In this document: piece by piece, positions 1 to 32,000 of the stretch | Numbering within the stretch: position 1 is the first letter of the stretch | How the letters are laid out: each line of letters begins with the position of its first letter | Source of the DNA: Halomicronema hongdechloris C2206 | GTDB lineage: Bacteria; Cyanobacteriota; Cyanobacteriia; Phormidesmidales; Phormidesmidaceae | Assembly: GCF_002075285.3 (NCBI RefSeq) | Contig: NZ_CP021983.2 | Coordinates: forward strand, 1,950,001 to 1,982,000 | DNA length: 32,000 bases | Direction: 5' to 3' | Made by a program: the position numbers and the translations under genes | Notes under the pieces: model-generated | Told to the model about the DNA's origin: nothing | The model's input: the letters and a program-made list of their open reading frames with translations, nothing else | Database searches by the model: none

Positions 1-1
1 C

Positions 2-691
2 GGTGCGGATTTCGAAATTGCTGTGCGAGATAGCCTGCAATATTTAGGCTTCAAAATTGAACTTTCTCACAGAGGGGGCGCAGGTGGTTTAGACTTAGCC
101 TGTTCCGAACCTTACGCTCTTATTGGTGAGTGCAAGTCTGGCAAGAGAATTCCCAACGACACCGCTGTTCAGCTTCTCAATCTCGGTACCTTAAGACTAA
201 CTGATAAAGAAACCTATAGGACTGCTGCTAAGTTAATTATTGGCCCTGGTGAACCCACATCTCAGCTAGAAAAAGCTGCAAAGGTACACGGTATGGCAAT
301 CATCAATCCGACAACTCTCGAAAATCTAGTACAACTTCATCACCAGCATCCAGGCTCCATTGATCTCTTGCAACTGAAAGAGTACCTAGCCGATGGTCGC
401 GCCGATGACGAGGTTGACAAGTATATTCAAAAAGTGAAAGCGCAGCTAGCATTACGCGCTTACATTGTTGACCAGATTCGACATTATTTGGAAGATGCTA
501 AAGCAGATGATGCCAATGTCGATTCCCTCCATGCCGTATATGTCGTCTCGAAGCGCGCTCCCTCTCTAAGTCGAGAAGAGTTCCATGAAATTTTGATCGA
601 GTTGTCTTCGCCGCTAGCAGGCTATCTTGGGCGCAGAAAAGACTCAGATGGCAAAGATCATTTTTATTTCCTGCGAGAGCTTCATGTCTAG
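2..691 (+). CDS. Mrr-like (PD-(D/E)xK) restriction endonuclease domain protein, 5' end outside the window
   Basis: The frame is open from the window edge (GADFEIAVRDSLQYLGF...). GGLDL...ALIGECKSGK fits the D...(D/E)xK core of Mrr_cat-type nucleases. About 150 aa of unassigned C-terminal domain follow. AT-richer than the core genes. Confidence 0.55.
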   Translation, partial: GADFEIAVRDSLQYLGFKIELSHRGGAGGLDLACSEPYALIGECKSGKRIPNDTAVQLLNLGTLRLTDKETYRTAAKLIIGPGEPTSQLEKAAKVHGMAIINPTTLENLVQLHHQHPGSIDLLQLKEYLADGRADDEVDKYIQKVKAQLALRAYIVDQIRHYLEDAKADDANVDSLHAVYVVSKRAPSLSREEFHEILIELSSPLAGYLGRRKDSDGKDHFYFLRELHV

Positions 692-704
692 TGAAACCTC
701 ATCC

Positions 705-1112
705 ATGATCACGGTTGCCATGACCAAAGGGCTAGGGTTGCTTCATTGGGTGAAGTGGCTGTCTCTGGTTTTTCTGGGGTTAATCATTGCAGGGCTGCTG
801 GTCAAGGAGCGGGCCAATGTGGGGAGTTTCTTTTTGCAGGTGGGGTGGATGATGTTGGCGTTGATGGTGCTCACCATGGCGTTGGGATATACGATCGCAA
901 CCCTGGCAAGCCTAGATAATCGCAGCGCGACGGCGATTACCATCGAAGTGGGCATCCACAATGGAACCTTAGCCATTGCGATCGCAAGTGCACCTGCCTT
1001 CCTCAACACACCAGCGATGGCGATTCCTGCCGCGATTTACTCGCTGCTGATGTTTGCCGTCAGTGGGGCATTTGCCTGGTGGGCTCAGCGGCAAGCGACC
1101 ATAAGCACCTAG
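705..1112 (+). pseudogene. C-terminal fragment of a bile acid:Na+ symporter (BASS/SBF-like) family transporter
   Basis: About 135 aa of hydrophobic helices (...SATAITIEVGIHNGTLAIAIA...AIPAAIYSLLMFAVSG...) resemble the last helices of BASS proteins, which are normally ~300 aa. The upstream part of the ORF overlaps the nuclease gene and is not transporter-like. GC-rich like the core genome and contains a HIP1 site at 978-985. Confidence 0.45.
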
Positions 1113-1250
1113 ACAATAGCATTGGCCAATCAACTGAGGACATGACCGATCGGTTCATGGTGCAGTCCAAGGGGTTCGAACAAAACAGCACCGCCGCCGC
1201 GCCGCATGCACTAAGAGCTGAGCTACTAGCTAGGGCCAAGTTCGGGAGCC

Positions 1251-1318
1251 GTTGAGGATGCGGACTGCATCCCAACAGTTAACTGCTCAGCAGGCTGTGT
1301 GCATGGGCATTGTTGGGC
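1251..1318 (-). other. Nested integron-core-like inverted heptamers (possible short or degenerate attC at the distal end of the cassette array)
   Basis: Read on the minus strand: GCCCAAC (1312-1318, fits RYYYAAC), then GTTGGGA (1270-1276, near GTTRRRY), then CCTCAAC (1251-1257). The last two form a 10-bp hairpin with one bulged T (GTTGGGATGC-AGTCC-GCATCCTCAAC). The element starts 36 nt after the methyltransferase stop. Confidence 0.3.
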
Positions 1319-1353
1319 GGTAAATCACCTAAGGTCGCAAACTTCCCACAAAA

Positions 1354-2157
1354 TCATGATTTTGTTGCTGTAATGATGTGAACTGGTACTCGAAACTCTA
1401 CTGCGCCGCTATCAGTCTGAAACGCCTCCAGCACAGTTTCAGCCTCTTCGACAACGGCTTCAATTGTATCCTCGTTTAGATGGATGCCCGCAAACGGGAA
1501 CCATCCCTTCACGTCCGCAAGCACCATATTCCTAACGCTTGAAAAGCGAGCCATGCCCTCCTCCATTCTGATTGCCGCGGAAGTAATCCCTGCACTAGCG
1601 AACACCGATGCAAGTGTGTCCGGATCACCCATCGAGAAGGGCATACGAAGCGCATCGCCTACCGCCTTACCGACCTGGTGCTCGTAAACATTAGCGATAG
1701 CACCATAGGCGGGCAAATCTTCCAGAGAGCCAAACACCGCTACTGCCAAATGACCACCGGGCTTTAGTACGCGCCTCATTTCTTGTAGGGCGATTATGGG
1801 GGCTGCAAAGAGCATCAACCCGAACTGGCTAAGGACGGCATCAAAGCTGTCGTTTGCATAAAGCAACGATTCAGCGTCTCCTTCACGCCACTCAACCGCT
1901 GGGGCGATGCGGTTCGCGACGGCTAGCATACCCGGATTAACATCCACCCCCGACACCGATCCATTACGACCAACCCGCTCGGCAACGACTCGTGCCAGCA
2001 CTCCGGTGCCACACGCAACATCCAGGACGTGTTGGCCTTCCTGGATGTCGGCTGCATCCGCTAACCGAGGTGTCCATTCTGTGAACAAAGCTGGGGCGAG
2101 GAGTTGTTCATAAGCTTCAGCAACTTTCACAAGTTCTTGGATATTTAGTTCATTCAT
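1354..2157 (-). CDS. Class I SAM-dependent methyltransferase (Methyltransf_11/UbiE-like), cassette-like gene
   Basis: 267-aa ORF with motif I VLDVACGTGVLA, an acidic loop GVDVNPGML and post-I/II motifs. A GGAGGAG Shine-Dalgarno lies 8-9 nt upstream. The start is only 20 nt downstream of the attC R' site. Confidence 0.85.
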   Translation of the reverse strand: MNELNIQELVKVAEAYEQLLAPALFTEWTPRLADAADIQEGQHVLDVACGTGVLARVVAERVGRNGSVSGVDVNPGMLAVANRIAPAVEWREGDAESLLYANDSFDAVLSQFGLMLFAAPIIALQEMRRVLKPGGHLAVAVFGSLEDLPAYGAIANVYEHQVGKAVGDALRMPFSMGDPDTLASVFASAGITSAAIRMEEGMARFSSVRNMVLADVKGWFPFAGIHLNEDTIEAVVEEAETVLEAFQTDSGAVEFRVPVHIITATKS

Positions 2158-2177
2158 CTTAGGTCTCCTCCATTGCC

Positions 2178-2264
2178 GCCCAACGTTCCGGTTGAGCGGC
2201 TGCTAGTAGCCTACGCAGCATGACCAAGATCTCTTATCAGTCCGCTCCAACCGGGTTGTTAGAC
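2178..2264 (-). other. Integron attC recombination site (87 bp)
   Basis: Minus strand reads R'' GTCTAAC - aac - L'' CCGGTTG[G]AGCGG - 49-nt loop - L' CCGCTCAACCGG - aac - R' GTTGGGC. R'' fits RYYYAAC and R' fits GTTRRRY exactly. The L arms pair over 12 bp with one extrahelical G in L''. The site lies between the stop of one minus-strand gene and the start of the next. Confidence 0.65.
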
Positions 2265-2307
2265 ATGCACGACCGATCACTTTCAATTAGCAATCCTGTC
2301 TTTATGC

Positions 2308-2730
2308 TTACTCACCCTGCTTGAGACGGACTTCAAATTCAGAACGCGCACGGAAAAAACAAACATCAAACTCAAAAAAGAAATTAGCTTGACCCAAAAT
2401 TAAAGGCACATTAGGTGCTTGCGTCCAGGCAAATGCAAGATCAACAGTGTGAAAAGAACTGACTTGTGCGGCAATAACCACTGCACGAGCTTCAAATCGA
2501 GCCAGATTTCCTGCTAATAGAACCGAGAGTGTTTCATTCTCCCAGATTAAACCCAGTTGCGTTCCCAACTCGTACGGGAGAACATTTACGCTAGCGCCTG
2601 TATCCAATAAACCCTCGACGTTCAAGGATTGACCATTGAAGTCGAGAGTCAAAGGCAGGTATGGCATTCGATCAACCATGCCAAGGTTGCTGTCGATGAT
2701 CTTATAAGAAAATCTTTGAGCGTCAACCAT
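2308..2730 (-). CDS. Stand-alone retropepsin-like aspartic protease (single DTGA lobe)
   Basis: 140-aa ORF with LLDTGASVNVLP (a D-T-G-A active-site signature) at the position expected for retropepsin-like bacterial proteases. Its start overlaps the upstream gene's stop (ATGGTTGA). Confidence 0.75.
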   Translation of the reverse strand: MVDAQRFSYKIIDSNLGMVDRMPYLPLTLDFNGQSLNVEGLLDTGASVNVLPYELGTQLGLIWENETLSVLLAGNLARFEARAVVIAAQVSSFHTVDLAFAWTQAPNVPLILGQANFFFEFDVCFFRARSEFEVRLKQGE

Positions 2731-2941
2731 TCTTCTCTTGCTGCTTCGTTGCCAGAAGCTTCATCAAAGTATTAGCAGCGTCAGAACAATTGTACGGCGA
2801 CCAAACTGGATACTCTTGGTTCGCAACAAAGAAATTTGCGTCTTCTTCCCTAACTAGCTCTGTAGCAAGGAACTGCATTAGCCGAAGTTTGTCAATTTTT
2901 GGAAGTTCCTGGATTTGTGACATCAGTTCAGCTAATGGCAT
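2723..2941 (-). CDS. Small helical protein (antitoxin/addiction-module-component-like), translationally coupled to the aspartic protease
   Basis: 72-aa ORF with a GAGGAG Shine-Dalgarno 8 nt upstream. The N-terminal LMSQIQELPKIDKLRLMQFL pattern resembles small putative addiction-module components. There is an 8-nt overlap with the downstream gene. Confidence 0.55.
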   Translation of the reverse strand: MPLAELMSQIQELPKIDKLRLMQFLATELVREEDANFFVANQEYPVWSPYNCSDAANTLMKLLATKQQEKNG

Positions 2942-3134
2942 TTGAGAATCTCCTCGTCTGAGGCTTGGTGAAACGAAGCTATTATGTTTATCATTTTAAC
3001 CTGGCGATCGCATCCACGATTACGGCTTGAAGTGAGATTGCACCTCTAGCCTAGTCAAGCGATGCAGGTTTCCTATTGTCAACCCAGCCTACGACGATAG
3101 GCGATCACTTTTTTCCTACGTTAGAGGAATGAGT

Positions 3135-3836
3135 CTACGGGGGAATAGCTTTGAAGCTAGTCGGTAAGTCTGAGTTAGGAAGGTTGCTTATGACATCACC
3201 GGAGGCTTGTTCCTGAAAGAGGCGCTGGTCTTGAGTACTGTAAATTTCTAAAATGCCCATGCCCATGCTGTTAATGCGAACAAAATACTGCACTGGTATG
3301 CCATTTTTTTCTCCATAAGCGACATAGCTGACAGCTTGCTCATACGGTTCTTCAGCTGGTACAAAAGTAGCAGCAGCCCCATTCAATTCCTGTCCATTTA
3401 TAAGTTTATTGAACGCGTTCATGGCGAGCCGATTGCCTGATTCAAAAACTCTGACTCCATAACTAGGAGTTTCAAATGCAAGTCGAGTAACGGTTATGGG
3501 AGAGATTGAGCTCTGAGCTGGTAAAGTTCGCAACTTTTCTAGGCTTTCTGCGTTTTTGTCCAAACTTTCTGTGTCTAAGACTTTGACAGCTCCAATCTCA
3601 GTCAAAAATCTTAATTGTTCGGTAGCGTCTTCGTTTGAAATGTCTTTGTTAGACAAAATGTCTGAGATAAGAGAGTACTCATATTTTAGCCTTTCAAGAG
3701 TTAGTGCTGTATGCCCCTCAAGACCCTGTCCAATCACTGAGCCCAGAAAAGTGAAAAATCCTGCTGCTCCCAATAATCCAATCCATCTCTCAGAATGCGT
3801 TTTGTTTTGTCTAAGCGGCTCTTCTATCTTTGTCAT
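3135..3836 (-). CDS. Hypothetical protein with one N-terminal transmembrane helix (orphan cassette-like gene)
   Basis: 233-aa ORF. It has a TM segment WIGLLGAAGFFTFLGSVIG, then a charged helical region and a C-terminal domain with no motif I recognise. AT-rich, with no obvious Shine-Dalgarno. Confidence 0.55.
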   Translation of the reverse strand: MTKIEEPLRQNKTHSERWIGLLGAAGFFTFLGSVIGQGLEGHTALTLERLKYEYSLISDILSNKDISNEDATEQLRFLTEIGAVKVLDTESLDKNAESLEKLRTLPAQSSISPITVTRLAFETPSYGVRVFESGNRLAMNAFNKLINGQELNGAAATFVPAEEPYEQAVSYVAYGEKNGIPVQYFVRINSMGMGILEIYSTQDQRLFQEQASGDVISNLPNSDLPTSFKAIPP

Positions 3837-3938
3837 AGTTATAAGGGTTTAGCGTTACAGCACCACAGAGTGGGCTCTTTAAGGAAGTTTGGATGAGGAA
3901 AAGCTTGACTAGCTACTGAGGCGCTTCAAAACTAATCT

Positions 3939-4705
3939 GTCGGGTAAAGGAGGAAGTTTTAGATATGGCTTCCTCCCTCCCCTCAGAACCGTGCATACGA
4001 CTTTCACCGTACCCGGCTCAAGCAATGTCTTGAGATTCAGTGTCTCCGATTCTTAACAACCCTTACGAGTTGTCCTGACGGTTACGTTTGCAAACCGGAG
4101 CTTGCACCTAACTTTTCCCAATCAGTTAAGTCTCATCTCACCTTCAGTCAAGACCATCACCTGTCCCACGTCAGCACCCTTTCGGGTTAGGTATTGCCCT
4201 ATCTGCCCCGTTATGGTTTCCGGTTGCCTTTCGGCTGGCAGCATTCGCGTCTTGGGACATCCTGTGCCCGCTAAAGAATTCAGCTTTGGTTGCCCATCGC
4301 TTACCCGATTTTGAAGGCAAAATCAGGACTCTATCGGGGTTTCCTCGTTCCGCACGGGGTGGAGATGCGGTTGCCTTAGGACTCCTCTCTACTCCGGGGG
4401 CGGGGTGTTCTTAGTTGGCGTTTAGACGCCGCCAACCCCCATGTGCCCCAACATGCTCGTGTCAGCCCTTTCGAGCACTACGATTAACGAAGCCTCATCA
4501 AGGATTCATTTGCATTATCCCTAGCAACCTTGCCCTAGCCTGCACCCTCGATTTGGCTCCAAAGGTGCTTCAACACTTAACCTCATCTGCTGATGCTGCC
4601 CTCCCATTACTGGTTGAACATTCTGAGGCGGACATCCGCTTGAACACTAGCGGGGAAAGGCGTTTAAGAGCCTCTCCAACTCCCCCGAACGACTTCGAGT
4701 CGCGC
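3939..4705 (-). mobile_element. ORF-less group II intron (767 nt)
   Basis: Minus strand. Domain V lies at 3986-4019 (GAGCCGGGUACGGUGAAAGUCGUAUGCACGGUUC: AGC triad, 2-nt bulge, GAAA loop). Domain VI has an 8-bp helix GGAGGAAG/CUUCCUCC and a bulged A 7 nt from a ...CCCGAC 3' end. The 5' end reads GCGCGAC. An EBS1-like loop GUCUAA (4422-4427) complements the last six 5'-exon bases. There is no reverse-transcriptase ORF. Confidence 0.85.
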
Positions 4706-4989
4706 GTCTAACTTGTAATTCATCAGCATTACCTCCTTCGAAGCGGTCTAATCCACCTCTGCAGAGGTATTATCTACCATTCGTGCTAGATAACACCCCT
4801 CGGGGGAGATATAGTCTGCAGGAAACCGGTCTAATCACCCTGCTGGGAGTTTTATCCATCATCAATGCAATCTAATTCCCCTAAATCAGGGGATTGGGCG
4901 ACTAGAAAGCTCGATAAGATCCCAATCATAGGTGTTATCCAGCACTTGACGCGGATAATAGCCTTGAAACGGTGAGTTATCCGGCTAAC
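4706..4989 (-). promoter_or_regulatory. Candidate attI-like region: GTTAGAC core plus upstream direct repeats of (A/G)TTAG(A/C)(C/T)
   Basis: Minus-strand heptamers: GTTAGAC (4706-4712), ATTAGAC (4746-4752), ATTAGAC (4829-4835), ATTAGAT (4870-4876) and GTTAGCC (4983-4989). The two ATTAGAC copies sit in a longer repeat, GGTG(G)ATTAGACCG. The region lies between the intI-like start and the first cassette-like gene. Confidence 0.3.
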
Positions 4990-5074
4990 TTCAGCAAAAC
5001 TTTATTTAGAGTAAGAGCATATTTCAGTGTAATATTTAGCACATTAGTTCTACTTATGTGTCTGCTACTCGCCT

Positions 5075-5580
5075 ATGGACCCCCAACCTAGGAAGCTGCT
5101 CGACCAGGTTCGAGATGCTATTCGGCTTAAACATTATTCCTATAAAACTGAGCAGACCTATGTCGGCTGGATTCATCGCTATACCCTTTTCCACAACAAG
5201 CAGCATCCCAAGGAAATGGGTAGTGCTGAGATTGAGGCATTCTTGACTCATCTCACCGTTGAAAAGCAGGTGTTAGCCTCTACTCAAAATCAGGCATTCA
5301 GTGCTCTGCTGTTTTTATACCGCCAGGTCTTGAATCAAGACCTAGGCAGCTCTATCAATGCCGTTCGCGCTAGGCCATCCCGGTATTTGCCAACGGTACT
5401 CATCAAAGCTGAGGTGAGATCAATACTCAGCCGGGTGACCAAGAGTCCCAGCCTCGTGATTCAGATACTCTACGGTAGTGGCTTACGGCTCAACGAAGGT
5501 CTACGGTTGCGCGTAAAGGATTTGGATTTTGCTCAGCGTCACGTTATTGTCCGTGATGCAAAAGGCAACGAAAGTCGATC
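5075..5580 (+). pseudogene. intI: Integron-type tyrosine recombinase (IntI-like), N-terminal ~168 aa only
   Basis: LLDQVRDAIRLKHYSYKTEQTYVGWIHRY..., ASTQNQAFSALLFLYRQVL, RPSRYLPTVL and LYGSGLRLNEGLRLRVKDLDFAQRHVIVRDAKG match the conserved IntI blocks as I recall them from IntI1. Similarity stops near 5580. The HxxR, IntI-specific patch and catalytic Tyr regions are absent. Confidence 0.75.
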
Positions 5581-5651
5581 AGGATTAAACTCCCATGAAT
5601 GCAACCGCCAGTCATCGCTGATATCTAGAGCCTCACGGTCGAGACTCCAGC

Positions 5652-5713
5652 CAGTCACCATTGACACTCTGGCAGTCACCACTGACACTCTGGCAGTCAC
5701 CACTGATACCTGG
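5652..5713 (+). repeat. Three tandem ~21-bp repeats (CAGTCACCAYTGACACTCTGG) with a degenerate fourth unit
   Basis: Units lie at 5652-5672, 5673-5693 and 5694-5713, read directly. They sit in the non-homologous tail that follows the integrase fragment. Confidence 0.9.
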
Positions 5714-5769
5714 AGGCTCACCAGTGAGATGGCAAGCCGATTGACTGACGTAAATCTAATAGGTGATGG

Positions 5770-6186
5770 CTAATCCATGGCGTCCAGCAAACCCTGTTGC
5801 TGCATGACACTGAGCAGCCAGTTGGCCATGGTGGCCCGACGGGTGAGGCGAGGGATCAACTGGTCCACGCTGTAGCCCTTGAACCCCAGGTAGGTTTTCA
5901 GCAGTTGTTTATTGTCTTTGGGAATGGAGCGGGTAAGCTTCACAGTGGCCGGACGGCTCTCGATGAAATGGGGCGGGATGGGATAAGCTTCCGCCCAGGT
6001 CGGCTCGACCATGTCAGTTTGCCATGCATCGTTGGCAGGGTCGTAGCGATAGCCGAGATGATGCCATACCAAACGGTTCACGGTGTCATCATCGAGGGTG
6101 TCGTTAAGAATTGCCCAAATGGTGTCAGTCGTCAGCGCTGGCAAGGCATCCATGGCGTTGGAGGTGGCAATAGGCGTAGGATTCAC
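5770..6186 (-). CDS. Conserved cyanobacterial hypothetical protein (possibly DUF1823-like)
   Basis: 138-aa ORF with core-like GC content. The sequence (...VNRLVWHHLGYRYDP...WAEAYPIPPHFIESRPATVKLTRSIP...) looks like a conserved small cyanobacterial/plastid-lineage protein. The family name is from memory only. Confidence 0.6.
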   Translation of the reverse strand: MNPTPIATSNAMDALPALTTDTIWAILNDTLDDDTVNRLVWHHLGYRYDPANDAWQTDMVEPTWAEAYPIPPHFIESRPATVKLTRSIPKDNKQLLKTYLGFKGYSVDQLIPRLTRRATMANWLLSVMQQQGLLDAMD

Positions 6187-6457
6187 TGACAGCCATGGTA
6201 TCCTCTGCCAGGTTCTCTCTCCAACTTGATTTCCGCTAGCTACCCCGTGATCTGACGCACATCACCGGTCCTTCAGGATCACGAGGATTCGTAGCCCCCA
6301 TCACGGGGACATAGCGCCAGAATCACGAAGATGTCGCGACAGATATCACCCCTGCCTAGGAAAAAACTACGCATAATGCAGTCATATCTGAGCAGCCAAT
6401 AATTTATTCCTCTAAACGCGTTTCCTGCTTTCCTCCGACGACAACTGCACACTTAAG

Positions 6458-6482
6458 CCCCGGCCTTAGGGTCGGGGTTTTT
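6458..6482 (+). terminator. Rho-independent terminator with no annotated upstream plus-strand gene
   Basis: Stem CCCCGGCC / GGTCGGGG (8 bp, one G-U pair), loop TTAG, followed by TTTTT. Confidence 0.5.
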
Positions 6483-6570
6483 ATGACGTCAGGCTATCAA
6501 GACCATCAGAACACCTGTAGAAGGGCAATGTTGCCTGATATAACGCCTACAAGCCTTGATATGCCCTAGG

Positions 6571-6599
6571 TTGCTTTTCCCCCATCGCTCTGCTACTCT
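6571..6599 (+). promoter_or_regulatory. Putative sigma70-type promoter of the tetR gene
   Basis: TTGCTT (6571-6576), a 17-nt spacer, then TACTCT (6594-6599). The predicted transcription start falls on the palindromic operator. Confidence 0.3.
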
Positions 6600-6604
6600 C
6601 GAAG

Positions 6605-6618
6605 AGACCGATCGGTCT
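6605..6618. promoter_or_regulatory. 14-bp perfect palindrome AGACCGATCGGTCT (candidate TetR operator 1)
   Basis: Perfect palindrome 13 nt upstream of the tetR ATG. An identical copy lies at 7264-7277. Confidence 0.55.
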
Positions 6619-6630
6619 TAAGTGTTGACC

Positions 6631-7227
6631 ATGGCTAAAGCCGACCTCACCCGTGCCCGTATCATTCAGCGGGCTGCCAACTTGTTTAACCTGCAAGGCT
6701 ATGCCGGTTCGTCTATGGCCGACATCATGCAGGCGACTGGGTTAAAGAAGGGCGGCATTTACAACCACTTTGCCAGCAAAGATGACTTAGCCTTGGCCGC
6801 CTTTGACTTTGCGGTGCAGCAGGTGAGTCAACGCTATCGAGAGGCCCTGCAGGACACCCCTGGTGCCATTGCTGGCCTTAAGGTGATCGTGGGGACCTTC
6901 TGCACCGCCCCGGATCAGGTGCCCTTGCAGGGGGGCTGCCCCTTGCTCAATACAGCCATCGAGAGTGATGACACCCACTCAGGCTTGCGGGAGAAAGCCC
7001 AAGGGGCCATGGGTGAGTGGCGGCGATTGATTCGGCGGCTAGTACAGCAGGGGTTGAAGGCGGGAGAACTGCGACCGGCAGTAGACCCTGATACGGTGGC
7101 TACGATTGTCATTTCCACGTTGGAAGGGGCCTTGATGATGACGAAACTCTATGGCGATCGCGTCCACCTGGAACGAGGCCAGGCCCACCTGGAGCACTAC
7201 ATCGACGACTTACGGGCCAGCCCTTGA
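6631..7227 (+). CDS. TetR/AcrR family transcriptional regulator
   Basis: N-terminal HTH RIIQRAANLFNLQGYAGSSMADIMQATGLKKGGIYNHFASKDDL. The ATG at 6631 is preferred over the GTG at 6622. Confidence 0.85.
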   Translation: MAKADLTRARIIQRAANLFNLQGYAGSSMADIMQATGLKKGGIYNHFASKDDLALAAFDFAVQQVSQRYREALQDTPGAIAGLKVIVGTFCTAPDQVPLQGGCPLLNTAIESDDTHSGLREKAQGAMGEWRRLIRRLVQQGLKAGELRPAVDPDTVATIVISTLEGALMMTKLYGDRVHLERGQAHLEHYIDDLRASP

Positions 7228-7263
7228 TCCCCATAAGCTCCACCTGTTTTTTTGATCCGAAAA

Positions 7264-7277
7264 AGACCGATCGGTCT
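7264..7277. promoter_or_regulatory. 14-bp perfect palindrome AGACCGATCGGTCT (candidate TetR operator 2)
   Basis: Identical to 6605-6618. Lies 37 nt after the tetR stop and 31 nt before the GST ATG. Confidence 0.55.
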
Positions 7278-7307
7278 CAAGACGACTGCCCTCTACAAGC
7301 ACGTACC

Positions 7308-7964
7308 ATGCTGACTTTTTACTACCATCCCCTTTCCCCTGTGGCGCGGCGAGTCTGGATTGCCCTGCTTGAAAAGGGCCTGCCCTTCGAAGCGCGCCTA
7401 GTGCAGCTCAATGGCGAGCAATGGCAACCGGAATTTTTGGCCCTGAATCCCTTCCATCATGTGCCGGTGCTGGCAGATGGGGAGCTCATCCTGATTGAGT
7501 CCCTGGCTATCCTGGACTACCTGGAGGCCCAATACCCAGCACCGCCCCTAACCCCAGCCAAGCCCGTAGCCCTGGCTCGGATGCGCATGGTGCAGATGGT
7601 AGTGGTAAATGAGTTAACCCCCCACCTACCGGCTCTAGTGGCCGAGAGTGAAGGGATAGAGTGCCAGCCTGGCGCTGCCCTGGAGCCGGGGCTGCGGTTT
7701 CTAGAGCAACAGTTAGGGAATGCTGCCTACTTCGGCGGTGATAGTCTCTCCCTGGCCGATATCACTGCCACTTGCACCATGTCCTTGATGCAGCGCCTGG
7801 GGGTAGCCTTGGCCGACTATCCGGCTCTGGCCGCCTGGCATGGTCGTATCAGCCAACGGCCCGCCTGGCAACAGAGCCAGCCTGAGGAAGCCGCCTTAGC
7901 CACCTGGAAGCGATGGCTAGCCCTGAAGATCAAGCGCCGCCAACGGCAGCTGGCCCGCCCCTAG
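7308..7964 (+). CDS. Glutathione S-transferase family protein
   Basis: MLTFYYHPLSPVARRVWIALLEKGLPFE...HHVPVLADGELILIESLAILDYLE is the thioredoxin-like GST N-domain, followed by a helical C-domain. The ATG at 7308 is chosen because the upstream part of the ORF is not GST-like. Confidence 0.85.
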   Translation: MLTFYYHPLSPVARRVWIALLEKGLPFEARLVQLNGEQWQPEFLALNPFHHVPVLADGELILIESLAILDYLEAQYPAPPLTPAKPVALARMRMVQMVVVNELTPHLPALVAESEGIECQPGAALEPGLRFLEQQLGNAAYFGGDSLSLADITATCTMSLMQRLGVALADYPALAAWHGRISQRPAWQQSQPEEAALATWKRWLALKIKRRQRQLARP

Positions 7965-7982
7965 CCCTTACCCCATCTAGCC

Positions 7983-9278
7983 ATGACTTCCCGTTCGTTT
8001 GCCTCGGCTCTACGACGTCGCCCTAAAATCACCCTGGCTGCTAGCGTGCTCCTGTCTAGCCTGGCTTTGGTGGGGGGCCATCGTCTCTGGATCCTTAAGT
8101 CTTCGCCTCAGCCCCCGCCCCAGGAAGGATTGCCAGTGGCCGCGGTGACCGCTGAAGTGATGCCGTCTTACCCGGTGACCCGCCAGTATACCGGTGAGGT
8201 GGTGGCAGGGCGTGCCAGTGACCTCGGTTTTGAGCAGGGGGGAGAGTTGATCTGGGTGGGCGTCGATCGGGGGGAGCCGGTGCAGGCTGGTCAGGTCTTG
8301 GCCAAGCTGGATAGCCGCCGCTTAGAGGCGATGCGATCGCAACTGCTGGCCCAACATCAGCAGGCCCAGGCCCGGCTAGCAGAATTGCAGAATGGCCCTC
8401 GCCCCGAGGCCATTGCCACCGCCCGAGCCACGGTGCAAGACCTGCAGGATCAACTGACCTTGGCACGGCTGCGCCGACAACGGCGGCAGTATCTCTACCA
8501 AGTTGGGGCCATTTCCCAGGAAGAGCGGGATCTGGTGGCCTTCAATGCCGCGGCCTTAGAGGATCGGCTGGCGGCGGCCCGTAGCCAGTTGCAGGAACTG
8601 CTCAACGGTACCCGCACCGAGCAGATTGCCGCCCAGCAGGCCCAGGTGCAACAACTGCAAGCCCGCCTCAGCGATATTGCCATCGCCATCGAGAAGCGCA
8701 CGCTTACCGCCCCCTTTGCCGGTGCGATCGCCAGCCGCCATCATGACGAAGGCACCATCGTCTCCGCGGGACAGCCGGTGTTGCGGCTGGTGGAGCAGGC
8801 TTCTCCAGACGTACAAGTGGGCCTGCCAGTGGCCGTGGCCGATGGGTTGGCCCTAGACCAGCCCTATGACCTAGAGATCGCTGGCCAATCCTATCGGGGC
8901 ATCCTCACCGCCCGCCTACCCGAGGTCGATCCCCTGACACGCACTCAGATTACCGTCTTCAGCTTGGCGGCGGCCCCCAGCCACCTCGCTCCCGAACAGC
9001 TCGTCACCCTAGAGCTGGTCCAGACTGTCCCTAGCCGTGGCGTCTGGCTCCCCATGACTGCCCTGGTGCCGGCAGAGCAAGGGTTGTGGGCTACCTATGC
9101 CCTGGTCCCCCAGCAGGATGATGCCAGCCTTTACCGGGTAGAGCCGCGCCAGGTGGAGGTCTTGCATACGGAAAGCGATCGCGCCTTCGTGCAGGGCCTA
9201 GTACAGGCAGGGGATCGTATCGTCAGGGATGGTAGCCAACGCCTAGTGCCAGGGCAACTCGTGCACTTGGCTCCTTAG
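7983..9278 (+). CDS. RND efflux periplasmic adaptor (membrane fusion protein, HlyD family)
   Basis: N-terminal TM/signal segment, a long Q/A/R-rich coiled coil, barrel-sandwich motifs, and a position immediately upstream of an RND pump. Confidence 0.85.
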   Translation: MTSRSFASALRRRPKITLAASVLLSSLALVGGHRLWILKSSPQPPPQEGLPVAAVTAEVMPSYPVTRQYTGEVVAGRASDLGFEQGGELIWVGVDRGEPVQAGQVLAKLDSRRLEAMRSQLLAQHQQAQARLAELQNGPRPEAIATARATVQDLQDQLTLARLRRQRRQYLYQVGAISQEERDLVAFNAAALEDRLAAARSQLQELLNGTRTEQIAAQQAQVQQLQARLSDIAIAIEKRTLTAPFAGAIASRHHDEGTIVSAGQPVLRLVEQASPDVQVGLPVAVADGLALDQPYDLEIAGQSYRGILTARLPEVDPLTRTQITVFSLAAAPSHLAPEQLVTLELVQTVPSRGVWLPMTALVPAEQGLWATYALVPQQDDASLYRVEPRQVEVLHTESDRAFVQGLVQAGDRIVRDGSQRLVPGQLVHLAP

Positions 9279-9312
9279 TACTCGACGGCACATTATCTAA
9301 TGGCAGTCCATT

Positions 9313-12300
9313 ATGTTCAGTCGCTTCTATCGCCATCCCCGCCTGCTGATCCTGGCGTTAATCTTAATCGGGGTCTGGGGGATATCTGCCTTTCAGAGCC
9401 TGCCGCGGCTAGAAGATCCGGAATTAGTCTCTCGCAATGCCGTCGTCACCACCTTTTGGCCCGGGGCCAGTGCCGAGCGCATAGAAGCCCTGGTGACAGA
9501 AAACATCGAGGCAGAGATCACCGATATCCCAGAAATTCTCACCTATGAATCCACCTCTCGCCCGGGCAGTTCCATCGTCGAGATCGAACTGTCTGAGCAT
9601 GTCCAGGCCGGGGAGGTAGACGGCATCTGGTCTCGGGTGCGGGACCGGCTAGAGGACGCCGCCGTTGCCTTTCCCCCGGGCACCACGGCTCCCGACCTGG
9701 AGCAGGTGGAGGTGAAGGCCTACGCCCTGGTAGTGGCCCTGACCTGGACTCGACCAGATCCTCCCAATTACCGGCTGCTCAGGCGCTTGGCCGCGGCCCT
9801 GAAAGAGCGGCTGCAGGCTCTGCCCGGCACCGAGGCCGTAGATGTCTTTGGCGACCCAGAGGAGGCCCTGGTGGTGGAGGTGGATCCGGCTCGGTTAGCT
9901 GGGATGGGGCTGACAGCCCAATCTCTGTCTCAGCAGATTCGCCAGAGCGACGCCAAAGTGGCGGCCGGGCAAGTGCGCAGTCCTGAGCACACCTTGCCCC
10001 TAGCGGTGGCAGGGGCGCTGGATTCCCTGGCTCGTCTAGCCCAGATTCCGATTCGGTTGGGCGATGGCGGCCAGACCGCCTACTTGGGAGACTTGGCCCA
10101 GCTGCGTCGAGGCACCCTGGAGCCCTTGCAGGAGTTAGCCCTAGCCGGCGGGCAACCAGCGGTAGTGCTAGGGGCCTTGGTGCAGTCGGATTATCGCCTC
10201 GATCGCTGGGCCCAGCAGGCCTATCCTCTCCTGCAGGCCCAACAGACCCAGCTGGCCAGTGACCTGGAGATCGAGATTCTCTTCGACCAGAGTCGCTATG
10301 TCAGCCAGCGGCTCCGGACCCTGCTGCTGAATCTGCTGCTGGGGGCCATATTGGTGTTTGGGGTCACCCTGGGGATGATGGGCTGGCAAGCGGCGGTGAT
10401 CGTCGGGGTGGCCTTACCCCTAACCCTGCTGCTGGTGATAGGACTGATGGACCTCCTGGCCATTCCCTTACATCAGATGTCGATCACAGGGTTGATTGTG
10501 GCCCTGGGCATTCTCATCGATACGGCCATTGTCATGGTGGATGAGGTGCACCATCACTTGAATCAGGGGGAAGCCACGGCGGTCCCCCCCCAGGTCGCCA
10601 TTGACCGCAGTGGCTGGCACTTGGCTGTGCCCCTGCTCAGTTCCACCCTGACCACGGTATTGGCCTTTATGCCCATTGCCCTGCTGCCGGGCAGCGTGGG
10701 AGAGTTCGTCGGCACCATCGGGTTGACGGTAATTCTGGCGGTGTCCTGCTCCTTGGTGCTGTCAATGACGGTGATTCCGGCCCTGGCTGCCTATCTCCAC
10801 AGGGGACGCCTGCTGGGGGCCTCCTGGTGGCAGCGTGGCCTCAGCCTACCCTGGTTAGCCCACGGCTATGACCGGCTGCTGGGCCAGACCCTGCGTCGGC
10901 CTCTGTTGGGCATTGCCCTGGCCTTGCTACTGCCTGGCTTGGGCTTGCTGCAGGCACCGTTTTTAGAGCAGCAGTTCTTTCCAGCCAGTGATCGGGATCA
11001 GCTGACCGTTGAGTTGGAGCTATCGGCAGCGGCCTCGATTCAGCAGACCCAGGCCATGGGCCAGCGTCTGCGGCAACGGTTGCGGCGCCATCCCCAGGTA
11101 GACGAGGTGCACTGGTTTGTGGGCAGCAGTGCTCCCCGCTTTTATTACAATCTCACCGGCGGTCGGGAACACCAGGCCAACTACGGTCAGGCCCTGGTAC
11201 AGCTGCATCGGCTCTCGTCTCCCGCCCTGACCCACACCCTGCAAGCAGAGGTGGATCGAGCCTTTCCTACGGTGCGAGCGGTGGTGCGGCAGCTAGAGCA
11301 GGGACCGCCTTTCGAGGCTCCGATTGAGGTGCGGCTCTTTGGCCATGACCTGCAGCAGCTACGGCGGTTGGGTCAGCAGGTGCGATCGCAGCTCGTGGCC
11401 CTAGAGGCGGTGACCCACACCCGGGCCAGCCTAGATGAGACCCTGCCCCAGCTGGAATTCGTGCTGGATGAAACGGCCGTGCGCCTGGCTGGGCTTGACC
11501 ACGGCACCGTAGCCCAACGGCTGGATCAAGTTCTAGAAGGGGTTCTAGGGGGCTCGGTGCTAGAGACGACCGAGGACCTGCCGGTACAGGTGCGGCTGAC
11601 CAACGCCGACCGGGCCAGCCTGGACCAGATTGCCGCCCTACCCCTAGCGCTGCCGGGCCAGGATGACTGGCTCCCCCTAGACAGCCTGGGGGCTGTGCAA
11701 CTGGTGCCCAAACCCGCCCAAATTGGCCATTACAACGGCGAGCGGGTCAATCAGATTCAGGGGTTTGTCCGGGCCGGGGTGTTGCCAGCCACGGTGCTAG
11801 CCCAGTTCCAGCAGCGGCTACAGACCCAGACCCTGCCCCCTGGGTATCGGCTTGAATTTGGCGGAGAAGCCGAGGAGCGGTCCCAGGCCATCGGCAATCT
11901 GGTGTCTACGGTCGGGGTGTTGGGGGTATTGCTGGTCAGTACCCTGGTCCTCTCCTTAGGCTCCTTTCGATTGGCGGCCCTGATTGGGGTAGTTGCGATC
12001 GCAGCCATAGGCCTGGGGCTCTTCTCCGTAGCCAGCTTTGGGTATCCCTTCGGCTTTAACCCCATCATTGGCACCGTCGGGCTCATTGGCGTGGCCATCA
12101 ACGACTCCATCGTGGTACTAGCCGCCCTAGATAGCCATCCTCAGGCCCGTCTAGGGGATAGGCGAGCCATACAAGCCGTCGTCAGCCGCTCTACCCGCCA
12201 TGTGTTGGCCACCACCTTCACCACCATGGTTGGGTTTGTGCCCCTGTTACTAGCAGGAGGTGCCTTCTGGCCTCCCCTAGCCGTGGCCATTGCCGGCGGC

Positions 12301-12405
12301 GTCGGTGGGGCCACCTTCTTGGCCTTATTTCTGATCCCCTCCGCCTACAGGTGGCTACAGGGGCGGCATGGTGCTCCGGTCGCTCCAACTGACTTGCTAC
12401 GATAA
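9313..12405 (+). CDS. RND family efflux permease (AcrB/AcrD/AcrF-type)
   Basis: 1030 aa with a duplicated organisation of two large periplasmic loops and 12 TM helices. The N-terminus FSRFYRHPRLLILALILIG is typical of the family. Confidence 0.9.
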   Translation: MFSRFYRHPRLLILALILIGVWGISAFQSLPRLEDPELVSRNAVVTTFWPGASAERIEALVTENIEAEITDIPEILTYESTSRPGSSIVEIELSEHVQAGEVDGIWSRVRDRLEDAAVAFPPGTTAPDLEQVEVKAYALVVALTWTRPDPPNYRLLRRLAAALKERLQALPGTEAVDVFGDPEEALVVEVDPARLAGMGLTAQSLSQQIRQSDAKVAAGQVRSPEHTLPLAVAGALDSLARLAQIPIRLGDGGQTAYLGDLAQLRRGTLEPLQELALAGGQPAVVLGALVQSDYRLDRWAQQAYPLLQAQQTQLASDLEIEILFDQSRYVSQRLRTLLLNLLLGAILVFGVTLGMMGWQAAVIVGVALPLTLLLVIGLMDLLAIPLHQMSITGLIVALGILIDTAIVMVDEVHHHLNQGEATAVPPQVAIDRSGWHLAVPLLSSTLTTVLAFMPIALLPGSVGEFVGTIGLTVILAVSCSLVLSMTVIPALAAYLHRGRLLGASWWQRGLSLPWLAHGYDRLLGQTLRRPLLGIALALLLPGLGLLQAPFLEQQFFPASDRDQLTVELELSAAASIQQTQAMGQRLRQRLRRHPQVDEVHWFVGSSAPRFYYNLTGGREHQANYGQALVQLHRLSSPALTHTLQAEVDRAFPTVRAVVRQLEQGPPFEAPIEVRLFGHDLQQLRRLGQQVRSQLVALEAVTHTRASLDETLPQLEFVLDETAVRLAGLDHGTVAQRLDQVLEGVLGGSVLETTEDLPVQVRLTNADRASLDQIAALPLALPGQDDWLPLDSLGAVQLVPKPAQIGHYNGERVNQIQGFVRAGVLPATVLAQFQQRLQTQTLPPGYRLEFGGEAEERSQAIGNLVSTVGVLGVLLVSTLVLSLGSFRLAALIGVVAIAAIGLGLFSVASFGYPFGFNPIIGTVGLIGVAINDSIVVLAALDSHPQARLGDRRAIQAVVSRSTRHVLATTFTTMVGFVPLLLAGGAFWPPLAVAIAGGVGGATFLALFLIPSAYRWLQGRHGAPVAPTDLLR

Positions 12406-12487
12406 GGATCGGCCTTGGGCGACTTTGCCATGCCATCCAGCTCTTCTCAAGAACCGACCATAGCCGATATCCTGAGACAGTGGCGGG

Positions 12488-13369
12488 CTAGGGCAAGCGC
12501 CGAGTCGTGCCGGCTGGTGTCATGGCGACTACCTTACGGGCTAGCCCTAAACGGCGCAGCAGTTGTATAGTCCACCAGGTGACGTCTACTTCCCACCAGC
12601 GCCAGCCGGTTTGAGCAGAGCGGGGACAGGCGTGGTGGTTGTTGTGCCAGCCTTCGCCATAGGTAACCAGAGAGACCCACCAGAGATTGCGGGAATCGTC
12701 ATCGGTATCAGCAAAGGTGCGATAGCCCCAGCGATGGGTGGCTGAGTTGACTAGCCAAGTTGCTTGCCACAGCAACACGGCTCGCACAAAGATGCCGTAA
12801 ATCACGAAGGACCAACCGCCCCAGGCATAGAGCAAAACCGCTAGGGGAATCTGCAGCAGTAGGAAGTAGCGGTCGAGCCAACAGTAATAGGGCTCTCTGA
12901 CGATGTCGGGGGCATATTTGCCGTAATGTCGCCGGTTAAAGGTGCCGTTTTGGGGGGCCAGTAGCCAGACCACATGGCTCCACCAAAAGCCCCGCTTGGC
13001 AGAGTAAGGATCTTTGTCGACGTCTTCAGTAAAGGCATGATGCTGGCGATGCCCCCCCACCCAAAAGACGGGGCCCCCTTGAATCGCTAAGGCCCCCAGA
13101 GTTGCGATCGCATATTCCAACCAACGCGGCACCTGAAAGCTACGATGAGTCAAGAGACGATGGTATCCCAAGCAGATACCCACCCCCCCAAACAACCAGT
13201 GCAGCCCCACGGCGACCGCCAAGGCTGGCCAGGAGAAGTATAGGGGGCCCAGCAGTAATGCTAAGACATGGAAGGATCCGAAGAAGGTAGTATTAATCCA
13301 ACCAAGCCCCGAAGTCCGATGCTCTAGGGGGGGGGCAGTAGCCGTAGCAGAGTTTGGCAGCATAAACAT
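12488..13369 (-). CDS. desC: Acyl-lipid/acyl-CoA delta-9 fatty acid desaturase
   Basis: Three histidine boxes are present: HRLLTH, HRQHH and HNNHH. The hydrophobic N-terminal half fits a membrane desaturase. Confidence 0.85.
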   Translation of the reverse strand: MFMLPNSATATAPPLEHRTSGLGWINTTFFGSFHVLALLLGPLYFSWPALAVAVGLHWLFGGVGICLGYHRLLTHRSFQVPRWLEYAIATLGALAIQGGPVFWVGGHRQHHAFTEDVDKDPYSAKRGFWWSHVVWLLAPQNGTFNRRHYGKYAPDIVREPYYCWLDRYFLLLQIPLAVLLYAWGGWSFVIYGIFVRAVLLWQATWLVNSATHRWGYRTFADTDDDSRNLWWVSLVTYGEGWHNNHHACPRSAQTGWRWWEVDVTWWTIQLLRRLGLARKVVAMTPAGTTRRLP

Positions 13370-13402
13370 TCCCTTTCAGGCTTGAGCCTGTTACTGTAGA
13401 AA

Positions 13403-13419
13403 TGCAAGCTTCACTTGCA
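13403..13419. promoter_or_regulatory. Inverted repeat TGCAAG-N5-CTTGCA (candidate operator, desC-proximal)
   Basis: TGCAAGCTTCACTTGCA, 34 nt upstream of the desC start, in the divergent intergenic region. Confidence 0.45.
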
Positions 13420-13450
13420 CTGCTTTAACTTAGCAATATTTCCCTAGATG

Positions 13451-13467
13451 TGCAAGTGTCACTTGCA
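13451..13467. promoter_or_regulatory. Inverted repeat TGCAAG-N5-CTTGCA (candidate operator, regulator-proximal)
   Basis: TGCAAGTGTCACTTGCA, 42 nt upstream of the ATG at 13509. A third N6 variant, TGCAAGTAAGTGCTTGCA, lies inside the regulator gene at 13781-13798. Confidence 0.45.
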
Positions 13468-13508
13468 CACAATTGAACGGCTGCCTTGGTGTGCAGATAT
13501 CTCCCGCA

Positions 13509-14306
13509 ATGGCTATGGCTACCCCCTCCAAATCGACCCGTCAACGGTTGACCCATGCCGCCCTGGAGCTATTTCTGTCCCAGGGAGTTAGTGGCACCAC
13601 TACTCGCCAAATCGCTAATCTGGCCGGGGTGAACGAGGTTACCCTCTTCCGCCACTTCGGGAATAAGCATGGGCTCTTGCTGGCAGTCCTAGCCGAAGCG
13701 CCCCCCTTTGCCGATATCACCTCAGCCCTGCAGGGGGTATTGCCGGCCCAGGGAACCCTGGCCCAGGGAATAAGCCAGTATGCAAGTAAGTGCTTGCATG
13801 TGTTGGCACAGCATCCAGAATTAGTACGGTCCCTGATTGGGGAAGCCGATCAGTATCCTCCCGAGAATCGCCAGGCCCTGGGGCAACGCCTGACCGAAGC
13901 TAATCGTTGCGTCCGACAGGCGGCTGGCTGGTTGCAGCAGTCTCCCCTAGGGGCCCAGGTGACACCCCAGCAGCTGATTAGCCTGGTACATAGTATGCTG
14001 ATCGGCTATGCCGTCATCGAGTTCACCAGTGACGACCATGGCCTCTGGAACAGCTCAAGACGACTTTGTCTCGATACTAGAGCGGTTCTTGGCGCAAGAA
14101 GTCGAAACCCCGGCTGCCTCGACTCCTGCCCAGGAGGGGCCACCCCCGACTCTACTGGATCTGCCGGCTTCGTTAGTGCATACCATCCTACAGACGGCCC
14201 GCAAAGCTGGATCCCTCGACTATGCGTTGGCCTATGTCTTATTTGGAGCGGGACTGTCTGCCGCCGATATGGTGCAATTGCAGCGGTCTCACCACATCAG
14301 CGATGA
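13509..14306 (+). CDS. TetR-family regulator; meaningful sequence ends near 14050, and the rest of the ORF looks like out-of-frame read-through
   Basis: HTH RLTHAALELFLSQGVSGTTTRQIANLAGVNEVTLFRHFGNKHGLL plus a helical ligand domain up to ...[16 protein letters not shown]. After ~14050 the frame becomes low-complexity R/S/C/G-rich text, while the +1 frame becomes protein-like. Confidence 0.6.
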   Translation: MAMATPSKSTRQRLTHAALELFLSQGVSGTTTRQIANLAGVNEVTLFRHFGNKHGLLLAVLAEAPPFADITSALQGVLPAQGTLAQGISQYASKCLHVLAQHPELVRSLIGEADQYPPENRQALGQRLTEANRCVRQAAGWLQQSPLGAQVTPQQLISLVHSMLIGYAVIEFTSDDHGLWNSSRRLCLDTRAVLGARSRNPGCLDSCPGGATPDSTGSAGFVSAYHPTDGPQSWIPRLCVGLCLIWSGTVCRRYGAIAAVSPHQR

Positions 14307-14730
14307 TCAGCAGCAGGTGTTGCTAGTCCAGGGGCCTCAAGGTATCCGGCAGGTGCCCATTAATCAGTGGATTCTGGGCAAGCGCTATGGCTCTTACACC
14401 AACAATCCCCTCACCAAGTGGTTGAAGGGGCGCAAAGACGAGGTCCCGGCCCTGTTTCTAGATGAGGCAGGGCAGGCCCTGACTGTTCCTTCCCTACAGC
14501 AGCGCTGGCGTCAATGGACCGACCAGCTACTGACCCCAGGTGGCCATCCGCCTATCCTGGAGCAAGCCCAGCAAACCTGGTGTGTCGAGATGTTGATGCG
14601 GGGGCTGAGCCTAGAAAACTTGAGTATTTTGACCCGGCAACCCCCTAGCCAGCTACAACCCTATGCCGATCGGGCCCGGGAAAAGGTGGCTTTGGAGCAG
14701 GCGGCGCAGTTGGACCGCAAGCCTCAGTAA
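14038..14730 (+). CDS. Degenerate tyrosine-recombinase-fold-like protein or domain (separate overlapping gene, or frameshifted C-terminus of the TetR protein)
   Basis: The pattern [14 protein letters not shown]...IRQVPIN...[13 protein letters not shown]...[24 protein letters not shown]...LQPY follows the layout of integrase catalytic domains. The Arg/His catalytic positions are substituted. Assignment by eye only. Confidence 0.45.
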
Positions 14731-14923
14731 AGGCAGAAGGCAGAAGGCAGAAGGCAGCTTGTCCTGAGCGGAGCCGAAGGGAAGGCAGAAGGCAGAAGGC
14801 AGAGGGCAGAAGGCAGAAGGCAGAAGGCAGAGGGCAGAAGGCAGAAGGCAGAGGGCAGAAGGCAGAAGGCAGAAGGCAGAAGGCAGAAGGCAGAGGGCAG
14901 AGGGCAGAAGGCAGCTTGTCCTG
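14731..14923 (+). repeat. STRR-like heptanucleotide tandem array (GGCAGAA/GGCAGAG), two blocks
   Basis: Block 1 has 3 units (14732-14752) and block 2 has 18 units (14784-14909). Each block ends in GGCAGCTTGTCCTG. Counted directly from the sequence. Confidence 0.95.
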
Positions 14924-15119
14924 TATGACTTTCAGTCAGGCTCCGCCAAGCGCGTAGCGGCCCCGCTCGTAGTGAGCGAAGTCGAACTGCAGGGGCAACG
15001 GAGCCGTTGGCATAGCCTGCCCGGAGGGCATAGGGAAGGCAGAGAACAGCATCAGGATGTTGGCCATGCAGAGAATACACTGGTTTGGCATGCTCTAACC
15101 TCACTGGCGACGGCTATAT

Positions 15120-15899
15120 TTAGTCGACTATTGCTGTCCGCAGGTGGTTGATGCGATCTATTTGAGGAGTGCTGAAGCCCGCCTGGCTCAGGTGGGCCAG
15201 AAAGTCGGCCTGCCGGTAGCGGGAATCCTGACGGATTGCTTTTTGGTAGGCCTCACGGGCGGCAGCTGGCTGAGTCGCAGCAATTTGAGCCAGGGCCAGG
15301 GCTAGCCAATGGTGGGGATTGTCGGGGGCAAGCTGGGTGGCGGTTTGGGCATGTTGGATGGCGGCCTGGGGACGATTGAGGCGGTCGTAGGCCAGGCTCA
15401 GGTTGTAGTGGGCCACCTCGTTGTCAGGCTGCAGAGCAATGGCCCGTTGGTGGGTATTGACCGCTGCTGATAAGTCTCCCTGAACCAAATAGACGATACC
15501 CAGGGCATTCAGAGCCGGAACGTGTTCTGGGATCCGCGCTAGGGCTGTCTGCAAGGTTGCGATCGCTCCCCTGGTGTCGCCGGCGAGGTGTTGGGTCCAG
15601 CCCAGAATCACCCAGCCCGCCACGGCATCAGGATCCAGGGCGGTGGCAATTTGCAGCGTTGCGATCGCACGATCATATTGCTGAGCCGCTCGATAGGCTA
15701 ATCCCTGCCGTCGGTACCGGGCCGCCGTAGCGGGATCACGCCAAAAAGGCGGGTAGGCCAGGGTCTGCAGGACCCTAGCTGAGGGCGCCGCCGCCTGGTA
15801 AGGTATCGCCGCCCTCTCCGGAGTACAGGCCAGCCCGCCGATGAGGCCCCAGAGCCAGAGCCAACGGCTCCATCTTGCCCAGCCATCGCTTCCCAGCAC
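15120..15899 (-). CDS. Tetratricopeptide repeat (TPR) protein with an N-terminal signal/lipoprotein-like segment
   Basis: Repeated A..Y..AL...P motifs (YRRQGLAYRAAQQYDRAIATLQIATALDP, ALNALGIVYLVQGDLSAAVNTHQRAIALQP and others). Hydrophobic N-terminus ending GGLAC. Confidence 0.8.
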   Translation of the reverse strand: MLGSDGWARWSRWLWLWGLIGGLACTPERAAIPYQAAAPSARVLQTLAYPPFWRDPATAARYRRQGLAYRAAQQYDRAIATLQIATALDPDAVAGWVILGWTQHLAGDTRGAIATLQTALARIPEHVPALNALGIVYLVQGDLSAAVNTHQRAIALQPDNEVAHYNLSLAYDRLNRPQAAIQHAQTATQLAPDNPHHWLALALAQIAATQPAAAREAYQKAIRQDSRYRQADFLAHLSQAGFSTPQIDRINHLRTAIVD

Positions 15900-15902
15900 T
15901 CA

Positions 15903-16424
15903 TCACTCCTGAGGCGGACGGCGCATCCCCATGCGAATTTCCGAACAGAACGAGGTCATCTGCACCTGGTCATCGGCCTTGAGGATGCTGGTGCGCATGC
16001 GCAGATTCGGGTTGGCAAACCAAAACTGTTCCTCGGCCCGCATGGAGCCATCCTCGGTAATCACCGTCAGGACCTCGTCGACCAAGTGATAGACCCCTCG
16101 GGTAGGGGCCAGCCCCTGGGTCTGGCTTAGCAGCCGTCCCTGACCCGTGTTATCCCCCACGACCACCATTACCGTTGACCCGGTGTAGGCCAGGGAATCT
16201 CCCTCCAGGCGACTATCCTGGTGGATTCGCAAGCCGCAGAGCACCGCCGCCGGATTCTGGGTCAACTGCTGGCACAGGTGAGTGATGGCGGGGTCGCCGC
16301 TGGCGAGAAATTCAATCTCGAGGTTAGAGTGGCCTGCCTGGGACTTGGCCGTGGTCAAATAGTGGGTCGTGCGTTGGGAAAACCACTTGCCAGCGGTGTT
16401 TTCAAGAAATTTTACAATGTCCAT
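15903..16424 (-). CDS. Phycobiliprotein bilin lyase, CpcS/CpeS family
   Basis: The N-terminus MDIVKFLENTAGKWFSQRTTHYL... matches the characteristic G-W-SQRT-H start of CpcS/CpcU-type lyases. Size is 173 aa. Its stop is 4 nt from the TPR gene start, so the two probably form an operon. Confidence 0.7.
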   Translation of the reverse strand: MDIVKFLENTAGKWFSQRTTHYLTTAKSQAGHSNLEIEFLASGDPAITHLCQQLTQNPAAVLCGLRIHQDSRLEGDSLAYTGSTVMVVVGDNTGQGRLLSQTQGLAPTRGVYHLVDEVLTVITEDGSMRAEEQFWFANPNLRMRTSILKADDQVQMTSFCSEIRMGMRRPPQE

Positions 16425-16678
16425 GGGCCGACCAAACTATCGTCAAAAAGAGTCTCAGAGCTTCATTTTACGCCTAAGCCGGTGCCTCCCGACCAGACAA
16501 GGGCTATTGAAATCGGGCCAGGACGATTCCCCGGGAATCGCTGAATGATAAGCTAGCGATTGCGCTTAATAGCAAGTCCAGCCCGAGATTTAGCACTTCC
16601 TTAGAGTCAATCTTCGAAGAGTCAATCTTCGACGCTGGACGCCAGCCAGGTTTAGTGACAGTGTTTTCAGGAGTGTCG

Positions 16679-17743
16679 ATGACCGGATTTCAGGAGCCCT
16701 ATTTGCTCAGAGCCACCCGTGGGGAAGCCCTTGACCGGCCTCCTGTGTGGATGATGCGGCAGGCCGGCCGTTATATGAAGGCCTATCGCGATCTACGGGA
16801 TCGCTATCCGTCGTTTCGGGAGCGATCTGAAAACCCAGATCTGGCCATCGAAATTTCTCTACAGCCTTGGCATGCCTTCCGCCCCGATGGCGTCATTCTC
16901 TTCTCCGACATCTTGACGCCTCTGCCAGGCATGGGCATTCCCTTTGACATCGTCGAGAATAAGGGCCCCATCATCGACCCCCCTCTGCGCACCCAGGAGC
17001 AAATCGATCAAATTCATGCCCTCGATCCAGAGGCATCGCTCCCCTTTATTCGCACGATTCTGCAGACCCTACGTCAGGAAGTCGGCAATGACGCGGCGGT
17101 GCTGGGCTTTGTCGGTGCCCCCTGGACTCTGGCTGCCTATGCCGTGGAAGGAAAGAGTTCCAAGACCTATTCCGTGATCAAGGGCATGGCCTTCTCGGAA
17201 CCGGCCCGGCTGCATCAGTTGTTGGAGACCCTAGCCGATAACATCGCTATCTATCTGCGCTATCAGATCGACAGCGGTGCCCAGGTGGTGCAGATGTTTG
17301 ACTCTTGGGCTGGGCAGCTCAGTCCCATCGATTATCGTATGTTTGCCTTGCCCTATCAGCAGCGGGTCGTGCAGCAAGTGAAAGCCACCCACCCCGACAC
17401 GCCGATGATTCTCTATATCAGTGGCAGTGCTGGGGTGCTAGAGCTGATGGCTGAATCGGGGGTAGATATGGTCAGTGTCGACTGGACCGTCGACATGGCT
17501 GATGCCCGCCGTCGCCTCGGTCCCAATGTGGGTGTCCAGGGCAATGTCGACCCCGCCGCCCTGTTTGGGGCCAAGCCGTTCATTCGCGATCGCATCCTCG
17601 ACACCATTGGCAAGGCCGGCAATCGTGGGCATATCCTGAATCTGGGCCATGGCATCTTGCCAGGCACCCCAGAAGACAACGCCGCCTTCTTCTTCGAGAC
17701 GGCCAAACAGATCGATCAACTGCTGGTGGCCCCAGCGTCCTAG
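16679..17743 (+). CDS. hemE: Uroporphyrinogen decarboxylase
   Basis: [35 protein letters not shown] and FDSWAG are classic HemE motifs. The ATG at 16679 is preferred over the GTG at 16655. Confidence 0.92.
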
Positions 17744-17908
17744 ACAACAACTTTCCAATTGGGCCACCCTAATTCAGTGATAGGCTGATGAAATGCCCCA
17801 GGGAGCTCAGCCCTATCCTGACCCTAGGCAATTTTCCCAGCCCTAGGAGCAGGGAATGTGCTTGGTTGTCTCTGGTCATCCTCTGTCCTGTCACCTGATT
17901 GAGCGCCG

Positions 17909-18916
17909 TTGAATCCGTCGAGCCTGTCGTCTTCCCAGCAATCATCGTCACCCTCTACGTCGTCACCTAAACGCCTCTTGATTACGGGCGCTAGCGGTTG
18001 CATCGGTCATTACATCGTAGAAGCCCTGCTGAATGACACCCCCCATGAGTTGTTTCTGCTGGTGCGTCAGCCGCAAAAGCTGCAGTTTAACCTAGAGGCC
18101 TATCCCCGGGCGCATATCCTGCAGGGAAGCCTGACCAACATCACCGCCTTCGCCGAGCTGCTAGCCACCCTGGATGGGGCGATTCTGGTGGCAACAGCCT
18201 GGGGAGGTAACCAGGATCTCTATGACATCAACGTCAGGCGCAATCTGCAGTTGATGAATCTATTAGATCCCGACCGCTGTAAGCAGGTGATTTATTTTTC
18301 CACAGCCAGTATTCTCGACCATCAGCAACGGCCACTACCGGCAGCAGAAACCCTGGGCACAGGCTACATCCGCACTAAGTATCAATGTCATCAGCGGCTA
18401 CGGGAATTGGCCATCTATCCCCGCATTACCACTCTCTTTCCCACCCTGGTGTTTGGGGGCGACAAAGATAAGCCCTATTCCCATATTTCTGCTGGTTTAG
18501 CCGATGTGATCAAATGGATGGGCCTGATCCGCTTCTTCAAGGCCGACGGCAGTTTTCACTTCATCCATGCCCGCGACATCGCCCTAGTTGTCCGCCATCT
18601 GATCGACCATTCAACCCCGGCAGACCCCCCTAAGCAATACGTGTTGGGCAATGCCTGCCTCACCGCCAACCAAGCCATCGAAGCCGCCTGCGATTACTTG
18701 GGGCAGCGGCTCTACCTGCGAGTGCCCCTGTCCCTGTGGTTAGCCGACGTCTTCATCCGCCTGTTTCGGGTCAGAATGGCGGCCTGGGACCGATTTTGCC
18801 TACACTATCGCCACTTTAGCTACGAACACGCCGTCAACCCCGCCAGCTTCGGCCTCGAGCCTTACTGCCCCAGCTTTGAGGAGCTACTGCGAGTCAGTGG
18901 CATTCCCCCTGGTTAA
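17909..18916 (+). CDS. NAD(P)-dependent epimerase/dehydratase (extended SDR) family protein
   Basis: Rossmann motif LLITGASGCIGHYIVEALL after a Ser-rich N-terminus. There is no ATG upstream of the motif, so a TTG start at 17909 is assumed and the start is uncertain. Confidence 0.7.
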   Translation: MNPSSLSSSQQSSSPSTSSPKRLLITGASGCIGHYIVEALLNDTPHELFLLVRQPQKLQFNLEAYPRAHILQGSLTNITAFAELLATLDGAILVATAWGGNQDLYDINVRRNLQLMNLLDPDRCKQVIYFSTASILDHQQRPLPAAETLGTGYIRTKYQCHQRLRELAIYPRITTLFPTLVFGGDKDKPYSHISAGLADVIKWMGLIRFFKADGSFHFIHARDIALVVRHLIDHSTPADPPKQYVLGNACLTANQAIEAACDYLGQRLYLRVPLSLWLADVFIRLFRVRMAAWDRFCLHYRHFSYEHAVNPASFGLEPYCPSFEELLRVSGIPPG

Positions 18917-18979
18917 CGGCGTCGTCAGTTCAGGCGTACTCTTGTACAATCGGTAGCAACGCCGCCGACCCGCTGTGCC

Positions 18980-20069
18980 ATGGCCATCATCTCTTCGAAG
19001 TCCCCTGCCGAGCCTGACCCTGGCCAGGGCGCTGCTGCAGCCCCTGCGTCTGAGCCTGCCACTAAGCCTGCTAAGCCCTCCCCGTCATTGGTGCAACAAT
19101 CCTCTGCGACGGAACCCTCCTCGGCGGAAGAGGGATTGCGACCCAAACACCTCAGGGACTACATCGGTCAGACGGCCCTAAAAGAAGTCCTTGACATCGC
19201 CATTCGAGCGGCCCAGTCCCGCCAGGAGCCCCTGGATCACCTGCTGTTGTATGGTCCCCCAGGGTTAGGGAAAACCACCATGGCCCTGATTCTGGCGGCA
19301 GAAATGGGGGTAACCTGTAAGATCACCACGGCCCCTGCCCTGGAGCGGCCTCGCGATATTGCTGGCCTGTTAGTCAATCTGCAACCGGGTGACCTGCTCT
19401 TCATCGATGAAATCCATCGGTTGCCCCGGGTAACCGAGGAAATTCTCTATCCCGCCATGGAAGATGCCCGCCTGGATATCACCATTGGCAAAGGTCAGAG
19501 TGCCCGCACCCGCAGCATTCCCCTCAGCCCGTTCACCCTGGTGGGCGCCACGACTCGAGTGGGGGCCTTGACCTCCCCCCTACGGGACCGCTTCGGCCTG
19601 ATTCAGCGGCTGCGATTTTATGAGATCGACGAACTGGCGGCCATTGTCGAGCGCACGGCCCAGGTGCTGGCCACCCCCATTACCGCTGAGGGTGCCACTG
19701 AAATTGCCCGCCGGGCTCGGGGCACCCCCCGCATCGCCAATCGTCTATTGAAGCGAGTGCGTGACTATGTGCCGTTAAAACTTCCGGTGAGGTGGTCACA
19801 GCGGAGGTGGCAGCAGACGCGCTGCAACTATTCAATGTAGATCCCTGCGGCCTCGACTGGACTGACCGCCGCCGCCTACTGACGGTGATGATTGAGAACT
19901 TCAGCGGTGGTCCTGTGGGACTCGATACCATGGCGCCGCCGCCACTGGAGAAGATGCCCAAACCATTGAGGAGGTCTACGAGCCCTATCTGATGCAGATT
20001 GGGTATCTGCAGCGCACCCCGCGCGGTCGGATGGTGACACCAGCGGCCTGCCAGCATCTCGGCTATTGA
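18980..20069 (+). pseudogene. ruvB: Holliday junction helicase RuvB, interrupted by two apparent -1 frameshifts (or sequencing errors)
   Basis: Frame A (18980-~19771) carries [12 protein letters not shown] and the Walker A motif GPPGLGKTT. Frame B (~19771-~19935) reads [55 protein letters not shown]. Frame C (to 20069) reads [43 protein letters not shown]. Confidence 0.85.
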
Positions 20070-20180
20070 CGTCAACGGCCTATTCAGTGAGCAGCAGCTA
20101 TCTCTGATGTAAGCGGTGCTCAATCGTTGGGGATGCCGTCATAATCAAGGGGAGCCCCTGTTGGACAGTTGACCATCGCC

Positions 20181-20864
20181 ATGGCAATGTTTGCTGATCT
20201 GGCCCGCCGCCTGAGCTGGCTATTCATCGTATTCCTGGGCATAGGCATGATTACCCTCAGTGGAGATTCCAGGGTCATGGCTGCGCCTGAGTCATCCTCC
20301 GCCTCTGCCCAACAGGTCAGTGACTCGGACGGTGCCACCTCTGAAACCATGGCGGAATTGCGTCAAAAGGCCTTTGCCACTAGCCAAGCTGGGGACTTCG
20401 CTGCCGCCGATGCCTACTGGAGCCAATTAATCGACTATCTGCCCCAGGAAGCTGCCCTGTGGAATAACCGGGGCAATGCCCAGGCGGGATTGGGGCGGTG
20501 GTCAGCCGCCTGGGCAGATTATCGGCACGCGGTCGCGTTAGACCCGGAGTTTGCCCTGGCTCGGGTCAACCAGGCCCTGGCCTCCTATCAGCTAGGCCAC
20601 CCCAACGATGCGATCGCAGAGTTACGGGCCCTAGTGCGCCGCTACCCCAACTTTGCCGATGCTCGGGCTGCCCTGACGGCGGCCCTCTGGGCCGGGGGAC
20701 AGTGGGGAGAAGCCGAGAGTCATTGGGTGGCCGCCGTCGGCCTCGATGAACGCTATGGCGATCTAGACTGGGTGCGGACAGTACGTCGCTGGCCCCCCGC
20801 CATGGTAGAGGCCCTAGAGGCTTTTCTCTCCCTGGGAAGCGTGACATCAGAGGACATTACCTAG
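20181..20864 (+). CDS. TPR repeat protein with an N-terminal membrane/signal segment
   Basis: Hydrophobic LSWLFIVFLGIGMITL segment, then TPR-like units (WNNRGNAQAGLGRWSAAWADYRHAVALDP, ARVNQALASYQLGHPNDAIAELRALVRRYP). The ATG at 20181 is preferred over the TTG at 20169. Confidence 0.7.
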   Translation: MAMFADLARRLSWLFIVFLGIGMITLSGDSRVMAAPESSSASAQQVSDSDGATSETMAELRQKAFATSQAGDFAAADAYWSQLIDYLPQEAALWNNRGNAQAGLGRWSAAWADYRHAVALDPEFALARVNQALASYQLGHPNDAIAELRALVRRYPNFADARAALTAALWAGGQWGEAESHWVAAVGLDERYGDLDWVRTVRRWPPAMVEALEAFLSLGSVTSEDIT

Positions 20865-20866
20865 AT

Positions 20867-22087
20867 ATGTTGGACTGGGTTCTCATCGCTAGCCTCGGCT
20901 TTCTGGGCAGCTTCGGCCATTGTGTCGGCATGTGTGGCCCCCTGGCGGTGGCGTTTTCCCTCAGCCGTGAGGAGCCATCTCCTAGCCCCAGACAAACCTT
21001 GGCCTTCCACGGACTGCTGAATCTGGGCCGGTTGCTTAGCTATGGCCTGGTGGGCCTTGCCATTGGCGGGCTGGGCTCGGTGGTAGTAGCCAGTGGTCAC
21101 CTGGCCGGAGTGGGTAGCAGCCTACGTCAGGTCATGGCCCTCATTACTGGGGGCTTGCTGATTTGGATGGGGCTACACCAAATTAGCCCCCAGGGATTAC
21201 CCGCCTTGCCACTGCTGCATCCCCTGCGTCGCCTGCGGCTGCATGACCGTCTGAGTCAGCTGATGACCCAAACGGCCCAGACTCGACGTTGGTGGACTCC
21301 ACTCCTCTTGGGCTTAGCCTGGGGGCTGATTCCCTGCGGCTTTCTCTATGCGGCCCAGATCAAGGCGGCGGAAACGGGTAGCATCGTCGGTGGTGCCATT
21401 ACCATGCTGGCCTTCGGCAGCGGCACCTTACCCACCATGGTGGGGGTGGGTATGACTACCTCCTGGCTCAGTCAAGACCAACGCAGTCAGCTGTTTCAGA
21501 TGGGGGGATGGATCACCCTATTGGTGGGTGTCCTGACGCTGATGCGCAGCGGTGACACCATGACCGACTATGCTGGCTACGGGGCAATTCTATGCCTAGG
21601 GCTGGCCTTGATTGCCCGCCCCATTCGTAAGCTCTGGGCTGTTCCTTATCGCTACCGTCGCCTCTTGGGAGTGGGGGCGTTTGTGTTGGCTTTGGCCCAT
21701 ACCCTGCACATGTTGGACCATAGTTGGCAGTGGAACTGGCAGGCCTTGGCCTTTATGCTGCCCCACAGCCAGGGAGGGATGGTGGCAGGGGCCTTGGCCT
21801 TGCTACTGATGGTGCCACTGGTGTTGACTAGCAATGACAAGGCCCAGCGGCAGCTGGGACGGCTGTGGCGCCACCTACATCTCCTCAGCATTCCAGTCTT
21901 ATTGTTTTGCACGGTGCATTGCTGGCTTGCGGGCTCCTCCTACCTGGGCCGCGCCCACATTGAGCCGGTGCATTGGCTGCATACGGCGGCCTTAGGGCTG
22001 ATAGTCTTAGGCATTTTCTTGGTGCGATCGCATCGAGTTTGGCACTGGCTTGGTTTAGGAAAATTCTATGCGCCCCCCCGTCCTTAG
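20867..22087 (+). CDS. Fusion membrane protein: DsbD_2-like (HCxxMCGP) N-domain plus ferric-reductase-like (heme-binding His pair) C-domain
   Basis: FGHCVGMCGPLAVAF near the N-terminus and ~6 TM helices form the first half. The C-terminal half has LALAHTLHML and RHLHLLSIPVLLFCTVHC, with His residues 13 apart, as in FRD/MsrQ-type b-heme helices. Confidence 0.55.
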   Translation: MLDWVLIASLGFLGSFGHCVGMCGPLAVAFSLSREEPSPSPRQTLAFHGLLNLGRLLSYGLVGLAIGGLGSVVVASGHLAGVGSSLRQVMALITGGLLIWMGLHQISPQGLPALPLLHPLRRLRLHDRLSQLMTQTAQTRRWWTPLLLGLAWGLIPCGFLYAAQIKAAETGSIVGGAITMLAFGSGTLPTMVGVGMTTSWLSQDQRSQLFQMGGWITLLVGVLTLMRSGDTMTDYAGYGAILCLGLALIARPIRKLWAVPYRYRRLLGVGAFVLALAHTLHMLDHSWQWNWQALAFMLPHSQGGMVAGALALLLMVPLVLTSNDKAQRQLGRLWRHLHLLSIPVLLFCTVHCWLAGSSYLGRAHIEPVHWLHTAALGLIVLGIFLVRSHRVWHWLGLGKFYAPPRP

Positions 22088-22668
22088 CTCCTCCCTAGTG
22101 CTAATCTCCTTGCTCCCGGCCACCCCGGCGGTGGCCCATCAAGTGCAAGTATCTGAAGCGGTGGGGGCTACCCTGCACATCGAACCCAACGACGTGGCCC
22201 GTGCCGGGCACCCACTCAGCTCTGGTTTGCCTTGGTGCAACGAGGGGGCAAGCCTATTCCCCTCTCCGCTGCCAGTGTCAGCTCACCCTCTATGACCAAG
22301 GAGGGGAGGCCCTGCTCACCCCTGATCTGAGGCCCCTCTCAGTCGAGGACTATGAGGCCATTCCCAGTGCCACCATTACTTTCCCGGCCGTCGGTACCTA
22401 TGAGCTGGTGCTCGAGGGGCAAGCCCAAGACCCCGGTGCCTTTCCCCCCTTTGAGTTAGCCTTTCCCGTCACTGTCGCCACTGCGGTAACTCCCGCCTCG
22501 CCAGCGCCGGAGCCGGAGCTGCCCCCCGCATCGACTACCCCTGAGTCTTCATCCACTGCCTCCGGTCCCCCAATTCCCCTGTTGGTGGCCCTACTCCTGG
22601 TTATCTTGGCGGGAGTTGCATGGACCTGGTCCCGCTATCGCCGGCAAGGCAAGAATAAAGACTTGTAA
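22068..22668 (+). pseudogene. Secreted, C-terminally membrane-anchored conserved hypothetical protein, interrupted by two apparent -1 frameshifts
   Basis: A signal peptide is followed by AHQVQVSEAVGATLHIEPNDVARAGHP (frame 0), then TQLWFALVQRGGKPIPLS (frame 2, ~22214-22268), then CQCQLTLYDQGGEALL...VTVATAV...PIPLLVALLLVILAGVAWTW (frame 1). Confidence 0.6.
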
Positions 22669-22774
22669 CAGATGCAGCCGGAATTTCCAGTTTTTCAGTT
22701 CGATAGCCGTATACACCTCCCTAGCTTGGGCATACTAAGAGCGCCATTACACTCGGGTCCAGGAGCTATCGTCC

Positions 22775-25700
22775 ATGGTTGTCCCAGCCAACCCCCAGGA
22801 TTCACTGATGCCCCCATCCGACAATCATCCCATCCCCCTCAGGGTCGAACGAGGCACTCCCCTATCCCGAGTCATTCACCTGATCTGCGACAGCCTCAAT
22901 GAAGCCCAAGCCCTATCGCCTGTGTGGGGAGGCACTGCCCATCTGGGCGAAATCGGCTGTGTGGTGGTGACTGACAACACTGCCCTAGCGGGGATCGCCA
23001 CCGCCCTGGATATTGTCTGCCAGTTAGCTCGGGGGGCTGCGGTCGCCACCCTGGCCGTGGATGAGGTCATGACTCATCCAGTGATTACCGTAGGCGTCGA
23101 TCAGCCTGCCGATCCCCAAACGGTGTTGGCGCTCTGCCAAACCCATGGGATTCATCATTTGCCCGTCTTAGACGAGCAACGGCAGATCGTGGGGCTCATC
23201 ACCTCTGCTAGCGTCATGCAAGAGACTGCTCCCACCAACTGGCTGAAGCTGCAACCGGTAGCAGCCCGCATGGTAACGGCTGTGCCCACAGCCGGTCTCG
23301 AAGCCTCTGGCTTGCAGCTAGCTCAATTGATGCAGCAGTGGCGCCGAAGCTATGTGGTCATTCTCCAGAGCCAGGAGGCTGAGACCAGCCGATTTCTAGG
23401 GATTGTCACGGCGGTAGATGTGATTCGTCTGCATCACCAGGGGATCTGCCTAGAGGCCACTTCAGCCTCGGCCTTGATGTCCGATCCCCCCCTCTGTCTG
23501 CATCCCAGTGACTCCCTCTGGTTTGCCTATGGAGAAATGAAGCAGCAGTGGAGTTATCTACCGGTCTGCAATGAGGCCGGACATTTCCTGGGCTTATTGA
23601 CCGCGATGGCCATGGTCGAAGCCCTCGACCCGGCTGGGTTATCTAGCCATCCGGGACAGCTGCGGCAGACCCTACGCCGGGTTGAAACCGACAAGGTAGA
23701 TCTCTTACAAAACCGCAACTCAGAACTAGAGCGTCAAGTCAGTCGCCGCACCGCCCAGCTCCAGGAACAATCCCAGCGCATGCAAGAAGAACTCCGCAGT
23801 TCCCGACTGTTGGCGGCGACGGCCCTGCGGATTCAGCGCTCCCTTGATCTCGCAGAAATCCTGGAGATCACCGTGCAAGAGATGCGCCAATTGCTCCAAT
23901 GCGATCGCACCTTCATCTATCGCCTACAGCCCAGCCAAACCCAAACCATCGAAGTCGAATCTGTCGCCGATCAGGCCCTCTCCATTCGCAGCCAGTCTAC
24001 CGATTACCAGCCCTACTTCCAGGATCTATTTCAGGCCTATCATCCCGGCGAAATTCAAGCCATCGCCGATCTCGCCGAGGTTGATCTCCCCTCCTCCTGC
24101 ACCACAGTCCTAGAGCAACTGGGCGTACAGGCTAACCTCGTCATCCCCATCAGCAAAGGGAACGATCTCTGGGGTCTGCTGGTGGCCCAACACTGTGCCA
24201 ACTCTCGTCCCTGGCAGTCTTGGGAAATCAGCCTCTTGAAGCACTTAGCGACCCAGGTCAGCATCGCCATTCAAAAATCTGCCCTCTACGAACAACTGCA
24301 GGCCGAACTCAATGAACGACGGCTAGCCGAACAGGCCCTGACCCAGGCCAACGAAGAATTAGAAGCCAGGGTAGAAGATCGGACCGCCTCCCTGCGCCAA
24401 GCCAACGAACAGATGCAAGCAGAAATTGCCGAGCGCCGTCGTGCCGAAGAAGCCCTGCGCCAGGCCAAAGATCAGATGCAAGCCGTGCTCGATGCCGTGC
24501 CAGGGTTAGTTTCCTGGATCGACGGCAACCTCAACTATCTCGGGGTAAACCAGCATCTGACCAAGGTGTTCCAAGTTCCAGGCGATGAATTTCTAGGACA
24601 AGAGATTGGGTTTCTGAATCCAGGCCACGAATTCGGTGACGTGATTCGCCACCTATTCCATAGCCCCGAGCCTGCCATTTCCAAAGAAATCACCGTGTGG
24701 ATTCATCAACAGCCCCGCACCTATTTAATTGCTGCCCAGAAGTACGATCACGACCAAGCCGCCGTTTGCATCGGCATTGACGTCACCGAGCATCGCCAGG
24801 CTGAAGCGGCCCTGCGTAAGAGCGAAGCTAGATTTCAGCAACTCGTCGAACAAACTAACGAATGGGTGTGGGAAATTGATCGCGACCTGGCCTTCAGCTA
24901 CGTCAACCCCAAAGCAGAAGATCTGCTAGGCTATGCTGCCGGTGAACTAGTAGGCCATCAATTCCAAGACTTCATGCCCGAGGATGCCGCCATTCGCTTC
25001 ATGACGGTGCTCGAGCACGCCGTGGCCAAGCGCGAACCCTTCGACCACCTAGAACAAACCGTATTGCACAAAGATGGTCACGCCATGATTCTAGAGAGCA
25101 GCGGCACCCCCGTATTTAGCGCCGATGGGGTATGGCAAGGCTACTGGGGCATTGCCCGCGATATCACCGAACGCAAGCAGATCGAACATAATATTCGCAA
25201 GGCATTGACTAAAGAGCGGGAACTCAGCGAGCTCAAAACCCGATTTATCTCCATGGCTTCCCACGAATTTCGCACACCGTTAACCACCATCATGGCCTCT
25301 GCCGAATCCCTGGAACACTATCGTCACAAGTGGTCAGAAGATAAAATTCTGACTTACCTGAAACGCATTCAGAAAACAACCCAGCATATGAATGGCCTCC
25401 TCAACGACGTGCTAACGGTGGGCAAAGCCAACGCGGGCAAAATGGAGTGTCATCCAGCGCCCATAGCCTTAGCTGATTTTTGCCATGATTTAGTCACAGA
25501 GCTAAATTTAGGGGCATCGCCACCAGATCGACTGATGTTGACTTACCAGGGGCCTGCAACCAACGTCATGGCCGATGAAAAGTTACTCAGGCAAATGCTA
25601 GGTAATCTACTGTCCAATGCCTTGAAATATTCTCCTGCTGATACTCAACCCTATTTAGACGTAACTGTACAGACGGATCAGATTCGCTTTGTAGTGCAAG

Positions 25701-25924
25701 ACCATGGCATTGGCATTCCCCCCGATGACTTGAAACGGCTGTTTGAGCCCTTCCATCGAGCCAGTAATGTCGGCAACATTGCCGGCACTGGTCTGGGATT
25801 GGCTATTGTCAAAAAATCAGTCGACGCCCACGGCGGTGACATTTACGTGGCGAGTGAGGCCAATGTCGGCACCACTTTCACCATCACCCTTCCCTTAGAC
25901 GGTGCAGGTACCCATCATGACTAA
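22775..25924 (+). CDS. Multidomain sensor histidine kinase (CBS pairs - GAF - PAS - PAS - HisKA - HATPase_c)
   Basis: CBS-like units (HHLPVLDEQRQIVGLITSASVM, FLGIVTAVDVIRL). GAF segment (CDRTFIYRL...LWGLLVAQHC). Coiled coils and two PAS-like blocks. H-box SHEFRTPLTTI. N and G boxes LLSNALKYSP, DHGIGIP and GTGLGLAIVK. Confidence 0.9.
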   Translation: MVVPANPQDSLMPPSDNHPIPLRVERGTPLSRVIHLICDSLNEAQALSPVWGGTAHLGEIGCVVVTDNTALAGIATALDIVCQLARGAAVATLAVDEVMTHPVITVGVDQPADPQTVLALCQTHGIHHLPVLDEQRQIVGLITSASVMQETAPTNWLKLQPVAARMVTAVPTAGLEASGLQLAQLMQQWRRSYVVILQSQEAETSRFLGIVTAVDVIRLHHQGICLEATSASALMSDPPLCLHPSDSLWFAYGEMKQQWSYLPVCNEAGHFLGLLTAMAMVEALDPAGLSSHPGQLRQTLRRVETDKVDLLQNRNSELERQVSRRTAQLQEQSQRMQEELRSSRLLAATALRIQRSLDLAEILEITVQEMRQLLQCDRTFIYRLQPSQTQTIEVESVADQALSIRSQSTDYQPYFQDLFQAYHPGEIQAIADLAEVDLPSSCTTVLEQLGVQANLVIPISKGNDLWGLLVAQHCANSRPWQSWEISLLKHLATQVSIAIQKSALYEQLQAELNERRLAEQALTQANEELEARVEDRTASLRQANEQMQAEIAERRRAEEALRQAKDQMQAVLDAVPGLVSWIDGNLNYLGVNQHLTKVFQVPGDEFLGQEIGFLNPGHEFGDVIRHLFHSPEPAISKEITVWIHQQPRTYLIAAQKYDHDQAAVCIGIDVTEHRQAEAALRKSEARFQQLVEQTNEWVWEIDRDLAFSYVNPKAEDLLGYAAGELVGHQFQDFMPEDAAIRFMTVLEHAVAKREPFDHLEQTVLHKDGHAMILESSGTPVFSADGVWQGYWGIARDITERKQIEHNIRKALTKERELSELKTRFISMASHEFRTPLTTIMASAESLEHYRHKWSEDKILTYLKRIQKTTQHMNGLLNDVLTVGKANAGKMECHPAPIALADFCHDLVTELNLGASPPDRLMLTYQGPATNVMADEKLLRQMLGNLLSNALKYSPADTQPYLDVTVQTDQIRFVVQDHGIGIPPDDLKRLFEPFHRASNVGNIAGTGLGLAIVKKSVDAHGGDIYVASEANVGTTFTITLPLDGAGTHHD

Positions 25925-27011
25925 AATCTTGGTAATCGAAGACGATCCCCAGGTTAGAGATGTCATCGTTGATATTCTCGATGCAGAAGACTTCTCTCCC
26001 TTCAGCGCTCAAGATGGTCAATCAGGCTTAACGGTAGTTCGAGACAACCGCCCCGATCTGATCATCTGTGACGTCATGATGCCGGAGATGGACGGCTATG
26101 AAGTACTGGAGCAGCTGCGTCAGGACCCAGAAACTGCGACGATTCCGTTTATCTTTTTGACGGCTAAGTCTGAAAAATTAGATGTCCGTCGGGGCATGGA
26201 ACTCGGGGCAGACGACTATCTCACCAAGCCCTTTACCCGCGAGGAGTTATTAGGCACCATCTCCACCCGACTGAATCGTCAGGCTACCCTTGAGGAAAAA
26301 TCCCAGCAAAGGCTAGACGACCTCCGCACCAGCATTAGTTTTTCCTTGCCCCACGGTCTACGTACCCCCCTACAAACCATCCTCAAGGAGGCTCATGTAT
26401 TAATCAATGACTATGCCGTGATTCAGCCGGACGAACTATTAGGGGTAGCCGAGTCGATTTATGGCTCGGCGCAACGACTGCACCGGTTGATGCAAAACTT
26501 CCTGCTGATTGCTGAATTAGAAGTCCTAGAACTCAGTCCTGATCGATTGGCGACGCTGAGACGTCAACGCATCGGCTACTCCCATGCGGTTATTCAGGCG
26601 GCGGCTCAAGTCACGGCTCAGGAATACGGCCGAGACGCCGATCTGCGGTTAGACTTGCCAGAACTACCCGTGCAAATATCCGAGTCTATGCTGAAGAAAA
26701 TTGCCAGTGAGCTCCTCGACAATGCCTTCAAGTTCTCAGAAGCCGGGGATCCTGTTCAGGTGATCAGCCGTCGCCAAGACGGACGATTTATCCTCTATAT
26801 CATTGATCAGGGGCGAGGCTTTCTACCAGGACAAACCGAAGAAGTGGGTCCCTACATTCAGTTCGAGGCGGATACCTACGGGCAAGATGGCGTTGGCTTG
26901 GGGCTAGCGGTGGCCAAACGGTTAGTAGAGCTGCACCAGGGACAACTCCATATTGAGAGCATCCCCGGCAAGCAAACCACGCTCCGGGTCTCGCTGCCGA
27001 CCTCGGCGTAA
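25917..27011 (+). CDS. Hybrid response regulator: REC domain fused to a histidine-kinase-like (HisKA/HATPase_c) module
   Basis: ILVIEDDPQVRDV...DLIICDVMMPEMDGYEVL...FLTAK is a receiver domain. It is followed by LPHGLRTPLQTI and LLDNAFKFS...DQGRGF...GLGLAVAKRLVELHQG. The start ATG overlaps the upstream kinase stop (ATGACTAA). Confidence 0.85.
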   Translation: MTKILVIEDDPQVRDVIVDILDAEDFSPFSAQDGQSGLTVVRDNRPDLIICDVMMPEMDGYEVLEQLRQDPETATIPFIFLTAKSEKLDVRRGMELGADDYLTKPFTREELLGTISTRLNRQATLEEKSQQRLDDLRTSISFSLPHGLRTPLQTILKEAHVLINDYAVIQPDELLGVAESIYGSAQRLHRLMQNFLLIAELEVLELSPDRLATLRRQRIGYSHAVIQAAAQVTAQEYGRDADLRLDLPELPVQISESMLKKIASELLDNAFKFSEAGDPVQVISRRQDGRFILYIIDQGRGFLPGQTEEVGPYIQFEADTYGQDGVGLGLAVAKRLVELHQGQLHIESIPGKQTTLRVSLPTSA

Positions 27012-27067
27012 ACCCAGTGCCTAGACTGATCTCTATTCCTGATTCTCGTTGTGCTGAGGCATAATAT

Positions 27068-27577
27068 ATGACACGGTATTCCTGGTGGCAGTGGTCGCTG
27101 TTAATTGCCGGGGGGTTTGGCATCAACATGCCAGCCCTGGCCGCCGAGCAGGTCATTCTCAATTACGGTCCTCTGAGTCGCACTGTTGCTGTCGCTGACT
27201 TAGAAGCATTGGCCGCAACGGGAACGGCCCCAGAGCGGCTAGCAGCCCTCCTGACGATGGCCAATCAGCCTGCGTCTAAGCTGCAGGCTGCCTTAACGGA
27301 CGGCATCGAAGCGAATCCAGTGCTACTGGACCGGGTGCTGAATAGCTGGCCAGGGGAATGGGCCCTCGATCAAATGGGGCAGGTGATCCATCCACCTTCG
27401 GGTCGGGCCAGTCGTCAGGCGCTGCGCTCGGCCCTAGTGCTCTCGGCCCAAGATGACAACCATGTCACCTTACTGGAAGTGCTACAGCACTACCCCACCA
27501 ATGAGGTAGAAGTCGAGGCCGATCGCCTGGAAGAGGTTTACAACGACCTAGAAACTCTAATGGAGCCCTTCTCGTGA
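27068..27577 (+). CDS. DUF1400-like secreted protein (cyanobacterial 'alpha/beta hydrolase of unknown function' family)
   Basis: A signal peptide, then AAEQVILNYGPLSRTVAVADLEALAATG...QALRSALVLSAQDDNHVTLLEVLQHYP, which matches my memory of the DUF1400 pattern. Confidence 0.6.
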   Translation: MTRYSWWQWSLLIAGGFGINMPALAAEQVILNYGPLSRTVAVADLEALAATGTAPERLAALLTMANQPASKLQAALTDGIEANPVLLDRVLNSWPGEWALDQMGQVIHPPSGRASRQALRSALVLSAQDDNHVTLLEVLQHYPTNEVEVEADRLEEVYNDLETLMEPFS

Positions 27578-28107
27578 TCCGCACAATTTTCTCCCTGGCA
27601 AACTCGGAAGTATGGGCCTGGATCCGAGGGGCTATTGCCAGCAGTCAGTGCTTCCCTCTGCGGCAACTATTGCGGCAATCATTCAACTGGAGACGATGGC
27701 TGGTGTTCGGGGTTTTATGGGTACTTTGCGGCAGTTGCACGTCATTACTCAGATCCACTCCCCCAGTGACCTCATCGCCAACGACAAGTCCCCGGCCAAC
27801 CCCGATAGAAACGACTCCTCAGCAGGATCTTAGCAGTGATATTGCCTTTCTATCGGGGCGCTCTAACACGGCAAAAGTTAAGGAACGCTTAGAACTACTG
27901 GCCTTGAAATATGACCTAGGGCTCGGCCTGGTACAACGCATCATTCACGATTATTTCGAGGAGCATCAGTCCTTTAGCGTCAATAGCAACTTCCTCAAAA
28001 CTGTGGAAGACCTTAGTGCCGAGAATGGTATACCGGCTTCTCAGGCAGCCAAACTGTTGCTGGACTATAAGGGATGGCTGACCTGTAGTCGGGGTCCTTT
28101 GCAATAG
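27574..28107 (+). CDS. Hypothetical protein with one TM helix
   Basis: 177-aa ORF whose GTG start overlaps the previous stop (GTGA). It has a TM segment WLVFGVLWVLCGSC and a Pro/Thr/Ser linker. No motif recognised. Confidence 0.45.
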   Translation: MIRTIFSLANSEVWAWIRGAIASSQCFPLRQLLRQSFNWRRWLVFGVLWVLCGSCTSLLRSTPPVTSSPTTSPRPTPIETTPQQDLSSDIAFLSGRSNTAKVKERLELLALKYDLGLGLVQRIIHDYFEEHQSFSVNSNFLKTVEDLSAENGIPASQAAKLLLDYKGWLTCSRGPLQ

Positions 28108-28112
28108 CGTCC

Positions 28113-28631
28113 ATGACCTCGACAACGACGATTGTAATCGTGATGGGGATAGCGGGTACAGGGAAAACCACACTGGGCAAAGCTCTGGCCCGTACCCTCA
28201 ATTGGACTTTCTACGAAGGAGATGACCTTCATCCCGCCGCGAATATTGTCAAGATGGCCCGGGGGCAGCCCCTGACTGATGCCGATCGGGTTCCCTGGCT
28301 GCAACGGCTAGCTCAGGTCATCAACCAGTGCTTGGCTCAACAGCAGTCAGCGGTAATCACCTGTTCGGCATTGAAGGCCGCCTATCGGAAACGCCTACAG
28401 CAAAGCCCAGCGGTGCAATTTGTCTATCTCACTGGTAGTCGGGCCCTGATTCAACAACGGCTGCAGCAACGGCAGGACCATTTTATGACTGCCCAGCTCT
28501 TGGACAGTCAATTAGCCACCCTAGAGGAACCGGATGATGCCCTGAGGCTCGATATTGCCCAGTCCCTCGATGCCATGGTGCAGCAGGTCTGTCGATGGCT
28601 AGAGGTAGATGGCCAGGATTGCTCATCCTAA
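28113..28631 (+). CDS. gntK: Gluconokinase (gluconate kinase, GntK/IdnK family)
   Basis: P-loop VMGIAGTGKTTLGKALA, then FYEGDDLHPAANIVKMARGQPLTDADRVPWL, typical of thermoresistant gluconokinases. Size is 172 aa. Confidence 0.8.
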   Translation: MTSTTTIVIVMGIAGTGKTTLGKALARTLNWTFYEGDDLHPAANIVKMARGQPLTDADRVPWLQRLAQVINQCLAQQQSAVITCSALKAAYRKRLQQSPAVQFVYLTGSRALIQQRLQQRQDHFMTAQLLDSQLATLEEPDDALRLDIAQSLDAMVQQVCRWLEVDGQDCSS

Positions 28632-29061
28632 TGGTGGTTGCGATGACCGGGAGGGGGCGGGTGTCGCCTCCTCCGTCGTTGCTACCGCATCTCCTGGGAA
28701 GACCAGCAAGCAATGTATGGCGTTGGCCAGTCAGCTTAGGACATAGCTGATCGCCCAATAGCCTAGTCCAGGAAGGCTGACTGGCTCGCCACCGCACACA
28801 GCATGATGGCGGTGGCTAAACCAGATTGACAAGCCGTCTTTTGACCTGCATGACAGGCATTCCTAGAATCTCGGCATGATGCCAGATTCGCCAATTGGCG
28901 ACCCTAAGAGGACATTTGAAAACTCGGCTGAAAGCCCTGCAGGGTAAGCGTTTTAAAGCGTATGGCTCTGTTGGCCAGAATCCAGTCTGTAGCAAGATTG
29001 CAGGGGACTTTCCAAATATTCTCTCAGGGGCATCTGCGGAGTTATCGGTGTGAGGAATCTT

Positions 29062-30411
29062 ATGACAATCAAGTTCACGCGACTATTGGGCTGGGCCATG
29101 GGGACAGCCGCCTTTTCCATGGCTCCCCTCTCGTCTACGGTCTACGCTAGTTCCCCTGCAACTGCTAAAGATGACGGCTCCTCCTCCATGGCAGCGGCTT
29201 TGATGCTAGGCGATGAGACCTTGAACCTGGGGGAATCAGCGACATCATGGTCCCAATCTCATACAGACAATGCCCGAGGACTACAGCCAACCTTACAGCT
29301 CGACGAAGATCGGCCCCAGGCCTCCCTCCCAATCACTACGGCGGCTATGGAGCCAGCCATATCGATTCCAACCGTTGAGTTTTCCCAGGAGTCTGTGCCC
29401 CTGTCGCCCGTTGATGCCCCAACAGAATTTCCCCTGGCCGATACTCCTGCCCTCTCGCCCTTGGACGAAGGCATTTACTGGTCTCCGGCTCGTCCCGATA
29501 GCCATGCCCCTATCGGCGTGATGGGCGATCACACCCATGGCCAGGGAGAGTTCATGGTGTCTTACCGCTACATGTATATGGACATGGATGGGAACCGCAG
29601 TGGTCGAGACTCCCTCACTCCCGACGAGGTATTGCAGCAGTTCCCGATCACCCCCACTCGTATGACCATGCAAATGCATATGCTGGGAGCCATGTATGCG
29701 CCCAGCGATACCTTAACCCTGATGGCGATGGTTCCCTACATTGTCAAAGAGATGGACCACGTCACCCGGATGGGCACCCGGTTTACCACCAACTCTGAAG
29801 GCTTCGGCGACATCAAGCTATCCGGACTCTATACCGTGCTAGACCAGACCCGTCAGCGGATTCATCTCAATGTCGGTGTCAGCTTTCCCACCGGCTCTAT
29901 CGAAGAGCGCGATGCCACCCCCATGGGACCGGATCAGATTTTGCCTTATCCCATGCAAATCGGCTCTGGAACCGTCGATCTGCTTCCCGGCATCACCTAC
30001 CTGGGACAGGCTGGGGATTGGTCTTGGGGGGCCCAGGCAATCGGCACCCTACGCATCGGTCGTAACGCCAATGACTATCGCCTGGGGAATCAACTGGCCC
30101 TAACCACATGGGGGGCTTACCGCTGGTCAGACTGGTTCAGCACTTCTCTGCGACTGGGAGGACGCACCTGGGGCAATATTGATGGTCAAGATAGCCGCCT
30201 GAATCCCAACTTGATTCCCACCGCCAATCCTAGTATCAGGGGGGGCAGCCAATTGGATCTGGGGCTGGGGCTCAATTTCTATGTTCCCGAGGGCGGTTGG
30301 TCAGGCACTCGATTAGCCGTGGAATTCAACCTCCCTGTCTATCGCAACCTGTCGGGGCCTCAACTGGAAACCGATTTCAGTGTCATAGCGGGCGTGCAAG
30401 CCTCCTTCTGA
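29062..30411 (+). CDS. Outer-membrane beta-barrel protein ('transporter', MetA-pathway/phenol-degradation-like family)
   Basis: Signal peptide, a low-complexity Pro/Ser/Ala linker, then HAPIGVMGDHTHGQGEFMVSYRYMYMDMDG and alternating beta-strand patterns ending in an aromatic residue (..AGVQASF). The ATG at 29062 follows a GAGGAA Shine-Dalgarno. Confidence 0.65.
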   Translation: MTIKFTRLLGWAMGTAAFSMAPLSSTVYASSPATAKDDGSSSMAAALMLGDETLNLGESATSWSQSHTDNARGLQPTLQLDEDRPQASLPITTAAMEPAISIPTVEFSQESVPLSPVDAPTEFPLADTPALSPLDEGIYWSPARPDSHAPIGVMGDHTHGQGEFMVSYRYMYMDMDGNRSGRDSLTPDEVLQQFPITPTRMTMQMHMLGAMYAPSDTLTLMAMVPYIVKEMDHVTRMGTRFTTNSEGFGDIKLSGLYTVLDQTRQRIHLNVGVSFPTGSIEERDATPMGPDQILPYPMQIGSGTVDLLPGITYLGQAGDWSWGAQAIGTLRIGRNANDYRLGNQLALTTWGAYRWSDWFSTSLRLGGRTWGNIDGQDSRLNPNLIPTANPSIRGGSQLDLGLGLNFYVPEGGWSGTRLAVEFNLPVYRNLSGPQLETDFSVIAGVQASF

Positions 30412-30431
30412 ACCCCCTCTTGGTGTCGGGA

Positions 30432-31094
30432 TTACAATCCTGCCAGCACCTGCTCTGCGGTAGCGGTCCAACCCACGATCCCCCCCTGGGCCTGTACCAT
30501 GGCCAGGGTGGCCTGCTTGAACTCGGGGAAGTAGCTCTCGGTGCCATCTTCCACTAGCAGGCACTCGTAGCCGCGGTCATTGGCCTCTCGCATCGTCGTC
30601 TGCACACAGACTTCGGTGGTGACGCCAGTAAAGATTAGATGGGTGATGCCGTGGGCCTGCAGCATCTTCTGTAGAGGGGTAGCGTAAAAGGCGCCCTTGC
30701 CCGGCTTCTCGATTACCAGTTCTCCTGGTTTCGGAGTCAGCTCTGGGATGATGCTGTTGCCGGGTTCCCCTAAGACTAAAATGCGGCCCATGGGCCCCGG
30801 ATCGCCGATTTTCAAGGTGCCTCTGCCCCGCTGGCGTTTTGAGGCAGGGCAGTCTGATAGATCGGCTTGGTGCCCTTCTACGGTTTGGATCACTAGCAAG
30901 TTGCGATCGCAAAAGGCCTGTCGCAACCGCTGCACCGTCGGCACAATGGCTTGCAGGCGAGAGACATCATTGCCCAGGGCTTCACCAAAGCCCCCGGGGT
31001 CTAGAAAATCTCGCTGCATATCGATGATGATCAGCGCCACCCCTCCATCCGTGGGTAAGTCGTAATCGTAAGGCTGGGCAACAATGGTGGGCAT
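30432..31094 (-). CDS. Isochorismatase-family cysteine hydrolase
   Basis: [18 protein letters not shown] at GKGAFY and ...[17 protein letters not shown] (catalytic Cys) form the D-K-C triad pattern. The ATG at 31094 is preferred over the upstream alternative start. Confidence 0.85.
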
Positions 31095-31247
31095 AGGGCT
31101 ACCAAACGCCGTAAAGCTATATTGCTCTCTGCTCCAGAGCAAAATCAGTTATGCGCCAGATAGCGTCCTGGGTTAAGGCTACTATGTGGCCAATGCTATG
31201 GTCGCACAGCCATGGCCCCGACGAGATAGCAGAGTGAACAATTAGAC

Positions 31248-32000
31248 CTAGCTGATGCGCCGGAGAAAATTGAATACCTTAGTCAAAATACCCTGCAAGG
31301 TGGTGTTTTTGGCGTAGGTCTGCTTCGTCAGCTGCAGTGCCGCCTTGCTGTTTACCTCGGCCAAGGTGGGATAGACATGGATGATGCTCTTCAGGGCTCC
31401 CACCTTAAGCTTGTAGCTCATGGCCATGACCACTTCATGAATCAATTCCCCGGCAGCAGGCCCGACGATATGGGCCCCTAGAATCTCACCGTTGCGGCGA
31501 GTCAGAACCTTGGCAAAGCCAATGCCAGCAGCTTCCGCCAAGGCCCGGTCCACTCCAGAGAAGTCTTGTTGCAGCACATAGATATCGTCGCCATAGCGCT
31601 GGCGGGCCTGGGCCTCGCTGAGCCCCACCCGGGCCAATTCTGGATCGGTAAAGGTGGCCCAAGGAATGACGCGGTAATCGGCTTTCTTCAGGGGCAAGAG
31701 TAGGGCATTTTGCAGAGCCACGGCGGCTTCGTAGCCAGCTACATGGGTAAACTGATAGCCGCCGATGACATCGCCAGCAGCATAGATGCGAGGATTGGTC
31801 GTCTGCAATTTGCCGTTAACGGTAATGCCCCGCTTGCCAACGGCCACCTCGGCAGCCTGCAGATTTAAGGACTCGACATTGGGCACTTGCCCCGTGGATA
31901 GCAGAATTTCATCCACCACGATGGTCTGGCCGCCGACCCAGATGTGCTTCTTACCATCCTTCACCTCCACTCGTTGAGCCCGGCTCTGAGTCAAAATACG
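31248..32000 (-). CDS. FAD-dependent pyridine nucleotide-disulfide oxidoreductase (dihydrolipoyl dehydrogenase/mercuric reductase-like), C-terminal part; N-terminus outside the window
   Basis: TNPRIYAAGDVIGG is the second FAD-binding motif. The dimerisation domain has PWATFTDPELARVGLSE and HVYPTLAE. The frame is open to the window edge. Confidence 0.8.
   Translation of the reverse strand, partial: RILTQSRAQRVEVKDGKKHIWVGGQTIVVDEILLSTGQVPNVESLNLQAAEVAVGKRGITVNGKLQTTNPRIYAAGDVIGGYQFTHVAGYEAAVALQNALLLPLKKADYRVIPWATFTDPELARVGLSEAQARQRYGDDIYVLQQDFSGVDRALAEAAGIGFAKVLTRRNGEILGAHIVGPAAGELIHEVVMAMSYKLKVGALKSIIHVYPTLAEVNSKAALQLTKQTYAKNTTLQGILTKVFNFLRRIS

Follow-up and report, generated by a model that had tools for sequence, protein, structure and literature searches.

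The closest described counterparts of the locus reported here are sedentary chromosomal integrons with an inactivated intI gene and the remnants termed CALINs (PMC4889954). IntegronFinder separates complete integrons from CALINs, the latter requiring at least two attC sites (PMC4889954). In the canonical attC the extrahelical base is usually a G (T-N6-G) and the spacers usually measure 5-6 nt (PMC5027507); an extrahelical C has precedent in attCdfrA1 (PMC3053210). Group II introns at integron sites include the IIC-attC introns, such as S.ma.I2, which in the summary given by PMC7923331, and also in PMC3001079, stand antisense to the cassettes, with TTGT/T of R'' in the attC bottom strand as their insertion point; they are there assigned to class IIC, with a short EBS1 pairing and a hairpin that replaces IBS2. 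UHB.I2, from a soda-lake metagenome contig, is a single ORF-containing IIB1/CL1 intron located 'just downstream of an attC', with boundaries UUGCG..GU and, according to its authors, no conserved flanking exon sequence (PMC7923331). Among the group IIB introns of Thermosynechococcus elongatus (T.el4h; PDB 6ME0), ORF-less members are mobilised in trans (PMC2882425).

We analysed a stretch of 32,000 nucleotides, referred to as the window, from Halomicronema hongdechloris C2206 (GCF_002075285.3, NZ_CP021983.2:1950001-1982000). Taken as a whole, the locus is very probably a fossil chromosomal integron combined with an intron of a IIB-type family that would retrohome at GTTAKNY. The analysis supports the interpretation offered by an earlier sequence-only reading, that of a chromosomal integron with an inactivated integrase; the three refuting conditions it had named (on the attC model, on the full-length integrase homologue and on core synteny) were each checked, with results that favour this interpretation. 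Leftwards from position 5074, the proposed order on the minus strand is a putative attI, a group II intron, a 233-aa ORF, a two-gene cassette with its attC and a methyltransferase cassette. ORF calls bear out the placement of all genes between 1354 and 3836 on the minus strand. These genes had also been described as short, unrelated and compact; the last term does not hold, since 3837-5074 comprises 1.24 kb without an ORF. This gap between intI and the first ORF had been overlooked; the putative attI and the group II intron that fill it are the most interesting parts of the locus. With sedentary chromosomal integrons and CALINs the locus shares a cassette array divergent from intI, an attC in which R and L boxes, an unpaired spacer and extrahelical bases are all present, cassette genes that are promoterless and unrelated to each other (among them a two-gene module of toxin-antitoxin-like type), an intI pseudogene beside leftover attC sites, and a second intact IntI elsewhere in the genome; it differs from them in the intron at the putative attI.

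The putative attI (4706..4882, minus strand) is assigned from its position and its repeats, and would be the region bound by IntI. It contains three ATTAGA-bearing direct repeats, AGGGGAATTAGATTGCAT (4882..4865), AGGGTGATTAGACCGGTT (4841..4824) and AGGTGGATTAGACCGCTT (4758..4741), a 17-nt inverted repeat at 4763-4800, and a core, CAAGTTAGAC, in which GTTAGAC occupies 4712..4706, 363 nt upstream of the intI start. In intron-free relatives the intI-proximal region has the same ending (..AATAGTTAGAC, GTTAGGC, GTTAGCC or GTTATGC).

Directly after this core lies an ORF-less group II intron of 767 nt that belongs to a IIB-type family (3939..4705, minus strand; 5' end GCGCGACUCGAAG, 3' end ..UUUACCCGAC). 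Its boundaries were placed by alignment, by the variable heptamer upstream and by a head-to-tail pair of copies in contig L109. Domain V, with an AGC triad and a GAAA loop, and domain VI, with a bulged A seven nt from the 3' end, occupy 3939..4021 on the same strand, and Rfam family RF00029 matches at 3939-4021 with 55.6 bits, the gathering score being 40. At the 3' end, AC agrees with the boundary consensus, while the 5' end reads GCGCG in every copy instead of GUGYG, with C at position 2. Compensatory changes are seen at 18 pairs of the intron, and the domain VI stem co-varies between the window copy and that in L051. The domain V stem of the window copy contains one G.A mismatch, because of which this copy may not splice. 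No intron-encoded RT/maturase ORF, or homologue of one, was found within the window. A candidate EBS1, GUCUAA (4422..4427, minus strand), is presented in the loop of a hairpin with the stem GUUGGCG/CGCCAAC and, read from 4427 to 4422, is complementary at six of six positions to the 5' exon end UUAGAC (IBS1). All 23 sequences (about 15 distinct copies) in which this motif could be placed have the same loop, AGCGUCUAAA, and its stem co-varies. We found no complement within the intron to positions -8 to -13 (EBS2-IBS2), and those positions vary among the targets.

Copies of this intron, 83-93% identical, are present in L051, L009, L034 and 54 metagenome contigs. In the window and in L051, L009 and L034 the intron stands upstream of intI, directly after the core; in L016 it comes after an attC-like 3' half. 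In the 47 unique 5' flanks collected from genomes and metagenomes, the heptamer before the intron reads G (42), T (46), T (46), A (44), G/T, N and C/T; at least 22 of these distinct flanks end in a model-called attC, and in 17 of the 47 a C at position -2 is mismatched with EBS1. The family is found almost only at integron recombination sites, on the cassette-coding strand and directly 3' of the core GTTAKNY, at attI as well as attC. We found no description in the literature of a link between this intron family and integron recombination sites. ORF-less copies of 765 nt predominate, and ORF-bearing members occur in L109, L129 and L120; the L109 member codes for an RT-X-HNH protein of 565 aa, with a 416-bit match to PDB 6ME0_C, and it is the similarity of the family's intron protein to this structure that suggests the IIB assignment. 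The family is multicopy and mostly non-autonomous. The most likely mechanism of its spread would be retrohoming guided by pairing of EBS1 GUCUAA with IBS1 UUAGAC, with the protein supplied in trans. An intron so placed would ride at the head of whatever cassette comes next and destroy neither recombination site, because the crossover takes place at G|TT.

The same crossover point allows a different history, in which the intron does not target the core at all: a single ancestral insertion at attI would have been inherited with the platform and scattered by IntI-mediated shuffling of cassettes. A new cassette entering at G|TT would push 'TTAGNC-intron' behind an attC, both observed contexts would then be explained without new homing events, and the many copies that are truncated remnants agree with such a history. 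We nevertheless regard it as unlikely to account for the family. The 3' flanks of the copies are unrelated and the immediate 3' sequence differs in every distinct context; the mobile unit therefore ends at the last base of the intron, which fits retrohoming and does not fit cassette recombination. The ORF-less copies retain 83-93% identity where the adjoining attI regions can barely be aligned and the IntI proteins are only 66-74% identical, a conserved loop is complementary to the target, and members with an RT-X-HNH protein exist. Dispersal by cassette shuffling instead of retrohoming is possible for some copies.

The family may be compared with the known introns introduced above. Like the IIC-attC introns, as these are summarised in the cited accounts, it represents a lineage specialised on integron recombination sites that occupies many different attCs and leaves coding sequence uninterrupted. 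Relative to the same accounts, the Halomicronema family differs in lying on the top (coding) strand, in sense orientation, right after R' or the attI core (GTTAKNY|), in occupying attI as well, and in being mostly ORF-less, with ORF-containing members that carry an HNH domain and are closest to the IIB T.el4h protein. The window intron is not classed as a group IIC-attC intron, given its top-strand sense insertion and, in the family's protein, an HNH domain and a closest similarity to the IIB T.el4h protein. UHB.I2 is likewise of IIB type, in sense orientation and directly after an attC; by its description it is set apart from the present family, which is found in about 47 distinct contexts with the core heptamer as 5' exon and a matching EBS1, occupies attI, and consists mainly of 765-nt ORF-less copies. 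The Thermosynechococcus elongatus introns likewise form a IIB family from cyanobacteria in which members with and without an ORF occur side by side, and T.el4h is the closest solved intron protein to the RT-X-HNH protein of L109. By contrast, integron sites are not reported for them, and the Halomicronema ribozyme starts with GCGCG.

The integrase gene itself, here delta-intI (5075..5578, plus strand), retains aa 1-168, which cover the SAM-like domain of the N-terminus and the first part of the catalytic one. The complete ORF (5075-5773) matches Pfam Phage_int_SAM_4 (E 3.9e-30) but just the first ~60 positions of Phage_integrase (PF00589 positions 5-68 of 172). On the NCBIfam model TIGR02249, 'integron integrase', it matches positions 1-162 of 315 with 199.6 bits (cut-off 265), as against ~45 bits on XerC/XerD. 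The same genome encodes a full-length IntI of 321 aa (P0002), with which delta-intI shares 156 of 168 residues (93%) and to which its homology ends at aa 168, nt ~5578. This agrees with the sequence-only reading, which had proposed a truncated intI at 5075 with homology stopping near 5580. No continuation of IntI homology past aa 168 was found in the other reading frames. P0002 covers positions 1-313 of 315 of TIGR02249 (481 bits against the cut-off of 265) and carries the IntI-specific stretch ALERKYP..W.WQFVFPS (motif ALERKYPYADRAWIWQFVFPS). As everything after aa 168 is lost, including the IntI-specific additional domain and the C-terminal catalytic residues, delta-intI cannot recombine DNA.

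The remainder of the ORF is a non-homologous tail (5579..5773, plus strand) that includes a 21-bp tandem repeat of 3.6 units at 5652-5727, and it terminates where the convergent DUF1823 gene has its stop (5770..6186, minus strand), the first gene of a conserved core flank. Contig L136, of a close relative, keeps the gene order of the window between 12360 and 5789, but beyond that point it has sbcC and no integron. Because this close relative shares the gene order only up to 5789, the integron block is not core synteny. The break in intI coincides with the end of synteny, and a deletion or rearrangement may have brought the integron up against the DUF1823 flank. The putative attI and the attC that are left appear undamaged and could serve in trans as substrates of the full-length paralogue P0002.

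A stronger version of this idea holds that the platform is still active, the predicted 232-aa product acting as a regulator or partner that binds attI and attC and works with the second intact IntI. The ORF does stay open for 64 codons past the break, its N-terminal DNA-binding domain is well kept at 93% identity to P0002, and attI and one attC appear undamaged. We think it improbable all the same, as the ORF has no C-terminal catalytic half, its tail is unrelated and contains a tandem repeat, and 12 of the 168 residues differ from the paralogue, several of them non-conservatively. The decay of the terminal attC and the lack of one cassette boundary are moreover what would be expected of an array that is no longer maintained.

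The intact attC of the fossil integron spans 87 nt (2178..2264, minus strand) and is composed of R'' GTCTAAC, AAC, L'' CCGGTTG[G]AGCGG[A]CTG (bulged bases in brackets), the loop, L' CAGCCGCTCAACCGG, AAC and R' GTTGGGC. As a surrogate for IntegronFinder's own attC model, a covariance model (R1) was built from 13 attCs adjoining intact intI genes in other genomes, with the window left out. R1 matches 2264..2178 over its full length on the minus strand with 42 bits (E 7e-9), compared with 15 bits on the plus strand, and this is its sole full-length match within the 32 kb. No other RYYYAAC...GTTRRRY pair in the window has complementary arms, and the segment folds with a z of -3.8, as had been suggested as a check. 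R'' and R' give seven pairs, two of them G.T. On this independent evidence the site is judged a genuine attC. Of the hallmarks initially listed, R'', R', the 3-nt spacers, the 12-bp arms with one bulged G, and the methyltransferase ATG 20 nt past R', behind GGAGGAG, were all recovered; the loop between the 12-bp arms measures 42 nt and not 49, or 35 nt if the further A-bulge and the CTG/CAG pairs are counted. The description 'textbook' fits the geometry but not the extrahelical base: the bulged G sits on the AAC arm of the coding (top) strand, and the recombining bottom strand carries an extrahelical C there rather than the usual G. The second bulge provides a bottom-strand T six base pairs away, so the pattern is T-N6-C in canonical geometry, and with 3 nt per arm the spacers are shorter than the 5-6 nt of the canonical attC. 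The top-strand G bulge is common to 37 of 51 attCs of related loci, and the 5' and 3' halves of the site are near-identical to those of attCs in L128, L111, L146, L091 and L084.

The cassette that ends in this attC (body 2248..3106, minus strand) comprises a 72-aa ORF (2723-2941) overlapping a 140-aa retropepsin-like ORF (2308-2730), the product of which matches Asp_protease_2 (E 1.3e-6). The two genes form a strictly conserved module, with 84-93% amino acid identity across cyanobacterial orders. At the nucleotide level 3106..2248 shows 82-92% identity to L139-L148, and in L140-L148 an attC lies 44-45 nt downstream of the gene pair, within arrays of up to four attCs; the pair and its attC recur as the same cassette. 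That the locus might be a generic XerC/D-like recombinase pseudogene beside an unrelated palindrome (a terminator or REP-like repeat), with no integron remnant, is hardly credible and already contradicted: the intact hairpin site is single and a fragment without the IntI-specific region cannot be typed on that region alone, but the fragment scores far better on TIGR02249 than on XerC/XerD and is 93% identical to a full-length protein above the integron-integrase cut-off, the palindrome fits the attC model on the correct strand and has lineage-specific sequence in common with attCs of related integrons, and the gene pair with its attC is also found inside attC arrays elsewhere.

The last cassette of the fossil integron encodes a class I SAM-dependent methyltransferase of 267 aa, UbiE/Methyltransf_25-like (1354..2157, minus strand). 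A decayed attC (1270..1318, minus strand) starts 36 nt past its stop codon; the 5' half, GCCCAAC AAT GCCCATGCACAC, resembles R''/L'' of the 'CCCATGCAC' attC family (aligned with attCs of L119, L089, L093 and L016), L' is lost, and GTTGGGA follows 35 nt later. R1 gives this half site 8.6 bits (E 0.39), third-best in 7 kb, in the expected place and on the expected strand. At the other end of the array, the 233-aa ORF (3135..3836, minus strand) had been taken for an orphan membrane protein; it has an N-terminal hydrophobic segment and 68 remote homologues, so the term orphan is not appropriate, and no family match was found. No attC was found after this ORF and no relative of its product in the fetched integron loci, and it may not be a cassette.

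The label 'CALIN-like remnant' is a loose one, as by the IntegronFinder definitions the locus falls short of a complete integron and is not clearly a CALIN. A complete integron combines an intI that matches PF00589 and the IntI-specific C-terminal profile with at least one attC nearby on the appropriate strand. The window ORF lacks the former; an attC by the surrogate model R1 lies 2.8 kb from intI, in divergent orientation. A CALIN has two or more attCs and no functional intI nearby, where the present locus has one intact site, one half-decayed site (1318..1270) and an adjacent intI pseudogene. 'Array' here therefore stands on one good attC, one half site and the recurrence of a cassette elsewhere. 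The block had also been called AT-richer than its flanks, which is correct for 2200-4000 and 4800-5400 (42-48% GC, against 56-65% rightward) but not for the methyltransferase gene (54-56%) or the intron (52-54%), and the left flank, 1-800, likewise has 45-47% GC. Within this flank, at 627..1112 on the plus strand, lies a fragment of a BASS transporter gene that retains the C-terminal third only (TIGR00841 positions 192-302 of 321).

The plus-strand ORF at 5075-5773 encodes 232 amino acids and represents a true integron integrase gene (intI) that lacks its catalytic half. Pfam assigns Phage_int_SAM_4 to the product (E = 3.9e-30), together with only positions 5-68 of the 172 in Phage_integrase, and the integron-integrase model TIGR02249 matches at positions 1-162 of 315 with 199.6 bits, compared with about 45 bits for the XerC and XerD models. 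This product matches a Halomicronema hongdechloris C2206 protein at 100% identity, as do the DUF1823 and retropepsin-like proteins of the window. The same genome codes for a second, full-length integron integrase (P0002, 321 aa), which is identical to the window ORF at 156 of 168 residues; the homology breaks off sharply at residue 168, close to nucleotide 5578, and no continuation of intI past this residue was found in any other reading frame. The TIGR02249 match, the identity with P0002 and the abrupt stop together identify the gene as a degraded true intI. Its last 64 codons are unrelated to IntI, and this tail, which replaces the 3' half of the gene, holds a 21-bp tandem repeat (5652-5727; 3.6 copies, consensus CAGTCACCACTGACACTCTGG) with the in-frame translation TIDTLAV/TTDTLAV. 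The sequence-only reading, which recognized an integron remnant at this locus, was essentially right and needs small corrections of number and strand; its identification of the integrase as IntI is borne out by P0002, which contains the IntI-specific stretch and matches TIGR02249 end to end (481 bits against a cut-off of 265).

The minus-strand segment 2264..2178 is the sole RYYYAAC/GTTRRRY pair flanking complementary arms in the 32 kb, and its fold beats 200 of 200 shuffled sequences (z = -3.8). Rfam lacks an attC family, its only match in the window being a group II intron, and we therefore built our own model. From 80 fetched loci coding for P0002 relatives, in which a strict regular-expression search found just one to three attC sites per locus, 13 clean attCs situated upstream of an intact intI in other organisms served as seeds, and their common structure, with no window sequence included, yielded the covariance model R1. 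This independent model matches the window once over its full length, at the place and on the strand where an attC had been proposed from the sequence (2264..2178 (-), 42 bits, E = 7e-9; 15 bits on the opposite strand). Near-identical counterparts of both halves of the site occur in attCs of unrelated metagenome contigs (such as ..AACAACCCGGTTGGAGCGGACTG.. and ..GCAGCCGCTCAACCGGAACGTT..). With filters off, R1 detected no further attC in 1-7000, including the interval that separates the 233-aa ORF from the gene pair described below, and the R''-like CTCTAAC at 3123..3117 is probably due to chance. A methyltransferase ORF (2157-1354, minus strand) starts 20 nt past R', behind GGAGGAG. On the same strand, 36 nt past its stop, a decayed site opens with 22 nt, GCCCAAC AAT GCCCATGCACAC, that correspond to the R''/L'' side of a different attC family, and its L' half is gone; this site ranks third in the unfiltered R1 search of 7 kb (8.6 bits, E = 0.39), in the expected place and on the expected strand. 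The array thus retains one intact attC and one that is half decayed.

The loop between the 12-bp arms of the intact attC measures 42 nt, not the 49 nt first given. The extrahelical G reported in L'' exists, on the coding (top) strand in the AAC arm, so that the recombining bottom strand carries an extrahelical C instead, with a T six base pairs away: T-N6-C in place of the usual T-N6-G. Among 51 distinct attCs from loci L008-L148 and the window, 37 share the top-strand G bulge, which reads as C on the recombining strand. Only two have the canonical top-strand C as their first extrahelical base, six have another base there, and six showed no bulge. Recombination of the top strand in this clade, as a G bulge there might imply, is ruled out, since a bulge in the AAC arm is what canonical attCs show on their top strand (PMC5027507); attCdfrA1 provides a precedent for an extrahelical C (PMC3053210). 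The T-N6-C pattern is a trait of this clade of cyanobacterial and Chloroflexi-type integrons, and class 1 and Vibrio attCs differ from it systematically in their extrahelical base, a difference that may reflect co-adaptation with these IntI proteins.

The 1.24 kb between the gene array and intI (3837-5074), overlooked in the sequence-only reading, contains group II intron domains V and VI at 4021..3939 (-) (Rfam, 55.6 bits; gathering score 40). The intron spans 4705..3939 (-), 767 nt with no ORF, and directly upstream of it lies a putative attI core, GTTAGAC (4712..4706, minus strand), preceded by three ATTAGA-containing direct repeats. The intI-proximal region of intron-free relatives ends in the same heptamer (..AATAGTTAGAC, GTTAGGC, GTTAGCC or GTTATGC), for which reason we read the region as a putative attI with its crossover core. 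BLAST and nhmmer searches of the intI loci revealed 85%-identical intron copies in three of them, each starting 150-230 nt upstream of an intact intI: the copy in L051 is complete, that in L009 breaks off within domain V, and that in L034 runs into the end of the contig. In L016 a 45-nt remnant follows an attC-like 3' half within an array. All of these, like the window copy, begin with GCGCGACUCGAAG. When the opening 26 nt of the intron were used to scan metagenomes, 54 contigs matched; together with the genome loci these provide 47 distinct 5' flanks. The heptamer preceding the intron in these flanks reads G (42), T (46), T (46), A (44), G/T, N, C/T. An R1-called attC on the same strand is abutted by 22 distinct intron copies; the remaining copies mostly follow attI-like sequence, several of them adjoining intact or decayed intI, and the sequence 3' of the intron is different in every context. 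In both settings, attI and attC, the intron family occupies the coding strand just 3' of the integron core. Co-variation between R'' and R' is only partial in the intron-abutting attCs, which is to be expected, TTRRRY being part of the following cassette. The ORF-less copies share 83-93% mutual identity, with the window copy no outlier, and a search of a plasmid collection gave nothing close to the intron, only short core-ribozyme matches with other group II introns.

GTTAGNC could in principle be the 5' end of the intron itself, given the resemblance of GUUAG to GUGYG. Four observations speak against this: the heptamer is variable and the following 26 or more nucleotides are not, model-called attCs need it as their R', it closes the attI of intron-free relatives, and it is missing from the head-to-tail copy in the metagenome contig L109.

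A hairpin loop of the intron, AGCGUCUAAA, is invariant in the 23 sequences (about 15 distinct copies) in which the motif could be placed, and its stem co-varies; within it, GUCUAA (4427..4422) faces UUAGAC in the predicted EBS1-IBS1 pairing. For EBS2, no complement of exon bases -8..-13 occurs anywhere in the intron. Domain VI has its bulged A and a stem that co-varies among copies, and domain V of the window intron contains one G.A mismatch. Domain IV includes an ORF in three family members (L109, L129 and L120), that of L109 coding for a 565-aa RVT_N-RT-maturase-HNH protein whose closest match is the T.el4h group IIB protein (PDB 6ME0_C, 416 bits). The window holds no intron-protein gene, and its intron copy is accordingly non-autonomous. 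Over positions 35-2490 and 2691-6404, L109 comprises two intron copies head to tail, a 3' end abutting the 5' end of the ORF-containing copy, and after the pair a 1237-aa CHAT/TPR gene, which also neighbors the retropepsin cassette array in L144.

Many contigs, metagenome contigs of L081-L134 among them, break off either 40-120 nt inside the intron or right at the attI core, as would be expected of a multicopy repeat. Of the MAG contigs with intI, many end 100-400 nt upstream of the gene, and three (L001, L045 and L046) end inside the attI core itself (..AGTAGTT, ..GATCGTTA and ..CTAGTTA). Assemblies thus seem to break at this intron repeat, exactly at attI, which would hide cyanobacterial arrays and cause integron finders to under-report them. 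Two loci from one MAG (L007 and L008; Coleofasciculaceae SMAG_U16480) have near-identical intI-attI regions at identical coordinates, with few base differences over a 156-nt attI-like segment; this genome may harbor two integron platforms, like Halomicronema. Decayed intI adjoins attI-like sequence and intron in L104, L105/L133, L107 and L130, where residues 1-33 or 1-110 alone survive or an internal deletion is present, and L103 and L127 carry attI-like sequence and intron with no intI and a serine recombinase gene within 600 nt. Integron loci may often lose intI while keeping attI and the intron.

The window intron would have arrived by EBS1-guided retrohoming with its protein supplied in trans. 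With a crossover at G|TT, it would spare both recombination sites and ride at the head of the downstream cassette; as a sense-strand element it would be part of the transcript started at the cassette promoter, from which it could be spliced. The surviving attI and attC might likewise be usable in trans by P0002. On balance, we lean slightly towards the view that cyanobacterial integrons host a dedicated, mostly non-autonomous lineage of IIB-type introns, which recognizes the crossover core GTTAGRC on the cassette-coding strand, colonizes attI and attC, rides at cassette heads, and constitutes a second independent specialization of group II introns to integrons. The known IIC-attC introns, by contrast, insert antisense, on the bottom strand, at TTGT/T in R''; the family here lies on the opposite strand, belongs to another class and has a different insertion point, and it further differs from known integron-associated introns in occupying attI and in consisting mostly of ORF-less copies. 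The literature searched included no paper that brings together integron integrase, attC, group II intron and cyanobacteria, and none that links Halomicronema hongdechloris to integrons.

The origin of cassettes is a long-standing question, and the leading candidates for its agents are group II introns located at attC. Earlier evidence for an intron role in cassette birth came from the opposite-strand IIC-attC introns and one IIB case. If the lineage exists as described, a machine for reverse splicing and reverse transcription is placed exactly at the attC|gene junction, where it could affect cassette expression or help to join new genes to attC sites. A multicopy family with the integron core as its 5' exon, at attI and many attCs, offers a second natural system for testing ideas on cassette birth, with clear predictions for splice junctions, retrohoming into GTTAGAC and effects on cassette expression. 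Before this, a single IIB1 intron had been described just downstream of an attC, in a study that found its target not to be conserved (PMC7923331). Chromosomal integrons in decay, like CALINs, are familiar from earlier work (PMC4889954), and the decayed integron by itself is an ordinary case of chromosomal integron erosion, of modest interest.

The 72-aa and 140-aa ORFs (2941-2308) form an overlapping, strictly conserved pair. At E<=1e-10 the 140-aa retropepsin-like protein matches 2,264 homologues; the top 120 share 84-93% identity with it and are spread over several cyanobacterial orders. In eight loci fetched via these homologues (about five distinct contexts), an R1-called attC follows the pair on the same strand, 44-45 nt downstream, in a layout like that of the window; in one of them, L144, the pair stands within a four-attC array. 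Nucleotide homology to these cassettes covers window positions 3106..2248. This is direct evidence that the pair and its attC are a recurrent, travelling integron cassette, and its presence in other arrays documents cassette exchange among Halomicronema and its relatives. The two-gene layout, antitoxin-like protein plus protease, suggests a possible toxin-antitoxin-type module. In Symploca sp. SIO3E6, from a different cyanobacterial order, a copy of the module (L139, 3089-3834) is 91.6% identical to the window at the DNA level but lacks a following attC; the module is thus not confined to cassettes, and recent horizontal transfer is suggested. A tblastn search of the cassette proteins against the 80 intI loci returned only generic methyltransferase and TetR similarity. 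The 233-aa ORF (3135-3836, minus strand) has no R1-called attC and no family match, and a search of 1.84 billion representative proteins yielded just 68 remote homologues; it is either a cassette whose boundary is lost or no cassette at all. Its two parts are found apart elsewhere, residues ~17-111 in short proteins and residues ~111-228 separately, the latter matching two stretches of ~370-aa proteins as if repeated there.

A relative's contig (L136) is about 80% identical to the window at the DNA level over 5.8 kb, sharing RND-MFP-GST-TetR-DUF1823 (window 12360..5789), and beyond this block runs straight into sbcC and DUF155, neither of which is in the window. Because the synteny ends exactly at the start of the intI remnant, the integron block is not conserved core sequence; a deletion or rearrangement presumably fused the integron to the DUF1823 flank. 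The description of the block as AT-richer than its surroundings was only partly right. At the other end of the block, the plus-strand BASS transporter gene (627-1112) is a fragment comprising the C-terminal third only, and its 5' end is overlapped by a 222-aa ORF on the same strand (23-691, 45% GC) with no match in Pfam or NCBIfam. This ORF looks like a second low-GC insertion, which disrupts the transporter gene and extends towards the window start.

Follow-up and report, generated by a model that had tools for sequence, protein, structure and literature searches.

An ORF-less IIB1-like group II intron directly behind an integron recombination core in Halomicronema hongdechloris C2206 and its family in cyanobacteria

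The 767-nt element on the minus strand of the window (the whole 32,000-nt stretch of the H. hongdechloris C2206 genome that was analysed) is a complete group II intron without an ORF and, on sequence comparison, one member of a large family whose copies are inserted just behind one and the same seven-base recombination motif of integrons. The 5′ end of the family was found in 89 copies across 44 cyanobacterial genome assemblies, with a further 22 copies in metagenome contigs, and nearly every copy was located directly after GTTA(G/T)N(C/T), at attI-like or attC sites. We consider it likely that the intron is a non-autonomous, ORF-deleted element of the IIB1/CL1 type and that its family homes to integron recombination sites. 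No description of the GCGCG family, named here for its usual 5′ end, was found in the literature, the nearest report being of one IIB1 intron located behind an attC site. The features of the intron and its surroundings are listed in Table 1.

Table 1. Features of the intron and of the adjoining integron, in window coordinates
Feature	Position	Strand	Basis
Complete ORF-less group II intron, IIB1-like, 767 nt, 5′ GCGCG ... GAC 3′	3939–4705	−	Rfam domains V–VI, alignment of relatives, family fold
Domain V, 34 nt, AGC triad present, one G.A mismatch at the seventh pair	3986–4019	−	Rfam and alignment
Domain VI with bulged branch-point A at 3945	3942–3982	−	Rfam and family alignment
Domain IV remnant	4026–4107	−	blastn against full-length relatives and alignment A2
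First codons of the lost RT ORF, GTG CAA ... AAC GTA ACC	4107–4080	−	Within the domain IV remnant
Short replacement segment common to all ORF-less copies	4079–4026	−	Family alignment A2 and blastn
EBS1 GUCUAA, terminal loop of the hairpin 4436–4414, complementary to UUAGAC	4422–4427	−	Family alignment, out-group covariation
EBS2 region: linker UUA (EBS2a is the middle U) and EBS2 AUCGU	4480–4487	−	IIB1 layout according to PMC8643678
GTTAGAC heptamer, R box of the attI-like site with its GTTRRRY core; IBS1 comprises the final six bases	4706–4712	−	Sequence and family junctions
attI-like region, three direct repeats (starts 4841, 4800 and 4759), each with an ATTAGAC- or TTATCTA-type core	4713–4880	−	Direct repeat family D2
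Truncated integron-integrase gene	5075–5773	+	Pfam Phage_int_SAM_4 and partial Phage_integrase; TIGR02249
ORF of the first cassette (233 aa), separated by 102 nt from the upstream intron 3′ end	3135–3836	−	ORF
attC site without intron, R″ GTCTAAC ... R′ GTTGGGC, separating the aspartyl-protease cassette from the methyltransferase cassette	2178–2264	−	Hairpin fold and rule-based scan
attI-type target sequence: ATAAATAGTTAGAC

Boundaries, domains and fold of the intron

Domains V and VI were matched by the Rfam model RF00029 on the minus strand (4021–3939, 55.6 bits, E = 1.6e-08; gathering score 40), whereas the Rfam group II models for domains I–IV found nothing, either at their gathering scores or with the threshold relaxed to E ≤ 10. 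Evidence for the fold of domains I–IV, for which the original prediction had also looked to Rfam, therefore comes from the alignment of the family. Of the 217 pairs in its consensus fold (alignment A2), 82 showed double-sided changes; shuffled alignments contained a mean of 34.6 such pairs, none of 500 shuffles reached 82, and slid controls gave 15–28. A six-domain group II secondary structure is supported by this covariation, with domains I–III spanning about 600 nt, EBS2 loop included. The window copy keeps 216 of the 217 consensus pairs, on a par with the best-preserved family members.

Domain V was found in its predicted position, but the description of it as canonical did not fully hold, as the G.A mismatch takes the place of a U-A pair present in all of the other 15 aligned family members. 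Elsewhere the window copy carries few peculiarities, with only five substitutions of its own in columns that are otherwise invariant across the family. The bulged A of domain VI falls within the RF00029 match and is the seventh base counted from the 3′ end (...GAC at 3939), in agreement with the original prediction.

The GCGCG at 4705–4701 had likewise been taken as the 5′ end, directly behind the exon heptamer. This boundary was backed by alignment with a relative from S. medicae that begins with the canonical GUGCGAC, and by 86 family junctions. Measured against the group II boundary consensus (5′ GUGYG ... AY 3′), the 3′ AC fits and the 5′ GCGCG departs in having C at position 2. Since 77 of the 86 family copies read GCGCG and the other nine GUGCG, the C at position 2 is a family trait and not damage; more distant Legionella relatives also begin with GCGCG. 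An internal GUGCG at about 4354, giving a IIC-sized intron of 415 nt, was considered as an alternative 5′ end and rejected, all relatives aligning from 4705. Plasmid blastn returned only partial matches to other group II introns, which helped to place the boundary but not to identify the element.

The claim that the 767 nt contain no RT ORF was borne out: tblastn with the family RT gave no match in the intron or in the rest of the 32-kb window. In blastn comparisons with full-length relatives only intron positions 1–626 and 676–767 aligned, and positions 627–680 stand in for the ORF region of approximately 1.64 kb that these relatives possess.

Insertion motif and pairing with the 5′ exon

The 5′ flanks of 85 unique genome junctions gave the counts G79 T80 T80 A76 G63/T20 N C72/T12, and all of 22 independent metagenome junctions, used as an out-of-sample set, ended in (G/T)TTA(G/T)N(C/T). 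Other copies are thus also flanked by a TTAGAC-type core, with few deviations, and the exon of the window copy, read at 4712–4706, is a GTTRRRY core as had been stated. The 3′ flanks of the copies were unrelated to one another and the first base of the 3′ exon (the EBS3–IBS3 position) varied freely. The majority of the sites in genomes were attI-like and had no attC hairpin.

The hairpin with the GUCUAA loop was located within a few bases of its predicted position (loop at 4427–4422). A given hexamer is expected about 0.19 times per 767 nt, so that the complementarity between GUCUAA and UUAGAC is in itself weak evidence; the match gains significance from its position in a terminal loop, from the co-varying stem and from the family and out-group comparisons. 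The loop is conserved, and seven of the eight pairs of its stem showed compensatory changes. Five or six of the six EBS1 positions pair with IBS1 in 40 of 45 copies, and all six do so in the window copy; approximately a quarter of the sites carry T at −3, a mismatch to EBS1. In distant relatives inserted at unrelated targets, intron positions 281–297 contain a sequence complementary to the respective 5′ exon, with six Watson–Crick pairs in three of them (L012, L081 and L087) and five plus one G-U pair in a fourth (L015). Within the family, covariation between EBS1 and IBS1 (GGCUAA variants against TTAGCC sites) amounted to a trend only (Fisher p = 0.08; 119 of 2000 permutations reached the observed value). 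The originally proposed recognition of the integron core by EBS1–IBS1 pairing is well supported by the junction motif, by the pairing across the 45 copies and by the out-group complements.

In IIB1 introns EBS1 occupies a terminal loop of domain I, and EBS2 follows a three-base linker (N-EBS2a-A) behind the 5′ strand of helix ID(iv) (PMC8643678), and the corresponding arrangement of UUA plus five bases comes after helix 13 of A2, as expected for this class. The consensus EBS2 is AUUUA, complementary to the UAAAU that forms the consensus at −13..−9. Mean pairing was best in this canonical register (3.13 of 5, compared with 1.7–2.9 in shifted registers) and was higher with a copy's own flank than with shuffled flanks, 34 of 5000 shuffles reaching the observed mean. 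EBS2a–IBS2a was a Watson–Crick pair at 29 of 35 attI-like sites and at none of 10 attC sites. In the window copy, the AUCGU of EBS2 pairs with one of the five bases at −13..−9 of its own 5′ exon. A free search for EBS2 by longest helix was noisy and misleading, and its results could be interpreted only with the IIB1 register from PMC8643678.

We propose that the EBS1 loop reads the last six bases of the core and that retrohoming would then place the intron right behind the core, six bases downstream of the integrase crossover G/TT and in the direction of the cassettes. At the consensus target EBS2 and EBS2a (U) also pair, with A-UAAAU at −14..−9 of attI-type sites, and attC sites are hit mainly via EBS1. 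The R box would stay intact, the occupied att site may continue to function, and the intron would become the 5′ leader of the first cassette, be transcribed with the array and have to be spliced out. It could also move along with a cassette. Because it has no ORF of its own, the intron would need a maturase/RT from a full-length copy elsewhere in the genome.

Integron surroundings and enzyme supply

The ORF at 5075–5773 matched TIGR02249 over the N-terminal half, profile positions 1–162 of 315 (E = 7e-59, 199.6 bits; full-length cut-off 265); only its residues 1–169 are IntI-like, and the remainder crosses 21-nt tandem repeats. The intron and its GTTAGAC lie 369 nt from the start of this divergently transcribed, truncated intI, and the intron is co-oriented with the cassettes. 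The three-repeat architecture of the stretch between intI and the intron recurs in the attI regions beside intact IntI genes of 320–321 aa in three other intron-occupied loci (L017, L032 and L037). The bottom strand of the attC site at 2264–2178 folds as a hairpin (z = −3.4). Taken together, the TIGR02249 match, the three-repeat region and the attC site agree with the earlier statement that the intron separates an attI-like region from the first cassette and runs in cassette direction. No Pfam or NCBIfam family matched the first cassette ORF (3135–3836). The window integron is probably inactive, since the adjoining integrase gene is truncated.

The attC site was recovered by a rule-based scan that found none in 26 kb of control sequence. 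This relaxed two-block rule works, with low sensitivity; detection by local arm alignment and by a strict RYYYAAC pattern both missed true sites. A promoter and terminator scan around the attI region gave nothing above chance, and the ligated-exon sequence was not found in a metagenome scan.

The RT-encoding relatives of the intron are approximately 2.36 kb in length and encode a protein of 554 aa with RVT_N, RVT_1, GIIM and HNH domains. Its closest solved structure was 6ME0 (T.el4h), matched over the full length with E = 2e-124, and the T.el4h intron is a IIB1 intron with a CL1 RT (PMC8643678). By the RT similarity of its relatives and by its EBS layout, the window intron, which itself has no ORF, is classed as IIB1/CL1-like; a kinship to the IIC-attC lineage, which had formed the background of the original prediction, was rejected. 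Three assemblies contain both ORF-less and RT-bearing copies (L018 in JADEWX01, L075 in CBDHHL01 and L045 in JAAUQQ01), which makes a supply of RT/maturase in trans plausible for the window intron.

Alternative explanations, known systems and significance

Integron integrases insert new cassettes at G/TT. The intron might have arrived as cargo, having inserted after an attC core elsewhere and then been excised as the 5′ end of a cassette that the integrase placed behind attI, a course of events that we regard as unlikely. From the known crossover position, an intron six bases past it would move with the downstream cassette; many copies do follow attC sites, and attC-type sites predominate in the metagenome contigs. 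One attI-bearing unit of 885 nt, moreover, occurs four times in CBDHHL01, each time ending at G/TT with a differing TTRRRY hexamer and differing downstream DNA behind it, and the EBS2 of the window copy is mismatched to the attI flank of its junction. However, EBS2 and EBS2a at attI-like sites complement bases to the left of the crossover (−14..−9), which are absent from an incoming cassette, and the EBS2 pairing is register-specific and exceeds that with shuffled flanks. At no two loci was the same combination of intron and cassette found behind different att sites with the hexamer kept; the candidate pair L022/L110 has a common 3′ flank but a differing hexamer. The intron might also be dead, neither splicing nor moving any longer, and persist only as 767 nt of folded sequence lodged in a decayed integron, with the promoter region on one side and the first cassette on the other. 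This is possible, although we think it rather doubtful: the branch-point A and the AGC triad are preserved, both ends are undamaged, 216 of the 217 consensus pairs are kept, EBS1 pairs with all six exon bases and window-specific substitutions in invariant columns number only five, whereas the unique G.A of domain V, an Rfam score of 55.6 bits compared with 62–66 in most of the relatives scanned, the EBS2–exon mismatch, the truncated intI and the absence of an RT gene from the window would all suit a remnant.

Two further explanations carry much less weight. Membership of, or analogy with, the IIC-attC introns, which use a folded attC hairpin and a 3–4 bp IBS1, would account for the common association with integron sites and for those insertion sites that are attC hairpins, but it is highly improbable given domains I–III of about 600 nt with an EBS2 loop, a family RT with an HNH domain and a CL1 enzyme as its closest match, a majority of genome sites that are attI-like without an attC hairpin, and insertion after R′ on the cassette-sense strand, compared with TTGT/T on the bottom strand in antisense orientation (PMC7923331). 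That the complementarity of GUCUAA to UUAGAC and the adjacency of the heptamer are coincidental is scarcely credible; at the expected frequency a single match would be unremarkable, but more than 100 independent junctions carry the motif and the homologous loop covaries in the out-groups. For the preferred reading, that of a non-autonomous intron from a family homing to integron sites, the points on the debit side are the G.A of domain V, the single EBS2 pair out of five, the weak EBS1 covariation, the T at −3 in approximately a quarter of the sites, the absence of Rfam matches to domains I–IV, the GCGCG end, the truncated intI and the RT-less window.

Integron-associated group II introns have so far been treated as a speciality of class IIC. 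The present family reaches the same niche in another way, by ordinary IIB1 pairing to the GTTRRRY core and in sense orientation. IIC-attC introns (e.g. S.ma.I2 of Serratia marcescens) are likewise group II introns specialized on integron recombination sites, and they too leave cassettes intact and may occur in integrase-less arrays (PMC7923331; PMC3001079). IIC ribozymes are small and lack EBS2, using a 3–4 bp IBS1 and the bottom-strand attC hairpin, with an RT that has no endonuclease domain, and they insert at TTGT/T within R″ on the bottom strand, antisense to the cassettes (PMC7923331). The present family, in contrast, is IIB1-like, with a 6-bp EBS1 plus EBS2 and EBS2a and an RT with HNH, and it is inserted in sense orientation, behind R′ or the R box of attI.

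The nearest single case is UHB.I2, compared here by its published description. It resembles the window intron in being of the IIB1/CL1 type, in lying directly downstream of an attC site in cassette direction and in having a non-canonical 5′ end (UUGCG), but it is a single copy and its protein was reported to have no endonuclease domain. The authors of that report saw no target in common among the homologues and did not suggest that the intron pairs with the core; ORF-less derivatives, attI insertions and a family do not appear in their account.

The IIB1/CL1 introns of Thermosynechococcus elongatus have spread to many unrelated sites through EBS divergence. In the present family, by contrast, EBS1 is constant, one conserved class of site (integron cores) is targeted and the 5′ end is GCGCG instead of GUGYG. 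The two otherwise have much in common, as the T. elongatus introns (Th.e.I3 = T.el4h; PMC2882425; PMC8643678; 6ME0) also have a cyanobacterial host, share the EBS1/EBS2/EBS2a layout and comprise a few RT-encoding copies and many ORF-less ones relying on RT in trans. EcI5, a IIB1/CL1 intron of the Escherichia coli plasmid pO157 used as a targetron (PMC8643678), follows the same target rules (IBS1 at −1..−6, IBS2 at −9..−13 and IBS2a at −14) but it is autonomous, its natural target is a different one and no link to integrons is known.

On this reading the present family is a naturally occurring, targetron-like intron directed at a recombination site. It is tentatively suggested that this IIB1/CL1 lineage is a dedicated parasite or partner of cyanobacterial integrons, which would read the core by RNA–DNA pairing (at attI also the L-box/spacer), serve as the leader of the first cassette, ride on cassettes between arrays and genomes and gate cassettes by splicing, and which would represent an independent and mechanistically different second origin of integron-site targeting. 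If the reading of the family as homing to integron cores is right, cassette expression behind an occupied attI would depend on splicing, and be gated by it, because ORF-less copies need a maturase made elsewhere, and the family would offer a natural scaffold for integron targeting. To our knowledge, integrons have been little studied in this phylum. The intron copies would then mark more than 100 integron-type sites in filamentous cyanobacteria, many of them attI-like and without an integrase gene. The GCGCG start, with C at intron position 2, is moreover compatible with the proliferation of a whole family.

The window intron and its family

By its sequence, the window intron is a IIB1-like element that lies immediately 3' of an integron core, six bases past G|TT and in cassette-sense orientation, with an EBS1 complementary to that core. 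It is 767 nt long and carries no ORF, and querying the whole window with the family reverse transcriptase (RT) by tblastn gave no matches. The Rfam group II model for domains V–VI matched positions 4021–3939 (minus strand) with 55.6 bits (gathering score 40). The 5' end at 4705, originally predicted as GCGCG, was upheld, GCGCGAC aligning with the canonical GUGCGAC in an intron from Sinorhizobium medicae. Partial relatives were found on plasmids using blastn.

Features of the window intron and its surroundings
Feature	Position	Strand	Details
5' end GCGCG	4705	minus	abuts GTTAGAC, 4712–4706
EBS1 loop GCGUCUAAA	4436–4414	minus	GUCUAA at 4427–4422
Domain V	4019–3986	minus	
Domain VI	3982–3942	minus	bulged A at 3945, seven bases from 3' end ...GAC at 3939
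Integron integrase, N-terminal half	ORF 5075–5773	plus	TIGR02249 positions 1–162 of 315, E = 7e-59
Integrase ORF past residue 169	5582–5773	plus	three 21-nt tandem repeats, 5652–5727
233-aa ORF		minus	first downstream of intron
Two-gene unit		minus	next downstream; aspartyl-protease domain
attC	2264–2178	minus	GTCTAAC...GTTGGGC; hairpin z = -3.4
Methyltransferase gene		minus	follows attC

Related introns were sought in one genome per species (GTDB) using a degenerate 5'-end pattern, which returned 113 DNA stretches (L-numbers below); close relatives of the window intron made up 89 matches in 44 assemblies. The hosts were almost all filamentous cyanobacteria (Leptolyngbyaceae, Nodosilinea, Alkalinema, Phormidesmis, Leptothoe and others), with 18 copies in the genome of Nodosilinea sp. 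LEGE 07088 alone. Two family copies at attC-type sites came from MAGs labelled Chloroflexi (L070) and Rhodobacteraceae (L116), explained by contaminated bins or else by horizontal transfer alongside cassettes. The 5' end was GCGCG in 77 of 86 junctions and GUGCG in the other nine, which makes the unusual second-position C a characteristic of the family. The same base was also present in two more distant, non-cyanobacterial relatives from Legionella lytica (L054 and L087), and is thus not restricted to the integron-targeting family.

About 25 copies were complete and ORF-less, each of about 766 nt, whilst others of about 2.36 kb encoded a 554-aa protein with RVT_N, RVT_1, GIIM and HNH domains. 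The nearest solved structure to this protein was 6ME0, the T.el4h reverse transcriptase (E = 2e-124, full length); T.el4h is classed as IIB1 and its RT as CL1 (PMC8643678). Full-length copies aligned with the window intron over positions 1–626 and 676–767, the ORF being replaced after its first codons by a short segment common to all ORF-less copies, which suggests one deletion followed by spread of the non-autonomous form. Three assemblies contained both forms; in one of them (L045) the two lay 1.2 kb apart on a single contig. There, positions 2037–7243 run in one orientation through a fragment of intI, an ORF-less intron occupying the attI-like site, a cassette and, behind an attC-type site, a family intron that encodes an RT. 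Two family introns were in tandem in L027 (1808–3298): the first (723 nt) has a damaged domain V, and an intact copy directly follows its 3' end (...ACCCGAC), whose similarity to the target is confined to the final bases. The ORF-less copies of L009 (816 nt) and L097 (836 nt) contained an extra hairpin of ~50 nt, AAGAGTTGGAGC...GCTCCAACTCTT, about 240–300 nt into the intron and inside the loop beside EBS2, which looks like a small secondary insertion.

The original prediction had looked to covariance models for support of domains I–IV. None of the Rfam models for these domains matched the window intron, even at E ≤ 10; taken literally this counts against the original prediction, but it is overridden by covariation within the family. 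An RNAalifold consensus of 17 sequences predicted six domains with 217 pairs, 82 of which showed double-sided changes (shuffled mean 34.6, with none of 500 shuffles reaching 82), compared with 15–28 pairs when registers were slid by one to three columns. The window copy broke only one pair, in domain V (G.A versus U-A in all 15 other family members). Its predicted fold is as intact as that of any member and it may still be active, the counter-signs being this mismatch, the truncated neighbouring integrase gene and the lack of an RT in the window.

Target recognition

The 5' flanks of the other copies, on which the original reading of core recognition turned, proved to carry a strongly conserved core-type heptamer. 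Across 85 unique junctions from genomes, the heptamer preceding the intron read G (79), T (80), T (80), A (76), G/T (63/20), N and C/T (72/12). Metagenome contigs, scanned for the exact 5' end as an out-of-sample test, gave 22 non-duplicate junctions, every one of which ended in (G/T)TTA(G/T)N(C/T). The 3' flanks were unrelated to one another. The EBS1 loop was almost invariant, with compensatory changes in seven of its eight stem pairs, and five or six of the six EBS1–IBS1 positions were paired in 40 of 45 copies; in the window copy, the proposed pairing with the core held at all six. Within the family, EBS1–IBS1 covariation gave p = 0.08, with too little variation for a strong test. The assignment is decided by distant relatives inserted at other, unrelated targets, which carry complements to their own exons in the corresponding region: those of L012 (exon ...CAUCCC, loop GGGAUG), L081 and L087 (6 bp, CCGCAU with AUGCGG) were perfect Watson–Crick complements and that of L015 included a single G-U pair, all at intron positions 281–297, compared with 279–284 for the window EBS1.

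In the IIB1 layout, EBS2 is the five bases following the linker UUA (PMC8643678). The consensus EBS2, AUUUA, was complementary to the consensus UAAAU at -13 to -9, and EBS2a (the middle U of the linker) to A at -14. This register gave more EBS2 pairs than every shifted one, and pairing with a copy's own flank exceeded that with shuffled flanks (34 of 5000 shuffles reached the observed mean). EBS2a–IBS2a was Watson–Crick at 29 of 35 attI-like sites and at none of 10 attC sites. The window copy was exceptional, its EBS2 (AUCGU) pairing with one base only of its own exon.

Integron context and arrival of the window copy

The integron placement originally proposed was supported at the sequence level by the integrase half-gene and repeat region on one side and the attC site downstream (minus strand). 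Three direct repeats with core-like motifs separate the integrase gene from the intron. The truncated integrase ORF stops where an opposite-strand DUF1823 gene (5770–6186) begins. The window attC is intron-free, though the last six bases of its GTTGGGC could form a full six-position pairing with EBS1 when two of the pairs may be G-U.

Genome insertion sites comprised 68 attI-like sites, with three palindromic repeats followed in turn by an L box (e.g. CTCTAAT), five bases and the heptamer, and 18 attC-type sites, with an R'' box about 85 nt upstream. No preference for either class is claimed, because attC-type sites were the commoner among metagenome contigs. A divergent intI lay within 1.5 kb at fourteen attI-like sites and was intact in L017, L032 and L037 (320–321 aa, with an ALERKYP...WQ.VFP patch); no integrase gene was found within 1.5 kb at 46 of the 60 intron-occupied attI-like sites with enough upstream sequence. 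Integrase-less sites adjoin ordinary genes (e.g. in L027, L065, L075, L096, L004, L030, L083 and L101).

Retrohoming would be driven by EBS1, with EBS2 and EBS2a contributing at attI sites, and a full-length copy would supply the HNH-bearing RT that performs it. The intron would be co-transcribed with the cassettes, ORF-less copies being spliced with the aid of a maturase supplied in trans, and because the att site would be preserved, it could move with the cassette behind it. The main rival account of the window copy's arrival, in which it was brought in with a captured cassette, appears rather unlikely to us. It would fit the mismatch of the window EBS2 to the attI side of the junction, and also the MAG CBDHHL01 (L027, L065, L075 and L096), in which four copies of one ~885-nt attI-bearing upstream unit end exactly at G|TT, after which both the TTRRRY hexamer and the DNA that follows vary. 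No ORF, intI similarity or Rfam match occurred in the 700 nt of this unit beyond the attI part. As a general rule, however, such delivery is opposed by the pairing of EBS2, seen across the family, with bases to the left of the crossover.

Comparison with known introns and minor observations

IIC-attC introns insert at TTGT/T on the attC bottom strand, antisense to cassettes, and recognize a hairpin plus a 3–4 bp IBS1 (PMC7923331); the present family lacks these defining features. The nearest published case is UHB.I2, the one IIB1/CL1 intron that Sonbol and Siam (2021) reported immediately downstream of an attC site and in the sense direction; those authors found no conserved target among UHB.I2 homologues and proposed no core pairing. 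Searches of open-access full texts and bioRxiv preprints turned up neither a cyanobacterial family nor any group II intron at attI, although a description may exist in a subscription journal or the Zimmerly database.

The 5' exon of the window intron has a Shine–Dalgarno-like GGAGG 5 nt ahead of an ATG, and splicing, by joining window positions 4727–4706 to 3938–3909 (minus strand), would create a 17-codon ORF across the junction, MLMNYKLDRLVLKRLSS, with no conservation at the other attI-like sites. A perfect 16-nt palindrome occurs twice, as GAGACCGATCGGTCTT (6604–6619) and AAGACCGATCGGTCTC (7263–7278), once on each side of a TetR-family gene (6622–7227); the two may be operator sites.
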